DNA from: Parcubacteria group bacterium
GTDB taxonomy: Bacteria > Patescibacteriota > Minisyncoccia > Moranbacterales > UBA2206
Assembly (NCBI GenBank): GCA_041664225.1
Contig: JBAYLE010000001.1
Span: forward strand, 4,939 to 68,938
Direction: 5' to 3'
DNA length: 64,000 bases
Part shown: positions 1 through 64,000 of the stretch, piece after piece
Layout of the letters: each line of letters starts with the position of its first letter
Numbering within the stretch: the first letter of the stretch is position 1
Position numbers and translations under genes: made by a program
Notes under the pieces: generated by a model
What the model was told of the DNA's origin: nothing
What the model saw: the letters and a program-made list of their open reading frames with translations, nothing else
The model's database searches: none

Positions 1-1323
1 AGAATTCCGGATGTTTTAGATACCTGGTTTGACAGCGGTTCGATGCCATACGCTCAAATGCATTACCCCTTTGAAAATCAGGAAAAATTCGAAAAAGGTT
101 TTCCGGCGGAATTTATCGCCGAAGGCGTCGATCAGACGCGCGCCTGGTTTTATTATCTGCATGTTATTGGAACGGCCATCAAGGATTCAAGAGCTTTTAA
201 CAATGTCATCGTGAACGGTATTGTTGTCGGTGAAGACGGCAAAAAATTAGCTAAACGTTTACAAAACTATCCAGATCCGATGGCGATGTTTGAAAAATAC
301 GGCGCGGATGCTTTGCGTTTTTATCTTATGTCCTCACCGGTTGTAGCGGCAGAAAATTTAAGTTTTAAAGAGTCAGACGTGGCTGACTTGGTGCGCGGCA
401 TGTTCCGAATGCTGTGGAATTCGTATTCGTTTTTCGTGTTGTATGCCAATATTGATAAGTTTCAAACTCAAAGCGAAAAGTTAAAAGTGAATAATCTTCT
501 CGACAAATGGATTATTTCTGAATTAAATTCATTGATAAAAGAAACAAATGTCGCTATGGAAAATTACGAGCTCAACAAGGCTTGTAGATTACTTCCAAAA
601 TTTATTGATAATCTTTCCAACTGGTACATCCGCCGCAGTCGAAAAAGATTTTGGAAAAGCGAAGATGACAATGATAAAAATGAAGCGTACCAAACTTTAT
701 ATACAGTTCTGCTGGAGCTGTCCAAATTAATGGCGCCATTTACACCTTTTGTCGCGGAAGAAATTTATAAAAATCTGACTGGCGAGGAATCAGTGCATTT
801 AGTGGATTTCCCAATGGCGAATGAAACATTAATTGATGAAAAATTAAATGAAGAAATGGAAACCGCGAGGAATATAATTACCCAAGCCTTGCAATTGCGC
901 GCCAAAGCGGGGATAAAAGTACGCCAGCCACTGTCGGAATTGCGGATTAAAAACTGCGAATTACGAAAAGAATTCGCTGATATTATAAAAGAGGAGGTTA
1001 ATGTTAAAGAAGTTATTGCTGATAAAAATAATGTTGAAGAAATTAAATTAAATACGGAAATTACTGAAGATTTGAGGCTCGAAGGCCAGGCTCGTGAAGT
1101 TATCCGCTTTGTTCAAGAAATGAGAAAAGAAGCTGGCTATGAGGTGGATAATCGCATCAAGGCGGCTTATTCTGGTGGGGACAAAATCTTTGCTAAGTTT
1201 GGAGATCTCATTCAAAGAGAGACACTTGCCACGGAATTTAGTTCTGGTAAGATAGAACAGGCTGATTTGGAAAAAGAATTCAGCTTGGATGGCGAAAGAA
1301 TAGAAATTTCGATAAAAAGATAA
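1..1323 (+). CDS. ileS: Isoleucyl-tRNA synthetase, C-terminal part (5' end lies outside the window)
   Basis: Frame 1 is open from nt 1 (RIPDVLDTWFDSGSMPY, a class I aaRS motif). KLAKRLQNYPDP matches the KMSKR-type motif of type-2 (eukaryote/archaeal-like) IleRS. The C-terminal anticodon-binding region is present. Confidence 0.85.
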   Translation, partial: RIPDVLDTWFDSGSMPYAQMHYPFENQEKFEKGFPAEFIAEGVDQTRAWFYYLHVIGTAIKDSRAFNNVIVNGIVVGEDGKKLAKRLQNYPDPMAMFEKYGADALRFYLMSSPVVAAENLSFKESDVADLVRGMFRMLWNSYSFFVLYANIDKFQTQSEKLKVNNLLDKWIISELNSLIKETNVAMENYELNKACRLLPKFIDNLSNWYIRRSRKRFWKSEDDNDKNEAYQTLYTVLLELSKLMAPFTPFVAEEIYKNLTGEESVHLVDFPMANETLIDEKLNEEMETARNIITQALQLRAKAGIKVRQPLSELRIKNCELRKEFADIIKEEVNVKEVIADKNNVEEIKLNTEITEDLRLEGQAREVIRFVQEMRKEAGYEVDNRIKAAYSGGDKIFAKFGDLIQRETLATEFSSGKIEQADLEKEFSLDGERIEISIKR

Positions 1324-1346
1324 AAAGGAAAAAGGAGGGAAAGTTC

Positions 1347-1643
1347 TTGAAATTAAAAAAGACGATGGGGGATATCAACGGGATAATCAAAAATAATCCT
1401 TTTGAGATCAAGACGTTAGTATTGGCTGTAGTCTTCGCGCTGACTGCAATTTGTTTGAATGTTTTTTTGCCTTCAGTTGTTGTGATCATTTTTCCAATTG
1501 TTGCTTTTGTAGCAGGGGCGGCTATTCCGTTTTTTTATCTATTATTGAAAGGCATTACGGAACACAAGAAAGATGAAAAACAACTAAGGAAGGAAACTGA
1601 ACTTAGAGAAAAGTCAGGATACAAAAGGAACGGAGCAAGTTAA
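1347..1643 (+). CDS. Small membrane protein (2 TM helices); TTG start with AGGAGG SD 8 nt upstream
   Basis: 98-aa ORF with two hydrophobic helices. GGAGGG at 1333-1339 precedes the TTG at 1347. A terminator follows. Confidence 0.5.
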   Translation: MKLKKTMGDINGIIKNNPFEIKTLVLAVVFALTAICLNVFLPSVVVIIFPIVAFVAGAAIPFFYLLLKGITEHKKDEKQLRKETELREKSGYKRNGAS

Positions 1644-1665
1644 AAGTAGAAATAAAAATGGGTTG

Positions 1666-1702
1666 AAGGCTGCGTTTTTTTTGCAGCCTTTTTTATTTTT
1701 TC
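1666..1702 (+). terminator. Rho-independent terminator (aaggctgc / gcagcctt stem plus T-run)
   Basis: An 8-bp perfect stem is followed by a T-run of more than 10 nt. Confidence 0.7.
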
Positions 1703-1733
1703 TTAAATTTAATAATTTCTGTATAATAAACAC

Positions 1734-2450
1734 ATGGACTACAAATATACCGGCATCATCCTGAATAAAAAAAATGTGGCCGAAACTGATCGTATTTATA
1801 CCATATATACCCAGGAAGCTGGAAAGATCAGAGTTTTGGGCAAGGGTGTTAGAAGGCCCAATGCTAAATTGGCTGGCAATCTCGAATCGCTAACTATGGC
1901 GGAAATTTTTGTCGCCAAAAGCCGGGGGATAGGTAAGATAACCGGCGCTATCGTTCTGGATAATTTTCTTGGAACAAAATCAAATCTAGACGCGCTAGGC
2001 AGGGTTGGAGATATTTTTAAAATTTTTGGGAAAATCATGGCTGAGCAAGAAAAGGATGAGCAGATTTTTGAAATTTTGGCGGGTTTTTTGACGAGTATGG
2101 ATAAATTGAGCGCGGAGGAAACTAGTGGTCGCAAAATGGATATTCTGTCCTTGGGTTTTTTGTTCAAGCTTCTGGGGGAAATGGGATATCGGCTGGAAGT
2201 GGGAAAATGCGTAAATTGTGGAGCTAAACTTCAACCGGAAAATAATTATTTTAGTCCGGCCAAGGGGGGCGTTTTGTGCGAAAGATGCCATACCGTAGAA
2301 AATAAAAGGCTTAAAATAAGCACTGAATCCATAAAACTAGTCAGAATTTTTATGAAGAATAAAATAGAAAATTTGGCGAAATTACAAGTGAGTCAAAAAG
2401 ATGTCAATAATCTCAAGGTTATCGTGCAAGAATCGATAAATTGGCTGTAG
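1734..2450 (+). CDS. recO: DNA repair protein RecO
   Basis: N-terminal OB-fold region plus a C-terminal zinc finger (CVNCGAKL...CERCH). TATAAT at 1722-1727 lies only 7 nt before the ATG, so the mRNA may be leaderless. Confidence 0.8.
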   Translation: MDYKYTGIILNKKNVAETDRIYTIYTQEAGKIRVLGKGVRRPNAKLAGNLESLTMAEIFVAKSRGIGKITGAIVLDNFLGTKSNLDALGRVGDIFKIFGKIMAEQEKDEQIFEILAGFLTSMDKLSAEETSGRKMDILSLGFLFKLLGEMGYRLEVGKCVNCGAKLQPENNYFSPAKGGVLCERCHTVENKRLKISTESIKLVRIFMKNKIENLAKLQVSQKDVNNLKVIVQESINWL

Positions 2451-2518
2451 GCTACTTTTCTTGCGGTTTGAAAAATAACGTCATTTCTGGTATTATTTAA
2501 TTGCAATAAAACAAAATT

Positions 2519-4420
2519 ATGTCGCTATCGGAAATAAAAAATAAACTATATTCAAAAGAAAAGGATGAAGACTTGTCACGACATAGTCAGAACGAGTTTG
2601 ATATCCAGGCTGCCATAAAAAAAGAGCAACCAGTCGTGTCCGGTGGCGATGTTTGGGAAGAAAGAAGTAGCGGATTGAGTAGCGAGCAAAAAAAAGCTTT
2701 TAAAATAGGCGCCTGGGCGGTTGTCGGAATTATTATTTTAACACTAGCGGTTTTTGGTATTTATAGATATATGCAATCTGCTTTCACGGAAGAGAGAGTG
2801 ATAACTAAAATTGATGGACCGGCTAGCGTTTCGAGCGGTGAGTTGCTGACATATGAAATTAGTTATACAAATAATAATCGAGTGGCACTTTCGGGCGCGA
2901 TTGTCCGGATTACTTATCCGGAAAGTTTCAAACCGGGGGAAAATACTAATTTTAAAATCGAAGGCCAAACAAGTGGAGTTTTCACAATCGGAGATATCTC
3001 CGGAAATAGCGGTGGCAAAGTTATTTTGAACGGAAATGTTTATAGCCCAAAAGGAACATTGATGTATATAAAAACCGATTTGATTTATACGCCTTCCAAC
3101 TTTAATAGCCAATTTGACTCCAAAAACCAGATGGGTGTTAATGTTAATACTTCACCCATCGATTTGGAAATTTTAGCGCCACAAAAAATATCTAGCGGAG
3201 ATTCAGTAGATTACCAAATAAACTATACCAATACTGGGAAGGAAGATTTTGATAATATTAAAGTGAGAGTTGAGTATCCGGATACTTTTATTTTTTCCCG
3301 AGCAAATCCGGCGGCTTCTGAAGAAAATAACATTTGGTATATTGGGCATCTGGCAGCCGGCCAATCAGGGAAAATTGTAGCCAGTGGCAGGCTTAATGGC
3401 GGCCGCGATGAAGTGAAAAATGTCAAAGCTTTTATTGGTACAAGCTACCAGACTCAGTTTGTCGGTTATAGCGAAGAACAGACTTCAACTGCGATGGTGG
3501 TACCGCCGATTGAAATTACCCAGTCGGTCAATGGTTTGAACGAGTATGTTACCAAATCTGGAGATAATCTGATGTTCCACATAACATACAAAAATAATGG
3601 GGATATAGACCTGAGAAATGTTGTTTTGAACGAGAAAATAGACAGTCCGATTCTGGATTATGCTTCGCTAACTCTGAAAAAGGGGGCGTTTGACCAAAAT
3701 AGCCATATGATTACATGGAAGGGCGTAGACGACCCGTCTTTAAAAAATTTGGCTGCTGGCCAGTCCGGGAAAGTCGAATTTTCTATCAAAGTCAAAAATG
3801 TGATACCGATAACGACCGCCAATGACAAAAATTATGTGATTTCGGCCACCGCCAAAATAGACAGTCCTGACATTCAGACTCCGATTAACTCCAATAAAAT
3901 TGTTTCCGGAAATAATATTGATATAAAGTTGAATTCAAAACTCGTATTTGACATGAAGGGATATTATAATGATTCGGCAATTTCTAATTCAGGGCCTATC
4001 CCTCCGAAAGTTGGCGTGGCAACCACTTATACTATCCACTGGAAAGCTATCAATGTCTCTAACGATATAAGCGACGCTAAGGTAAGCGCGACTCTGCCGA
4101 CGGGGGTAACGATGACGGGCAAAATTTCTCCAGATGACGGCAAATTAACCTATAATTCCAGAGACAACAGCGTGCTTTGGGATATCGGGAATATTCCAGC
4201 CGGAACAGGAATACTTAATGCTCCATTGGAAATTGCTTTTCAGGTGCAAGTGACGCCGGCGCTTAATCAACTTGATAATGAAGTGATTCTGGTCAACCCG
4301 GTGACTTTTTCCGCTAAAGATTTATTCACTGGCAATAATCTATCGGTATCTACGGAAAAGAAAAGCACTCTCTTGATTGAGGACGCAGGTATCGGCACAG
4401 GCTATAAGGTGGTTAATTAG
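2519..4420 (+). CDS. Large membrane-anchored surface protein with DUF11-like repeats
   Basis: One TM helix near aa 65-85, then repeated motifs of the form xxYxNxGxxxxxNVxxxxxxP (ISYTNNNRVALSGAIVRITYPESF, INYTNTGKEDFDNIKVRVEYPDTF, ITYKNNGDIDLRNVVLNEKI). These resemble DUF11 repeats of CPR/Gram-positive surface proteins. Confidence 0.55.
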   Translation: MSLSEIKNKLYSKEKDEDLSRHSQNEFDIQAAIKKEQPVVSGGDVWEERSSGLSSEQKKAFKIGAWAVVGIIILTLAVFGIYRYMQSAFTEERVITKIDGPASVSSGELLTYEISYTNNNRVALSGAIVRITYPESFKPGENTNFKIEGQTSGVFTIGDISGNSGGKVILNGNVYSPKGTLMYIKTDLIYTPSNFNSQFDSKNQMGVNVNTSPIDLEILAPQKISSGDSVDYQINYTNTGKEDFDNIKVRVEYPDTFIFSRANPAASEENNIWYIGHLAAGQSGKIVASGRLNGGRDEVKNVKAFIGTSYQTQFVGYSEEQTSTAMVVPPIEITQSVNGLNEYVTKSGDNLMFHITYKNNGDIDLRNVVLNEKIDSPILDYASLTLKKGAFDQNSHMITWKGVDDPSLKNLAAGQSGKVEFSIKVKNVIPITTANDKNYVISATAKIDSPDIQTPINSNKIVSGNNIDIKLNSKLVFDMKGYYNDSAISNSGPIPPKVGVATTYTIHWKAINVSNDISDAKVSATLPTGVTMTGKISPDDGKLTYNSRDNSVLWDIGNIPAGTGILNAPLEIAFQVQVTPALNQLDNEVILVNPVTFSAKDLFTGNNLSVSTEKKSTLLIEDAGIGTGYKVVN

Positions 4421-4425
4421 TAAAA

Positions 4426-5655
4426 ATGTTTGAATTAATCGCGAGAAAACCTGCCCGTCCGGCAGGCGGGGAAAAAACTAGGACTGGCAAAATAAAAACA
4501 AAAAACGGAGAAATATTCACTCCGTTTTTTATGCCTGACGCGACGCGTGGCTTTGTAAAGTCTTTAAGCAAAAATGATCTTGAAAAAATCGGAGTCAAGC
4601 CGATGGTGGTGAATACTTATCATTTATATTTGCAACCCGGAACTGAGCTCATTAAAAAAGCTGGAGGCATTCACAAATTTATGCACTGGGACGCGCCGCT
4701 GCTTTCTGATTCGGGAGGATATCAAATTTTTTCCTTGATTCACAAAAATCCGCAGAATGGGAAAATTACCGATGAAAAAGCGGTGTTTAAATCTCCTCTA
4801 GACGGTTCGATGCACGAGATAACTCCGGAAAAATCTATCCAAATCCAGTTTGACCTGGGCGTGGATATGATGGTGGTTTTGGATGATGTGCCGCCCAACA
4901 ATTATTCCAAAGAAAAAATCAAAGACGCTGTTGAGCGGACGATTAAGTGGGCGGAGCGATGTATGATTGAATATAAAAAACAGTTGAAAATTAGAAAAAT
5001 AAAAAAGGAAGAAAGGCCGCTGATTTTTTGTGTTATCCAGGGCGGAGCATATGCTGATTTAAGAAAAATGTGCGCGGATAAATTAATCAAGATTGGACTC
5101 TCCGCCAAAGGCGGACCAGCCGTAGGCTGGGATGGCTACGGTTTTGGTGCCAGGCACATTGACGCGGAAGGCAATTTAATGGAAGAAGTCGTACGCGAAA
5201 CTGCCGAACTGATTCCGGAAAATTCCTTGCGTTTTGCGTTGGGAGTCGGCACGCCGGAGGATATCGTGAAATTTGTTTCTTTAGGCTGGGATTGTTTCGA
5301 TTGCGTGATTCCGACGAGAGAGGGAAGACATGGCCGATTGTTTCTCTGGGAGAAACAATCGGAATTTCCAATTTCCAAATCCCAATTTCCAAATAAAATC
5401 CAATCCCGAGTACTCGGGACAAAATCCAAAATAAAAAAGTCATTTTACAAGACAATCAATATTAATAATGAATGTTTTAAAGATGATTTTTCGCCGGTTG
5501 ATATAAATTGCAGTTGCGAACTCTGCCGAAATCATACCCGCGCCTATCTCAAACATCTTTTTGCTACAGGCGATCCGCTGGCGATGCGCTTAGCTTCAAT
5601 GCACAATTTGAAATTCTATCTTGACCTTATGAAAAAATTGCGGGATAATGCCTAA
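4426..5655 (+). CDS. tgt: Queuine tRNA-ribosyltransferase, carrying a roughly 30-aa in-frame low-complexity insertion
   Basis: LQPGTELIKKAGGIHKFMHWDAPLLSDSGGYQIF, DCVIPTREGRHGRLF, and a Zn site CSCELCRNHTRAYLKHL. Extra segment WEKQSEFPISKSQFPNKIQSRVLGTKSKIKK lies between the GRHGRLF and CxC motifs. Confidence 0.85.
   Translation: MFELIARKPARPAGGEKTRTGKIKTKNGEIFTPFFMPDATRGFVKSLSKNDLEKIGVKPMVVNTYHLYLQPGTELIKKAGGIHKFMHWDAPLLSDSGGYQIFSLIHKNPQNGKITDEKAVFKSPLDGSMHEITPEKSIQIQFDLGVDMMVVLDDVPPNNYSKEKIKDAVERTIKWAERCMIEYKKQLKIRKIKKEERPLIFCVIQGGAYADLRKMCADKLIKIGLSAKGGPAVGWDGYGFGARHIDAEGNLMEEVVRETAELIPENSLRFALGVGTPEDIVKFVSLGWDCFDCVIPTREGRHGRLFLWEKQSEFPISKSQFPNKIQSRVLGTKSKIKKSFYKTININNECFKDDFSPVDINCSCELCRNHTRAYLKHLFATGDPLAMRLASMHNLKFYLDLMKKLRDNA
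5363..5440 (+). repeat. Low-complexity aatttccaa-type repeats plus the 16-bp perfect palindrome TCCCGAGTACTCGGGA (5404-5419), in frame inside tgt
   Basis: Direct reading of the sequence. The same palindrome recurs at 63415-63430. Confidence 0.7.
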
Positions 5656-5657
5656 CT

Positions 5658-6935
5658 ATGAAAAAGACAGAACTTCTTGCTCCCGCTGGGAGCCCGGAAA
5701 AATTGAAATATGCGATTCAATACGAGGCGGACGCGGTTTATTGCGGCCTACCCGATTTTTCTATGCGCCGGCGGATTAACAGTTTCTCGGAAAAAACGCT
5801 GGCTGAGGCGGTAAAATTTGCGCATGCGAGAAAAAAGAAAATTTATGTGACGGTAAATACTTATCCGCATAATGATCAATTTACTTTGATTGCTAAACAT
5901 CTGAAATTTTTGGCAAAAATAAAACCGGACGCGATCATTATTTCAGATCCCGGCGTTTTGGAATTGGCGAAAAAAAATGCGCCGGGAATTCCGGTTCATC
6001 TTTCTACGCAGGCTAACGCCATTAATTGGCAGGCGGTGAAATTTTGGGCTGCTCAGGGAGTAGAGAGAGTTATCTTGGCGCGTGAAGTTACCTTAGCGGA
6101 AATAAAAGAAATTCATGAGAAAGTTCCGGAGGTGGAACTGGAGTGTTTTGTGCATGGCGCGATGTGTATGAGTTATTCCGGTCGCTGTATTTTGAGCGCT
6201 TGGATGACGGGGCGCAGTGCCAATTTGGGGGATTGCGCGCAGCCGTGCCGGTGGAAATATGGTCGCGTAACGCATAATGTGGAACGTGAAACGCTATTGA
6301 TGAGTATCGAAGATGAAAAGAAAAAATTCGAAATTGATTTGGAGGAGGACAAAAATGGAACCTATTTTTTCAACAGTCAGGATATGAATTTATTGGAGCA
6401 TTTGGACAAGCTGAAAAAAGCGGGAATAATTTCTTTCAAAATCGAAGGCAGAAATAAAAGCGTATATTATGTCGCCACGGTTTGCCGAGCCTATCGCAAA
6501 GTGTTGGACGCGTTGGCGAAAAAAGTTGTGGCCAAGAAACTTAAAAAAATTATTGAGGATCAACAAAAAGAATTAGGGAAGCTTATGCATCGAGGATATA
6601 CCAATGGTTTTTTGTTTGGGCATGATCCGAAACATGATTTTAAAAAATCGCACAAAAAGTGTGATTACGAATTTGTCGGCGAAGTAGTTGAAAGTTGGGG
6701 AAAAACCCTGACTGTCCAGGTTCATAATGCAATCAATCTGAAAGATAAAATAGAAGTTATAGATCCGAACAAAAATACACCAATCAAGATTAAAAAAATT
6801 TTTAATCAGGACAAAAAAGAAGTAAAATCCGCTCATGGTGGCCATGACCAGCTGTATTTTTTCAAAATAGACAAGGAAAAAATAAAACAGGGGGCACTGC
6901 TGCGTAGGGTTGTAAAAATGATAAAAACGAGTTAA
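5658..6935 (+). CDS. Peptidase U32 family protein (PrtC/TrhP/RlhA-like)
   Basis: N-terminus MKKTELLAPAGSPEKLKYAIQYEADAVYCGLPDFSMRRR is typical of U32. The Cys-rich segment CMSYSGRCILSAWMTGRSANLGDCAQPC is present. Confidence 0.75.
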   Translation: MKKTELLAPAGSPEKLKYAIQYEADAVYCGLPDFSMRRRINSFSEKTLAEAVKFAHARKKKIYVTVNTYPHNDQFTLIAKHLKFLAKIKPDAIIISDPGVLELAKKNAPGIPVHLSTQANAINWQAVKFWAAQGVERVILAREVTLAEIKEIHEKVPEVELECFVHGAMCMSYSGRCILSAWMTGRSANLGDCAQPCRWKYGRVTHNVERETLLMSIEDEKKKFEIDLEEDKNGTYFFNSQDMNLLEHLDKLKKAGIISFKIEGRNKSVYYVATVCRAYRKVLDALAKKVVAKKLKKIIEDQQKELGKLMHRGYTNGFLFGHDPKHDFKKSHKKCDYEFVGEVVESWGKTLTVQVHNAINLKDKIEVIDPNKNTPIKIKKIFNQDKKEVKSAHGGHDQLYFFKIDKEKIKQGALLRRVVKMIKTS

Positions 6936-6956
6936 AATTGAATAAAATACAATATT

Positions 6957-8357
6957 ATGGCTACAAAAGAACTAAATTCTATGGAAAAAATCGTCTCTCT
7001 TTGTAAAAGGCGGGGGTTTGTGTTCCCGTCCTCGGAAATTTATGGGGGACTCGCGGCGATTTATGATTATGGCCATTACGGGACACTGCTCAAAAACAAC
7101 ATTTGTGATGAGTGGTGGAAGCATATGGTGCAATATCGAGACGACGTAGTGGGACTCGACAGCGCGATCTTCATGCATCCAACTACCTGGAAGGCTTCCG
7201 GGCACATCGACAGTTTTGACGATCCACAGATTGATTGTAAAAAATGCAAAGCCCGGATGCGTGCTGATCATGTGCTGGAACTCTTTGGAATTAGCGCCGA
7301 CAAACAGCCGCTGGATTTTATTAATATTGAACTAAAAAAACTGAGAGAATTGGGAAAATTAAAATGTCAGAGTTGTGGCTCGGCAGATTTGACCGAAGCC
7401 AAAAGATTTTCTTTGATGGTAAAATCTAATCTGGGTTCCCCCACTGATGCGCTTTCCGAGGAACATGTAGTGTATTTGCGTCCGGAAACTTGCGGAGGAA
7501 TATATCTCGAATACAAAAACACGCTGGATTCCACGCGCGTGAAACTGCCGTTCGGCATTGCCCAAGTCGGAAAAGCTTTTCGCAATGAAATCATCGCCCG
7601 CCAGTTTATTTTTCGCACGCGTGAATTTGAACAGATGGAGATGCAATATTTTTTGCATCCCAAGGATATGAATGAGAAATATGAAATGTGGAAAGACACA
7701 CGCTGGAGATGGTATTTAGAATATGGAATCGGAGAAAAAGATATCCGTTGGTATGAACATGAAAAATTGGCGCATTACGCTTCGCAAGCTTATGATGTGG
7801 AATATAATTTCAAGTCGCTGGGCGGATTCAAAGAAGTGGAGGGCATTCACGCGCGCGGTGACTGGGATCTTTCGCAACACTCGAAATTTTCCGGAGTTGA
7901 TCTCTCGTATCTTGACGAAAAGACCGGGGAAAAATTTATTCCGCACATTATGGAAACTTCGGTGGGGCTCAATAGACTATTTTTTATGTTTATTGACAAG
8001 GCCTATACGGAAGAAAAAACTGGTGGAGAAATCAGGACCATGCTCAAGCTGGACAAACGGCTGGCGCCGATCAAAGTCGCCATTTTCCCGCTGTTGCGCA
8101 ACAAGCCGGAATTGGTGGCCAAGGCCAGAGAAATTTACGAAAGTCTCAAACCACAGTTTATGTGCGAATTTGATGACAATGGAAATGTCGGTAAAAGATA
8201 CAGAAGGCAGGACGAAATCGGGACGCCATATTGCGTGACAGTGGATTTTGACACCCTAGAAGACAGTGCCGTTACTGTGCGCGACCGGGATACGATGCAA
8301 CAGGAGAGGGTAAAAATTGAAGAATTAAAAAATTATTTTAGTGAAAAATTAAACTAA
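6957..8357 (+). CDS. glyS: Glycyl-tRNA synthetase, archaeal/eukaryote-type homodimeric form
   Basis: EIYGGLAAIYDYGHYG, class II motifs (FRNEIIARQFIFRTREFEQMEMQYF), and a C-terminal anticodon-binding domain. Confidence 0.85.
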   Translation: MATKELNSMEKIVSLCKRRGFVFPSSEIYGGLAAIYDYGHYGTLLKNNICDEWWKHMVQYRDDVVGLDSAIFMHPTTWKASGHIDSFDDPQIDCKKCKARMRADHVLELFGISADKQPLDFINIELKKLRELGKLKCQSCGSADLTEAKRFSLMVKSNLGSPTDALSEEHVVYLRPETCGGIYLEYKNTLDSTRVKLPFGIAQVGKAFRNEIIARQFIFRTREFEQMEMQYFLHPKDMNEKYEMWKDTRWRWYLEYGIGEKDIRWYEHEKLAHYASQAYDVEYNFKSLGGFKEVEGIHARGDWDLSQHSKFSGVDLSYLDEKTGEKFIPHIMETSVGLNRLFFMFIDKAYTEEKTGGEIRTMLKLDKRLAPIKVAIFPLLRNKPELVAKAREIYESLKPQFMCEFDDNGNVGKRYRRQDEIGTPYCVTVDFDTLEDSAVTVRDRDTMQQERVKIEELKNYFSEKLN

Positions 8358-8358
8358 A

Positions 8359-9159
8359 ATGGATATCTTCGAACAATTAAAAAACACAGATCCTTACGCC
8401 CAGGAGGGAAAGGATATGGCTGATGCGGCTGTCGCTGAAATTAGGGAAAGGATAAAGGACCAAATCTTGTTCCTTAAAGAAAATTCACAGGATCCCAATA
8501 TAAAGAATCATTTGAAGATGGTAAACAAAGAAAACTGGGATGCTCTGCTAGGCGGCCTTTCAAATCAGGACATCATCGACTTCAACGAGGTTATCTTAAA
8601 AAGAAATTGGAAGCAATATTTAGAGAGGAATAAGGAAGAAATGCTAACAAAATATTATCAAGAAAAATTTGAAAACAAAAGTGACAAACTTCTGGCCAAA
8701 GACGCAACGATGTCAAATCCCGCAGATGAATTTCGTTTCTCTTTTAGGGCTATGATAAAACATTATGCCAGAAACTGCGAGATTGATGAAGAAACGAAAA
8801 AAAGGGAAAAAGAAAGAGATGAATTAAAAAAGACTTTTCAGAAAAAGTTGGAAGATATAAGAGGCGATCGGCCGCACGTAGTGGCCGTGATTGAAGAGCT
8901 AGACATGGATATGTTGCGCAAAGCTGATTACGAGGTGATTATAAATCTGGACAAACAGCATTTTCAAGGCTATGAAGAAAAGTTAAAAAACTATTTCAGC
9001 ATGAAAGTTGGCAGCACGAGGGAAGCGCGCCCGGAGGATATAAAAGCAGAGATCATAAGGGAAGATCCTCGATTTAAGTATTACTGCGCCCTGAGAACGG
9101 CGCTTGGGATGAAGGGTCCGTGCACTCCAGAAATTTTTTTAAACAATCAAAGAATATGA
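8359..9159 (+). CDS. Hypothetical charged, helical protein
   Basis: 266-aa K/E-rich ORF with host-like codon usage. No recognisable motif. Confidence 0.4.
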   Translation: MDIFEQLKNTDPYAQEGKDMADAAVAEIRERIKDQILFLKENSQDPNIKNHLKMVNKENWDALLGGLSNQDIIDFNEVILKRNWKQYLERNKEEMLTKYYQEKFENKSDKLLAKDATMSNPADEFRFSFRAMIKHYARNCEIDEETKKREKERDELKKTFQKKLEDIRGDRPHVVAVIEELDMDMLRKADYEVIINLDKQHFQGYEEKLKNYFSMKVGSTREARPEDIKAEIIREDPRFKYYCALRTALGMKGPCTPEIFLNNQRI

Positions 9160-10562
9160 AAATCAAAGTAATCGCAAAAGATAAATTTCAACAAACAAAA
9201 GACGTTACAAGAATAGCTTTCGATCCCACCATTGAGTATGGGAGACTTATCTTTGATGGAAAAAATTCAATTTTAGAAATAAAGTCACCAGAAAAAGGGA
9301 AGATAAATCGTCGAATTTTCATTATTTTGGCCAGACAGATGATTTTTTTCGCCAAAATGAATAGGGTCAAAAAAATATGTTTAGATTGGGACGACATAAA
9401 ATCTTTAAAATTAGGGATGACAGTGGAAGATATTGGCGAAATATTGGCGACTAATTTTGAGATGGCCAATTACGAGTTTGTTAGTCATAGGACCGTTCCC
9501 AAAAAGGGCTGGAATTTTGTTGAGGAAGTCAATTTGGTAGCTGACAATAAGATATGCAGAGCGATCAATAAATGCGTTGAGCGGGGCCAGTTAATTGGGC
9601 AAGAGGTTAATGTTTGCCGCGAATGGGCGAATATGCCGGGCGGTGAAGTTACGCCGACAACACTGGCGGAAGAGATAAGGGGCGCGATAAAAAATACTGG
9701 GATAAAGATGAAAGTCTTGGAGGAGAAAGAAATGGAAAAATTAGGCATGGGTGCGATTTTGGGAGTTTCCAAGGGCTCTCTGGAAAAAGCGAAATTCATA
9801 ATACTTGAATACGGTATGGGTTTGAAAACTAAACCGTTGGTCCTGATTGGTAAAGGGATAACCTTTGATTCAGGCGGATTGAGTTTGAAACCAGCAGACA
9901 GCATGTTGGAAATGAATATGGATATGTCTGGCGCCGCTGCAGTCGTCAGCTCATTGGTTGCGGCCGCAAAATTAGGGATCAAGAAAAAAGTGGTAGTGCT
10001 TATCCCTGCGGTGGAAAATATGTTGTCTGGGAATAGTTATCGTCCGGGAGATATTCTTAAGTCTATGTCTGGCCAAACGATAGAAGTTTTAAATACTGAC
10101 GCTGAGGGCCGGATAATCCTGGCCGACGCTCTTACTTATGCGGAAAAGTATCATCCCGGGTTGGTAATCGATGTGGCTACTTTAACCGGCGCGGCTCTGA
10201 TTGCTTTGGGCGAAAGAGCCTCTGCAATATTCACTAAAAATGAACAACTCAGTAAAAATATGATAGATCTTGGAGAAAAGAGCGGTGATTACGTCTGGCC
10301 GTTTCCGATGTGGGACGAATACGAGGCGGAAATCAAAGGAACTACTGGAGATATAGCTAATCTTAAAAATCAAGGCAATAGCCGTTATGGTGGAGCGATA
10401 ATTGGAGCGATGTTTCTCTATCAGTTTGCTAAAAAATTTCCTAAGTGGGCGCATATTGATATGGCTCCGAGACAAACCGCGGTCTTCGACGAGTTCCTCT
10501 CTAAGGGCGCTGCAGGCGCTCCTGTCAGGCTGCTGATTAAGTTAATAGAAAGTTTCAAATAA
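9156..10562 (+). CDS. pepA: Leucyl aminopeptidase (M17)
   Basis: NTDAEGRIILADAL signature, MDMSGAAAV, and DxK/D/E metal ligands. ATG at 9156 (MKIKVIAKDK) is preferred over the GTG at 9120. Confidence 0.8.
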   Translation: MKIKVIAKDKFQQTKDVTRIAFDPTIEYGRLIFDGKNSILEIKSPEKGKINRRIFIILARQMIFFAKMNRVKKICLDWDDIKSLKLGMTVEDIGEILATNFEMANYEFVSHRTVPKKGWNFVEEVNLVADNKICRAINKCVERGQLIGQEVNVCREWANMPGGEVTPTTLAEEIRGAIKNTGIKMKVLEEKEMEKLGMGAILGVSKGSLEKAKFIILEYGMGLKTKPLVLIGKGITFDSGGLSLKPADSMLEMNMDMSGAAAVVSSLVAAAKLGIKKKVVVLIPAVENMLSGNSYRPGDILKSMSGQTIEVLNTDAEGRIILADALTYAEKYHPGLVIDVATLTGAALIALGERASAIFTKNEQLSKNMIDLGEKSGDYVWPFPMWDEYEAEIKGTTGDIANLKNQGNSRYGGAIIGAMFLYQFAKKFPKWAHIDMAPRQTAVFDEFLSKGAAGAPVRLLIKLIESFK

Positions 10563-10564
10563 TT

Positions 10565-11833
10565 ATGAAATTCAAAAAAACTACCCTAAAAAATGGTTTG
10601 CGCATCTTGACCGTGCCAATGAAAAACACCCAGACAGTAACGGTGGTGGTTATGGTTGGCGCAGGAAGCCGATATGAGACCGAAAGGGAAGCGGGGATTT
10701 CGCATTTCATTGAGCATATGTTTTTCAAAGGAACAAAGAAAAGGCCCAGCTTGATGGCTATTTCAGAAGAACTGGATGCTGTGGGCGGTGATCATAACGC
10801 TTTTACCTCCAAAGACATGACTGCTTATTATGCTAAGGTTGATTCCCGGCATATAAATCTGGCTTTGGACATAACTTCAGACATTTATCTAAATTCATTG
10901 TTGGAAGAAAAAGAAATAAACAAAGAAAAGGGAACAATTCTGCAGGAAATAAATATGTACGAGGACTTGCCAATGCGCAGTGTCGGCGATATTTTTGAAA
11001 GAATTCTTTATAGACCGAATTCTTTGGGAAGAGATGTGCTGGGATATAAAAAAACGGTCAGCTCTTTTCACCGGCAAAACATGGAGGATTACATAAAAAA
11101 ACTATACTTAGCCAACAACACCATTGTTTGTGTAGCGGGAAATTTTGCGGATAAAAAAACAATAGCTCTGGTAAAAAAATATTTTTCCGGCATGCATAAG
11201 GGCAGAAAAGCTAGTTTTGCTAAAATAAGTGAAAATCAGAAAAAACCAAAACTGGAAATAAAATTTAAAAAGACTGATCAAACACATTTAGTTATTGGCA
11301 ACAGGGCTTATCATGAAAATCATGAAAATAGGTTCGCACTGGCGCTTATTTCTATTATTCTTGGCGGCAATGCTAGCAGTCGAATTTTTCTTGAGATCAG
11401 AGAAAAGAGAGGGTTAGCTTATCGTGTTTCAACAGGAGTCGAGGCTTATGAGGATTGCGGATATGTAGCAACGCAGGCGGGAGTGGATCATGGAAAACTC
11501 GAGGAGGCGGTTAAAGTAATTCTCGAAGAATATAAAAAAATTGCCACCAAAAAAGTTAGCATCAAGGAGCTGCAAAAAGCTAAGGACTTTATCAAGGGCA
11601 AAAGTGTTATGGGCCTGGAGGCTTCTGACGAGGTCGCTATGTTTTTTGTCGGTCAGGCTGCAAAAAACAAAAAAATTATGACGCCCAACGAAATTTTTGC
11701 TGAAATTGACAAAGTGACAGTTTCGGACATACTGAGAGTAGCTAAGGATATTTTCAAAGAAAAAACATTGAATCTGGCAGTGGTTGGACCGCATAAAAAC
11801 GGCAAAAAATTGGAAAAAATTCTAAAATTATGA
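10565..11833 (+). CDS. M16 family zinc peptidase (insulinase-like)
   Basis: Inverted zincin motif HFIEHMFFKGT (HxxEH) and a downstream E ligand. Confidence 0.75.
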   Translation: MKFKKTTLKNGLRILTVPMKNTQTVTVVVMVGAGSRYETEREAGISHFIEHMFFKGTKKRPSLMAISEELDAVGGDHNAFTSKDMTAYYAKVDSRHINLALDITSDIYLNSLLEEKEINKEKGTILQEINMYEDLPMRSVGDIFERILYRPNSLGRDVLGYKKTVSSFHRQNMEDYIKKLYLANNTIVCVAGNFADKKTIALVKKYFSGMHKGRKASFAKISENQKKPKLEIKFKKTDQTHLVIGNRAYHENHENRFALALISIILGGNASSRIFLEIREKRGLAYRVSTGVEAYEDCGYVATQAGVDHGKLEEAVKVILEEYKKIATKKVSIKELQKAKDFIKGKSVMGLEASDEVAMFFVGQAAKNKKIMTPNEIFAEIDKVTVSDILRVAKDIFKEKTLNLAVVGPHKNGKKLEKILKL

Positions 11834-12852
11834 GTAAGCAAGCAATTGATATTTCCACTGGCATTGTTTTCAGAACCGTTCTAATCTTGATCGGATTGTG
11901 GTTTTTGTATTTCATTCGTGATATAGTCGCGCTGCTTTTTATTTCTATAATTATGGTAGCTGCCATGGATCCGGTTATCTATCGTTTGCATCGCAGGAAG
12001 ATACCAAGATCAGTCGGAGTTTTTATTGTTTATTTTTGTCTCTTTGCATTAATGGGATTGGTTGGCTCGTTTTTGATTCCTTCGCTGGTTTCGCAAGTCA
12101 AGGAATTCACGCAAAAATTGCCGGAAATTATTTTAAGTCTCGAAAACTCATTCCAAGGCATTAACACTTTTTTTCAGGCTCAGCATATTGCTGTTAGCAC
12201 GCAGAGCTTGCTGGTGGATATGGGTAGATGGTTGGCTGGATCTTCGGGCGATGTCTTTTCAGCAACAGTGGGAATATTTTCCGGATTTGTTGCGGCGACC
12301 ATAGTCTTGGTGATGACTTTTTATATGGCAGTCAAAGAAGATGGCATAAAAAATTTCATTGTTTCCATCACGCCCGAAAAGCACAAAAATTACGCCGGCT
12401 CTTTAGTCTTGCGTATTCAGCGGAAAATCAGCCGTTGGGTTCTCGGACAACTTTCATTGATGCTTATTGTTTTCGCCATGGACTTTATCGGACTTTTGAT
12501 TTTGGGCATTCCTTATGCTCTTATCTTGGCGGTATTTGCCGGAATTATGGAAATTATTCCCTATGTTGGCCCGATTGTTTCAGTAATTCCCGCAGTAATT
12601 GTCGGCCTTACTGTTTCTCCTTTTTCGGGGTTGATGGTTTTGATACTTTTTGTTTTGGTCCAGCAATTTGAAGGACATATTATTATTCCGCAGGTTATGA
12701 AAAAAGCGGTTGGACTCCATCCAATCGCGGTGATCCTGGCTCTCCTAATCGGCTTGAAGCTTGGTGGAGTGCTCGGTGCGCTTTTGTCGATTCCAATCGC
12801 AACAGCCATCAGTGTCTTTGTTGGTGATATTTTTGAGAAGTCTGAGGCCTAG
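11830..12852 (+). CDS. AI-2E family transporter (UPF0118/PerM-like)
   Basis: Eight predicted TM helices. The N-terminal IRDIVALLFISIIMVAAMDPVIYRL pattern is typical of AI-2E. Confidence 0.7.
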   Translation: MSKQAIDISTGIVFRTVLILIGLWFLYFIRDIVALLFISIIMVAAMDPVIYRLHRRKIPRSVGVFIVYFCLFALMGLVGSFLIPSLVSQVKEFTQKLPEIILSLENSFQGINTFFQAQHIAVSTQSLLVDMGRWLAGSSGDVFSATVGIFSGFVAATIVLVMTFYMAVKEDGIKNFIVSITPEKHKNYAGSLVLRIQRKISRWVLGQLSLMLIVFAMDFIGLLILGIPYALILAVFAGIMEIIPYVGPIVSVIPAVIVGLTVSPFSGLMVLILFVLVQQFEGHIIIPQVMKKAVGLHPIAVILALLIGLKLGGVLGALLSIPIATAISVFVGDIFEKSEA

Positions 12853-12965
12853 TTTTTTTCGGATGCAAAAAACCCTTCTTTGCAGAACGGTTTTTTTATT
12901 GTCGAACGAAGCGAGAGAAATGAGCGTCCCTGACGGACATTTCAGAGCGAGTGATGACAACTGAT

Positions 12966-13436
12966 CTATTTTATAAAAAGTATAATTATTGCAATGAGAG
13001 AAATAATAATATCATTGGCGGCGTTGCGGAGGTTCCAGGCGCGTTCTGGTGCGTTGCGTGGATATTTATGGCACCACGAATGGAATGCGTAATATTTTTC
13101 CAAAAACGCAAAGCGATATTTCCAATAGATGAAAGTTATAAAATCCGGAAGGATAGAAAAAAAGACTCCGAGGAAAATATCTTTCATGACAAATGAGTTT
13201 GGCTTTCTGATTGCAAGATAAATAAGAATGACAATGATGCCGATGAAGAAATCCAAGGCGACTTTGTGCCAAGTATTTTTGAAAGCGACCTTGCTGTCAA
13301 AGCTTTCCACATATTCACCGTGGCGGAAAGTGTCCAAAACAAAATGCATGGCCAGGGAAAAGATGATTATGAGCCAAGGACTATGAATTTTTGCGCCGAT
13401 GGCGGCTCCAACAAGTTCGTGGGTTGCTAATATCAT
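12966..13436 (-). CDS. Membrane protein, possibly a membrane-bound metal-dependent hydrolase (DUF457/YdjM-like)
   Basis: N-terminal THELVGAAIG...HFVLD motif. Multiple His-bearing TM helices. Confidence 0.4.
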   Translation of the reverse strand: MILATHELVGAAIGAKIHSPWLIIIFSLAMHFVLDTFRHGEYVESFDSKVAFKNTWHKVALDFFIGIIVILIYLAIRKPNSFVMKDIFLGVFFSILPDFITFIYWKYRFAFLEKYYAFHSWCHKYPRNAPERAWNLRNAANDIIISLIAIIILFIK

Positions 13437-13479
13437 GCCAATATTTGAAAAAATATCCTATTTAAGCTAAGATTAATTC

Positions 13480-14151
13480 ATGGATATAGGTATATTATAC
13501 ATTGTAGCAACACCGATTGGCAATTTAGGCGATATCACTTTGCGGGCGGTAGAGACTCTTAAAAAGGTTGATTTGGTGGCGTGTGAGGACACGCGGGTGA
13601 CCAAAAAGCTCCTTGATCGTTATGAGATCAAAACCCGAGTTACGAGCTTTTTCCAGCACTCCAAAACGCCTAAAATAGCCAGTATTATTGGGGCTTTAAA
13701 AAGCGGGCAGAATGTGGCGCTGGTGACGGATGCCGGCACGCCGGGCATTTCCGACCCCGGGAACAAGTTAGTGGAGGCGGTAATTTTCAAAAATATTGCC
13801 GTGATTCCAATTCCGGGTGTTTCGGCGCTCACTGCGCTGATAAGTGTGGCCGGAATCGATATGCAAAAATTTGTCTTTCTTGGTTTTCCTCCGCACAAAA
13901 AAGGCCGGGAGACTTTTTTTAAAGAAGTTACATCTCTGAAATATCCGGTTGTCTATTATGAATCTCCGCACCGCGTGCTTAAAAATTTGGAACTTTTTAA
14001 AAGCCTCGGAGGCGACAAAAATATAATCCTCGGCCGGGAACTCACTAAAATGTTTGAAGAAACTGTGCGAGGTAATGTGGACGAGATTTTAAAATATTTT
14101 CAAGAAAATCCGGGTAAGGTTAAGGGTGAATTTACAATAATTGTCTATTGA
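13480..14151 (+). CDS. rsmI: 16S rRNA (cytidine1402-2'-O)-methyltransferase
   Basis: YIVATPIGNLGDITLRAVETLKKVDLVACEDTRVTKKLL is the tetrapyrrole-methylase fold typical of RsmI. Confidence 0.85.
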   Translation: MDIGILYIVATPIGNLGDITLRAVETLKKVDLVACEDTRVTKKLLDRYEIKTRVTSFFQHSKTPKIASIIGALKSGQNVALVTDAGTPGISDPGNKLVEAVIFKNIAVIPIPGVSALTALISVAGIDMQKFVFLGFPPHKKGRETFFKEVTSLKYPVVYYESPHRVLKNLELFKSLGGDKNIILGRELTKMFEETVRGNVDEILKYFQENPGKVKGEFTIIVY

Positions 14152-14152
14152 T

Positions 14153-14584
14153 ATGAAAAAAGAATTTGAAAAGTTTGTGATTAGCTTAGCAGCTATTATT
14201 ATCAGAAATAATAAATGTTTAATTTTAGAATATGCAAAATACTCAAAAATGTGGGGTCTGCCAGGAGGAAGAATTGATAAGGGAGAATTTGTAGCCGGAG
14301 AGTCTTTGAGGAGGGAATTAGAAGAAGAGCTTGGACTTTCTAATTTTAAAAATTTAGGCGTAGTTGATTATGATATTTCTTGGAATTCTGAAGATCATGC
14401 AAAATGCAATATAATTTTACTCATTGAAAATGATTCTGATGAAATTAAAATTAGTCCAGAGCATATTCAACTAAAATGGATTGGTGAAGATGAAATCAAC
14501 AACTATCAATTTCGGTGGGATAATATGGAAAGGGTTATAAAAAATGGTTTTAAATATCATAAATTATTAAATAATGAAAAATAA
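14153..14584 (+). CDS. Nudix hydrolase
   Basis: Nudix box GLPGGRIDKGEFVAGESLRRELEEELGL. The ORF-finder start at 14141 is TTG, whereas the ATG at 14153 sits 1 nt after the rsmI stop. The 3' end overlaps the metG start. Confidence 0.75.
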   Translation: MKKEFEKFVISLAAIIIRNNKCLILEYAKYSKMWGLPGGRIDKGEFVAGESLRRELEEELGLSNFKNLGVVDYDISWNSEDHAKCNIILLIENDSDEIKISPEHIQLKWIGEDEINNYQFRWDNMERVIKNGFKYHKLLNNEK

Positions 14585-16022
14585 ATTTTATATCACAACT
14601 GCCATAGATTATGTAAATGCCAAACCGCACGTGGGTCATGCCGTGGAAAAAATTCAAGCGGACGTCATTGCTCGCTGGCAAAGGAAAAAGTTAGGCAAGG
14701 ACAATGTTTATTTTTTGACCGGATCTGATGATAACAGCCTCAAAAATGTGCAAAGCGCAAAAAAGGCCGGCAAGTCAACCGAAGATTTTATTGCGGAAAA
14801 TGCAAGCAGTTTCCAAGCGCTGAAAGGATTGCTTAATTTATCATACGACCAATTTATCAGAACCGTAGAAAAGCGTCATTTTGATGGTGCTCAAAAATTT
14901 TGGTCTTCCTTTAAAAAAGAAGATATATACAAAAAGAACTACAAGGGTCTCTATTGTGTCGGATGCGAAGAGTTTAAGATGGAAAAAGATTTAGTGGATG
15001 GAAAGTGTCCTGATCATCTTACTGCGCCGGATGTTGTGGAGGAAGAAAATTATTTTTTCAAGCTATCAAATTACCAAAAACAACTCGAAGAACTTATTGA
15101 GAAAGATGTTGTCCTGGTTGTTCCGAATTACCGAAAAATGGAAGTCCTGAGTTTTATACGGCAAGGATTGGAAGATTTTTCAATTTCACGTTCGCAAGAA
15201 CGGGCTTGCAACTGGGGCGTTCCAGTGCCGGGTGATTCCTCTCAAATAATGTATGTTTGGGTGGACGCGCTGTCAAATTATATAACCGCTCTTGATTATG
15301 ACTCTGGCGGGGAATTATATAAGCAATATTGGGCGAATGAGGGAGAACGCGCGCATGTAATCGGCAAGGGAATCTTGCGTTTTCATGCGATTTTTTGGCC
15401 AGCCATGCTTCTTTCTGCCGGCATTCCGCTGCCAAAGAAAATTTTGTGCCATGAATACCTGACCATCAATAATCAAAAGATTTCAAAGACACTTGGTAAC
15501 ATCATTAATCCGGAGGATGTTGTAGAAAAATTTGGTACCGATGGTGCTCGTTATGTTTTGCTCTCGGCTCTTCCATACAAGAATGATGGGGATATTTCTT
15601 GGGAAAAAATGACAGAAAAATACAACGCTGATCTAGCCAATGGACTTGGGAACTTAGTAAGTAGAGTAGTTAAATTGGCGGAAAAAATAAATATTGAATT
15701 TACAAAAACTGAATTGGCACAGGCTCTTTTGGACAATGAAGAACAGGCGATACAAAAATTTCTTGAAGATTTTGATATTGAAAGAGCGTTGGTAATGATT
15801 TCCGCTCGGGTTCATGCGGCTAATAAATTCATTGAAGACAATAAGCCCTGGGAATTGGCGAAAACTAATGAAACCAAGTTCAATGTAGTGATGAAAAAAC
15901 TTACCGTTGATTTGTATGCAATTTCCGATTTGCTCGAACCTTTTATGCCTGAAACTTCGGAGAAAATAAAAAAAGCGCTGGAAACCAAAAAAGTTGAGCC
16001 GTTGTTTCAAAGAATAAAATAA
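14574..16022 (+). CDS. metG: Methionyl-tRNA synthetase (short form)
   Basis: HIGH-like PHVGHA, Zn knuckle CVGCEEF...CPDH, and KMSKS-like KISKTLGN. Confidence 0.85.
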   Translation: MKNKFYITTAIDYVNAKPHVGHAVEKIQADVIARWQRKKLGKDNVYFLTGSDDNSLKNVQSAKKAGKSTEDFIAENASSFQALKGLLNLSYDQFIRTVEKRHFDGAQKFWSSFKKEDIYKKNYKGLYCVGCEEFKMEKDLVDGKCPDHLTAPDVVEEENYFFKLSNYQKQLEELIEKDVVLVVPNYRKMEVLSFIRQGLEDFSISRSQERACNWGVPVPGDSSQIMYVWVDALSNYITALDYDSGGELYKQYWANEGERAHVIGKGILRFHAIFWPAMLLSAGIPLPKKILCHEYLTINNQKISKTLGNIINPEDVVEKFGTDGARYVLLSALPYKNDGDISWEKMTEKYNADLANGLGNLVSRVVKLAEKINIEFTKTELAQALLDNEEQAIQKFLEDFDIERALVMISARVHAANKFIEDNKPWELAKTNETKFNVVMKKLTVDLYAISDLLEPFMPETSEKIKKALETKKVEPLFQRIK

Positions 16023-16867
16023 TGCTATTTGATACCCACGCCCATGTAAATTTTGCCGCGTATAGGGATGACGCGGAGGAAGTGTTGAAACGAACTCTCG
16101 AAGGGGGCGTTTTTGTCGTGAATGTCGGGTCGCAATATTCAACGAGCAAACGCGCAGTAGAAATGGCGGAGAAATATCCCGAAGGAATTTATGCGGCAGT
16201 CGGTTTGCATCCAATTCATCTGGTTAAGCGAAAAATTAATCCGGATGATTCTGAATTAAATGAAAATGATTTTGAAACCACGGGTGAAGTTTTTGATTTT
16301 GAAAAATATTTGGAGCTCGCGAAAAATCCAAAAGTAGTGGCGATTGGCGAAATGGGCTTAGATTACCATCATTTCATGGAGGGCGACAATAAAGATGAAT
16401 TAAAAACCAAACAGAAGGAAACTTTTTTGCAGGGCATAAAACTGGCCAATGAAACTGAAAAACCAATTATGGTCCATTGTTGGGGAAACAGTTCCGAAGG
16501 AGATGCCTATGGCGACCTTCTGGAAATTCTCAAAAATAATCCCGTTGAAAAAAAGGGAATAATCCATAGTTTTATGGGCGGATATAAAACCGCGCGTAAA
16601 TTTACGGAACTGGGTTATAAAATCGGGCTTAATGGCATAGTAACATACGCTGAAGATTTTAATCGTTTGATTCGAGAAGTAGATTTGAAAGACATAGTAT
16701 TGGAAACGGATTGTCCATATTTGACTCCAGTGCCGCATAAAGGAGAAAGGAATGAACCGTTATATGTGAAATTGGTAGCTGAAAAAGTGGCTAAAATAAA
16801 GGAAATTTCGGTTGAAGAAGTGGGGGAAATTACTACAGGAAATGCAAGGGGAGCATTCGGCATCTGA
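16022..16867 (+). CDS. tatD: TatD family hydrolase
   Basis: MLFDTHAHVNF N-terminus, with His/Glu/Asp metal ligands conserved. Confidence 0.8.
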   Translation: MLFDTHAHVNFAAYRDDAEEVLKRTLEGGVFVVNVGSQYSTSKRAVEMAEKYPEGIYAAVGLHPIHLVKRKINPDDSELNENDFETTGEVFDFEKYLELAKNPKVVAIGEMGLDYHHFMEGDNKDELKTKQKETFLQGIKLANETEKPIMVHCWGNSSEGDAYGDLLEILKNNPVEKKGIIHSFMGGYKTARKFTELGYKIGLNGIVTYAEDFNRLIREVDLKDIVLETDCPYLTPVPHKGERNEPLYVKLVAEKVAKIKEISVEEVGEITTGNARGAFGI

Positions 16868-16968
16868 TAATTTTTGATAATCTTGACTTTTTTCGGTTTT
16901 CGAGAGAGAATAAATAGCGAGGATGTGAGCCCAATATTATTGAAAAAGGCTTGCAACTCGTGTTTTTT

Positions 16969-17190
16969 ATGGTTAATAAGGACCAAAATGAAAAGCCCTG
17001 GAGCGCTCTCGGATTCGCCTGGCAACTGGGATATTCGATAGTTATTCCAATTGTTGTTTTCGCGCTGATCGGAAGACTGCTCGACAAAAAACTGGATACC
17101 TCGCCATGGCTTCTGCTTTTGGGAATTCTGATTTCGATTATTGTGACGACGGTGTTAGTGTATCAAAAGACGATAAAAATAATGAAATAG
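16969..17190 (+). CDS. atpZ: ATP synthase protein I / AtpZ-like small membrane protein
   Basis: Two-TM-helix protein immediately upstream of atpB. ATG at 16969 (the ORF-finder start at 16951 is TTG). Confidence 0.55.
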   Translation: MVNKDQNEKPWSALGFAWQLGYSIVIPIVVFALIGRLLDKKLDTSPWLLLLGILISIIVTTVLVYQKTIKIMK

Positions 17191-17200
17191 TTTGTAATTT

Positions 17201-17953
17201 ATGGAAATTTCGCTTGCTGCTGAACCACTATTCCATATCGGGAATATGCCAATTACCAACACACTGGTAATGACTTTGCTTTTGAGTATTTTGATTATTA
17301 TTACTTCTTTAATTCTCAAGAATAAAATCAAGCTCGTGCCTAAAGGCTTTCAGAACATCGTCGAATCAGTTCTGGAAGCTCTTTTAAATTTGGTGGACAG
17401 CGTGACGCAGGACAGAAAGCAGAGCAATAAATTTTTTCCGTTGGTGGCGACTATTTTTATTTTTGTCATTCTTTCAAACTGGATCGAGCTTATCCCAGGG
17501 TTGGGGACGATCGGACTTCACGAAGTGGTGCACGGCAAGACTGTTCTGGTTCCGTTTCTCCGCAGTGTTTCAGCGGATTTGAATTTTACTTTGGCGCTGG
17601 CGCTTATTTCATTTTTTTCTATCCAATTTTTCGGGATCGCGGCCATTGGCGCGGTCAAATATGCTGGCAAGTTTTTTGTGAGCCCGCTCCACAAGCCCTA
17701 TTTCATCGGGACCTTCGTGGGCGCGCTTGAATTAATCGGCGAAACTGCTAAAATAATATCGTTCTCCTTCCGTTTATTCGGGAATATTTTCGCGGGAGAG
17801 GTGCTGCTGATCGTGATGTTGAATCTTGTCCCTTACATTGTGCCTCTGCCGTTTTTGTTTTTGGAACTGTTTGTCGGGTTCATCCAGGCGTTGGTATTTG
17901 CGATGTTGACGCTAGTGTTTCTCAAGATGGCAGTGACAGAGGCAGCGCACTAA
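17201..17953 (+). CDS. atpB: ATP synthase Fo subunit a
   Basis: RLFGNIFAGEVLL motif carrying the conserved Arg. Confidence 0.85.
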   Translation: MEISLAAEPLFHIGNMPITNTLVMTLLLSILIIITSLILKNKIKLVPKGFQNIVESVLEALLNLVDSVTQDRKQSNKFFPLVATIFIFVILSNWIELIPGLGTIGLHEVVHGKTVLVPFLRSVSADLNFTLALALISFFSIQFFGIAAIGAVKYAGKFFVSPLHKPYFIGTFVGALELIGETAKIISFSFRLFGNIFAGEVLLIVMLNLVPYIVPLPFLFLELFVGFIQALVFAMLTLVFLKMAVTEAAH

Positions 17954-18028
17954 GGTGATTAATTTATTTAATATATTTTTCTCCCGATGACCATGAAAAG
18001 TACGTGGGTTGGGCGAAAAGAAAAAAGT

Positions 18029-18256
18029 ATGGATGCAGAAGCAGCAAAATCAATCGGAGCGGCCATTGCTATGGGAGTCGGAGCCATTGGCCCGGGCCTA
18101 GGCATTGGCATCTTGGCTTCGAAAGCCATGGAGTCAATCGGGCGCAACCCGGAAGCAACTTCAAAAGTGCAAACCGCGATGATTCTCGCGATTGCCTTCA
18201 CCGAAGCTATCGCGATTTACGCGTTGGTCGTGGCCTTGATTATTAAGTTTGTTTAA
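18029..18256 (+). CDS. atpE: ATP synthase Fo subunit c
   Basis: GAIGPGLGIGILASKAMESIGRNPEA...AFTEAIAIYALVVAL (conserved acidic residue). ATG at 18029. Confidence 0.85.
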   Translation: MDAEAAKSIGAAIAMGVGAIGPGLGIGILASKAMESIGRNPEATSKVQTAMILAIAFTEAIAIYALVVALIIKFV

Positions 18257-18314
18257 TACTTTCTCTAAGGCTTGACTGATAAGTTGAGCTTTAGGATAAA
18301 CTATTAAAAAACAT

Positions 18315-18800
18315 ATGGAATTACTTACAAACCTAGGAATCAACGGAAAATTATTAATCGCGCAGATCATTAACTTTTTGATCTTGCTTTTTGTGCTGCA
18401 TCGTTTTGCATACAAACCTATTCTCAAGATGCTCAATGACAGGACGAATAAAATTGAAAGGGGTCTGAAAGACGCGGAAGAATCTCACAAAAAATTGGCG
18501 GAAATCGCGGAGAAAGAGAAAGAAATTCTGGTGAAAGCTCGCAAAGAAGCGCAGGAAATTCTCAAGAAAACTGAAGATATGGCCAAAAAATCCAAAGATG
18601 AAATGGCGCAGGAAGCTAAGACGCAGGCGGAAAAAATAATTTCTGACGCCAAGGCGAGCATCGAATCGGAAAAAACCAAAATGCTCCGCGAAGTTAAAGC
18701 GGAAGTAGCGGAGTTGGTGGTTATGGCGACAGAGAAAGTTATTGGTGAGAAAGTAAATTCAGCTAAGGATAAAGAATTAATTAAAGAAGCGATCAAATGA
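18315..18800 (+). CDS. atpF: ATP synthase Fo subunit b
   Basis: N-terminal TM helix followed by a long charged helix. Position in the operon fits. Confidence 0.75.
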   Translation: MELLTNLGINGKLLIAQIINFLILLFVLHRFAYKPILKMLNDRTNKIERGLKDAEESHKKLAEIAEKEKEILVKARKEAQEILKKTEDMAKKSKDEMAQEAKTQAEKIISDAKASIESEKTKMLREVKAEVAELVVMATEKVIGEKVNSAKDKELIKEAIK

Positions 18801-19198
18801 AAATAACAGCGATACAATACGCAAATACCCTGTATGAATTAACTGATGGAAAAACCAAGCAAGAGGTTGATGGTGTTGTCGCTGGTTTCTTGAAAGTCTT
18901 GCGGAAAAACAATCAGCTAAAAATGGCAGGAAAAATAATTGAAAAATTCAGTAATTTATATAATCAGAAAAATGGAATTGTGGAAGCGGAGGTTACGAGC
19001 CGGGAAGCGTTGAGCAAGGATGTAGGTAATAAATTACGTAATTATGTAAGTACCAAATACAAAGCAAAAGAAGTGGTGATAAAGAATAAAATTGATGAAG
19101 GCATAAAAGGCGGAATAATCATTAAGGTTGGAGATGAGATAGTTGATGCCAGTATTTCAGGAAAGTTAAGAAGTTTAAAAAGTTCTTTGGAAAAATAA
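18797..19198 (+). CDS. atpH: ATP synthase delta subunit (short OSCP)
   Basis: Operon position and OSCP-like N-terminal domain. Only 133 aa. Confidence 0.6.
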   Translation: MKITAIQYANTLYELTDGKTKQEVDGVVAGFLKVLRKNNQLKMAGKIIEKFSNLYNQKNGIVEAEVTSREALSKDVGNKLRNYVSTKYKAKEVVIKNKIDEGIKGGIIIKVGDEIVDASISGKLRSLKSSLEK

Positions 19199-19258
19199 AA
19201 AAGCCCGTGGTGCTCGTTGAGTATTTAAACTCATTGAGTCCGCTGACGGCTTATAAGG

Positions 19259-19471
19259 TCACGGTCTAATAAATTTTCTCAGGAATACTGCTCCATAGAC
19301 TATCCCCGTGATTCCAATTATTCCCCATATTACCTTTACATATCCGGGGCTTATATATGGGTTTACTGTCAAACTAAGGCATAGTATGCCCAAAATAATC
19401 GGGCAGAAAGAATATGCTATTCCAACTTTCCTTAGCCATTGCATAAGAGCCTCTAATGTTTTTTTCTCCAT
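19259..19471 (-). CDS. Small membrane protein (70 aa, 2 TM) antisense to the atp operon, with its own promoter and SD
   Basis: On the minus strand: TTGACA, 17 nt, TATACT, then AAGGGGG 5 nt before the ATG. K/R-rich termini with a hydrophobic core. Confidence 0.5.
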   Translation of the reverse strand: MEKKTLEALMQWLRKVGIAYSFCPIILGILCLSLTVNPYISPGYVKVIWGIIGITGIVYGAVFLRKFIRP

Positions 19472-19512
19472 TTGTCCCCCTTTTAGATTTTCGTTGAGAT
19501 CTAAGACTTTGT

Positions 19513-19541
19513 AGTATATATCAAAACGGGGAAGTTGTCAA
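19513..19541 (-). promoter_or_regulatory. Near-consensus sigma70 promoter (TTGACA-17-TATACT) driving the 70-aa antisense gene
   Basis: The reverse complement of 19513-19541 reads TTGACAacttccccgttttgataTATACT. Confidence 0.6.
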
Positions 19542-19547
19542 GGCTCC

Positions 19548-19629
19548 TACAAAATTACAAATAAAGTACAAATATACAAATGTGAATTAAAAAATATTTG
19601 TAAATTTGTAAAAGATTTGTAGATTTGTA
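19548..19629. repeat. Long imperfect inverted repeat: four TACAAA units, a 16-nt spacer, then four TTTGTA units (33-nt arms, 26/33 complementary)
   Basis: tacaaaattacaaataaagtacaaatatacaaa ... tttgtaaatttgtaaaagatttgtagatttgta, immediately upstream of atpA. Confidence 0.7.
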
Positions 19630-19660
19630 GGGATCTTAACTAAATTTATTTCACAATTCT

Positions 19661-21235
19661 ATGTCAAACAAGGATTACATTATCGACCAATTGAAAAAAC
19701 AAATTGAAGGCTTTGAGGCCAAGACGAAAACCGAAAAAGTCGGGGTCGTGTTGGAAGTGGGGGACGGCGTGGCGCGAATTTCGGGATTGTCGGACATTAT
19801 GGCTTCGGAGATGGTAGAGTTTATTCCATCACACGAAAAAGAAGCTAAGCCTCTCTCGACCGAAACGACCAAAAGAAGCTTAGCTTCTGAAAGCGTTTAC
19901 GGCGTTGCTCTTAACTTGGAAGAAGACAGAATTGGAGTCGTGGTTTTGGGCGACGACAAAGGCATCAAAGAAGGCGACACGGTCAAAGCCACAGGCAGAA
20001 TTCTTTCTGTGCCGGCCGGAGAGAATATGATCGGCCGAGTCATTGATCCGTTGGGACAAGCGATTGACGGCAAAGGCGAAATCAAGACGGAAAAATTTTA
20101 TCCGATTGAAAAAATCGCGCCGGGTGTTATTACCCGCCAATCAGTCAATCAGCCGGTGCAAACCGGCATCAAGGCCATTGACGCGGCGATTCCGATTGGA
20201 CGCGGGCAGCGCGAACTTATCATTGGCGATCGCCAGACTGGAAAAACCGCCGTGGCGATTGACACGATTATCAACCAAAGAGGCCAGGACATGATTTGCA
20301 TCTATGTTGCCATTGGCCAAAAAGAATCAAAAGTAGCGCGTATTGTGGCGGAACTTTCAAAAAGAGGCGCCATGGATTATACGATCGTGGTAGTGGCGGG
20401 TGCATCTGATCCAGCGGCGTTTTCCTATATCGCTCCGTATTCCGGTTGCGCGATTGGTGAATATTTTATGGATCAGGGCAAAGACGTATTGGTGATTTAT
20501 GATGATTTGTCCAAACACGCTTGGGCGTATCGCCAGATGTCGTTGATTTTGAAACGTCCGCCGGGACGCGAAGCCTATCCGGGAGATATTTTCTATCTGC
20601 ACTCACGTTTGCTTGAAAGAAGTGCGAAACTTAACAAGGATTTTGGCGGGGGATCACTCACAGCTCTCCCCATCATTGAAACACAAGCCGGTGATGTTTC
20701 GGCTTACATTCCGACTAATGTTATTTCCATCACCGATGGACAAATATATCTGGAAGCGGATTTATTTTACAAAGGTATCCGTCCGGCGTTGAATGTTGGA
20801 CTTTCAGTTTCCCGCGTAGGATCAGCCGCGCAGATCAAAGCGATGAAAAAAGTGGCGGGAAAATTACGTTTGGATTTGGCGCAGTTTCGGGAACTTGAAG
20901 CTTTCGCCCAATTTGGATCAGACCTTGATGAAAAAACCCGAATGCAAATTGAAAGAGGAAGGCGAACAGTAGAAATTCTGAAACAAGACCAATATTCACC
21001 GATGGCGGTCGAAAACCAAGTAGCGATTCTTTATGCTTTGACTCAAGGATTTATGGATGACGTGGCGGTGGAAAAAGTGAAAGCTTGGGAAAATGATTTT
21101 CAAAAATTCATGAAGACAGAAGGAAAAGTTGCACTGGCGGCTATCGCGGAAAAGAAAGAGTTGTCTGATGATGTGGTCGCAAAATTGGAAAAAGCTATCA
21201 AAGAGTTTAAAGAAATTTACCAAAACGGGAACTAA
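19661..21235 (+). CDS. atpA: ATP synthase F1 alpha subunit
   Basis: Walker A GDRQTGKT and alpha-type C-terminal domain. Confidence 0.9.
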
Positions 21236-21241
21236 AAGATT

Positions 21242-22201
21242 ATGGCTTCAAGCAAAGACATTAGGCGTCGAATAAAATCGATCAATAACACCAAAAAAAT
21301 AACCCGCGCGATGGAGATGGTTAGTGCTGCCAAAATGAGAAAAGCAGTAAATTCAGTGTTGGCAATCCGAGCTTATGCTCACAGCGCTTGGAGCGTGCTC
21401 ACCAATCTTGCTCGCGCTTTTTCTGAATACAACGTCGGGCTCTTAGAGAGGCGTCCAGTGAAGGCGGTGCTGATGGTTGTTGTCACATCCAACAAAGGAC
21501 TTTGCGGATCTTTCAATTCAAATATTTCCAAAAAGATTGTTGATCAGATAAAAAATCCGGCTAATTTGAAAATCAACCGGATTGGAAACAAAAGAATAGA
21601 ATCTCCAGTAACCGATGGCGAATTGAAAATTGATTTTATAACCATCGGTAAGAAAGGTGAAGCGTTGGTGCGAAAGCTCGGAAAAAATATTGTAGCTAGT
21701 TTTCCGGAGCTCACATATCTGCCTGGCATTGAAAGCGTGAGAGCCTTGGGTAAAATTGTGATGGATGAATACCTCGCGAAAAAATATGACAAGGTTGTAA
21801 TTGTTTATACTGATTATATTTCCACCATCAACCAGCAGACAAAAATTAGACAGCTTTTGCCGGTTTCAAAAATTGATCTCGAAAAACAAATCGCGGAAAT
21901 GGATCAGATGGCCAAAGAATATGGACTTACTCAGCCGAAAGTGGAATACAAAATTGAACCGAGTCCGGAAATTGTGATTACGCATATTCTGCCGAGACTA
22001 TTGGAAATGCAAGTGTATCACGCGATTTTGGAATCAAACGCGTCCAAGGAATCCGCGCGCATGATTGCGATGCGGAACGCGACCGACGCGGCCGGAGAAA
22101 TGTCAGACGAATTAACATTTGTATATAATCAGTTGCGGCAGATGAAGATCACGCAGGAGATTGCGGAGATTTCGGCTGGAAGGGCGGCGTTGGAAGGATA
22201 G
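21242..22201 (+). CDS. atpG: ATP synthase F1 gamma subunit
   Basis: N-terminus MASSKDIRRRIKSINNTKKITRAMEMVSAAKMRKA and C-terminal helix. Confidence 0.85.
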   Translation: MASSKDIRRRIKSINNTKKITRAMEMVSAAKMRKAVNSVLAIRAYAHSAWSVLTNLARAFSEYNVGLLERRPVKAVLMVVVTSNKGLCGSFNSNISKKIVDQIKNPANLKINRIGNKRIESPVTDGELKIDFITIGKKGEALVRKLGKNIVASFPELTYLPGIESVRALGKIVMDEYLAKKYDKVVIVYTDYISTINQQTKIRQLLPVSKIDLEKQIAEMDQMAKEYGLTQPKVEYKIEPSPEIVITHILPRLLEMQVYHAILESNASKESARMIAMRNATDAAGEMSDELTFVYNQLRQMKITQEIAEISAGRAALEG

Positions 22202-22202
22202 T

Positions 22203-22240
22203 TTTTTAAAAAAAATGCTGGGAATCAATAGACGCCCAGC
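22203..22240 (-). terminator. Rho-independent terminator for the 80-aa antisense gene (gctggg/cccagc stem followed by a T-run on the minus strand)
   Basis: Minus strand reads gctgggcgtctattgattcccagcattttttttaaaaaac. Confidence 0.55.
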
Positions 22241-22261
22241 GAGAGTCCGGAGTCTGATAGG

Positions 22262-22504
22262 CTAATGGCCGTCATCAGTTGCGAACTTCTTAATGTGTGT
22301 TAGTTTGAAAACCCTCATCATGGTATTGTGTGACAGCTGTTCCTTGGTTTCTTTTTTAATTCTCCCAAGGCTCTCCTTGTCAACATATATTATTTCGATA
22401 GGAGCATCCTTATCATCATTGCTTCTAATCTCGATAATATGTGTTGCTGAGCGTGGCAAGCACTCATATCTAATCCCATTCCATTGTACGCTTAACCAAA
22501 CCAT
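22262..22504 (-). CDS. Orphan 80-aa soluble protein antisense to the atp operon (MVWLSVQWNGIRYE...)
   Basis: Preferred start is the ATG preceded by AAAGGAGGTG. The longer ORF-finder start is a TTG lying inside the -10 box. K/E/D-rich composition, unlike the opposite-strand shadow ORF. Confidence 0.5.
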   Translation of the reverse strand: MVWLSVQWNGIRYECLPRSATHIIEIRSNDDKDAPIEIIYVDKESLGRIKKETKEQLSHNTMMRVFKLTHIKKFATDDGH

Positions 22505-22566
22505 CCTTATCCACCTCCTTTGTTTATCCTTGTTATCGCAAAATGTAGGATTTTTACTAACTCTCA

Positions 22567-22595
22567 ATTATACTCCAAACCATCCCAAAAGTCAA
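22567..22595 (-). promoter_or_regulatory. Consensus sigma70 promoter TTGACT-17-TATAAT for the 80-aa antisense gene
   Basis: Reverse complement reads TTGACTtttgggatggtttggagTATAAT. Confidence 0.65.
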
Positions 22596-22644
22596 GCGTT
22601 GAGTTGTGATCAGTAAATATTGCCTAAATTAAGCCAATATTTAG

Positions 22645-24099
<1,455 letters not shown>

Positions 24100-24130
24100 A
24101 TAAAATAATCAAATTAATTTATTAAAAGGT

Positions 24131-24586
24131 ATGATAAATTTATTTCTTGAAACCATATCTGCGGTTGTAGAGAATCTAGAACCTATATTAGTTTTACTAC
24201 TGCCAGTGTTGGTTATTGCGCTTGTATTTTTTTCATTCATTTCTAATTATTTGATTAATAAAATTACAAAGAATATATACAAAAATAATTTTTTATTTGA
24301 TTATTTAGCATGTATCATTTTCCTTGCTGTACTCGTAATTTTTAATAGTATACTGATTATTGTCGCAACTGATGATAATTTAAAAATTTCTTCGGTAATT
24401 ATTATACCAATCGTTTCTGCAATTATTTATTTAATTTTTAAATATTATATTTTAGTAAAAATTGGCAAAAAGACATTTTTAGATATGGCGATTAGCGCAC
24501 TGTTTGATTTCATAGCCATAGCAGCTGGCATTTATATTATAGGATTAATTTTTGATGCAGGAATGTCAGCGGGTGGTTTTGCTTAA
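24131..24586 (+). CDS. Ile/Leu-rich 4-TM membrane protein inserted between atpD and atpC; GC far below that of its neighbours
   Basis: 151-aa ORF, locally about 28% GC versus about 42% in the flanks. No intergenic space to atpC. Confidence 0.5.
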   Translation: MINLFLETISAVVENLEPILVLLLPVLVIALVFFSFISNYLINKITKNIYKNNFLFDYLACIIFLAVLVIFNSILIIVATDDNLKISSVIIIPIVSAIIYLIFKYYILVKIGKKTFLDMAISALFDFIAIAAGIYIIGLIFDAGMSAGGFA

Positions 24587-24593
24587 AAAATTT

Positions 24594-25040
24594 ATGGCAA
24601 ACATGAAAATTAATTTCAAAATTGTTACACCGGAAAAAACTGTTTTTGAGTCTGAAATTGATCAGGCGACTTTGCCAGTGGCGGACGGGGAAGTGACAAT
24701 TCTGCCGAATCATCGAAGTTATATCGCCGCGCTCAAAGCCGGAGAAATTTGCCTCAAAAAAGACGGCGAAGAAATTATTATGGCTACTTCTGGAGGATTT
24801 ATTGAATTTCATGACAATAGTTTGGTGGTGTTGGCTGACACAGCCGAACGCGCGGAAGAAATTGATTTGAAACGCGCGGAGGAGGCTAAAGTCAGAGCTG
24901 AAGAAGCGATGAAACAGAAAGAAAGCATGGACAACGCGGAATATGCGCGCGTGGCCGCGGCGATTGAAAAAGAAATGGCGCGCCTACGAGTAGGCAAAAA
25001 ACATCGCACAAAAAAGGGAATCAACATAAACAATGAATAA
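24594..25040 (+). CDS. atpC: ATP synthase F1 epsilon subunit
   Basis: MKINFKIVTPEKTVFESEIDQATLPV... followed by a C-terminal helical hairpin. Confidence 0.8.
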   Translation: MANMKINFKIVTPEKTVFESEIDQATLPVADGEVTILPNHRSYIAALKAGEICLKKDGEEIIMATSGGFIEFHDNSLVVLADTAERAEEIDLKRAEEAKVRAEEAMKQKESMDNAEYARVAAAIEKEMARLRVGKKHRTKKGININNE

Positions 25041-25043
25041 TTA

Positions 25044-26084
25044 ATGCCGCTATGGAAAATGGAAAATAAAATAAAATCACTCATTGATCTCAATAAAAAA
25101 CACTCAGAATTTTTTTGCAGCCAGAGATTGGAACGTGAATTGTATTTAGCTAAGCATCCGACAAAGGTTGTGGCCTTTAAATGTATGGATGGGCGGATCC
25201 ATATGCCCGCAGTAACACACACTCCCTTGGGAATAATCCGTCCTTACAGAAATATTGGTGGAAAATTTGATCTGGGCTGGCCACTTTTGAATAATTCTTT
25301 TGACAATCTGGTTATGAGCGCAGTTTTCAAAGGCAATCGGGTTTTGGTTTTGGTAACCTATCATTATTCTGAGGGTGACACTCATCAAGGTTGCGCCGGA
25401 TTTCAATATGATTGTGAGGCAGCCAAAGAGTTTACCGACAATTTCAAAAAACAAATCCAGAGAGTTTATGGAGAATCAAACCGGGTAGTTTGTCCGGTTT
25501 TGGTGGGGCTGGAAACTGATAAGGACACCCTGATCCTACATGGCGAAAACGGGGAAGTGTTAGATTTATCTAAAGTTGAAAATAAAGAGGAGGAAAATCT
25601 CAAAGAAAAATTAAGGAACCTGTATCCTAAAATGCCGGGTAGAGTTCTTCTTGATTTTTTGCCTCTGGTTCAGGGGAATATTGAGCACATCGCAGAAATG
25701 AAAGGCAAAAAACCCATAACCCAGCTTCAGCATGGTGAATGGATTTTGGCGGTGGGCAAGGGATTTGACTGGCTGCACACTCCGAATATGGCGTTGATTG
25801 TCGGACCGTATGATCCGAATATCGGCGAACCGATCAAGACCGCGGCCGGCATAATAAAATCGAATATGGATGCTGGCAGAATCGATAAGGGTTTTGTGGT
25901 TTTGTCTTCCGCAGTTTATGCCGATCCGGCTGAAGCAGTACGCAGTAAGGAACGAGCCATGTATTTGGGCAGGCTTACCAGAGAGATTATTGAAAAAAAT
26001 TTCCCAGAAATAGTTAGCTTGATGAATACTCTTACCGTGACGGTAGACGTGAACACGATGAAAATGGAAATCGTAGAACAATGA
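25044..26084 (+). CDS. Beta-carbonic-anhydrase-like protein (CxDxR ... HxxC) with a roughly 180-aa C-terminal extension
   Basis: FKCMDGRIH and YHYSEGDTHQGCAGF supply the Cys/Asp/Arg and His/Cys ligands in beta-CA order and spacing. Confidence 0.4.
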   Translation: MPLWKMENKIKSLIDLNKKHSEFFCSQRLERELYLAKHPTKVVAFKCMDGRIHMPAVTHTPLGIIRPYRNIGGKFDLGWPLLNNSFDNLVMSAVFKGNRVLVLVTYHYSEGDTHQGCAGFQYDCEAAKEFTDNFKKQIQRVYGESNRVVCPVLVGLETDKDTLILHGENGEVLDLSKVENKEEENLKEKLRNLYPKMPGRVLLDFLPLVQGNIEHIAEMKGKKPITQLQHGEWILAVGKGFDWLHTPNMALIVGPYDPNIGEPIKTAAGIIKSNMDAGRIDKGFVVLSSAVYADPAEAVRSKERAMYLGRLTREIIEKNFPEIVSLMNTLTVTVDVNTMKMEIVEQ

Positions 26085-26114
26085 ACAATTCGATCAATTT
26101 TGATATATGGCTGC

Positions 26115-26144
26115 AAGTTCATGTTCTTTGAACTTATTTTTTTT
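26115..26144 (+). terminator. Rho-independent terminator (aagttca/tgaactt stem plus T9)
   Basis: aagttcatgttctttgaacttatttttttt. Confidence 0.65.
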
Positions 26145-26180
26145 ATGCTATAATAAAGGCATAAATTTTAAGTCATAAAT

Positions 26181-27128
26181 ATGGAGCAAAATATACCTAC
26201 TCCAGGCGGGAACAATCGAAAAATAATTTTTATTGTCGTTGGAGTTCTGGTTTTGGCGTTGGCAGTACTAACGGTTTTGAAAAACATGGGCCAAAGCGGG
26301 ACCTCTAGTCTTCCAAGCGGGTCGCTGTCGGGGAATAGCGTGTCTTTTGACAGTCCGGCTCCGAGCATGAAAAGTTCAGGCATGGCCGTCCAAAGAGAAA
26401 CAGCAGCGCCGGTTGCGACAGATGAAAGCGCCGCGGAGATTACGGACAAAAAAATTATCAAAAATGGAAATTTGAGTCTGAAAGTCAACAGCGTTGATGA
26501 CGCAAGCCGCAGAATTTCTGATATCACGAAAACCAATGGCGGAGAAGTTTCTTCGTCCAATTTTTATCAGACGGCAAAAAATGTTAAAAGCGGGACAATC
26601 ACAGTGAAGGTTCCGGTGGCTAATTTTGAAAAAGCTTTCGCGGATTTGAAAAAAGTTGCGACGCTGGTTGTCCAGGAATCAACAACTGGCCAGGATGTGA
26701 CGGAACAATACACAGATTTGCAGGCGCAACTTCGCAATAAGCAAGCGGAAGAACAGTCATTCGCGAAAATTTTGGAGCGATCCGGCACGATTGATGAAAT
26801 TTTGAAAGTAACGCGCGAACTCTCGCGCGTGCGGGGAGAAATCGAAAGACTACAAGGAAGGATTAAATTTATGGATTTGCAGACGGACATGTCAAGCATC
26901 ACGGTAAGTTTGTCGGAAGATGAAAGTATAACTTTTGCCGATTCTTGGCGTCCGTGGCAAGTGGTCAAGGAAACTTTCAATTCGCTGGTAAAAGATGTCC
27001 AGAAATTCATCAATTTTCTGATCGTACTGATTATTCAGGTCATTCCGGTGCTGGTGCTGTATCTTCTGATTTTCTATGTAATTTATAGGATTGGGAAGAA
27101 GGTTTATTTGAAGGTTAAAAACAGATAG
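26181..27128 (+). CDS. DUF4349-like protein with N- and C-terminal TM helices
   Basis: N-terminal TM helix, a Ser-rich linker, a conserved core with a coiled coil, and a C-terminal TM helix. Confidence 0.5.
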   Translation: MEQNIPTPGGNNRKIIFIVVGVLVLALAVLTVLKNMGQSGTSSLPSGSLSGNSVSFDSPAPSMKSSGMAVQRETAAPVATDESAAEITDKKIIKNGNLSLKVNSVDDASRRISDITKTNGGEVSSSNFYQTAKNVKSGTITVKVPVANFEKAFADLKKVATLVVQESTTGQDVTEQYTDLQAQLRNKQAEEQSFAKILERSGTIDEILKVTRELSRVRGEIERLQGRIKFMDLQTDMSSITVSLSEDESITFADSWRPWQVVKETFNSLVKDVQKFINFLIVLIIQVIPVLVLYLLIFYVIYRIGKKVYLKVKNR

Positions 27129-27135
27129 TTTGTCC

Positions 27136-27533
27136 TTACTTTTTCTTTCCGCAAGAAAAAGTAACAAAAAGAACTCTCAGCCGGACAAAATTTCCGACAA
27201 AATTTTTCACTTGCTCGCTAAAATTTATAGGCTCGTGGCGAGCCGGGATAAATTTTTTAACGCTCGCTCCGTTCAAATTTTGGGGAAATTTTGTGGGCTG
27301 AATAATCCTTTTGTTTCTTTAAAAACGCACTTCGCTATGTGCGGTTTTTTATTTTAAAAATTACCGCCGTAACGAAAAAAATGCAGGAAATTGAGTGGAG
27401 CGAACGTTAAGAAATTTTTAGGTCCGCCTCGGGGCAACCAAAAATTTTAGTGAGCGCAGTACTAATTTCCCATTTTTTAGTCTGGCGGCCGCTTTCTTTT
27501 CCGCCACTTTTCTTTTCGGCAAAAGAAAAGTGG
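27136..27533 (+). other. Highly structured 470-bp non-coding region with four strong hairpins and dispersed inverted repeats
   Basis: A 12-bp perfect stem at 27136-27164; ggctcgtggcgagcc at 27230-27244; a stem plus T-run at 27326-27355; a 13-bp perfect stem at 27504-27533. The repeat TTAACG(C/T)TCGCTCC appears at 27258 and, inverted, at 27393. Confidence 0.5.
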
Positions 27534-27599
27534 CAAATCAGTAATCTACTTGAAAATTAGGTAGAAATGGGGTAAAGTAGGGGAGTAAAAGAAAACTTT

Positions 27600-30449
27600 A
27601 TGGAAAACTACGATCCGAAGCTTATTGAGCCAAAATGGCAGGAATTTTGGCTTAAAGAAGGCATTTATAAAAACTACGAGAAATCTAAGAAGTTCTATGC
27701 TCTGGATATGTTTCCGTATATTTCCGGTTCGGGTATTCATGTAGGGCATCCAAAAGGGTATATTGCGACCGATGTGGTGTCGAGGTTCAAGATGCTTCAA
27801 GGATACAGCGTGCTTCATCCGATGGGCTGGGACGCTTTTGGGCTGCCAGCAGAAAATTATGCCATTAAAAATAAGATCAATCCCAACATTTTTGTGAAGG
27901 AAAATATTATCAGGTTCAAAAAACAGCTGGAGATGTTTGGCTTCACTTACGATTGGGACAGGGAATTCAGCACAACTGATCCGAATTACTATAAATGGAC
28001 GCAATGGATATTTCTGAAATTATTCGAGAAAGGTTTGGCGTATGAGTCCAATGAGCCGGTTAACTGGTGTTCGAGTTGCAAAACTGTATTGGCCAATGAA
28101 GATTTGGAGAAAGGATTGTGCGAGCGCTGCGGCACGCAAGTGGTGCAGAAAAAAATGAGGCAATGGGTTCTTAAAATGACTGATTACGCCGATCGCCTGC
28201 TTTATGATCTGGATACGGAGGGTCTCGATTGGGAGGAACAAATTCTTGAGCAACAAAGAAATTGGATCGGAAGAAGCGAAGGAGCGGAAATAGAATTCCA
28301 AATTTCAAATTCAGAATTTAAAATTAAAGTTTATACAACCAGAGTCGATACTATTTTCGGCTGCACTTATTGCGTTATCGCGCCGGAACACGAAACAGTC
28401 CAAAAGCTGAAAAATAAAATAGAAAACTGGGATGAGGTTGAAAAATATTTAATCGAATCACAAAACAAAACAGAATTGGAAAGAATGGAATTGAAAGACA
28501 AGACGGGGGTCGAACTAAAGGGAATCAAGCTTATTAATCCATTCAACGGAGAATCAGTTCCATTGTTTGCTGCGGATTATGTTTTAGCGCACTATGGAAC
28601 CGGCGCGGTGATGGCTGTGCCGGCGCACGATGAAAGAGATTTTGAATTCGCGAAGAAATATAATTTACCGATTAAAAATGTTATCGGGCCATGTTTTTGT
28701 CAGCAAACTGAACCAGGCAAAATCAAAGAGAAAGAGCCATTTGAAGAGAGAGATGCTGTGCTAGCGATTGTTAAACATCAGGATAAAGATGAATATTTGG
28801 GGCTAAAATGGAAACAAGTGGATTGGAAAACTTTCATAACTGGTGGTCCAGAAGAAGGTCAAACTGCCGAAGAAGCAGCCAGGATGGAGGTTCTTGAGGA
28901 AACCGGATATAAGAACTTGAAATTGATCAAAGAATTGCCGATGGTGCATAGTAAATTTTATCATGTGCCGAAGAAATTAAATCGGCTTGCTCATTTTCGT
29001 GTTTTTTACTTTGAGTTGGAAAATGACGAGCATCAGGAAATTTCAGAAATTGATAAGAAAAGGCATGAAGTCGTTTGGGTGACGAAGGAAAAAGTGGAAA
29101 CTTTTTTAACGCCGGAATCACAAATATATACCTGGCAGACATTACTGGGAAAAGAAAAACCGTATGTTGACGATGGTGTCTTAGCAAATTCTGACAAATA
29201 TTCCAGCATGACCTCCGAGGAAGCACGTGAAAAAATGACCGAGTGGCTGGAAAAAGAAAAAATTGGCGAGAAAAAAATAAATTACAAAATGCGCGACTGG
29301 GTTTTTTCGCGCCAACGTTATTGGGGTGAGCCGATTCCGATCGTGCATTGCGAAAAATGCGGAGCGGTTGCGATTTCGGAAAAAGAATTGCCGTTAAAAT
29401 TGCCCGAAGTCGAAAATTATGAGCCGACCGGAACCGAAGAGGGTCCATTGGCCAACATAACTGAGTGGGTAAATACGACTTGCCCAAAATGCGGCGGACC
29501 GGGGAAGCGTGAAACAAACACGATGCCGCAATGGGCGGGATCCAGCTGGTATTATCTTCGCTATATTGATCCAAAAAATAATGAAGCCCTGGTTGAAAAA
29601 AATAAAGAAAAAGATTGGATGCCAGTGGATCTTTATGTCGGTGGTGCAGAACACGCCACTCGTCATTTGCTGTATGCCAGATTTTGGCACAAATTTCTGT
29701 ATGATATCAAAGTTGTTTCTACGAAGGAGCCCTTCAAAAAACTGGTTCACGTCGGACTGGTTGATGGAGAAGACGGCAGAAAAATGAGTAAGCGCTGGGG
29801 GAACGTAGTAAATCCTGATGATGTTATAAATGAATTTGGGGTTGATTCGTTGCGTCTTTATGAAATGTTTATGGGGCCTTTCAGTCAGAATATTGCCTGG
29901 AGCACGGATGGCGTAAAAGGAGTGAGAAGGTTTTTGGAAAAAGTTTGGAAGTTACAAAAAAAAGTTATTGATCAAGTTGTAGAAAATAAAAAACTTGAAT
30001 CACTGTTGCATAAAACTATCAAGAAAGTCACGGAGGATATAAAAAATTTTCGTTTCAATACTGCCATTAGCGCGATGATGATTCTGGTAAATGAATTAGA
30101 AAAAGGGAAAAATATTTTAAGCACCAATTACAAATTGCTAATCACTATTTTGAGTCCTTTTGCTCCACACATTGCTGAAGAACTTTGGGAAAAGTTGGGG
30201 CATAAAGATAGCATATTTTTGCAATCTTGGCCAGAGTATGATCCGGAACTAATCAGAGATGAAAAAATAACGTTGGTCTTGCAAATAAATGGCAAAGTGC
30301 GTGATTCAATCGAAGTGGATGCTGGGATTTCAGAAAAGGAGGCAAAAGAGCTGGCGATGCAAAGCGAAAAAATAAAAACTTGGGTTTCAGGCAAAGAAAT
30401 CAAAAAAGTTATTTTTGTCAAAGGCAAACTTATAAATATTGTCATCTAA
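27600..30449 (+). CDS. leuS: Leucyl-tRNA synthetase carrying a Nudix-like domain insertion after the CP1 editing domain
   Basis: HVGHPKGY, editing-domain motifs (GTGAVMAVPAHDERDFEFAKKYNLPI), and KMSKRWGN. The roughly 160-aa insert contains AVLAIV...GGPEEGQTAEEAARMEVLEETGY. Confidence 0.9.
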   Translation: MENYDPKLIEPKWQEFWLKEGIYKNYEKSKKFYALDMFPYISGSGIHVGHPKGYIATDVVSRFKMLQGYSVLHPMGWDAFGLPAENYAIKNKINPNIFVKENIIRFKKQLEMFGFTYDWDREFSTTDPNYYKWTQWIFLKLFEKGLAYESNEPVNWCSSCKTVLANEDLEKGLCERCGTQVVQKKMRQWVLKMTDYADRLLYDLDTEGLDWEEQILEQQRNWIGRSEGAEIEFQISNSEFKIKVYTTRVDTIFGCTYCVIAPEHETVQKLKNKIENWDEVEKYLIESQNKTELERMELKDKTGVELKGIKLINPFNGESVPLFAADYVLAHYGTGAVMAVPAHDERDFEFAKKYNLPIKNVIGPCFCQQTEPGKIKEKEPFEERDAVLAIVKHQDKDEYLGLKWKQVDWKTFITGGPEEGQTAEEAARMEVLEETGYKNLKLIKELPMVHSKFYHVPKKLNRLAHFRVFYFELENDEHQEISEIDKKRHEVVWVTKEKVETFLTPESQIYTWQTLLGKEKPYVDDGVLANSDKYSSMTSEEAREKMTEWLEKEKIGEKKINYKMRDWVFSRQRYWGEPIPIVHCEKCGAVAISEKELPLKLPEVENYEPTGTEEGPLANITEWVNTTCPKCGGPGKRETNTMPQWAGSSWYYLRYIDPKNNEALVEKNKEKDWMPVDLYVGGAEHATRHLLYARFWHKFLYDIKVVSTKEPFKKLVHVGLVDGEDGRKMSKRWGNVVNPDDVINEFGVDSLRLYEMFMGPFSQNIAWSTDGVKGVRRFLEKVWKLQKKVIDQVVENKKLESLLHKTIKKVTEDIKNFRFNTAISAMMILVNELEKGKNILSTNYKLLITILSPFAPHIAEELWEKLGHKDSIFLQSWPEYDPELIRDEKITLVLQINGKVRDSIEVDAGISEKEAKELAMQSEKIKTWVSGKEIKKVIFVKGKLINIVI
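28692..29175 (+). other. Nudix-like domain inserted within leuS
   Basis: Sits between the conserved IKNVIG and KINYKMRDWVFSRQRYWG blocks, which are about 55 aa apart in E. coli LeuRS. Confidence 0.6.
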
Positions 30450-30452
30450 AAA

Positions 30453-31709
30453 ATGTTTGAGAAAATGTTCTCCACACCTTCAAATCTTGACGAATGGAAG
30501 AAAAAAAATAATAGTCCAAAGGAGGAAACAAAAAATGCTGGCTCGAGCCGTTCTGTTGAAGATATCAGAAAAGAGAAAGAAAAAATGATTGCCAGGAATA
30601 AAGAGCTTCGGGAAACCGTCTATAGCCGCAATTTTGAAGGCGCAGAAAAGATTACTCGGAGAGATTTTTTGAAGGTGGGAGGCGCCTTGGCTGTTCTGTG
30701 GGCTATTGGAAAATATGGAAATTTAGAAAAAGCCATCAGTGCTTTAGCAGGAGAAAAAAGCGCAGTAGATATTGCTTATAACTCAGAAAGTAAAAAGGAG
30801 AATGAAAAAATCAATCTGGAAACGGCCGAGCCTAAAAAAGAACAGATTGGAGAAAAAGTAAAGGAAGCTGATGTGAATGTTTCGAAAAATTACGAAAGCA
30901 ATGTTCATAAAAAAGAAAAGATTGAATTCAGTCTGGATAGGCCTGTCAGGGTGGGGATAGAAGATTATAATTCCGCGAAAGAATATTGGCGTCAGGAATA
31001 TAAAAATGGAGAACTTAGACCGGATCTTGATAATGCACTTGAGCGGATGAGGCCATACCTCAGTGATCTAAAAACGATTTTCAGCGATTTGGGTGAATAC
31101 GAGGATTTGGTCTATGTCGCCATTCCTGAATCAAGTGGCAGAAAAGGCAAGAAAAGTCCGGCTGGAGCCATTGGTTTGTACCAATTGTTGCCAAAAACGG
31201 CAAAAAAATTGGGGTTTAAGAAGGGGTCATTAAAAAATCCGCTAAAAAATGCCATGGCTGCAACTAAAAACTTTAAACAGCTGCTCCATGTCTCAAAAGA
31301 CAGAAACATTGCTCTTTCTGGTCATAATATCGGGAAAATGTGGGAATATCCGAAGTTAGGTAAAGAGAATTCTTCGTATAAAGATTATTTGGCCTTCATG
31401 TCGGAAGAAGGCGAAAAAACAAGAAAACAGATAGAAAATGATGAATATATACTACAAAAGATTGGCAAAAAAGACACGCTTAGCAAGTTAGCTAGACTAT
31501 ACAAAATCGATAAGGATGATCTGAAATCAGCAAATAATATAAAAGATGATTCAATTGAGGCTGGAGAAATTATAAAAATTCCCCTAGTAAACAGAGAGCA
31601 GCGCGAGCATGTTTTTCAAATGGAAATAGCGGGCTACAAAGAAAATTTTAATTTTGTTCCTCGAGTTAACGCCGTCATTGAAGTAATTAAGGATGAAAAA
31701 TTAGCCTAA
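30453..31709 (+). CDS. Lytic transglycosylase (SLT domain) with a C-terminal LysM domain
   Basis: ES...SGRKGKKSPAGAIGLYQLLPKTA matches the SLT catalytic motif. C-terminal DTLSKLARLYKIDKDDLKSANNI...GEIIKIP is LysM-like. An internal RRDFLKVGG segment resembles a Tat-type signal. Confidence 0.65.
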   Translation: MFEKMFSTPSNLDEWKKKNNSPKEETKNAGSSRSVEDIRKEKEKMIARNKELRETVYSRNFEGAEKITRRDFLKVGGALAVLWAIGKYGNLEKAISALAGEKSAVDIAYNSESKKENEKINLETAEPKKEQIGEKVKEADVNVSKNYESNVHKKEKIEFSLDRPVRVGIEDYNSAKEYWRQEYKNGELRPDLDNALERMRPYLSDLKTIFSDLGEYEDLVYVAIPESSGRKGKKSPAGAIGLYQLLPKTAKKLGFKKGSLKNPLKNAMAATKNFKQLLHVSKDRNIALSGHNIGKMWEYPKLGKENSSYKDYLAFMSEEGEKTRKQIENDEYILQKIGKKDTLSKLARLYKIDKDDLKSANNIKDDSIEAGEIIKIPLVNREQREHVFQMEIAGYKENFNFVPRVNAVIEVIKDEKLA

Positions 31710-31724
31710 AAAATCCAATCGCAT

Positions 31725-32405
31725 ATGCAAATCGTGATTCTGGCATCGGGCAAGGGAAAAAGAATGGGAGAGCTCACCAAAACCGTTCCCAAGCCGATGC
31801 TAAAAATTAAAGGCAAGCCGATCTTAGAACATAAGCTCAATGCTTTGCCCAGAGAAATTAAGGAAGTTATTTTTGTGATTGGCTACCGCGGAGAACAAAT
31901 CATGGAATATTTTAAAAAATGCTGGAATGGGATGAAGATTACATATGTTGTGCAAAAGAATCTTAACGGTACAGGTGCGGCGGTGCATCTGGTGAAAAGT
32001 TTTGTGGGTGAAAGATTTTTAGTGATGATGGGAGATGACCTATACCATAAAAAAGACATAAAAAAAATGCTGCAACATAACTTGGCAATCCTGGGTCACG
32101 AAGTCGAAGATACAAGCCTTTTCGGAATAATCAAAACTGATAATCGGAAAAACATGATCGAAGTAATTGAAAAGCCCAAAAAATCTAAAGATAGACTGGC
32201 AAATGCGGGGCTGTATATGATGAATAGAAAATTTTTTGATTATGAACTGGTTCAAATAGCCAGCGGGGAATATGGATTGCCACAGACCCTGGCGAGTATG
32301 ACCAGGGACCATAAGATAAGGGTTGAAAAGGCGACTCTTTGGCATCCGATTGGAAATATTGATGATTTGAAAAAGGCGGAAGAGATAATCCATAAATTTG
32401 TGTAA
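31725..32405 (+). CDS. Sugar-phosphate nucleotidyltransferase
   Basis: N-terminus MQIVILASGKGKRMGELTKTVPKPML is the NTP-transferase signature. Confidence 0.75.
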   Translation: MQIVILASGKGKRMGELTKTVPKPMLKIKGKPILEHKLNALPREIKEVIFVIGYRGEQIMEYFKKCWNGMKITYVVQKNLNGTGAAVHLVKSFVGERFLVMMGDDLYHKKDIKKMLQHNLAILGHEVEDTSLFGIIKTDNRKNMIEVIEKPKKSKDRLANAGLYMMNRKFFDYELVQIASGEYGLPQTLASMTRDHKIRVEKATLWHPIGNIDDLKKAEEIIHKFV

Positions 32406-33407
32406 ATGAGAAAAAAAAACGTTGTTACGATCGGGGGAGGAACAGGAAGTTTTGTACTTTTGACTGGCCTCAAAAAATATCCAATCAATATTTCCGCTGT
32501 TGTTTCTATGGCAGATGACGGCGGATCAACCGGAATTTTACGCGACGAATTGGGCGTTTTGCCTCCTGGCGATGTGCGCCAGTGTCTAGTGGCACTTTCT
32601 GATTCTCCTGAAATACTGCGTAAACTCATGAATTACCGTTTTGAAAACGGAGGCTTAAAAGGGCATAGTTTCGGAAATATTTTTCTATCAGCTTTGGAGA
32701 AAATAAGCGGCGGTTTTGCAAAAGGCGTGGAGGAAGCAGCTAAGATTTTGGATGTAAAGGGGGAAGTTATTCCAGTAAGCAATGATGACATGCGGCTATC
32801 AGTAATTTTGAATAATGGGAATATTTTAGAGGGGGAGAGCCAGCTGGATCATAATGAAAAAGTGAGAAGAATTGGAGTAAAAAATATAAAATTAAAAAAA
32901 CAAGTAAAAGCAAATCAGAAAGCTCTGAAAAAAATCAAGGATTCAGATTTTATTTTTATTGGTCCAGGGGATCATTTTGGTTCAATCATGCCAAATCTGT
33001 TGATAAAAGAGATCAGCCAAGCTATAAAAAATTCGAGAGCCAGGGTAGTATATAATTGCAAGCTTACAAACAAAAAAGGCCAAACGGAAAACTTTGACTT
33101 GGATGATTATGTCAGTGATATCGAAAAACATATTGGCAAAGACCGGGTTGATTTTGTGACATACAATATTGCTAAGCCGCCGAGAGAGTTGATGGAAAAA
33201 TATAAAAAGCGTGAAGGAAAGAATGTCCTGGTCGGTTTTGAGGAAAGCAAAAATCCAAAAAGGAAATTCAAACTGATCAGAGCCGACTTATTGACCAAAT
33301 CTGTTATGAAATCTGAAAAAGGAGATGCTAACAGTGAAAAACGATCCTTTATTCGCCACGACGGTAAAAAGCTAGCGAAAGTTTTAATGAGGATTCTAAA
33401 GAAATAA
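32406..33407 (+). CDS. yvcK: YvcK/CofD-like gluconeogenesis factor family protein (UPF0052)
   Basis: VVTIGGGTGSFVLLTGLKKY...SMADDGGSTGILR. Confidence 0.75.
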   Translation: MRKKNVVTIGGGTGSFVLLTGLKKYPINISAVVSMADDGGSTGILRDELGVLPPGDVRQCLVALSDSPEILRKLMNYRFENGGLKGHSFGNIFLSALEKISGGFAKGVEEAAKILDVKGEVIPVSNDDMRLSVILNNGNILEGESQLDHNEKVRRIGVKNIKLKKQVKANQKALKKIKDSDFIFIGPGDHFGSIMPNLLIKEISQAIKNSRARVVYNCKLTNKKGQTENFDLDDYVSDIEKHIGKDRVDFVTYNIAKPPRELMEKYKKREGKNVLVGFEESKNPKRKFKLIRADLLTKSVMKSEKGDANSEKRSFIRHDGKKLAKVLMRILKK

Positions 33408-33408
33408 T

Positions 33409-34056
33409 ATGAAAATATTGGTTGATTTCGATGATGTTCTTTTGAATACGAACAGATTTCGCAAAAATTATAAAAAAATCTATGCCGCATACGGGATTGA
33501 CCCAGAGGTTTTTGAACAGTATTATAAAAAGTCGGTAACATACGAAAAAAGCATCACAGTGTATGATCCGGAAAAGCATTTAAAAGAAATAAAGCGAGGC
33601 GAAAATATAAAAATTTCTAAACTCAGAAAATCAATTTATAATTTTGCTGAGAATTCAAAGAAATATGTTTTTAAGGATGTTAAAAAATTTCTAGCTAAAT
33701 TTAAAAAAGACGATATAATCATTATCACTCATTCGAAAAGCAAATTTCAAAAAGTTAAGTTAAAAAACAGCGGTTTGAAAAAACTTGTAAAAAAAATCAT
33801 CCAGACCGGTAAGCTGAAGGCATATACTGTGAAAAAATTAGCAACACAGAAAATCATTAAAAATGGAGAAGCAGCCTATTTTTTAGATGACAGGGTGGAT
33901 CAGATAAATGAAGTTAAAAAAATTAATCCTAGCGTTATAACTGTGTTGATCAGAAGAAGGGAGGGCAGGTTCCAAGATAAAAAAACAAAATTTTGTGATT
34001 TTGAGGCAAAAAACTTAAAGGAGGCTTATCAAATAATAAAACAAAAATGCCAGTAA
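33409..34056 (+). CDS. HAD-superfamily hydrolase-like protein
   Basis: DxD motif in MKILVDFDDVLLNT, with a downstream K and D. Confidence 0.45.
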   Translation: MKILVDFDDVLLNTNRFRKNYKKIYAAYGIDPEVFEQYYKKSVTYEKSITVYDPEKHLKEIKRGENIKISKLRKSIYNFAENSKKYVFKDVKKFLAKFKKDDIIIITHSKSKFQKVKLKNSGLKKLVKKIIQTGKLKAYTVKKLATQKIIKNGEAAYFLDDRVDQINEVKKINPSVITVLIRRREGRFQDKKTKFCDFEAKNLKEAYQIIKQKCQ

Positions 34057-35507
34057 ATATTTCCGAAAAAAACCAAAAAGAAAATACCCAGGAAAAAAAG
34101 TTTCTGACCCTCTCTGAATTCCGCCATGAATTAGGAATTCCGCTTATTCTAGCCAAAAAATTGGTTGTCTGGGGTGAGGTCGAGGCGGAGAAAGCCTTCG
34201 ACGGAAGTCTGCGGATTGCGACTTCGGAGGTGGCGGTTGCCCGGGAACTGATTGCCAATCCTTGGAAAAAAACCAGCCTTTTTGTCAAGGCGCTGGGCCC
34301 TGGGTTGATTACGGGCGCCTCGGATGATGATCCGGGCGGCATTGGAACATATTCTTCAGTCGGGGCGAAATTTGGGTTTGCCATTCTCTGGATGGCAGCC
34401 TGGCTTTTACCAATAATGCTGGCTGTTCAGGAGGTGTGCGCGCGCATCGGTATTGTTACGAATAAGGGTCTGGCTGGAGTGCTCAAGGAGCATTATCGTA
34501 AAAAAATAGTAGGCGTAGTTGTTTTGCTTTTGATTATTGCTAATATTGCCAACATCGGAGCGGATCTGGGCGCGATGGCTGCTTCGAGCGCCATGCTTTG
34601 GCATATCAATTTTTATTTCGCTGTTATCGTCTTCGCGCTAGTGATTATCGCAATGGAAATTTTTGTCGGTTATCATGTTTACGTGAAATTTCTCAAGTGG
34701 CTTACCATTTCCGTATTTGCTTATATCATCACTGGATTTATGATTCATCCGGACTGGGTGGAAGTTTTTAAATATTCCTTTATCCCCAAAATCTATTTTA
34801 ATAAGGAATATCTATTCGCGATAATCGCGGTTTTTGGGACAACCATTACGCCATATCTTTTTTTCTGGCAAGCCTCTGAAGAAGTGGAAGAATGTGAGCG
34901 GGAAGGGATTTTCAGAAAATATCTGGTGCATCATCGCATCCATCGCATGCGCACGGATGTTAGCACTGGAATGCTGTTGGCTAACGTGGTTTTCTTTTTT
35001 ATCGTGGTTACGACGGCGCAAGTGCTTTTCAAAAATGGCATTACCAATATTGATTCAGCCGAGCAGGCAGCCATGGCGTTGCGTCCGTTTGCTGGTGAAT
35101 ATGCTTTTCTTTTTTTCACGCTGGGGATTATCGGTACCGGCCTTTTGGCAGTTCCGGTTTTAGCCGCGTCGGGAGCCTACGCGTTGAGCGAACTTATGAA
35201 ATGGCACGAGAGTCTCGAACTGAAATTTTCCCAAGCTAAGGGGTTTTATCTGGTAATCGCTTTTTCCATTCTGGTCGGACTTTTTCTTAATTTTTTTCAC
35301 ATTAATCCTATACTGGCTTTGTATTATTCGGCATTTCTTAATGGAATCATTGCCCTGCCATTGCTTGTTGTTATAATGGTAGTCGGCAATGACCCGAAAA
35401 TTATGGGTCGGGAAACTCATCCTGGATGGGTAAAATTTTTCGGTTGGCTTGCTATTGGGTTTATGTCAGTCGCGATTGTGGTTTCAATTATTTTTAATTT
35501 AATTTAA
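34047..35507 (+). CDS. mntH: Nramp-family divalent metal transporter with an N-terminal excisionase/MerR-type HTH-like extension
   Basis: GPGLITGASDDDPGGIGTYS (DPGN motif) and 11 TM helices. The first roughly 55 aa (LTLSEFRHELGIPLILAKKLVVWGEVEAEKAFDGSLRIATSEVAVAREL) look like an HTH_17 domain. Confidence 0.75.
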   Translation: MPVNISEKNQKENTQEKKFLTLSEFRHELGIPLILAKKLVVWGEVEAEKAFDGSLRIATSEVAVARELIANPWKKTSLFVKALGPGLITGASDDDPGGIGTYSSVGAKFGFAILWMAAWLLPIMLAVQEVCARIGIVTNKGLAGVLKEHYRKKIVGVVVLLLIIANIANIGADLGAMAASSAMLWHINFYFAVIVFALVIIAMEIFVGYHVYVKFLKWLTISVFAYIITGFMIHPDWVEVFKYSFIPKIYFNKEYLFAIIAVFGTTITPYLFFWQASEEVEECEREGIFRKYLVHHRIHRMRTDVSTGMLLANVVFFFIVVTTAQVLFKNGITNIDSAEQAAMALRPFAGEYAFLFFTLGIIGTGLLAVPVLAASGAYALSELMKWHESLELKFSQAKGFYLVIAFSILVGLFLNFFHINPILALYYSAFLNGIIALPLLVVIMVVGNDPKIMGRETHPGWVKFFGWLAIGFMSVAIVVSIIFNLI

Positions 35508-35513
35508 TTTTTT

Positions 35514-37343
35514 ATGTGTGGAATTGTTGGGTATATTGGAAAACAAAAAGCGGCGCCCATTCTGGTCGATGGACTCAAACGGCTTGAATATCGGGGCTAT
35601 GATTCTTCAGGAATCGCTGTTCTTGATGATCAGCGACATGTTTTTTTAGCAAAAGCTATGGGCAAAATAGCTGAGTTGGAAAAAAAGATTGGTGGTGAGA
35701 AAATAGACGGCAATATCGGCATCGCGCATACGCGCTGGGCTACGCATGGCGCTCCGTCAGAAATAAACGCGCATCCCCACTGCGATTGTAAGGGAAAAAT
35801 ATGGCTGGTCCATAATGGCATAATCGAAAACTATCAGCAGATAAAAAAGCGCTTATTGGAAAAAAAGCATATTTTTAAATCCGAAACTGACACGGAGGTA
35901 CTGGCTCATTTAATCGAGGAGATGTATGACGGAAATTTGACGGAAGCTGTTGAAAAATCTTTGAAAATAGTAAAAGGCACATATGGCATTGTTGTTTTTC
36001 ATTCAGATGAGCCAGGCAAAATTATTGCTGCCAAAAAAGGCTCGCCCCTTATTATCGGCTTGGGAGAGAATGAAACCATCATTGCTTCTGATGTTTCTGC
36101 AATTTTGAGGTACACAAAACAAGTTATTTATCTGGATGACGGGGAAATGGCGGAAATTTCTAAGGAAGGGATGAAGATTTTTGATGCTGATAACGCAGAA
36201 ATAAATAAAGATATAAATGAGGTTGAATGGAATTTGGATCAGGCCGAAAAAGGAGGGTACCCGCATTTTTTGATCAAGGAAATTTTTGAACAGCCAGAAA
36301 CGATAGCCAACAGTGTCAGGGGGCGGTTAATTTATGAAGATGGTAATGCTAGATTGGGAGGCATTAGCTTAGTAGCCGATAAAATCAGAAACATAGATAG
36401 GATTATCATAGTCGCGTGCGGAACAGCGAGATGTGCTGCTTTAGTGGGCGAGTACATGCTGGAAGAATATGCCGGAATACCGACAGAAGTCGATTATGCT
36501 CATGAGTTCAGATACAGAAAGCAAGTTTTGGATAATAAAACTGCCGTGATCGTTATGAGTCAATCAGGCGAAACGGCTGATACCCTGGCGGCCGTTAAGG
36601 AATCCAAAGAAAAGGGGATTTTGACTTTAGGAATCGTGAACGCAGTTGGATCTTCAATTGCTCGAGGAACGGATGCTGGGGTCTATAATCATGTCGGTCC
36701 GGAAATTTCCGTAGCTTCAACTAAAGCGTTTACATCGCAGATTGCTATTTTATCACTCCTAACTCTTTTTATGGGAAGGCAAAGAGATATGTCTCTCGTG
36801 ACTGGGCAAAGGATCGTTAAAGAAATTCTAGAGTTACCGGATAAAATAAAGAAAATCCTAGAAACAAGCGATCAGATAAAAAATATTGCTGAAAAATATA
36901 GCAAATATACTAGCTTTGCCTATCTGGGAAGAAAATATAATCACCCGATGGCCTTTGAGGGCGCGATCAAGTTAAAGGAGCTTTCATATATCCATGCGGA
37001 GGGTTTTGCGGCGGGGGAAATGAAGCACGGACCGATCGCTATGATTGACGAAAATTTTCCTTCTTTTTATTTCGCTCCTCAAGATAGTGTTTATGAAAAG
37101 AACATCAGCAATATGCAGGAGATCAAGGCGCGCGGAGGAAAAATTATTGTCGTCGCGACTGAGGGAGATGAAAAAATAAGAGAGGTCGCTGATGACGTGA
37201 TTTATATTCCAAAAACCCTGGAAATGCTCACGCCGATTTTGTCAGCTGTTCCAGCCCAGCTTTTCGCATATCATATGGCAGTTTTGAAGGGACTGGACGT
37301 GGACAAGCCGAGAAATCTGGCTAAATCTGTGACTGTAGAATAG
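35514..37343 (+). CDS. glmS: Glutamine--fructose-6-phosphate aminotransferase
   Basis: MCGIVGYIG N-terminal nucleophile. Two SIS domains and a C-terminal VE. Confidence 0.9.
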   Translation: MCGIVGYIGKQKAAPILVDGLKRLEYRGYDSSGIAVLDDQRHVFLAKAMGKIAELEKKIGGEKIDGNIGIAHTRWATHGAPSEINAHPHCDCKGKIWLVHNGIIENYQQIKKRLLEKKHIFKSETDTEVLAHLIEEMYDGNLTEAVEKSLKIVKGTYGIVVFHSDEPGKIIAAKKGSPLIIGLGENETIIASDVSAILRYTKQVIYLDDGEMAEISKEGMKIFDADNAEINKDINEVEWNLDQAEKGGYPHFLIKEIFEQPETIANSVRGRLIYEDGNARLGGISLVADKIRNIDRIIIVACGTARCAALVGEYMLEEYAGIPTEVDYAHEFRYRKQVLDNKTAVIVMSQSGETADTLAAVKESKEKGILTLGIVNAVGSSIARGTDAGVYNHVGPEISVASTKAFTSQIAILSLLTLFMGRQRDMSLVTGQRIVKEILELPDKIKKILETSDQIKNIAEKYSKYTSFAYLGRKYNHPMAFEGAIKLKELSYIHAEGFAAGEMKHGPIAMIDENFPSFYFAPQDSVYEKNISNMQEIKARGGKIIVVATEGDEKIREVADDVIYIPKTLEMLTPILSAVPAQLFAYHMAVLKGLDVDKPRNLAKSVTVE

Positions 37344-37349
37344 AATTTT

Positions 37350-38372
37350 ATGAATATTAAAAAAATTGAAGAAAAATTGAAGGAACTGGGTCAGCCGAAT
37401 TTTCGGCTGAAGCAAATTAAGAAAGCCGTTTTTGAGGACGGCGCCTCTTCGTTTTTAGAAATCACAACACTTGCCAAAGATTTACGAGAAAAGCTGGATA
37501 AGGAAATGAAAATTCTTTCATTCGAAGTTGAAAAAGTTTTAGTTGCGAAAGACGGGCAATCAGTAAAGGCTTTGCTAAAATTGCACGATGGAAAAAATAT
37601 TGAAACTGTTTTAATTTCTCCGAAGACCAATGATTGGTCAGTGTGTATTTCCTGCCAGGTCGGCTGTCCGATGAATTGCCGATTTTGTGCAACTGGAAAG
37701 ATGGGCTTCGTCAGAAATTTAACGGCCGAAGAAATAACGGACCAAGTTTTGTTTTGGAAGCAATACATTAAATCGCAGAGTGCAAAATTAACGGACGTCG
37801 TTTATATGGGGATGGGAGAGCCATTTTTAAATTGGGCTCAGGTGAATGAAAGTTTGAAAAACTTAATTGATCCGGAATTGTTTGGTTTTGGCTCAAGAAG
37901 TATTTCAGTTTCGACCGCCGGCATCCCAGAAGGCATTGCCAAATTTGCCGAAGAATTTCCGCAGGTTAATTTGGCAATTTCATTGCATTTTGCAGATGAT
38001 CAGAAGAGAAGTGAATTTATGCCGATCAACAAAAAATATAATTTAGAAGATTTGAAAAAAGCACTGCAAGAATATTTTCGAAAAACGAACCGCAAGGTTT
38101 TCATTGAATATATTCTTTTAGGCAACATCAATGACAGTCGCGAAGACGCGGACAAATTGTCCAGATTTGTAAAATCAATTGGCAAATTACAATTGCTACA
38201 CGTGAACCTGATTCGCTATAATTCGACCGGATCAGAATTAGCGGCTTCTTCCAAGGATCAGGCGGTTAGATTCAAGGATTATCTTCTTGAAAATCATATC
38301 CCTATTACCATCAGAAAAAGTTTGGGCGAAGAAATACAAGGGGCTTGTGGGCAACTAGCCGGAAAAGGATAA
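37350..38372 (+). CDS. rlmN: 23S rRNA/tRNA adenine C2-methyltransferase (radical SAM)
   Basis: CISCQVGCPMNCRFCATG and a C-terminal GxxIxAACGQL. Confidence 0.85.
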   Translation: MNIKKIEEKLKELGQPNFRLKQIKKAVFEDGASSFLEITTLAKDLREKLDKEMKILSFEVEKVLVAKDGQSVKALLKLHDGKNIETVLISPKTNDWSVCISCQVGCPMNCRFCATGKMGFVRNLTAEEITDQVLFWKQYIKSQSAKLTDVVYMGMGEPFLNWAQVNESLKNLIDPELFGFGSRSISVSTAGIPEGIAKFAEEFPQVNLAISLHFADDQKRSEFMPINKKYNLEDLKKALQEYFRKTNRKVFIEYILLGNINDSREDADKLSRFVKSIGKLQLLHVNLIRYNSTGSELAASSKDQAVRFKDYLLENHIPITIRKSLGEEIQGACGQLAGKG

Positions 38373-38603
38373 AAGCTTAAATACTTGCTTTTTCTATTAA
38401 TTTAAACTATATTGGCAACAGGAAAGGAGGGCTGGACATGGGTAGGTCTGGCTTTGTTTTTTTAACAATTTGCTGAAAATTCACTAGGAAAGGAAGGTAA
38501 TGCGGTTGCCGACTAATGGCAGGAGTAACTTTGGTTTAAAAAAGGAAGTGAGAAAAAAGAAAGAAAAATTCAGAAGAAAAATAAAAGAAAGGGGACAGAA
38601 AAA

Positions 38604-39242
38604 ATGCCAAAGACAATAAAGATAAGAAAAGCCATAATCAGTGTTTCCAAGAAGAAGGGCATTGTCGGAATTGCGAAGTTTCTTGAAGAAGCAGGAGCGG
38701 AAATCCTTTCGACAGGAGGGACAGCCAGAGTTTTACGGGATGCGGGAATTTCAGTCAAAGACGTAGCGGAACATACCGGTTCGCCCGAGATGCTCGACGG
38801 CAGAGTGAAGACTCTGCATCCAAAAGTCCATGGAGGGCTGCTTTCAAGAAGAGACAATCCGAAGGACATGGAGGAGATTAAGAAGTACGGAATTGAGCTG
38901 ATAGATTTGGTCATTGTTAATCTGTATCCTTTTGAGGAGACCATAGCGAAACCAGGCGTTACTTTTGCGGAAGCCATCGAGAATATCGATATCGGTGGAC
39001 CCGCTATGCTGCGTTCGGCGTCCAAGAATTTTTGGGACGTTATCGCCATTGTTGATCCGGCAGACTATGAACGGATCATGTTCGAATGGACGACCAACAA
39101 CGACATCTCTTACAAAACCAGGATGGAGCTGGCGCAAAAAGTATTTGCACACACATCCAGGTATGACGGCTTAATCGCGGATTATCTCTCAAGAGCAATC
39201 GCGAAACTGGGCAAACTGGAAGGAGGTTGTCTTGCAGATTAA
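38604..39242 (+). CDS. purH: PurH N-terminal part (IMP cyclohydrolase / MGS-like domain)
   Basis: [36 protein letters not shown]...LHPKVHGG. Ends at the interdomain linker. Confidence 0.7.
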
Positions 39243-40521
39243 GACAATGTATAAAACCCTGATGGATGACCATTTCCCCAGCACGATCGTCATCAGTTTC
39301 GACGGAAAATCTTTGGTTTACAAAAAAAGAACCTGGAAGATTCCGGATGAAAAAACTGGCGAGCTGATTGAAAAGGGGTTGCGTTATGGCGAAAACCCCG
39401 GCCAGGAAGCGGCGCTGTATGAGCTCCTAAGCGGAAACTTGATACTTGGTGACTGTGCGTTTATCACTCCCAAGAACGGTTTAGTGAGCGCTATTACTGA
39501 TGAAGACATGATCCAGGCCGGAAAACATCCGGGGAAAACAAATTTGACGGACATTGACAACGGATTGAATATCATGAAGTTTCTGATGGACAGGCCGGCG
39601 GCGGCCATTATGAAACACAACAACCCGTGCGGAGTCGCGGAAAACGAGACGCTGCTTGGTGCTTATGATAAAGCGAATATGGCGGACCGCATTGCGGCTT
39701 TCGGAGGCTGTCTGGTTGTTAACAGGGCGATGGATAAACAAACAGCAGAATTTGTGAGCCGGAACTATTTGGAGGTTGTCTGCGCTCCGGATTTTGAAGA
39801 GGGATCAATTGAGATTCTGTCAAAACGCAAAAATCTCAGGATTGTAAAGATTCCGGGAATTTGTAAGCTCGAAAAATATCAGGACCTGCGTTTTTTGGAT
39901 TTCAAATCTCTTATCGATGGTGGCTTCATCGTGCAACAGTCACCGATCAATAAGATAAGAACCAAGGAAGATTTCCTGCCTGCAAAAACAACTTATAAGG
40001 AAAAGGAATACGCTATCGAAAGGCAGCCGACCGATAGAGAATTGGAGGACATGCTTTTTGGATGGAATGTGGAGCAGGGGATCACATCCAATTCAGTCAT
40101 TTATGTGAAAGACGGCGCTACCGTTGGTATCGGCACCGGTGAACAAGACAGAGTAGGCGTGGCCGAGATCGCGGTCATAAAAGCTTATACAAAATATGCG
40201 GACGCCATATGTTTCAGAATTCATGGCATGTCGTATAAGAAGTATGAGCTTAAAGTCAAACGGGGAGAAGGAGATGCGGCATCATTAGGAGAGATAGACA
40301 GAGTGACAAAAATGCAAAAGGGTGGACTAATCCGCTCTATAATGATCTCTGATGCTTTCTTTCCGTTCAGGGATGGAGTCGATGTCGGCATCAAGGAGGG
40401 GATTTCCGGCATAGTAAATCCCGGTGGGTCAGAAAGGGATTTTGAATCCATTGTCGCCTGCAACGAAGCGGAACCGAAGGTAACGATGGTGTTTACGGGG
40501 CAAAGGGCCTTCAAACACTAA
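39232..40521 (+). CDS. purH: PurH C-terminal part (AICAR transformylase domain), +1 frame, TTG start preceded by GGAAGGAGG
   Basis: [14 protein letters not shown]...[18 protein letters not shown]. Overlaps the upstream ORF by 11 nt. Confidence 0.65.
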
Positions 40522-40548
40522 AACAAAAGTACTTTTTTACGAACACGT

Positions 40549-40578
40549 GGGGCGAGGTTTTATATCTCGCCCTTTTTA
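40549..40578 (+). terminator. Rho-independent terminator (ggggcgag/ctcgccc stem plus T5)
   Basis: ggggcgaggttttatatctcgccctttttat. Confidence 0.7.
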
Positions 40579-40589
40579 TATCTCCAAAG

Positions 40590-40598
40590 TTATCCACA
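40590..40598 (+). promoter_or_regulatory. Perfect DnaA-box 9-mer TTATCCACA (within the longer AAAGTTATCCACAG), 19 nt upstream of a -35
   Basis: Exact match to the E. coli R1/R4-type consensus. Confidence 0.45.
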
Positions 40599-40616
40599 GT
40601 TTCAATTTTTACCTTA

Positions 40617-40645
40617 TTGACGGGAAAATTTTAAATTTGTATAAT
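40617..40645 (+). promoter_or_regulatory. Consensus sigma70 promoter TTGACG-17-TATAAT
   Basis: ttgacgggaaaattttaaatttgtataat. Confidence 0.65.
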
Positions 40646-40780
40646 AAGAGCAAGTAGTTTAACAATGTAAACCAGTACAGATCAATGTATCTGTACCCGG
40701 TTCTCCCAAAAAGGAGGCTGCCTATGGGACTTGTTTGAGAGTTTCTGAAAAGCATTTTTTAATCTCAAGAGGGAGTTTTT

Positions 40781-41272
40781 ATGAAGAAGGAATTCACACT
40801 TCTCATTGTTGTTTCATTGATTCTCGGACTCGTGGGTTTTTCAACCGCCTTTGCAACAACTCCGTCGACCGAAAACCAGAATCCATTTTCCCAGCAGATA
40901 ATGACGGCATATGAAGGCGTGACAAAAGCAGCAATCAACGGACAGACCATCGACACTGCATATTCGATAAGCGCAGGCAAGGTGGAGGCACAGAAGATCG
41001 AGGTTCAAAAAACGGGTAAGGCAGAAACAAAAGCACCTTTGGAAATCGTGGCGGCTGAACATGTACCGAAATATACCCTGAATAGAAGTGAAGGTACCGC
41101 GGCCGAGGCAAATTACATTGTGATAAAATCCGAGATGGATATTGGCGGAATGGGCGGAATCGCTCTCATTGCGTGGCAAAACGGAGGTGGTCCCACTGTA
41201 GGAACGGCGCAGATGGCAATCGCAATCAGAAATACATGGGCCCACACTGACGCCGGATTTGTACTCGTTTAA
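40781..41272 (+). CDS. Secreted protein of unknown function (signal peptide; Gly/Ala-rich C-terminal part)
   Basis: Lipoprotein-like signal MKKEFTLLIVVSLILGLVGFSTAFA. GGGAGT SD. GC-richer codon usage. Confidence 0.5.
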   Translation: MKKEFTLLIVVSLILGLVGFSTAFATTPSTENQNPFSQQIMTAYEGVTKAAINGQTIDTAYSISAGKVEAQKIEVQKTGKAETKAPLEIVAAEHVPKYTLNRSEGTAAEANYIVIKSEMDIGGMGGIALIAWQNGGGPTVGTAQMAIAIRNTWAHTDAGFVLV

Positions 41273-41357
41273 TACGATATGGCTGCAAAAGTAAATAAGT
41301 TAATCACTCTCGATTTGGATGTTTAACACATCATCCTCCTCGTTCTCACTTTTTAAA

Positions 41358-41404
41358 GCCTCTGGTTTTGCTTAACAGCGATCTTCACCAGAGGCTTTTT
41401 TATT
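41358..41404 (+). terminator. Rho-independent terminator (gcctctgg/ccagaggc stem, long loop, T9)
   Basis: gcctctggttttgcttaacagcgatcttcaccagaggcttttttattt. Confidence 0.55.
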
Positions 41405-41534
41405 TATTAAATTTCTTATAAAATTAGTTAAATTAAGGACCAAAGCGGATAGTTTATTGTCTGTTTGGGTGAGTGAATTTGGGGCTGGCGGAGGAGAGGA
41501 TTTTGGATTATACTAATTGGACTGAAAAGAAAAT

Positions 41535-43379
41535 ATGAAAAAAATATTAGATTCAGTCAATTTTCCCCAGGATATAAGAAATATTTCAGAGGACAAGTTG
41601 CCGCAACTTTGCTCGGAGGTGCGGGATTTTTTAATTGATAGTATTTCACGAACCGGCGGTCATTTTGGATCAAATCTGGGCGTGGTTGAGCTAACGGTCG
41701 CAATTCACCGGGTTTTTGATACCCCCAGAGACTTGCTGATTTGGGATGTAGGGCACCAAGCTTATCCGCACAAAATTTTGACTGGTCGCAAAGATCGGAT
41801 GGATACTATCAGAAAAAAAGGAGGACTGGCGCCTTTCCCCAAAAGAGAAGAGAGCGAATATGATCCTTTGAGCGTTGGTCATTCGGGCACCTCGATCAGT
41901 GCGGCCACAGGGATGGCGATTGCCAATAGAAATAAAAAAAATGCGCCACAGGTAGTGGCCGTGATTGGGGACGGGGCTCTCACGGGCGGAATGGCTTTTG
42001 AAGCGCTTGATCATGCGGGAGATGTCGGAGCGAATATCCTTGTGATTCTTAATGATAACAAGATGTCGATTTCGCCTAATGTGGGCAGTATGGGTAAGTA
42101 TCTAACGCGTCTGATTTCATCGCCAACGTATGTGCAATTGCGCGAGAGGGGAAGGGAAATACTCAGCAGTGTTCCGACCATCAAGAAACTTATACGCCGG
42201 GCCGAAGTCCAAACGAAAGGGATCATCACACCCGGAACGCTTTTTGAAGAATTAGGTTTTGATTATTATGGACCGATTGATGGGCATGATGTCAAGACAC
42301 TAGTGGAAGTTCTCACAAATCTCAAAAAAATCAAAGGTCCGAGATTTTTACACGTTATAACTACGAAAGGAAAGGGGTATGTGCCGGCGGAAGTCGATGA
42401 ATTTTCTTTGCATGCAGTAAAACCTTTTGACCCGGTTACAGGCAAAAAAAATGAAAACCAGAAAAAGGGCATAACTTTTACCAATGTTTTTTCTGATTGG
42501 ATATGCGATGCGGCAGAAAAAGATGTTCGGTTGCATGCTATTACACCGGCAATGTGTGACGGATCGGGGCTAGTTGAATTTAGCAAAAAATTTCCCAAGC
42601 GTTATCATGACGTTGGCATTGCCGAACAACACGCGGTAACTTTTGCGGCGGGTCTGGCTTGCGAGAGGAAAAAACCGGTGGTGGCAATTTATTCCACGTT
42701 TTTACAGCGGGCTTATGACCAACTGATCCATGATGTGGCGCTGCAAAATTTGAGCGTGCTTTTTGCCATTGATCGGGCCGGAGTGGTGGGGCAAGACGGC
42801 GCGACGCACGCCGGAAACTTGGATCTTTCGTTTATGCGGGCGGTTCCTAATTTAGTCATCATGGCGCCGGCAAATGAGAATGAATGTTATTCAATGTTAG
42901 AGGCGGGATACAAATATGATGGTCCAGTGGCGGTGAGATATCCAAGAGGCGGCAGCGGTGAAGAATATGACAAAAATAAATGCGAACCGATAGAAATTGG
43001 GAAAGCCAAGATAATCAGAGAGGGAGAAAAGGTTGCGATTTTGGCTTTTGGAACGATGGTGGGCAAAACAAAAAAAGCGGCTGAAAAATTAAACGCCACT
43101 TTGGTGAATATGCGATTTGTAAAACCACTGGACGAAGACCTTTTACGAGAGCTTGCGAAATCGCACGAATATTTTGTGACGGTTGAAGATAATGTTGTCG
43201 CCGGCGGTGCGGGCAGTGCGGTCAATGAATTTGTTTTCAGTGCCGGGCTAAAAGTGGCCGTGAAAAATATCGGACTTCCGGATAAATTTCTGGAACATGG
43301 GACGCGTGAAGAAATCCTGTCCGAATTTGGGCTGGACGAAGATAGTATCCTAAAGATAGTTTCTGATTTTGCTAAATAA
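41535..43379 (+). CDS. dxs: 1-deoxy-D-xylulose-5-phosphate synthase
   Basis: GGHFGSNLGVVELTVAIHRVFD, a TPP-binding GDG, and a transketolase-like C-terminal domain. Confidence 0.8.
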   Translation: MKKILDSVNFPQDIRNISEDKLPQLCSEVRDFLIDSISRTGGHFGSNLGVVELTVAIHRVFDTPRDLLIWDVGHQAYPHKILTGRKDRMDTIRKKGGLAPFPKREESEYDPLSVGHSGTSISAATGMAIANRNKKNAPQVVAVIGDGALTGGMAFEALDHAGDVGANILVILNDNKMSISPNVGSMGKYLTRLISSPTYVQLRERGREILSSVPTIKKLIRRAEVQTKGIITPGTLFEELGFDYYGPIDGHDVKTLVEVLTNLKKIKGPRFLHVITTKGKGYVPAEVDEFSLHAVKPFDPVTGKKNENQKKGITFTNVFSDWICDAAEKDVRLHAITPAMCDGSGLVEFSKKFPKRYHDVGIAEQHAVTFAAGLACERKKPVVAIYSTFLQRAYDQLIHDVALQNLSVLFAIDRAGVVGQDGATHAGNLDLSFMRAVPNLVIMAPANENECYSMLEAGYKYDGPVAVRYPRGGSGEEYDKNKCEPIEIGKAKIIREGEKVAILAFGTMVGKTKKAAEKLNATLVNMRFVKPLDEDLLRELAKSHEYFVTVEDNVVAGGAGSAVNEFVFSAGLKVAVKNIGLPDKFLEHGTREEILSEFGLDEDSILKIVSDFAK

Positions 43380-44976
43380 GACTCTTTACCATATAAGTAT
43401 TCTTCAATTTATATCCAAGTTTGCGGTAGTAATTTCGAACACCCACGCCCGATATTACTACAATTTTGTTTAGGCCGAATTCTTTTTTGGCGATGCGCTC
43501 CGCTTCTTGCATCAGTTTTTTGCCGAGGCCGATATGCTGAGGTGATTTTTTATCCTGTTTATTTATCTCTGTCATTTTTCCGTAAGTGTGCACCTCGCGA
43601 ACAAGGGCGACACTTGGAAGCTCGGCTTCCAAGCTGGGAATGCGCAGACGCAAAAGGGCAAATAATTTTTTCTTGTCCGGCGAAACATACTGCAAGAATA
43701 TTTCCTGGCCATCTGAAGCGGGATAATCAATCCGGTCTAAAATTATTTTTTCATTTATTTTATAATCCGCTCCGACTTCCCGGCAGCGGATACAAGGGCA
43801 GTTGGATTTTCCGGCGATCATTTGGCGGAGATTAGAAAGTGTCGGTCCAGCTACTATGGAAGTGGCGGGCACGTCGCGTACCAGTCGTGAAATTCTCATG
43901 TAGGGCGGAATAATTTTGTTTTTCACTTGCAAAATAAATTTTTCAAATTGCTTGTCGGTCAGCGGTTTATAAGATCCTTTTTTCCAAAAATTATAGAGCG
44001 CGCTGTTTCTGACCACGACTGTCGGATAAATTTTTAGCATATCCGGCTGAAAGTCTGGATTGGAAAATAATTCCCGAAACATTTTGTGGTCTTTTTTTAA
44101 ATTTGATCCCGGAAGGCCGGGCATAATGTGATAATTAATTTTAAATCCAGCGTCTTTCAGTAATTTCGTGGCCTCAATAGTTTTTTGGACGCCGTGCCCG
44201 CGCTTGTTGATTTTCAACACATCATCAAAAATACTTTGCACCCCAAGTTCTACACGGGTCGCGCCCAATTTTCTGAAATTCAAAATTTCTTCTTCATCGA
44301 TATAATCCGGTCTAGTTTCCAGTGTCAAACCGACAATTCGATGTCTGGCCTTTTCGTTTATTTTTTGTTCACTTAATAAATAATTAACTTTGAACTTTGC
44401 ATTTTTAACTTTTAACTTCCTGGGGTAGTCATTACACGCGCGAAAACATTCAGTGATGAATTTTAGCTGATAAGATTTTGGTAAATAGGAAAATGTTCCG
44501 CCCATAACAATCAGCTCGATTTTGTCTGTTTTGTGGCCATTGAGTTCAAGCGAGCGCAGGCGATTCCAAGCTTGAAGATACGGATTGAATTTGGAAGCGA
44601 TGGCTCGCATTACTGCTGGTTCATTGGATAGATAGCTCTTAGGCATGTCTTTTTCAGTGGGGCAATAGAGGCACTTTCCTGGACAAGGATAGGCCTTGGT
44701 CAGCACGGCGACAATAGCGACGCCGGATTGGGTGCGGATTTTACGACTTTGGAGCACTTCCTCAAACTTGATATTCCGCTCTATTTTCCCAGCCTTGATC
44801 ATTTTTTCATAATGCTCTCGTAAATCAGCGTTGGTCGGCAGGGGAAGCTGTAGCACGCCTGAAATTTCTTTCTTTAAACTTAAAAAAACTTCCGAGTTTT
44901 TTGGGACTTTATTAGTTGCTAGTTTTATGAAATTATCGTAGGCTATGTTCATGGAAAAAGAAACTATTGAAAACAT
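43372..44976 (-). CDS. elp3: Elp3-family radical-SAM/GNAT protein (tRNA U34 carboxymethyluridine synthase homolog)
   Basis: Radical SAM Cys cluster (CPGKCLYCP) and C-terminal GNAT domain (QHIGLGKKLMQEAERIAKKEFGL). The start may instead be the ATG at 44952. Confidence 0.75.
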   Translation of the reverse strand: MFSIVSFSMNIAYDNFIKLATNKVPKNSEVFLSLKKEISGVLQLPLPTNADLREHYEKMIKAGKIERNIKFEEVLQSRKIRTQSGVAIVAVLTKAYPCPGKCLYCPTEKDMPKSYLSNEPAVMRAIASKFNPYLQAWNRLRSLELNGHKTDKIELIVMGGTFSYLPKSYQLKFITECFRACNDYPRKLKVKNAKFKVNYLLSEQKINEKARHRIVGLTLETRPDYIDEEEILNFRKLGATRVELGVQSIFDDVLKINKRGHGVQKTIEATKLLKDAGFKINYHIMPGLPGSNLKKDHKMFRELFSNPDFQPDMLKIYPTVVVRNSALYNFWKKGSYKPLTDKQFEKFILQVKNKIIPPYMRISRLVRDVPATSIVAGPTLSNLRQMIAGKSNCPCIRCREVGADYKINEKIILDRIDYPASDGQEIFLQYVSPDKKKLFALLRLRIPSLEAELPSVALVREVHTYGKMTEINKQDKKSPQHIGLGKKLMQEAERIAKKEFGLNKIVVISGVGVRNYYRKLGYKLKNTYMVKSLI

Positions 44977-45646
44977 ATTGAAGGAGACTGAAACTGGCTA
45001 TGATCTGATGGCGGATAAATTTTCGGAAACTCGGAATTTTTTTTGGCGCGGAATGGAATTTATCGGAGATTATGCCAAAACGGACGATAAGATTCTTGAT
45101 TTTGGTTGTGGTAATGGCCGGTTGTTAGAGCTATTTCAAGACAAAAAAATTGATTATACTGGTGTGGATGTTTCCCAAAAACTCCTTGATTTAGCCAAAA
45201 ACAAATATCCGGCAGAAAGTATAAGCTTTTTGAAAATCGATCCTAGCCAACAAAGCTTACCATTTGAAGATGATTTTTTCAATAGCTCGTACTCGATCGC
45301 GGTTTTTCATCATTTGCCTGCGGAGCACGCGGAAAAAATGGTCCAGGAACTGCATCGGATCACTAAGCCCGGAGGTTATATAATTGTCACCGCTTGGAAT
45401 CTGTGGCAGAAACAATATCTCAAAAACATTTTGAAAAATTGGCTGGAAAAAATATCTGGAAAATCCAATTTGGATTGGAATGATTGTTATATCACTTTTA
45501 AGAATAATCAGGGTGAGACTTTCCATCGCTATCACCATGCTTTCACAGGAGGGGAGCTGGAAAAAATGTTCGAAAAAGCCGGCTTTAAAACGAAAAAATG
45601 CCAAATTGTCAGTGGTAAAAACATAGTTTTTATCGGTAAAAAGTGA
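44945..45646 (+). CDS. Class I SAM-dependent methyltransferase (Trm9/UbiE-like)
   Basis: Motif I ILDFGCGNGRLLELF. Divergent from elp3 with overlapping start codons. Confidence 0.7.
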   Translation: MFMEKETIENILKETETGYDLMADKFSETRNFFWRGMEFIGDYAKTDDKILDFGCGNGRLLELFQDKKIDYTGVDVSQKLLDLAKNKYPAESISFLKIDPSQQSLPFEDDFFNSSYSIAVFHHLPAEHAEKMVQELHRITKPGGYIIVTAWNLWQKQYLKNILKNWLEKISGKSNLDWNDCYITFKNNQGETFHRYHHAFTGGELEKMFEKAGFKTKKCQIVSGKNIVFIGKK

Positions 45647-45655
45647 ATTAAAAAG

Positions 45656-45664
45656 TTATCCACA
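45656..45664 (+). promoter_or_regulatory. Perfect DnaA-box 9-mer TTATCCACA, 10 nt upstream of the lexA -35
   Basis: aaaagttatccacaagc. Confidence 0.45.
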
Positions 45665-45673
45665 AGCGGGGAT

Positions 45674-45731
45674 TTGACAAGTATTTGTATAGTGATATAC
45701 TATCAGTATAATTAATAAATTATATCACTAT
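45674..45731 (+). promoter_or_regulatory. lexA promoter (TTGACA ... TATAAT) overlapped by palindromes that could be a LexA operator
   Basis: ATAGTGATATA at 45689-45699 and its reverse complement TATATCACTAT at 45721-45731. The inner palindrome TGATAtacTATCA lies at 45693-45705. Confidence 0.45.
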
Positions 45732-46398
45732 GGAATCATTAACATCGAAACAAAATACTGTCCTGGAAACCATTCGCGAAATTATTAACACAGGCAAAGA
45801 AAATCCAACCGCTTATCGTGTGCATAAACATCTGGAAGAAAGAGGGGTAGAGGTAGGCAGTCTCAAAGGCACAGTCCAGGTGATTGAGGCGCTGGAGAAA
45901 AAGGACCTGCTCAAGAGAGATAAAAGTAAAAAAATCTATCTGGTGGAAAATGAGAATTACGCCGATTTGGGTAATATTTTTTCTATTCCGATGTATGGGC
46001 TGGCTTCTTGCGGTGAGGCGCTGGCATATGCTGACGATACTAATGTTGATGGCTATCTGCAAATTTCCAAAAGTCTTTTTCGCCAAAACGACCCGGCGCA
46101 GTTGTTTGCGGTCAAAGCCTTGGGGGACTCCATGGATAAAGAAGAAATCAATGATGGAGATTATGTGGTTTTTGAAAAGTGCGAACAGGGAAATGATTTT
46201 GAGGGCAAAATTGTAGTTGCAGTTATTAATGGCATGGCGACAATCAAGCGGTATAAAAAATTGAAGCATGGCATCATCGGATTGTTCCCGCACTCAAGCA
46301 ACAAGATACATCAGCCGATCTATCTGGACGAATCGGACTCAATTCTCATTGCTGGCGTCTTCCGAAAAGTCTTGCCAGTGGCGTATGTGAGTTTATAA
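45730..46398 (+). CDS. lexA: LexA repressor (S24 peptidase)
   Basis: N-terminal winged HTH, an AxG cleavage-site region, and the Ser-Lys dyad (GDSM ... KRYKK). Confidence 0.8.
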   Translation: MESLTSKQNTVLETIREIINTGKENPTAYRVHKHLEERGVEVGSLKGTVQVIEALEKKDLLKRDKSKKIYLVENENYADLGNIFSIPMYGLASCGEALAYADDTNVDGYLQISKSLFRQNDPAQLFAVKALGDSMDKEEINDGDYVVFEKCEQGNDFEGKIVVAVINGMATIKRYKKLKHGIIGLFPHSSNKIHQPIYLDESDSILIAGVFRKVLPVAYVSL

Positions 46399-46402
46399 AA
46401 TC

Positions 46403-46411
46403 TGTGGATAA
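46403..46411 (-). promoter_or_regulatory. Perfect DnaA-box 9-mer (reverse orientation) about 50 nt upstream of the nrdR promoter
   Basis: Forward strand reads ctgtggataacttt, which is the reverse complement of AAAGTTATCCACAG. Confidence 0.45.
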
Positions 46412-46461
46412 CTTTTGAAAATCTGAAAAAAATCTAGGAAAATCCGCCGGTTTGCAACATC

Positions 46462-46489
46462 TTGGCGGATTTTTCAATTGTGGTATAAT
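46462..46489 (+). promoter_or_regulatory. Promoter with an extended -10 (TTGGCG-16-TGgTATAAT) for the nrdR-nrdD operon
   Basis: ttggcggatttttcaattgtggtataat. Confidence 0.5.
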
Positions 46490-46578
46490 GACATTAATAT
46501 ATACAATATGTAGTATAAAAAGTTTATCCCGGCACAAATTTTTCTTAAGTTCTGGGATAATATTTTTGAGAAAAATCC

Positions 46579-47031
46579 ATGAATTGTCCTTTTTGCAATA
46601 ATAGCGAAACCAAAGTAGTTGATTCGCGAGATACCAATGAAGGCAAAATTACACGCCGAAGACGCGAATGTATCGAGTGCAATGCCCGATTCAGCACCTA
46701 TGAAGAAGTAGAACTTTTACGTTTGGCAGTTTTGAAGAAGAACGGCGAAAAAGTTGATTATGATAAAAGCAAGGTAGAGACCGGAGTCAGGCGAGCCTTA
46801 GTCAAACGACCGGTGACGCAGGAGCGGGTGGCTAAACTCTTGGGAGACATTGAGTATGAGATCCATGCCCTTGAAAAACCGGAAGTAACGACGCGGGAAA
46901 TCGGCAAGATTGTTCTCAAAAAGCTGAAAGAACTGGACGAGGTGGCGTATGTGAGGTTTGCCAGTGTGTACAAATCATTCGGAAGCGTAGAAAGTTTCAA
47001 AAAAGAACTGGATATGCTGGAAGATAAATAA
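46579..47031 (+). CDS. nrdR: Transcriptional repressor NrdR
   Basis: Zn ribbon MNCPFCNNSETKVVDSR...CIECNARF followed by an ATP-cone. Confidence 0.9.
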   Translation: MNCPFCNNSETKVVDSRDTNEGKITRRRRECIECNARFSTYEEVELLRLAVLKKNGEKVDYDKSKVETGVRRALVKRPVTQERVAKLLGDIEYEIHALEKPEVTTREIGKIVLKKLKELDEVAYVRFASVYKSFGSVESFKKELDMLEDK

Positions 47032-47090
47032 AGTTAAATTAATATTTTTTTTAATACTTTAATTAGTTTCATCGGAGAGGGGGTCTCTGA

Positions 47091-49286
47091 ATGAATGGAA
47101 AGATTATGGCGAAAACAAAAACGAAAAAAAGGGGAGTAAAAAAAGAAACACAAGAAAAGAAAAGCGTGAAAAAGGTTTCCGCAAAAAGGGAAACAAAAAA
47201 AACAGAGGAAAACAGGGTTACTAAGGTTATCAAGCGAAGCGGAAACGTGGTCAATCTTGATCCGGCGAAAATTGTTAAAGCAGTGAGCAAGGCCTTTTTA
47301 GCAACCGGCGAAGGCAGTCTCAAGGATGCGGAGAAAGTTTCCCAGAAAGTCGTTCAGCTTTTGAATAAAAATTACAAAAAGGGCTATCTTCCGGAAATTG
47401 AAGAAATCCAGGACCTCGTGGAAAGAGTTTTAATGATCTTGGATTTTGAAGAAACCGCCAAATCCTATATCTTGTACCGTGAACAGCATCGAAAAATTCG
47501 TGAAACAGAGGAGTCGCTGAAAGAAGCCGTTGACTTGGTGGATAAATATATCCAGGAAATTGACTGGAAGGTCAAAGAGAACGCCAATATGGCATATTCA
47601 CTGCAAGGACTTAACAATTATATTTCTTCCATCGTCAGCTCGAAGTATTGGATGAATCGCGTTTATACGAAAGAGATCCGCGAGGCGCACGAAGGCGGTG
47701 ATTTTCATATCCATGATTTGCAATTGGTAGCGGCTTATTGTTGCGGTTGGGATCTGCAAGATCTTATCCGCCGCGGATTTACCGGCGTTCCGGGCAAAGT
47801 CGCTTGCAAACCAGCCAAACATCTGGGATCAATTTTGGGGCAGATGGTTAATTTTATTTATACGCTTCAGGGAGAAGTGGCTGGCGCGCAGGCTTTCTCC
47901 AATTTCGATACCCTGCTGGCGCCATTTGTCCGGTGCGATAATTTGACTTACGAAAAAGTAAAACAAGAAATTCAGTCATTTGTTTTTAACATGAATGTTT
48001 CCACGCGCGTCGGATTTCAAACCCCTTTTTCCAACATCACCATGGACATCACCGCACCCAAAACTTTGGCAAAAGAAGCGGTGATTATCGGCGGCGTGCC
48101 GCAAAAAGAAACTTACGCGGACTTTCAGGAAGAAATGAATATGATCAATCGGGCTTTTGCCGAAGTTATGACGGAAGGCGACGCCAGCGGAAGAATTTTT
48201 ACTTTTCCGATTCCGACTTATAATATCGACAAAAACTTCAATTGGGCGGATGAAAAATTCAATGCTATCTGGGAGATGACGGCTAAATATGGCATTCCGT
48301 ATTTTGCCAACTTTATCAATTCCGATATGGATCCGGACGACGCGCGCAGTATGTGCTGTCGGCTGCGTCTGGATAATCGCGAGCTGCATAAGCGGGGCGG
48401 TGGACTCTTTGGCGCAAATCCCCTGACTGGATCAATTGGAGTCGTTACGATCAATATGCCGCGATTGGGATACGTAGCTAAGAATAAAAAAGATTTTTTT
48501 CAGCGCCTGGATAAGCTTATGGATATCGCCAAGGAAAGCCTGGAGGTTAAAAGAAAAATGGTGGAAAATATGACAGAGAAAGGTCTTTATCCATACACCA
48601 AAGTTTATTTAGATTCCATTAAGATGCGGCGCGGAGAATATTGGGCCAATCATTTTTCTACGATAGGCTTGATCGGGATGAATGAAGCTTTAATAAATTT
48701 GCTCGGAAAAGATATTTCTACCAAAGAAGGGCAAAAGTTCGCGGAAGAGGTGTTGGTGCATATGCGGGATCGAATGGTTAAATATCAAAAAGAGATGGGC
48801 AATATGTACAATCTTGAAGCTACGCCAGGAGAAGGGATTACACATCGTTTGGCGGGTATTGATAGAAAGAAATTTTCAGACATGGTTTTTGCCAACGACA
48901 AGGCGGTCAAAGCGGAAGGCGCAATCCCATATTACACAAATTCTTCCCAATTGCCGGTTTATTTTACGGATGATATTTTTGGTGCCCTTGATCTGCAGGA
49001 AAAATTGCAGACTAAATATACCGGAGGAACCGTGTTGCATGGATTTCTGGGAGAGCGCTTGTGGGATATCGAAACTACAAAGAATCTGGTCAGAAAAATC
49101 GCTGAAAATTATTCGTTGCCCTATTTTACTCTGACACCCACTTTCAGTATTTGCCCGGTACACGGTTATTTAAAAGGGGAGCACACGACTTGTCCCAAGT
49201 GCGTAATCGAACAAAAAACTGAAGTTTTTTTGAAGGTAGGAGAGGAAGAGCTTAGGGAAAAACAAGAAAAAATAATAAAAAAATAA
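47091..49286 (+). CDS. nrdD: Anaerobic (class III) ribonucleoside-triphosphate reductase with a degenerate C-terminal glycyl-radical tail
   Basis: ATP-cone, NrdD core, and the first Zn cluster FSICPVHGYLKGEHTTCPKC. After that the tail (KTEVFLKVGEEEL) lacks the RVxGY motif. The N-terminal extension is Lys-rich. Confidence 0.8.
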   Translation: MNGKIMAKTKTKKRGVKKETQEKKSVKKVSAKRETKKTEENRVTKVIKRSGNVVNLDPAKIVKAVSKAFLATGEGSLKDAEKVSQKVVQLLNKNYKKGYLPEIEEIQDLVERVLMILDFEETAKSYILYREQHRKIRETEESLKEAVDLVDKYIQEIDWKVKENANMAYSLQGLNNYISSIVSSKYWMNRVYTKEIREAHEGGDFHIHDLQLVAAYCCGWDLQDLIRRGFTGVPGKVACKPAKHLGSILGQMVNFIYTLQGEVAGAQAFSNFDTLLAPFVRCDNLTYEKVKQEIQSFVFNMNVSTRVGFQTPFSNITMDITAPKTLAKEAVIIGGVPQKETYADFQEEMNMINRAFAEVMTEGDASGRIFTFPIPTYNIDKNFNWADEKFNAIWEMTAKYGIPYFANFINSDMDPDDARSMCCRLRLDNRELHKRGGGLFGANPLTGSIGVVTINMPRLGYVAKNKKDFFQRLDKLMDIAKESLEVKRKMVENMTEKGLYPYTKVYLDSIKMRRGEYWANHFSTIGLIGMNEALINLLGKDISTKEGQKFAEEVLVHMRDRMVKYQKEMGNMYNLEATPGEGITHRLAGIDRKKFSDMVFANDKAVKAEGAIPYYTNSSQLPVYFTDDIFGALDLQEKLQTKYTGGTVLHGFLGERLWDIETTKNLVRKIAENYSLPYFTLTPTFSICPVHGYLKGEHTTCPKCVIEQKTEVFLKVGEEELREKQEKIIKK

Positions 49287-49310
49287 AAATAATAATTAAC
49301 CAAAAAAACT

Positions 49311-49610
49311 ATGAAAAAGCTTGTGTGCCACGATTGCGGCAAAACATTGGAAAAGGGGAGCGAATATGTCCTGTATGAAGTGGTATCAGACAAATTTATC
49401 AAATGTAAAGAGTGCTATAAAAAAGACCCGGTGTTGAAAAATTTCAAAAAAGCCGAAGTTTATTCCCGCGTAGTTGGTTATATACGCCCTGTGGAGCAAT
49501 GGAATGGCGCCAAGCAGGCCGAATTCGGCGACAGAAAAGAATATTGTGTGGGTTGTGCTCCCAAGAAGAAGACGATGAAAAAGATAGCCAAAAGGAAAGG
49601 AGAAAAATAG
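49311..49610 (+). CDS. Stand-alone Zn-ribbon plus glycyl-radical domain protein matching the NrdD C-terminus
   Basis: CHDC...CKEC Zn ribbon followed by AEVYSRVVGYIRPVEQWNGAKQAEFGDRKEY, which is the NrdD glycyl-radical signature. Confidence 0.75.
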   Translation: MKKLVCHDCGKTLEKGSEYVLYEVVSDKFIKCKECYKKDPVLKNFKKAEVYSRVVGYIRPVEQWNGAKQAEFGDRKEYCVGCAPKKKTMKKIAKRKGEK

Positions 49611-49682
49611 GGCATTTATAAAAAGATAGCGGGGCGACTTTGATTTTTAAAATCAGGTCGCCCTGATTATTAAAAATTAGTT

Positions 49683-50375
49683 ATGATACTCGGAGGATAT
49701 CAAAAGTTAACTTTAATAGACTATCCCGGTAAGATAGCAGCCACAGTTTTTACTGTCGGTTGCAGTTTTCGCTGTCCGTTTTGCCATAATCCGGAATTGG
49801 TCAATCTGCGTTTGGCGCATGATGAGAAATCAGAAAAAGAATTTTTTGAATTTCTGAAAAAGCGCAAGGGAAAAATCGAAGGAGTCTGCATTACCGGCGG
49901 CGAACCGACTATACAGCCGGACCTGATCGATTTTATCAAAAAAATAAGAAAGTTGGGATTTTTGGTGAAACTAGATACTAATGGCAGTCGTCCGGATGTT
50001 TTGAAAAAACTGTTGGACGCAAAGCTTCTTGATTTTGTGGCGATGGATATAAAAAACAGTCTGAAAAGATATAACAAAACAATCGGGAATAAGGTCGACA
50101 CGGACCGGATCAAGTTGAGTGTTGATCTGATCAAAAATAGCCGGTTGCCATATGAGTTCAGAACCACAGTTGTTCCCGGAATTCACACCGAAAAAGATTT
50201 CGAAGAAATTACCAAATGGATCAAGGGTGCCAAAAGTTATTATCTCCAGGAGTATCGCGAAATAAAAATCTTAGATCCTAAATTAAAGAAGAAAACTAAA
50301 GGCAAAAAAATAGATCTGGAAAAAATTAAGAAAAAAATAGAAAATAATTTTGATAAAATGGGAATACGCAGATGA
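49683..50375 (+). CDS. nrdG: Class III RNR activating enzyme (radical SAM)
   Basis: CSFRCPFCHNPEL. Confidence 0.85.
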   Translation: MILGGYQKLTLIDYPGKIAATVFTVGCSFRCPFCHNPELVNLRLAHDEKSEKEFFEFLKKRKGKIEGVCITGGEPTIQPDLIDFIKKIRKLGFLVKLDTNGSRPDVLKKLLDAKLLDFVAMDIKNSLKRYNKTIGNKVDTDRIKLSVDLIKNSRLPYEFRTTVVPGIHTEKDFEEITKWIKGAKSYYLQEYREIKILDPKLKKKTKGKKIDLEKIKKKIENNFDKMGIRR

Positions 50376-50593
50376 GAATTTATGTAAAAGTTTCGCCTCG
50401 TTCTTCTAAAAACGAAGTCACTCGAGTTTCCGAGGGAGAATATAAGGTGAAACTGACTGCTCCGCCAGTTGACGGACAAGCCAATGATATGCTAATCAAA
50501 ATTTTGGCTGAATACTTTGACGTCGCCAAGAGTTGCGTAAAAATAGTCGGTGGCAAGTCAGCGAAAACAAAAATAATAGAAGTATCTGGGTGA
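50372..50593 (+). CDS. DUF167/YggU family protein
   Basis: MRIYVKVSPRSSKNEV...LTAPPVDGQAN. Confidence 0.7.
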   Translation: MRIYVKVSPRSSKNEVTRVSEGEYKVKLTAPPVDGQANDMLIKILAEYFDVAKSCVKIVGGKSAKTKIIEVSG

Positions 50594-52143
50594 ATAAATC
50601 GAAAATTTTTCTCATTTTGTCGTTGAGTTTTATTGGGGGGATTTTTTTACGGTCATTTTTTGATATCAATGTTTACATTGTTTATTTTTTAGCAATTCTG
50701 GCTGTAATAGTCGTCAGTGTTTTTTACCCCCACACCAATTCCAAAGATCCAAAAAAAGCTTCTGATAAAAATACAGGCAATATCAGTGATGAAATTGGTG
50801 TGGGGGTGAATAAAAATAAAATAATTTTAGTTTCGGGATGCGCAATCCTGTTTTTTGTTTTTGGTATTTGGCTGGTGGGAGAAAAACTTTCGGAAACAAA
50901 AAATATAAATCAGAAAGTGAGAGTCTTTTCAGGCGAAGCCTTGATTGCCAAAGAACCCGTTATAAAAGACAATTACCAGCAAATTGTGGTGGAAATATTA
51001 CTTAAAAGCGAAGCTCCTAAGTCGAAAGTTTTGATAAATGTCGGAAAATATCCGGAATATTTTTATGGCGATAAAATAAAGCTTGGTTGCAATTTGGAGA
51101 TGCCGCAAAATTACGAGGATGGTTTTGACTATCGGATGTATCTGGCCAAGGATAGAATTTTTTATGTTTGCAAAAGCGCAAAATTAGAGCTAATAGAGCA
51201 TGACCAGGGTAATAAACTTTATGCTGGAATTTTAAAACTAAAAAATAATTTTAATAAAAATATCAACCAGCTGATTCCATTTCCCGAATCTGGACTGATG
51301 AGCGGGCTGATTTTGGGCGGCAGTTCCGGGTTGCCAAAAGAGTTGCAAAACAATTTTTCGCGTACGGGGCTTACGCACATCGTGGCTGTTTCCGGGTATA
51401 ATGTTACGATTCTAGCGGAATATCTGATCTGGTTTTTTATTTTTATCGGGCTATGGAGAAAACAGGCTTTCTGGTTTGCCATCTCGGGAATTTTTCTTTT
51501 TGTCCTGATGACCGGCCTGCCATCTTCGGCGGTGCGGGCGGGAGTGATGGGTTCGCTTTTGCTTTGGGCGATGAAAAACGGGCGGCTGGCTAATTCGCGA
51601 AATGCGATTGTTTTTGCGGCAGCGGTGATGTTGGTTTTGAATCCATTGGCACTGCGCTGGGATATCGGATTTCAGCTTTCATTTCTAGCGACGCTCGGAA
51701 TAATTTATTTGTTTCCACTGTTTGAAGAAAAATTAAACAGAAATGGCAAAATGTTCTGGCTGTGGGAAATTCTATTTTTGTCTCTCTCTGCGCAAATTTT
51801 TGTGCTACCAATAATTTTGTATAATTTCCATAATTTATCACTTATTGCTCTTTTAGCTAATATTTTGATTTTGCCGATCATTCCACTGACGATGCTATTG
51901 GGATTTCTCATGGCAATGACTAATTTTATTTTTGCGCCTCTGGCAACGGTGCTGGCTTGGTTGACATTCTTGCCGCTCAAATACGAAACGACAGTTGTCA
52001 ACATTTTGGCTAGCTTTAATTTTTCCGCGGTAGAAATTAAAAATTTTCCATGGTGGGGAGTTGCGGTTTGGTATATAATAATCTTACTTTCTTTGTTCGC
52101 AAAGAAAGTAACAAAGAAACTCTCGAGCAGGCTCATAAATTGA
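50590..52143 (+). CDS. comEC: ComEC/Rec2 competence channel, membrane domain only
   Basis: GLTHIVAVSGYNVTILAEY and more than 10 TM helices. GTG at 50590 overlaps the yggU stop. The alternative TTG start at 50533 is the one listed by the ORF finder. Confidence 0.7.
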   Translation: MNKSKIFLILSLSFIGGIFLRSFFDINVYIVYFLAILAVIVVSVFYPHTNSKDPKKASDKNTGNISDEIGVGVNKNKIILVSGCAILFFVFGIWLVGEKLSETKNINQKVRVFSGEALIAKEPVIKDNYQQIVVEILLKSEAPKSKVLINVGKYPEYFYGDKIKLGCNLEMPQNYEDGFDYRMYLAKDRIFYVCKSAKLELIEHDQGNKLYAGILKLKNNFNKNINQLIPFPESGLMSGLILGGSSGLPKELQNNFSRTGLTHIVAVSGYNVTILAEYLIWFFIFIGLWRKQAFWFAISGIFLFVLMTGLPSSAVRAGVMGSLLLWAMKNGRLANSRNAIVFAAAVMLVLNPLALRWDIGFQLSFLATLGIIYLFPLFEEKLNRNGKMFWLWEILFLSLSAQIFVLPIILYNFHNLSLIALLANILILPIIPLTMLLGFLMAMTNFIFAPLATVLAWLTFLPLKYETTVVNILASFNFSAVEIKNFPWWGVAVWYIIILLSLFAKKVTKKLSSRLIN

Positions 52144-52344
52144 CAAATTCTCGTCTCGCTGGCTAAAAGTTCACGGCTGCTTCCGAGGCGGAATCAAGGA
52201 ACTTTTTTAACGCCAGCTTCGCCGGAATTTGTGACAATTTATTTCGCAATGCTCGAAAAATTATGTCTAACTTTTTTAAACACTCAAGAACCTCAATTTG
52301 TAATAGTAAATTAGCTAGGTTGGATATAGTCTAAATTTTTAAAA

Positions 52345-53208
52345 ATGCGCAATAGAAAAACAACTTACATATTTCTTTTGGCTTTATTGGTTTTGGCGTC
52401 AATTTTGGCCGGAGTTATTTTTGTCCAAAAATCGCGAGAGTTGAAAATAATTTTTTTGGATGTCGGGCAGGGTGACGCGATTTTGATCGAACAAGGCTCA
52501 AAGCAAATTCTGATTGACGGCGGGCCGAGCGGGCAAGCGCTTTTGGAAAAATTAGGCAAACTTGTTCCCTTTTGGGATAGAAACATTGAAATGATCATCG
52601 TGACTCATCCGGATGCTGATCACATCACTGGTTTGGTGGATGTGATGCAAAATTATAATATTGGAATAGTCATGCAGACCAATGGCACAAGCGATTCGCA
52701 AATTTTCAAAAAATTTGAAGATTTGATCCGAATGAAAAAAATCGAAACGATCGAAGCGCAAAGAGGAGAAAAAATAAACTTAGCGGAAAATACCGAGATA
52801 GAAATTTTAAATCCTAGTCTGGAAACTCCGATTAGCGCTGAGGACACAAACGCAAGCAGCGTAGTTGCTCGTTTAATTTTTGGAGAGAATACATTTTTAT
52901 TCACAGGCGATTTGCCGGTTGAGCAAGAAGCAGAGCTGATAAATAAAAATATAAATTTAGCCGCGAAGGTGCTTAAGATTGCCCATCATGGCTCAAAATA
53001 TTCCACCAGCAGAGAATTTTTGCAGGCTGTTAATTCGGAGGACGCGGTAATTTCTGTTGGTAAAAATAATCGCTATGGCCATCCGGCGGCTGAAACGATC
53101 GAAAGGCTCAAAAATAAAAGCATAAGAATTTTGAGGACTGATGAGATGGGGGACATTGAATACGCGTGTGCGAATCCTGTTGCAAAATGCACTGTTGTTG
53201 CCAACTGA
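52345..53208 (+). CDS. ComEC C-terminal metallo-beta-lactamase domain as a separate ORF
   Basis: IFLDVGQGDAILIE and HPDADHITG. Confidence 0.75.
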   Translation: MRNRKTTYIFLLALLVLASILAGVIFVQKSRELKIIFLDVGQGDAILIEQGSKQILIDGGPSGQALLEKLGKLVPFWDRNIEMIIVTHPDADHITGLVDVMQNYNIGIVMQTNGTSDSQIFKKFEDLIRMKKIETIEAQRGEKINLAENTEIEILNPSLETPISAEDTNASSVVARLIFGENTFLFTGDLPVEQEAELINKNINLAAKVLKIAHHGSKYSTSREFLQAVNSEDAVISVGKNNRYGHPAAETIERLKNKSIRILRTDEMGDIEYACANPVAKCTVVAN

Positions 53209-53281
53209 TTTTTTTTGTGATAGCATAATTTGTGTAATACCTCGCGAGGGGTTTTTAATTAATATTTTTTAAAGTAAAAAT

Positions 53282-54361
53282 ATGAAATACGAAAAAGATT
53301 TTCCGGTTTTCAAGACTAAAGTCGAAGGGCTGGATAAAAAATTTGATTTATCAGATTTGAGCGGGAGACAGGAATATTTTCAGGCTAAGGCTGGAGATGA
53401 AATTGCCAAGTTAAAGAAATTTTTTGATGAAGGCAACACTTTCATTGCTTATCTTTTAGGCAAGAAAAACGCAGGCAAGGGGACTTATACAAAGTTACTG
53501 ATGGAAATATTTGGCAAGGATAAAATCGCGCACATTTCAGTGGGTGATGTTGTCAGAGATATCCACGCGGCCATGGAAGATCCGGAGGAAAAGAAAGCCC
53601 TGATAGAATATATGAATAAAAATTATAGAGGCTATATTTCTGTCGAGAATGGCATTAACGCGCTTTTGGACAGGGATCAAAAAACGCTTTTGCCCAATGA
53701 ATTCATAATGGCCTTAGTAAAAAGGGAAATCAGCAAGGCTGGCAAAAAAGCAGTCTTTCTTGACGGATTTCCGAGAAATTTGGATCAAGTTTCTTATGCT
53801 TTGTTTTTCAAAGAGCTGGTTGATTTCAGAGAAGACCCGGATATTTTTGTGGCTATTGATATTCCAGAGGCGGTTATTGATGAACGCATGAAGTTCAGAG
53901 TTGTTTGTCCAATTTGCCATACTCCGAGAAATTTAAAACTTTTTTCGACCAAGGAAGTTGGTTATGATGAAACTGCCAAGAAATTTTTTCTAAAATGTGA
54001 CAACCCGGAATGCAAGGGGGCTGCGATGAGCGGCAAAGAAGGTGATAATATGGGCATTGAATCAATTCGCGACAGGCTCGAGCTGGATGAAAAATTGATT
54101 AATAAAATTTTCACATTGCACGGAGTTTCAAAGATTCTGCTTAGAAATGCTGTTCCTGTGGCTGTAGCTAAGGATACGGTTGATGAATATGAAATCACTC
54201 CGGCTTACAGTTATGAATATGATGAAAATGCAAAGACAGTGAAGACCATTGAATCCCCATTTGCGGTGAAAGATGATGAGGGCGTGGAAGTGTATAGTCT
54301 TTTAGCGCCTCCGGTTGTTGTTTCGTTTGTAAAACAATTGGCCAAGGCATTGGGACTGTAG
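53282..54361 (+). CDS. Adenylate-kinase-family protein with N- and C-terminal extensions
   Basis: P-loop GKKNAGKGT. NMP-binding ISVGDVVRD. LDGFPRN. Zn-LID VCPICH...C..PEC. Confidence 0.55.
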   Translation: MKYEKDFPVFKTKVEGLDKKFDLSDLSGRQEYFQAKAGDEIAKLKKFFDEGNTFIAYLLGKKNAGKGTYTKLLMEIFGKDKIAHISVGDVVRDIHAAMEDPEEKKALIEYMNKNYRGYISVENGINALLDRDQKTLLPNEFIMALVKREISKAGKKAVFLDGFPRNLDQVSYALFFKELVDFREDPDIFVAIDIPEAVIDERMKFRVVCPICHTPRNLKLFSTKEVGYDETAKKFFLKCDNPECKGAAMSGKEGDNMGIESIRDRLELDEKLINKIFTLHGVSKILLRNAVPVAVAKDTVDEYEITPAYSYEYDENAKTVKTIESPFAVKDDEGVEVYSLLAPPVVVSFVKQLAKALGL

Positions 54362-54392
54362 GTTCTGGCGAAATCATGGAATAAATATCGGC

Positions 54393-54401
54393 TTATCCAC
54401 A
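54393..54401 (+). promoter_or_regulatory. Perfect DnaA-box 9-mer TTATCCACA
   Basis: cggcttatccacaatc. Confidence 0.35.
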
Positions 54402-54414
54402 ATCTGTTCTCGAC

Positions 54415-54448
54415 AAAAAATCCTCTTCTTCAGAGGATTTTTCTTTTT
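54415..54448. terminator. Bidirectional rho-independent terminator (A6 aaatcctct/agaggattt T-run) serving the + strand kinase gene and rpmB on the - strand
   Basis: aaaaaatcctcttcttcagaggatttttcttttt. Confidence 0.7.
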
Positions 54449-54459
54449 ACGGAAGATTG

Positions 54460-54627
54460 TTATTTGGACATCGTTTTGACACAGCGGGTGCAGACCTTCT
54501 TTTTCACGCCATCAACCTTTTTGGTTTGCAGATTAATACTGAATTTTCGAAGAGATTTAACATTGGAATGGCTGACCTTGTGTCCGGACTGCGCGCCGCG
54601 GCCGCAAATAGAACATACTTTACTCAT
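54460..54627 (-). CDS. rpmB: 50S ribosomal protein L28 (55 aa; absent from the supplied ORF list because it is under 60 aa)
   Basis: The reverse complement translates to MSKVCSICGRGAQSGHKVSHSNVKSLRKFSINLQTKKVDGVKKKVCTRCVKTMSK. This matches the L28 pattern MSKVCxxCG...SHSNxKTKRRFxxNLQ. Confidence 0.75.
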   Translation of the reverse strand: MSKVCSICGRGAQSGHKVSHSNVKSLRKFSINLQTKKVDGVKKKVCTRCVKTMSK

Positions 54628-54715
54628 AATGAATGTTGATTTATAGTTGCTTAGTGACAGAGTTTAGGTTATCATAGGAACAAAGTTTTGGCAAATAAAT
54701 AACTAGGCGAAAATC

Positions 54716-55408
54716 ATGCAAGAAGCAATTCTAATTATATTTTACGTAATCATTCTTCTTTATTCGGTCATAATCCACGAAGTGGCGCATGGCGTCATGG
54801 CTTTATGGCTAGGGGACCCCACGGCCAAATATGCCGGCCGCTTGACGGCCAATCCATTAAAGCATATTGATCCGTGGATGACGATTATGGCGCCGATTTT
54901 ACTGTTAGTTATGAGTGGCGGGCGTTTTGCGTTCGGAGGGGCCAAGCCAGTGCCGTATAATCCATATAATTTGAAAAATCAAAAATGGGGTCCAACACTC
55001 GTGGCTTTTGCCGGACCGCTTACAAATATTTTAATTGCTGTGGTTTTTGCGATCGCGGCCAGATTGATCAGTTTGCCGATGGCGGCGAAAATAGACATAA
55101 TTTCCAATTTCAATGATTGGGGCGCAATCGCCCAAGTAATTTCAGGATCGGCTCCCTCGATTATGTTTGAACTTTGCGTCATGGTAATTTTTTGGAATGT
55201 CTTGCTGGCCTTTTTCAATTTAATACCGATTCCGCCCTTAGATGGTTCCAAACTGCTATTTGCCGTTTTGCCGATCAAAATTGAGACGATGGCTATTCTT
55301 GAGCAATTTGGCTTTGTTATTTTACTTCTTGCGATTGTCTTTTTTTCCGGTCCATTGGGATATTTCTTGAATTTTATGCTCAATCTCTTTTTGGGTATTA
55401 CAATATGA
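54716..55408 (+). CDS. M50 family site-2 protease-like membrane metalloprotease
   Basis: HEVAHG (HExxH) within a TM helix, plus a downstream D. Confidence 0.7.
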   Translation: MQEAILIIFYVIILLYSVIIHEVAHGVMALWLGDPTAKYAGRLTANPLKHIDPWMTIMAPILLLVMSGGRFAFGGAKPVPYNPYNLKNQKWGPTLVAFAGPLTNILIAVVFAIAARLISLPMAAKIDIISNFNDWGAIAQVISGSAPSIMFELCVMVIFWNVLLAFFNLIPIPPLDGSKLLFAVLPIKIETMAILEQFGFVILLLAIVFFSGPLGYFLNFMLNLFLGITI

Positions 55409-55530
55409 TAAGGGGCAGTATTGACACTTGTTAGAATATCGTATATTATTATTTTGCTAGTAAGTAACCACTAATTGATAACTAATTAAGGCGAATTAAA
55501 GCTAATTAAAATTAGCACAAAGGAAGTTGC

Positions 55531-55560
55531 AATTCGCTCGCAATTAGCGAATTTTTATTT
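55531..55560 (+). promoter_or_regulatory. Perfect 8-bp hairpin plus U-run placed between an AGGAAG SD-like element and the rpsL AUG
   Basis: aattcgctcgcaattagcgaatttttatttt, with the ATG at 55562. Confidence 0.5.
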
Positions 55561-55561
55561 T

Positions 55562-55981
55562 ATGCCGACAATCAATCAACTTAAGAGAAAATCAAGAAAA
55601 TCAACCGGGAAAAAGAGCAAGTCCCCGGCTTTTAAGCATGTTTTCAATACTTTGAAAAATAGGCCGACGAAATCAGACGGACCGTTCAAACGCGGAGTTT
55701 GTTTGAAAGTAAGCACAACGACTCCGAAGAAACCGAACTCGGCGCTACGAAAAATTGCGAGGGTACGACTTACAAATGGTATGGAGGTAACCGCATACAT
55801 TCCAGGTATTGGCCATAATTTACAAGAGCACTCCATTGTTATGATCAGGGGCGGGAGAGTAAAGGATCTTCCGGGTGTGCGTTACCACGTTGTCCGCGGC
55901 GTTCTTGACAGTGCGGGGGTTGCCAATCGAAAACGCGGCCGCAGCAAGTATGGGGCTAAGCGGGAAAAAGCTAAAGAATAA
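55562..55981 (+). CDS. rpsL: 30S ribosomal protein S12 (with a short N-terminal insertion)
   Basis: PTINQL...[31 protein letters not shown]...[13 protein letters not shown]. Confidence 0.9.
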
Positions 55982-56007
55982 TAAAGAGTTAAAGATTTTA
56001 TAAAATT

Positions 56008-56475
56008 ATGCCACGTAGAAAAAGAATTTATAAGAAAAACATCAAAGCTGATCCGAAATATAACAATGTTTTGGTTGGAAAATTTGTCGGAAACATCATG
56101 CAAGCCGGAAAGAGATCAGTTGCGGAAAAAATCATGTATGATGCTTTTGATATTATTCACGAAAGAACCAAAAAAGGCGGACTGAATATTTTTGAGCAAG
56201 CGTTGAAAAATGTCGCTCCCTTGGTTGAACTCAAATCCAGACGAGTGGGCGGAGCGAACTATCAGGTGCCAGTTCCGGTCTCCGGCGAAAGAAGGACAAC
56301 CCTGGCAATCCGTTGGATCAAAGCGGCAGTTAGAGGAAAAAAAGGCAAGAGAATGGCTGAAAAATTAGCAGATGAATTTTTAGATGCTTCAAATAAGACT
56401 GGTGGAGCAATTAAGAAAAGGGATGATGTCCACAGGATGGCTGAAGCCAATAAGGCCTTTGCTCACTTTGCGTAG
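56008..56475 (+). CDS. rpsG: 30S ribosomal protein S7
   Basis: MPRRKRIYKKNIKADPKYNN... Confidence 0.9.
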   Translation: MPRRKRIYKKNIKADPKYNNVLVGKFVGNIMQAGKRSVAEKIMYDAFDIIHERTKKGGLNIFEQALKNVAPLVELKSRRVGGANYQVPVPVSGERRTTLAIRWIKAAVRGKKGKRMAEKLADEFLDASNKTGGAIKKRDDVHRMAEANKAFAHFA

Positions 56476-56536
56476 AAATTAATTTTTTTTAAGACATTAG
56501 GACCTTTGGGGCCCATTGATCTGGTTTTTAAATTTT

Positions 56537-58627
56537 ATGGCTCGTCAGTATCCAATCGAAAAATATAGAAATATCGGGATTATTGCCCATATTGATGCCG
56601 GTAAAACAACAACTACCGAGCGTGTTTTGTTTTACACCGGAATCACGCACAAGATCGGAGAGGTGCATGAAGGCGCGGCGACGATGGATTGGATGGAGCA
56701 AGAAAAAGAACGTGGCATCACTATCACCTCTGCCGCTACAACTTGCTTTTGGAAAGAACATCAGATCAATATTATAGATACTCCGGGGCACGTGGATTTC
56801 ACGGTGGAAGTAGAAAGATCCATGCGCGTGCTGGACGGCGGTGTGGTGGTGTTTGATGGCAAGGAAGGCGTGGAACCGCAATCAGAAACTGTGTGGCGCC
56901 AAGCGGACAAATATAACGTGCCCAGAATTTGTTTTATTAACAAAATCGACAAAGAAGGCGCAGACTTTTTCTTTTCTTTAAAAACTATTTGGGATCGCTT
57001 GACTCCTAATGCGGTGGCGGCGCAAATTCCGATCGGTGAACGTGGCGATTTTATCGGTGTCGTTGATCTTTTGACTATGAAAGCATTCACTTTCGAAGGT
57101 GAAATGGGTATTGAAGTGGTTGAAGGTGAAATTCCCGCTGATTTGGTAGAAAAAGCCAAGGAATGGCGAGAAAAATTAGTTGAAAAAATCGCTGAAAATG
57201 ATGATAAATTGGCGGACAAATATTTAAACGGAGAAGAAATCAGCGTCCCGGAACTGAAAGCTGCGTTGCGCCGGGAGGTTATTGATGTAAAAGTTATTCC
57301 GGTTTTCACTGGCACCGCTCTTCGCAATAAGGGCGTGCAATTAATTTTGGATGCAGTAGTTGATTATCTGCCCTCGCCGCTGGACGTTCCAGCCATCAAG
57401 GGGCATGATGTCAATGACGCAACCAGAGAAATTGCGGTTAGTCCAAGAGACGATGCTCCGTTTGCTGCTTTGGCTTTCAAGGTAGCTACGGATCCGTTTG
57501 TGGGCCAACTGACTTTTTTTCGTGTATATTCCGGAACAATCAAAGCCGGATCATATGTTTTGAATGCGGGCAAAGGCGAAAAAGAAAGAGTGGGCAGAAT
57601 CTTACGCATGCATGCCAATCACCGCGAAGAAGTTGATGAACTATATTCCGGCGGTATTGGCGCTTTAGTGGGCATGAAAGCCACGACGACCGGCGATACG
57701 CTTTGTGATTTGGAACATCCTGTCCTTTTGGAGTCAATCACGTTTCCTGAACCGGTAATTTCTATTGCGATTGAGCCGAAAACTAAAGCTGATCAGGAAA
57801 AAATGGGCTTGGCCTTGCGCCGTTTGGCGGAAGAAGATCCGACTTTCAAAATGCGCACGGACGAAGAAACCGGGCAGACAATTATTTCCGGCATGGGCGA
57901 ATTACATCTGGATATTATCGTTGACCGTATGAAACGAGAATTTAAAGTGGAGGCCAACATTGGCCAGCCGCAAGTGGCTTATCGGGAAACGATCAAATCT
58001 CCGGCACAGGCGGAAGGCAAATATATCAAGCAATCCGGTGGACGTGGACAATATGGACATTGTTGGATCAAGGTTGAACCGCAAGAGCCTGGCAAGGGGT
58101 TTGAGTTTATCAGTGAAATCAAAGGCGGAGCTATTCCACAAGAATATATTACCCCGATCGGTAAGGGTGTGAAAGACGCGATGGACAGCGGTGTATTGGC
58201 CGGCTATCCCTTGGTGGATGTTAAAGCGACAGTTTATGACGGATCTTTCCATGAGGTGGACTCGTCCGAGGCTGCTTTTCGTATTGCCGGTTCAATGGCG
58301 ACCAAAGAAGCGGTCAGACGCGCTAATCCAGTGATTCTGGAACCGATCATGAAAGTTAATGTGATTACGCCGGAAAACTTTATGGGCGATGTTGTCGGCG
58401 ATATTAATTCCAAGCGGGGAATTATCAAAGAAATGAATGACAGAGGGGAAGGAATGGCGCGCGTGAAGGTGATCGATGCCGAAGCCCCGCTTTCTTCGAT
58501 GTTTGGATACGCGACCCAATTGCGGTCAATGAGCCAAGGCAGGGCCAACTATTCCATGGAATTTTCCCATTACGCCGAAGTGCCGAAAAACATTGCGGAA
58601 GAAATCATCGGCGGAGGAAAAAAATAA
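56537..58627 (+). CDS. fusA: Elongation factor G
   Basis: [17 protein letters not shown] and NKIDK. Confidence 0.9.
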
Positions 58628-58700
58628 GACTTGTAACGCTTTTAATAAAAAATCCCGGCTTTAAGGGTCGGGGTTTTTATTTTCATGGTATAATTATTTT

Positions 58701-59351
58701 ATGAAAAAGATTCTTCCAAAAAAAGAATATGAGATTTTAAAAAAAATAAATACGCCGGTCAAAATTCAGAATTTTTTGGACACGATGCCGATGAATTTTG
58801 AAGAAGAGGGTGACACCTGTTTTTCTCCCATGACAGTTTTAGAAAAAAATTCCTGCCATTGTATTGAGGGTGCCATATTAGCCGCCCTGGCGCTTCGTGT
58901 TCATGGTTATCCACCGCTACTTTTGGATTTAACGGCCGATAAGACTGACTATGATCACGTGGTTACCGTATTTAAAATCGATGGTAAGTGGGGCGCCCTA
59001 TCCAAAACCAACCATTCAGTTTTGCGTTACCGTGAACCAGTCTATGGTTCTGTCCGGGAACTGGTCATGAGCTATTTTCATGATTACGTGAATATTAATA
59101 CGAGCAAAAAAACTTTGCGCAGTTTCGCGCGGCCGGTTAATCTGAAGCGTTTTGATTCTTTGGGTTGGATGACTACCAAAGAAGAAATTTTTTATATCCC
59201 GGCACATCTGGCGGATATTAAACATCATAAAATTTTGAATCGAAAACAAATTCTCAATCTGCGTCCGGCTGATGCGATTGAAATCAAAGTGGGCAGCATT
59301 CAGGAATGGCAAGATTCGCAGGGCAATGCGCCTAAATATCCTTCCTGCTGA
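58701..59351 (+). CDS. Transglutaminase-like / papain-like cysteine peptidase-fold protein
   Basis: NSCHCIEGAILAALALRVHGYP (Cys nucleophile context as in the TGase core) followed by DYDHVVTVFKIDGKWG (His). TATAAT lies 7 nt upstream of the ATG. Confidence 0.45.
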   Translation: MKKILPKKEYEILKKINTPVKIQNFLDTMPMNFEEEGDTCFSPMTVLEKNSCHCIEGAILAALALRVHGYPPLLLDLTADKTDYDHVVTVFKIDGKWGALSKTNHSVLRYREPVYGSVRELVMSYFHDYVNINTSKKTLRSFARPVNLKRFDSLGWMTTKEEIFYIPAHLADIKHHKILNRKQILNLRPADAIEIKVGSIQEWQDSQGNAPKYPSC

Positions 59352-59380
59352 AATAATTTTTTGTTTGATAAATTTCTTAA

Positions 59381-59421
59381 AAAGATAAAAAATAAATCCC
59401 CGCTGTGCCTTGCGGGGATTT
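59381..59421 (-). terminator. Rho-independent terminator for the 407-aa minus-strand gene (aaatccccgc/gcggggattt stem, T-run on the minus strand)
   Basis: Forward strand reads aaaagataaaaaataaatccccgctgtgccttgcggggattt. Confidence 0.65.
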
Positions 59422-59426
59422 GGTGG

Positions 59427-60650
59427 TCACAGTATGACCGTTTTCGCGCCGAGAGGAAGAGTTCCAGGAAGGAGCTTTTCCTTGTGCACAATTGATGGTT
59501 TTACCCGGACGCATTTTGGAGCTTCCAATATGCGTCCTTGGCCGGGTCTTTTGCGAAAAGTTCCGCTGCGGAAGTGGAAACACTTCTCGCCACCGCCACC
59601 TTTTCGGCTATGGCGGATCATTTCTGCCAGCTGTCTGTCTCTCCTGTCCAGATAATTGGTGAGATCGAGGACAAAAAGTTGTGAACTATGGGTAATTGCT
59701 TTTTTATTATTGATTTTGTCTCCAATGATTGACTTCCATTTTTCCGGTCTTGAGTAATGAAGTGATGGAAGAGTGTTGAGATATTGGCAGAAGCTGATTG
59801 CCAAATGTCTGGCTTTTTCAAGGATGGAATATCTCATAAATTTATCCTCGGTGTCTGTGGAACTAGCTGCCAAATCTATCCCTCGTTCAGCACCGAAGAC
59901 TTCCAAGCGTTGATGGAAATCTTTGAAACTTTCCGTAAGAGGCGTATCAACCGGAGTGCTGCTTTGATCCGATTTTTCAAAAACCGTAAAGAATGAGTCC
60001 ATATATGCTATTCCCATGGTGTTAATCTTATGAAACAATTTTTCCATATATGGATATCCACGCTTTCTGATCATCTTTGGAATCACTCCCATGTCTTCCT
60101 TGGAAAGCATCCGGTATTCATCTAACTTTTTCGAAAATGCCGAGATACTTATAAAATCATTTCCTTCCAGATCCGGAATACAATCGCTGATATTACTAAC
60201 CAGTAGAAAATCAAATTCATTTCCTTTTTCATCAGTAAGTGGCTCTCCCAATTCGATGCCGAACGAGCGCAATGGCCAGTCGATATCTTCCCAATCTGTC
60301 CCCTTGAGCGATGTCGCGCTCAGAATCGTCTGGAGGTCGGCGGGGACATGGAAGACTCTTCTGGAATGTCTGGTCCAGGCGAAGAGATCCGGAGGCAATG
60401 ATCCCAGATGCAATAATTCTGACCAAGTGCCGATCGAGCCGGAAAAACGATCTTGATCAAAAGGTCCATTGAGGCTTTGCATAAGATGGTCTCGAAACTC
60501 TGGTGCGTGAAGCAAGGGGCCCTCAATGGCGCGAGGAATCTTATTCTTGAATTGTGGAAAAGCTTCCCAATAGGTTCTGAGAATAAAACAAAAATCTTCC
60601 CAAAGCCTTAACGCTTGCTCTAGACGAAGAACATGTTTGCCTTGTGGCAT
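59427..60650 (-). CDS. Hypothetical 407-aa protein, GC-richer than its surroundings; no recognisable motif
   Basis: Long ORF with protein-like composition. About 45% GC versus about 40% in the flanks. CTG/CCG codons are used, unlike the host genes. Confidence 0.5.
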   Translation of the reverse strand: MPQGKHVLRLEQALRLWEDFCFILRTYWEAFPQFKNKIPRAIEGPLLHAPEFRDHLMQSLNGPFDQDRFSGSIGTWSELLHLGSLPPDLFAWTRHSRRVFHVPADLQTILSATSLKGTDWEDIDWPLRSFGIELGEPLTDEKGNEFDFLLVSNISDCIPDLEGNDFISISAFSKKLDEYRMLSKEDMGVIPKMIRKRGYPYMEKLFHKINTMGIAYMDSFFTVFEKSDQSSTPVDTPLTESFKDFHQRLEVFGAERGIDLAASSTDTEDKFMRYSILEKARHLAISFCQYLNTLPSLHYSRPEKWKSIIGDKINNKKAITHSSQLFVLDLTNYLDRRDRQLAEMIRHSRKGGGGEKCFHFRSGTFRKRPGQGRILEAPKCVRVKPSIVHKEKLLPGTLPLGAKTVIL

Positions 60651-60821
60651 AAGTTATCCTTTCCTGCGGCTGTATTTTTAAAGAAAAACAACTGATGAAA
60701 GAGTATAACTCCAATTTGGTAATTTGTCAATATCCATCAAAAATACTTGCATCTTTTGTAAGATTTTGCTAGAAATATGATAGTACAAAAAAGAATAATT
60801 TTTTGGAAAGGGGGGTGTTTT

Positions 60822-61196
60822 ATGTCAGAAGCCATCACATTCAACGCCAAAAACATTAGAGCACAGGATTTAGGTGAGTTGCTTAGCGCTTCAATGATGA
60901 TGTTGACGGGATTAGCCTGGAGAACAACTGTTGTTACGGATGAGCTGGTGGCCGAGATAGATCGCATGAGAAACTCAGTTGTACGCAAAATGAATCCGCG
61001 GATCTGGGAAAAATATCCCGGCGTCTGGTTCACCGCCAAAGTGACGACTGCCGAAGTGGATGCGCAAGAGATCATTTTTATTATGCTGGATGATGATTTG
61101 TCATCATCGGCAGCGAACAGATCTTTCTCAATGATGGAAACGATGGAACAACCCGAAGAAGATCCTTTTTATGTCAGTATCGTTTCCTTGAATTGA
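60822..61196 (+). CDS. Hypothetical 125-aa protein (start preceded by AAAGGGGGGTG)
   Basis: ORF with a strong SD, divergent from the 407-aa gene. Confidence 0.45.
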   Translation: MSEAITFNAKNIRAQDLGELLSASMMMLTGLAWRTTVVTDELVAEIDRMRNSVVRKMNPRIWEKYPGVWFTAKVTTAEVDAQEIIFIMLDDDLSSSAANRSFSMMETMEQPEEDPFYVSIVSLN

Positions 61197-61213
61197 GGGA
61201 GTATGCTGATGAG

Positions 61214-61254
61214 CTAGCCGGGCTAGTTTATAACCCGGCTAGTTTTTTTATTTT
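61214..61254 (+). terminator. Rho-independent terminator (ctagccggg/cccggctag stem plus T7)
   Basis: ctagccgggctagtttataacccggctagttttttt. Confidence 0.65.
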
Positions 61255-61277
61255 CTGATTCGGGTAGAGACGGGCGA

Positions 61278-61306
61278 TTGACAGAGTCTTTAAAATGAAT
61301 TAAAAT
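61278..61306 (+). promoter_or_regulatory. Sigma70 promoter TTGACA-17-TAAAAT for the 92-aa ORF
   Basis: ttgacagagtctttaaaatgaattaaaat. Confidence 0.55.
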
Positions 61307-61338
61307 TTATTCATAACATCAAAGATAAGCATATTTTT

Positions 61339-61617
61339 ATGTTTGATAAAAAACTCAAAGAGGCGCTGGAGCTTTTGGGCGGGAAAGCGATTTTGAATGA
61401 CGAGCAACAGTATTATGTCGTGATGACTTTAAAAGAATTTAAGAAAATGAAACAGGATGGCGTTGAGGGCTTGACAAAGCAGGAATTGGTTGATAAGATT
61501 AACAACGATATCGCCATTTGGAAAGTTTCTCAGGAGGATGAAGAAATGGCCATAAAGATGGAAGAATTGGAAGAGAGCGAGCCGGAAGAAATCCATTACG
61601 AAAAACCGGTGGCTTGA
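61339..61617 (+). CDS. Hypothetical acidic 92-aa protein
   Basis: ORF with its own promoter. E/D-rich C-terminus. Confidence 0.4.
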   Translation: MFDKKLKEALELLGGKAILNDEQQYYVVMTLKEFKKMKQDGVEGLTKQELVDKINNDIAIWKVSQEDEEMAIKMEELEESEPEEIHYEKPVA

Positions 61618-61618
61618 C

Positions 61619-61627
61619 TTATCCACA
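61619..61627 (+). promoter_or_regulatory. Perfect DnaA-box 9-mer TTATCCACA, 13 nt upstream of the tuf -35
   Basis: gacttatccacaggag. Confidence 0.4.
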
Positions 61628-61639
61628 GGAGTTCAGTAC

Positions 61640-61668
61640 TTGCCAAGATTTGGAATACATAGTACAAT
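61640..61668 (+). promoter_or_regulatory. Sigma70 promoter TTGCCA-17-TACAAT for tuf
   Basis: ttgccaagatttggaatacatagtacaat. Confidence 0.55.
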
Positions 61669-61774
61669 AATTTTTGTAATATAAAGTAATTAAATAATCT
61701 ATTAAAATTCGCAAATTTGCGGGTTCGGTGTTTTTTAATTCCGACGCTAACTTGCGAAAATAAAGCAAAAAAAT

Positions 61775-62968
61775 ATGGCAGCAGAACAATTTCAAAGAAC
61801 CAAGCCGCATGTAAACGTAGGAACCATTGGACATGTTGACCATGGAAAAACTACCTTAACTGCAGCGATTCTCCATGTCCTTGCGTTTAAGGGACAAGCC
61901 AAAGAGAAGGGAATCGATGAAATCGACAAAGCCCCGGAAGAAAGAGAGCGCGGTATTACCATCGCGACCGCTCACTGTGAATACGAGTCTGACAAAAGAC
62001 ATTATGCTCACGTAGATTGTCCGGGACACGCTGATTATATCAAAAACATGATTACGGGTGCCGCTCAGATGGATGGCGCTATTCTTGTGGTAGCCGCGAC
62101 TGACGGTCCGATGCCACAGACCCGCGAACATATCCTGTTGGCAAAATATGTAAATGTACCGGAAATCGTAGTCTTTTTGAATAAGGTGGATATGGTGGAT
62201 GATCCAGAGCTGATTGATCTGGTAGAAGCGGAAGTTCGTGAACTTTTGACTAAATACGAATTTGATGGTGACAACGCGCGGATTATCCGTGGTTCAGCGC
62301 TGAAAGCTTTGGAGGCTAAATCAGTTGATGATGAAGCAGCGAAGCCAGTTTGGGAATTAATTAAAGCGTTGGATGAAAAAATCCCGGAACCGATGCGTGA
62401 AATCGACAAGCCATTTTTGATGCCGATCGAAGACATTTTTTCAATCGAAGGCCGCGGAACAGTAGTAACAGGCAGAATTGAACGCGGTCAAATTAGTGTC
62501 AATGAAGAAGTTGAAATCGTGGGTATCCGCCCGACAACCAAAACAACTGTGACCGGAATTGAAATGTTCAATAAATCTCTGGATAAAGGGATGGCTGGGG
62601 ATAATGCCGGTGTCTTGCTTCGTGGTACCAAGAAAGAAGATGTTGAAAGAGGCCAAGTTTTGGCAAAACCGGGAACAATTACTCCGCACACCGAATTTGA
62701 AGGTGAGGTTTACATTTTGACCAAAGAAGAAGGCGGAAGGCATACCCCTTTCTTTAAGGGCTACAAACCTCAATTTTATGTTCGAACTACGGATGTAACT
62801 GGTGAAGTTATTTTACCGGAAGGAACTGAAATGGTAATGCCGGGAGACACCATCAATCTTGCTGTCAAACTAATGGCTCCTGTGGCTATGGAAGAAGGAA
62901 TGAGATTTGCAATTCGCGAAGGCGGCCGCACAGTGGGTGCTGGTGTTGCAACCAAAATCATAAAATAA
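61775..62968 (+). CDS. tuf: Elongation factor Tu
   Basis: [22 protein letters not shown] and NKVD. Confidence 0.95.
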
Positions 62969-63060
62969 GTTTTCTCTTTGAGCCCGCTATGCTTGACAAA
63001 GCGGGCTTTATAGAGTAAATTTTATAAAGTAAGTTCAAGAGGAAAACTCGTTAAAAACCA

Positions 63061-63387
63061 ATGATTAAAAAGGAAGAAGAAGCAAAATCAAGAATAAGGA
63101 TCAAGATCAAGGCGTACGACCATAAGATTATTGATCAATCGGCCAAGCAAATCGTAGATACGGCGGAAAGATCGGGAGCAGCTATCACTGGTCCAGTGCC
63201 TTTACCAACTGAAATTAGGAAGTTTACCGTCAATAAATCTACTTTTGTGCACAAAGACGCGCGCGACCAATATGAAATGAGAATGCACAAAAGATTAATC
63301 GACATATGGAATCCGACTCCGAAGACGATTGATAGTTTAACTAATCTTGATTTACCGGCCGGAGTGGATATAGAAATAAAGATGTAA
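63061..63387 (+). CDS. rpsJ: 30S ribosomal protein S10
   Basis: [40 protein letters not shown]. Confidence 0.9.
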
Positions 63388-63414
63388 TTAACGAGACACT
63401 AGTTAAAGTCCTGA

Positions 63415-63430
63415 TCCCGAGTACTCGGGA
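63415..63430. repeat. Second copy of the 16-bp perfect palindrome TCCCGAGTACTCGGGA, in the rpsJ-rplC spacer
   Basis: Identical to 5404-5419, and the preceding A is shared too. Confidence 0.7.
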
Positions 63431-63473
63431 GGGATACTCAACTAGCCAGAAAAAAACACTCATAAAGAGTGGA

Positions 63474-63504
63474 CTGGCGTGTGAGAACACCAGTTTTTTG
63501 TTTG
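63474..63504 (+). terminator. Weak hairpin plus T6 in the rpsJ-rplC spacer (possible attenuator)
   Basis: ctggcgtgtgagaacaccagttttttgtttg. Confidence 0.3.
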
Positions 63505-63511
63505 TAAAATC

Positions 63512-64000
63512 ATGGAGAAGTTTATACTTGGTAAAAAATTAGGCATGACCACCATTTATGGTGATGAAAAAGAAGCACAGCACGTGACGCTTGTTGAATG
63601 TGGCGCGGCAGTTTCTTTGGTCCGGACTGTTGAAAAAGATGGATATGGTGCAGTGCAATTGGAAATGCAAAAGACAAAGAAACGCAAGATAGCTAAAGAA
63701 TTTAGAGTTGAAAATACAGAACTAAAAATAGGTGACAAGGTGGGTGTGGATATTTTTGTAATTGGGGATGTTGTTAGAATGAGCGGCATAACCAAGGCCA
63801 AGGGTTTCCAGGGCGGTGTGAAAAGACATGGCTTTGCCGGTTCGTGTAAAACGCATGGACACAAGCATGATTTGCGGGCACCTGGTTCTATCGGCGCGAC
63901 TACTCCGCAGCATGTGGTTAAGGGAAAGCGAATGGCTGGCAGAATGGGCGGAGTCCGGGCAACTAGTCAAAATTTGAAAGTGGTTTATTTGGATAAAGAA
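63512..64000 (+). CDS. rplC: 50S ribosomal protein L3 (3' end lies outside the window)
   Basis: MEKFILGKKLGMTTIYGDE ... GFQGGVKRHGFAG ... MAGRMGG. Confidence 0.9.
   Translation, partial: MEKFILGKKLGMTTIYGDEKEAQHVTLVECGAAVSLVRTVEKDGYGAVQLEMQKTKKRKIAKEFRVENTELKIGDKVGVDIFVIGDVVRMSGITKAKGFQGGVKRHGFAGSCKTHGHKHDLRAPGSIGATTPQHVVKGKRMAGRMGGVRATSQNLKVVYLDKE

What the first reader, a model, noticed from the sequence alone, without database searches (positions are those of the whole stretch)
49180..49610. Class III RNR with a degenerate glycyl-radical tail plus a separate 99-aa Zn-ribbon/glycyl-radical protein (a possible in-trans radical domain)
The large NrdD ORF keeps the first Cys cluster (FSICPVHGYLKGEHTTCPKC). 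Where canonical NrdD proteins carry EVYSRVxGYxRPVxxWNxGKQ, it reads KTEVFLKVGEEELREKQEKIIKK and stops, so there is no Gly-Tyr radical motif. Twenty-five nt downstream, a separate ORF encodes CHDC...CKEC (Zn ribbon) followed by AEVYSRVVGYIRPVEQWNGAKQAEFGDRKEY. This is a textbook NrdD glycyl-radical signature. The large ORF's tail looks like a decayed duplicate (TEVFLKVGEE versus AEVYSRVVGY). This resembles the GrcA/YfiD spare-part concept known for pyruvate formate-lyase, here as the native arrangement for an anaerobic RNR. nrdG, the activase, follows.
Basis: partly seen in the sequence, partly recalled or inferred. Interest (0 to 1): 0.6.

Follow-up and report, generated by a model that had tools for sequence, protein, structure and literature searches.

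The report
Anaerobic RNR with separate radical protein
In this tiny-genome (Parcubacteria) bacterium, the oxygen-sensitive enzyme that makes DNA building blocks has lost the tail that normally carries its catalytic radical. A small neighbouring gene encodes that tail as a separate protein, which is genomic evidence that "spare-part" radical proteins, so far known only for pyruvate formate-lyase, also exist for ribonucleotide reductase.

Summary
The nrdD gene (47091/47106-49286) encodes a complete class III RNR barrel, ATP-cone and Zn site, but it stops where the glycyl-radical loop should be. After 24 nt containing three in-frame stops, a 99-aa ORF (49311-49610) encodes a 4-Cys Zn ribbon and a perfect NrdD glycyl-radical domain. 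nrdG follows.

Three other assemblies carry the identical sequence, so this is not an artefact. Of the 120 closest NrdD clusters, 43 lack the radical loop. Every such locus examined keeps the small ORF and nrdG. Both genes are under strong purifying selection.

Most relatives keep an intact NrdD and also carry the small gene. The small protein is therefore an extra, GrcA-like copy, and in the window's lineage it has become the only radical domain.

The family is large and unannotated:
- at least 150 clusters at 50% identity;
- unlinked copies next to rubrerythrin, Fur, Rrf2 or hemerythrin genes;
- phage-borne copies, including the published ANMV-1 virus.

A June 2026 review states that spare-part proteins are known only for formate lyases.

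Best reading (inferred, untested): NrdG activates the small protein, which then docks into NrdD in trans. Interest is high.

The parts
46579..47031 (+). nrdR, the Zn-ribbon + ATP-cone repressor of nrd genes and first gene of the conserved nrdR-nrdD-small-nrdG cluster
   Evidence: TIGR00244 at 169.6 bits (cutoff 124.65) and Pfam Zn_ribbon_NrdR + ATP-cone. The same gene order is seen in L001-L009 and L090-L093.
47091..49286 (+). nrdD, the class III RNR catalytic subunit without a glycyl-radical domain. It is 731 aa from the first ATG; public gene calls start at 47106, giving 726 aa. It has a Lys-rich N-terminus, an ATP-cone (aa 45-134), the barrel, and the finger-loop motif SMCCRLRLD.
   Evidence: NF006126 at 1032 bits, covering positions 2-661 of 684. 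Pfam NRDD covers positions 1-536 of 562. The best PDB relatives are P. copri 8p23 and T. maritima 4coi. The barrel is as conserved in GRD-less lineages as in intact ones.
49152..49202 (+). Zn-binding site retained in the large subunit: C688-P-V-H691 ... C701-P-K-C704 (CxxH...CxxC)
   Evidence: The residues are invariant in 82 aligned relatives, both GRD-less and intact. The same CxxHG...CPxC pattern is seen in all 120 closest homologs.
49203..49283 (+). Decayed remnant of the cis glycyl-radical domain (VIEQKTEVFLKVGEEELREKQEKIIKK). It replaces ...KTEVYSRVVGYIRPVxQWNKGKQAEFxDRKEF of intact relatives.
   Evidence: Comparison with intact tails in L004, L007 and P0127 among others. 43 of 120 homolog clusters have similarly truncated tails (...TETFLKVV*...GEFMVVG*...STVYLKVVMAD*).
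49287..49310 (+). 24-nt A-rich spacer with two further in-frame TAA codons. There is no open frame linking the two ORFs.
   Evidence: Read directly from the sequence. Spacers in relatives run from 4 to 136 nt, in different frames.
49311..49610 (+). Stand-alone NrdD-type glycyl-radical protein (99 aa). It has a 4-Cys Zn ribbon (C6, C9, C32, C35), a KDPVLKNF linker, and a GRD hairpin with the predicted radical Gly56 (codon 49476-49478). A C79xxC82 motif and a Lys-rich tail follow.
   Evidence: Pfam NRDD positions 510-562 of 562, E=1e-11. 586 small homolog clusters. C6, H7, C9, C32, C35, Y51, S52, R53, G56, R59, P60, W64 and other residues are invariant. The profile aligns aa 47-78 to the T. maritima NrdD C-terminus (KVDEYMRIVGYLVPV...). 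The AF2 model puts G56 at the tip of a beta-hairpin (E49-52/E57-60), but confidence is only modest.
49625..49671 (+). Strong RNA hairpin between the small ORF and nrdG. It may be a partial terminator or attenuator that sets the nrdD + small : nrdG expression ratio; this is inference.
   Evidence: MFE is -24.4 kcal/mol with z = -3.95 against shuffles. The simple terminator scan did not call it because its loop is longer than 8 nt.
49683..50375 (+). nrdG, the radical-SAM activase (C27xxxC31xxC34)
   Evidence: TIGR02495 NrdG2 at 227.5 bits (cutoff 131.15), with Radical_SAM and Fer4_12 domains.

Best explanation
The window encodes a two-polypeptide class III ribonucleotide reductase.

The 726/731-aa NrdD provides the ATP-cone, the catalytic barrel with its Cys finger loop, and a Zn site. 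Its own C-terminal glycyl-radical domain (GRD) has decayed and is truncated at the position of the radical glycine. The 99-aa product of the next gene is a free-standing Zn-ribbon + NrdD-type GRD.

Proposed mechanism (inferred):
1. NrdG, using SAM and a reduced [4Fe-4S] cluster, abstracts the H atom from Gly56 of the small protein.
2. The activated small protein inserts its GRD hairpin into the NrdD barrel, as a cis GRD does.
3. The Gly radical generates the finger-loop thiyl radical for NTP reduction.
4. If oxygen cleaves the radical site, only the 11-kDa protein is lost and replaced.

Evolutionary reading: the small protein belongs to an old family of NrdD-type autonomous glycyl-radical proteins that normally sit beside an intact NrdD. 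They appear to act as spare parts, the class III RNR counterpart of GrcA/YfiD. Having the spare part made the cis GRD dispensable. Several CPR lineages, including this one, then lost it, leaving an NrdD that resembles the oxygen-cleaved enzyme.

Shown here: the gene anatomy, family membership, conservation, selection, and distribution in genomes and phages.
Inferred: activation by NrdG, docking, and catalytic competence.
For: 1. Anatomy: the large ORF covers NRDD model positions 1-536 of 562 and the small ORF covers 510-562. Only the small ORF has the SRVVGY...RPVxQWNxxK motif.

2. Not an artefact: the sequence is identical in 4 assemblies. Three in-frame stops separate the ORFs.

3. Recurrence: 43 of the 120 closest NrdD cluster representatives (77-100% identity) lack the Gly motif. 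One of them, P0180, looks like a frameshift. Their tails end at or near the Gly position. All keep the Zn site and finger loop.

4. Obligate pairing:
- Every GRD-less locus has the small ORF and nrdG.
- That includes 4 of 4 loci picked blind through the large protein.

5. Selection:
- Between GRD-less lineages, synonymous sites are saturated (pS 0.66-0.88).
- pN is 0.04-0.22 for the large protein and 0.17-0.29 for the small one.
- Barrel conservation is equal in GRD-less and intact lineages: mean major-residue frequency 0.908 versus 0.902, and 385 versus 379 near-invariant columns of 560.

6. Loss is probably polyphyletic. The tail types differ and fall in separate clades: the window and L016 groups, L017, and L019/L026.

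7. Relatives with an intact NrdD carry the small gene as well (L004, L007, L012-15, L018, L020-23, L039-40).
- The cis and trans GRDs of one genome share lineage-specific residues (76-94% aa identity).
- They often differ at synonymous sites, as expected if both must fit the same barrel and activase.

8. Independent gene fissions exist that put only the GRD on a separate ORF.
- Five Thermotogae and Bipolaricaulota MAGs have AAGGAGG plus a GTG or TTG start inside the nrdD 3' end.
- One Dojkabacteria locus (L089) is also split.
- A trans GRD has therefore evolved more than once in class III RNRs.

9. Spare-part context:
- Unlinked copies lie next to rubrerythrin (L037, L043, L046), hemerythrin-HHE (L047), Fur-family (L046, L032) and Rrf2 (L043) genes.
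- About 30 IMG/VR contigs and the published ANMV-1 virus carry the small gene, with no NrdD or NrdG match near it. This parallels T4 Y06I for PFL.

10. Precedent: the GrcA/YfiD mechanism for PFL is established biochemically (PMC8683613).
Against: - There is no biochemical, expression or structural evidence.
- Both single-chain AF2 models are of low confidence (pLDDT 64 and 66).
- Only 64 kb of the genome is visible. No other RNR is present in it, but a class I/II RNR or a second nrdD elsewhere cannot be excluded.
- The large subunit keeps its own Zn ribbon, so it is unclear where the small protein's second Zn ribbon would sit.
- The neighbour-joining tree behind the count of independent losses has no support values. 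L010 and L011 have nearly identical large proteins but different small-protein N-termini, which suggests recombination that blurs the history.
- The oxidative-stress neighbourhoods are seen in only a handful of loci.
Confidence: 0.75

Rival explanations
1. The GRD-less nrdD is a dead or decaying gene. The organism makes or scavenges dNTPs another way, and the small ORF is a leftover or serves something else.
For: CPR bacteria have reduced metabolism and often depend on hosts. Only 64 kb of the genome could be inspected. The C-terminal truncation removes a residue essential to every characterised class III RNR.
Against: - Synonymous sites are saturated while amino-acid change stays low in both genes across GRD-less lineages.
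- The barrel, finger loop and Zn site are as conserved as in intact relatives.
- 43 of 120 homolog clusters share the state.
- nrdR, the small ORF and nrdG are retained in every case.
- In six GTDB MAGs with a GRD-less NrdD, no second GRD-bearing locus appeared among the retained hits. A two-locus MAG (L033 + L050) was detected by the same scan. This evidence is weak.
Confidence: 0.08
2. The small protein is not a radical donor for NrdD. It would instead be a regulator or decoy of NrdG, a radical-storage or chaperone protein, or a partner of a different enzyme.
For: In most relatives NrdD has its own GRD, so the small protein is not strictly needed there. It has features the cis GRD lacks: a 4-Cys ribbon with a long insert, and a C-terminal Cys pair in 85 of 120 family members against 2 of 77 intact NrdD tails. 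Unlinked and phage-borne copies exist.
Against: - In GRD-less lineages, NrdD would have no radical source at all, yet it stays under strong constraint.
- The GRD core of the small protein tracks the cis GRD of the same genome.
- Simple fission-type splits show that a trans GRD works for this enzyme family.
- No other glycyl-radical enzyme barrel is present in the operons.
Confidence: 0.1
3. The two ORFs are one gene, split by an assembly or sequencing indel, or rejoined by programmed recoding (readthrough, frameshift or splicing).
For: The junction is A-rich and homopolymer-rich. The two ORFs are in the same frame.
Against: - Three in-frame TAA codons lie between them, and no single frameshift opens a path.
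- The DNA is identical in four assemblies.
- Relatives have spacers of 4-136 nt in various frames.
- A fusion would carry two Zn ribbons, or two GRDs in two-GRD relatives.
- The large ORF's tail is itself a diverged GRD remnant.
- 586 small homolog clusters each have their own start codon.
Confidence: 0.02

Closest known systems
GrcA/YfiD of E. coli and Y06I of phage T4 (autonomous glycyl radical cofactors, spare parts for pyruvate formate-lyase)
   Same: - A small stand-alone protein made essentially of a glycyl-radical domain.
- Expected to be activated by the cognate activase and to replace the enzyme's own GRD in trans.
- Both unlinked and phage-encoded versions exist.
- The truncated large subunit here resembles the O2-cleaved enzyme that GrcA rescues, including a retained strand just before the Gly.
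   Different: - It derives from the NrdD C-terminus (Pfam PF13597), not from PFL (PF01228). Only NrdD families were listed among its hits, with no Gly_radical or GrcA family.
- It carries a 4-Cys Zn ribbon instead of GrcA's disordered N-terminus.
- In CPR it sits inside the nrd operon.
- In this lineage the enzyme's own GRD is genetically lost, so the small protein would be an obligate subunit, which is not known for PFL.
- Its function is untested.
Canonical class III RNR NrdD/NrdG (T4, E. coli, T. maritima, P. copri)
   Same: The ATP-cone, the barrel, the finger-loop cysteines, a Zn site before the GRD, an NrdG2-type activase and NrdR control. The GRD motif EVYSRVVGYxRPVxQWNxGK is the same as in intact relatives.
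   Different: In all characterised enzymes the GRD is the C-terminus of the same chain. Here it is on a separate 99-aa protein with its own Zn ribbon.
Split class II RNR NrdJa/NrdJb (e.g. Pseudomonas aeruginosa)
   Same: An RNR catalytic chain divided into two adjacent genes, with the C-terminal Zn-finger-containing module on the second polypeptide (PMC9669993).
   Different: - Class II (adenosylcobalamin) chemistry.
- NrdJb carries reducing cysteines and an IscU-like domain, not the radical site.
- It is a simple fission, whereas here a paralogous module replaced a decayed one.
Class I RNR alpha/beta
   Same: The radical is generated and stored on a separate, smaller protein and used by the catalytic subunit.
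   Different: Class I uses a ferritin-like beta subunit with a metallo or tyrosyl cofactor and long-range proton-coupled electron transfer. There is no homology, and here the radical residue would sit directly in the active site.

Membership tests
Class III RNR catalytic subunit (NrdD) | Sequence membership: NRDD barrel models above the curated cutoffs | tested here: met
   NF006126 at 1032 bits (cutoff 548), TIGR02487 at 526 bits (cutoff 326), and PF13597 at E=2e-183.
Class III RNR catalytic subunit (NrdD) | Finger-loop catalytic cysteine(s) in the barrel | tested here: met
   The SMCCRLRLDNRE motif has C417 and C418 (726-aa numbering) invariant in 82 relatives. The assignment to the finger loop rests on homology to T. 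maritima-type NrdD (PMC9669993), not on a structure determined here.
Class III RNR catalytic subunit (NrdD) | Zn-binding site preceding the GRD | tested here: met
   The CxxH...CxxC pattern (C688, H691, C701, C704) is invariant in the subfamily. A His replaces the second Cys of the T4-type site. Metal binding was not tested.
Class III RNR catalytic subunit (NrdD) | C-terminal glycyl-radical motif (RVxGY followed by RPVxxWNxGK) on the same chain | tested here: not met
   The tail reads ...KTEVFLKVGEEELREKQEKIIKK*. The model match stops at position 536 of 562 (Pfam) or 661 of 684 (NF006126).
NrdG activase (radical SAM, NrdG2 type) | An equivalog model above cutoff, plus the CxxxCxxC cluster motif | tested here: met
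   TIGR02495 at 227.5 bits (cutoff 131.15). The sequence contains GCSFRCPFCHN.
GrcA/YfiD autonomous glycyl radical cofactor family (PFL-type; Pfam Gly_radical PF01228) | Homology to the PFL C-terminal GRD or the GrcA models | tested here: not met
   The small ORF hits only PF13597 (the NrdD C-terminus) in Pfam. In NCBIfam it hits only NrdD equivalogs below cutoff. No Gly_radical or GrcA family was listed at E<=0.01.
GrcA/YfiD autonomous glycyl radical cofactor family (functional class: spare-part GRD) | A small free-standing protein consisting of a GRD with the radical Gly motif | tested here: met
   The 99-aa protein has an invariant SRVVG56Y motif. There are 586 stand-alone homolog clusters of 79-113 aa. 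The top 150 representatives at 50% identity are all 42-159 aa.
GrcA/YfiD autonomous glycyl radical cofactor family (functional class: spare-part GRD) | Radical installation by the cognate activase and restoration of activity to a GRD-less or O2-cleaved enzyme | not testable with these tools
   Only indirect support is available: obligate co-occurrence with GRD-less NrdD and nrdG, and purifying selection.
Stand-alone NrdD-type GRD family (defined here) | A 4-Cys Zn ribbon (CHDCG...KCxxC), a (K)DPxLxNF-like linker, and an EVYSRVVGY(I/L)RPVxQWNxGK core | tested here: met
   The window protein has all three features. In the set, 119 of 120 have the ribbon + GRD and 118 of 120 have the linker. Among distant representatives, 113 of 149 have the ribbon + GRD.

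The most novel reading that the evidence does not exclude
Class III ribonucleotide reductases have an unrecognised, widespread accessory: a diffusible, replaceable radical-cofactor protein (Zn ribbon + GRD). It would act as a spare part in many anaerobes, and as the sole, obligate radical subunit in several CPR lineages, giving a natural two-subunit class III RNR. Phages and archaeal viruses would also carry it to keep the host's anaerobic RNR radical-loaded during infection or oxygen exposure. This would be the first spare-part system for any glycyl-radical enzyme other than PFL.
Probability: 0.55. Interest if true: 0.9.

Novelty: new variant of a known kind. Interest (0 to 1): 0.82.

Why it matters
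The glycyl-radical enzyme field regards spare-part proteins as unique to formate lyases. It lists their existence for other enzymes as an open question (Biochemistry 2026, PMC13450708; JBC 2021, PMC8683613). This locus, and the family it belongs to, make that question directly testable for an essential enzyme.

The GRD-less NrdDs are natural equivalents of the oxygen-cleaved enzyme. They come with a dedicated 11-kDa partner and an activase in one operon, which is a ready-made three-protein system for EPR, activity and cryo-EM work.

If confirmed, the finding would have several consequences:
- Class III RNR can be a two-component enzyme, like class I.
- It would explain how oxygen-fragile RNRs persist in organisms at oxic-anoxic interfaces.
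- It would reveal a new phage auxiliary gene. Short "NrdD" calls, such as the one in the ANMV-1 virus, are currently read as evidence of a complete RNR.
- Hundreds of mis-annotated "anaerobic ribonucleoside-triphosphate reductase" entries of about 90 aa could be corrected.

Tried and rejected
- **Assembly error or recoding:** rejected. There are three in-frame stops, four identical assemblies, and variable spacers in relatives.
- **Recent tandem duplicate of the neighbour's tail:** rejected. The small ORF has a different Zn ribbon (4 Cys with a 22-residue insert, against CxxH with 9 residues) and a family-specific linker.
- **Modelling the large + small complex as a linked chain:** An attempt to align the fused chain with unpaired rows gave an unusable MAFFT alignment.
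- **AF2 of the small protein alone:** mean pLDDT 63.9. It shows a Zn-ribbon hairpin and a GRD hairpin, but confidence is modest.
- **Foldseek of that model against the PDB:** only generic Zn-ribbon proteins, with no hit at E<0.001.
- **AF2 of the large subunit on a shallow alignment:** mean pLDDT 65.9. The finger loop, Zn site and tail are all below 50, so nothing can be concluded.
- **phmmer of the small ORF against the PDB:** only spurious C2H2 zinc-finger hits. A profile search found the T. maritima NrdD C-terminus weakly (E=0.14).
- **Simple terminator scan:** no + strand site in the operon. Folding did reveal a hairpin after the small ORF.
- **Residues distinguishing GRD-less from intact barrels:** only four conservative, incompletely sorted positions, so no clear adaptation.
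- **PHROGs and NCBIfam:** neither has a dedicated family for the small protein.
- **Literature searches** for a split NrdD, a spare part for RNR, or NrdD in Patescibacteria found no description.
Full report
**What is there**

On the + strand the window carries a compact operon:
- nrdR (46579-47031);
- nrdD (47091/47106-49286);
- a 99-aa ORF (49311-49610);
- nrdG (49683-50375).

The large ORF is an unambiguous class III RNR catalytic subunit. It scores 1032 bits on NF006126 and E=2e-183 on Pfam NRDD, and it has an ATP-cone. The match stops at Pfam model position 536 of 562. After the Zn site (CPVHG...CPKC) the protein reads VIEQKTEVFLKVGEEELREKQEKIIKK and ends.

The small ORF matches model positions 510-562 (E=1e-11). 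It has:
- a 4-Cys Zn ribbon (CHDCG...KCKEC);
- the sequence AEVYSRVVGYIRPVEQWNGAKQAEFGDRKEY, the NrdD glycyl-radical domain (GRD);
- a CxxC motif and a Lys-rich tail.

The spacer is 24 nt rather than 25, and it contains two more in-frame TAA codons.

**Not an artefact and not recoding**

- The junction and its surroundings are 100% identical in three other assemblies from different accessions.
- Three in-frame stops separate the ORFs, and no single frameshift connects them.
- In relatives the spacer is 4-136 nt and the frames differ.
- The small ORF has 586 stand-alone homolog clusters of 79-113 aa.

**The key comparative result**

In many relatives the large NrdD is intact, ending ...KTEVYSRVVGYIRPVxQWNKGKQAEFxDRKEF, and the small gene is still present between nrdD and nrdG. 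These relatives include L004, L007, L012-15, L018, L020-23 and L039-40. The small protein is therefore an additional GRD, not a fragment of the neighbouring gene.

It also differs from the neighbour's C-terminus:

| Feature | Small protein | Neighbouring NrdD C-terminus |
|---|---|---|
| Zn site | 4 Cys, with a ~22-residue insert | CxxH...CxxC |
| Linker before the GRD | family-specific (K)DPxLxNF | short |

Among the 120 closest NrdD cluster representatives (77-100% identity), 43 lack the glycyl motif. One of these looks like a frameshift. All keep the Zn site and the SMCCRLRLD finger loop. Their tails are remnants of the strand before the glycine, cut at or just after the Gly position...TEVFLKVGEE.....TETFLKVV*...GEFMVVG*...STVYLKVVMAD*.

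The window's tail is therefore the decayed original cis GRD. The truncated proteins look like a genetic version of the oxygen-cleaved enzyme.

**Are the GRD-less genes functional, and is the small gene required?**

- *Pairing.* Every GRD-less locus retrieved has the small ORF and nrdG. Those loci were found through the GRD, so four GRD-less large proteins were also picked blind. All four are followed by a small NRDD-domain ORF and nrdG.
- *Selection.* Between GRD-less lineages, synonymous sites are saturated (pS 0.66-0.88). Non-synonymous change is low: pN is 0.04-0.22 for the large protein and 0.17-0.29 for the small one.
- *Barrel conservation.* The 560 barrel columns are as conserved in 46 GRD-less sequences as in 84 intact ones, with mean major-residue frequency 0.908 versus 0.902.
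- *Independent losses.* An unsupported neighbour-joining tree and the distinct tail types suggest at least three independent losses: the window/L016 groups, L017, and L019/L026. There may be more.
- *Cis and trans copies.* Within two-GRD genomes the two GRDs share lineage-specific residues. One pair is nearly identical in DNA (L004, 96 of 102 nt), which points to recent gene conversion. Others have diverged at synonymous sites, which points to shared functional constraint.

**Breadth of the family**

A profile of the small proteins was searched against 1.84 billion cluster representatives. It gave 457 hits at E<=1e-10. The best 150 are all 42-159 aa long and very diverse.

In GTDB species representatives (classified), the 80 retained loci include:
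- 11 with an intact NrdD plus the small gene;
- 6 with a GRD-less NrdD plus the small gene;
- 21 orphan small genes with no nrdD or nrdG within about 4 kb. These are mostly Desulfobacterota, with some CPR.

One MAG has both an orphan copy (L033) and a canonical nrdDG locus (L050).

Several orphans sit in oxidative-stress-type neighbourhoods:
- rubrerythrin directly downstream in L037, L043 and L046;
- a hemerythrin-HHE protein downstream in L047;
- Fur-family regulators upstream in L046 and L032;
- an Rrf2 regulator upstream in L043.

About 30 IMG/VR contigs carry the small gene alone, among phage-like genes: a tail lysozyme, an SbcC-like ATPase, a metallophosphatase and an endolysin-like peptidase.

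The published 38-kb ANMV-1 archaeal virus has a 144-aa CDS of this family. It is annotated "anaerobic ribonucleoside triphosphate reductase", and the paper took it as evidence for an oxygen-sensitive RNR. No dedicated model exists in Pfam, NCBIfam or PHROGs.

**Independent support that a trans GRD is viable**

In five Thermotogae and Bipolaricaulota MAGs, nrdD ends after the Zn ribbon. A separate ~60-aa ORF carrying only the GRD starts inside the 3' end of nrdD. It has a perfect AAGGAGG Shine-Dalgarno sequence and a GTG or TTG start. A Dojkabacteria locus (L089) has a 45-aa GRD-only ORF 20 nt after a GRD-less nrdD. These are simple fissions, a different route to the same architecture.

**Mechanism (inferred)**

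By analogy with GrcA/YfiD and PFL (PMC8683613) and with canonical NrdD:
1. NrdG would install the radical on Gly56 of the free small protein.
2. The GRD hairpin would then occupy the barrel next to the finger-loop cysteines.
3. After oxygen damage, only the small protein needs replacing.

The profile aligns residues 47-78 with the C-terminus of T. maritima NrdD (KVDEYMRIVGYLVPV...). AF2 places G56 at the tip of a beta-hairpin followed by a helix, at modest confidence.

A strong hairpin after the small ORF (-24.4 kcal/mol, z=-3.95) could lower nrdG expression relative to nrdD and the small gene.

Three points remain unexplained:
- the role of the Zn ribbon retained in the large subunit;
- the position of the second Zn ribbon;
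- the C-terminal Cys pair typical of the small proteins (85 of 120, against 2 of 77 intact NrdD tails).

**Comparison with what is known**

Functionally the closest system is GrcA/YfiD and T4 Y06I. By homology, however, the small protein belongs to the NrdD C-terminus, not to the PFL-type Gly_radical/GrcA family. The membership test was not met.

Split class II RNRs (NrdJa/NrdJb) are a precedent for two-gene RNRs, but their second chain carries no radical.

[quoted passage not shown] It adds that whether others exist "is yet to be determined". The 2021 JBC paper says the same. Searches for a split NrdD, a spare part for RNR, or NrdD in CPR found nothing else.

**Limits**

- Nothing here is biochemical.
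- Complex modelling was not possible.
- Both single-chain models are weak.
- Only 64 kb of the genome is visible. No other RNR lies among its large ORFs.
- The count of independent losses rests on an unsupported tree.

**Verdict**

The finding is a new, NrdD-derived variant of the spare-part principle that has become an obligate radical subunit in this lineage. Interest is high.

Noticed in passing
L052 (3868-3975), L054, L063 (987-1079), L065 (3868-3960), L077 (2980-3072): In Thermotogae and Bipolaricaulota MAGs, nrdD ends after the Zn ribbon (CPKCDEE...). A separate ~60-65-aa GRD-only ORF (M-STYREDEQGNLxLEDGTVIP...AEVYSRVVGYLRPVEQWN...) starts in the +1 frame inside the nrdD 3' end. A perfect AAGGAGG Shine-Dalgarno sequence and a GTG or TTG start precede it. 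This is a conserved true gene fission, different in type from the window's arrangement.
   Followed up: partly
L089 969-4150; L079 804-3167: Dojkabacteria: a 1007-aa NrdD without a GRD is followed after 20 nt by a 45-aa ORF that is only the GRD, with no Zn ribbon. A Saccharibacteria locus (L079) looks similarly split, but it contains masked bases.
   Followed up: no
L037 3866-4865, L043 3488-4773, L046 3597-4852, L047 3977-4781, L032 156-762: Orphan small GRD genes are flanked by rubrerythrin, hemerythrin-HHE, Fur-family or Rrf2 regulator genes. This looks like an oxidative-stress regulon context. It was seen in only a handful of loci.
   Followed up: partly
L094-L122 (IMG/VR); L174 3857-4291 (ANMV-1 virus, KP703175.1, CDS AJP62049.1): Viral contigs carry the stand-alone Zn-ribbon + GRD gene, with no NrdD or NrdG match within 3.5 kb (IMG/VR loci), beside phage structural and recombination genes. 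In the published ANMV-1 genome, the 144-aa CDS is annotated as nrdD and was read as evidence for a complete oxygen-sensitive RNR.
   Followed up: partly
window 49545-49607; P0001-P0120: Most small GRD proteins end in a Cys pair (ACC, CGC or CxxC): 85 of 120 have at least 2 Cys after the GRD, against 2 of 77 intact NrdD tails. The window's subclade adds a Lys-rich tail, and the large subunit has a Lys-rich N-terminal extension. The function of these features is unknown.
   Followed up: partly
window 49625-49671: A strong RNA hairpin (-24.4 kcal/mol, z=-3.95) lies between the small ORF and nrdG. It may be an attenuator or partial terminator.
   Followed up: partly
window 46462-46520: A promoter-like site (TTGGCG, 16 nt, TATAAT with an upstream TG) lies upstream of nrdR. 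An AT-rich partly palindromic stretch (ATATATACAATATGTAGTATA) follows and could be an NrdR box. It was not tested.
   Followed up: no
window 27600-30449: The leucyl-tRNA synthetase ORF (949 aa) has a NUDIX-domain match (aa 406-503, E=3e-11) just after the editing domain, between the synthetase core and the anticodon-binding domain.
   Followed up: no
L010 vs L011: Two GTDB MAGs have nearly identical GRD-less NrdDs (93% aa identity). Their small proteins share an identical GRD core but have clearly different Zn-ribbon halves and tails (71% identity overall). This hints at recombination within the small gene.
   Followed up: no
P0125; P0180: P0125 is an intact NrdD whose tail ends ...VADSACGC, like a small protein, which may reflect gene conversion from the small gene. 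P0180 (close to L004) has a scrambled GRD (..YSRVVGTSAVQQWNKGKPNLMIGKNL) that looks like a frameshift pair or a sequencing error.
   Followed up: no
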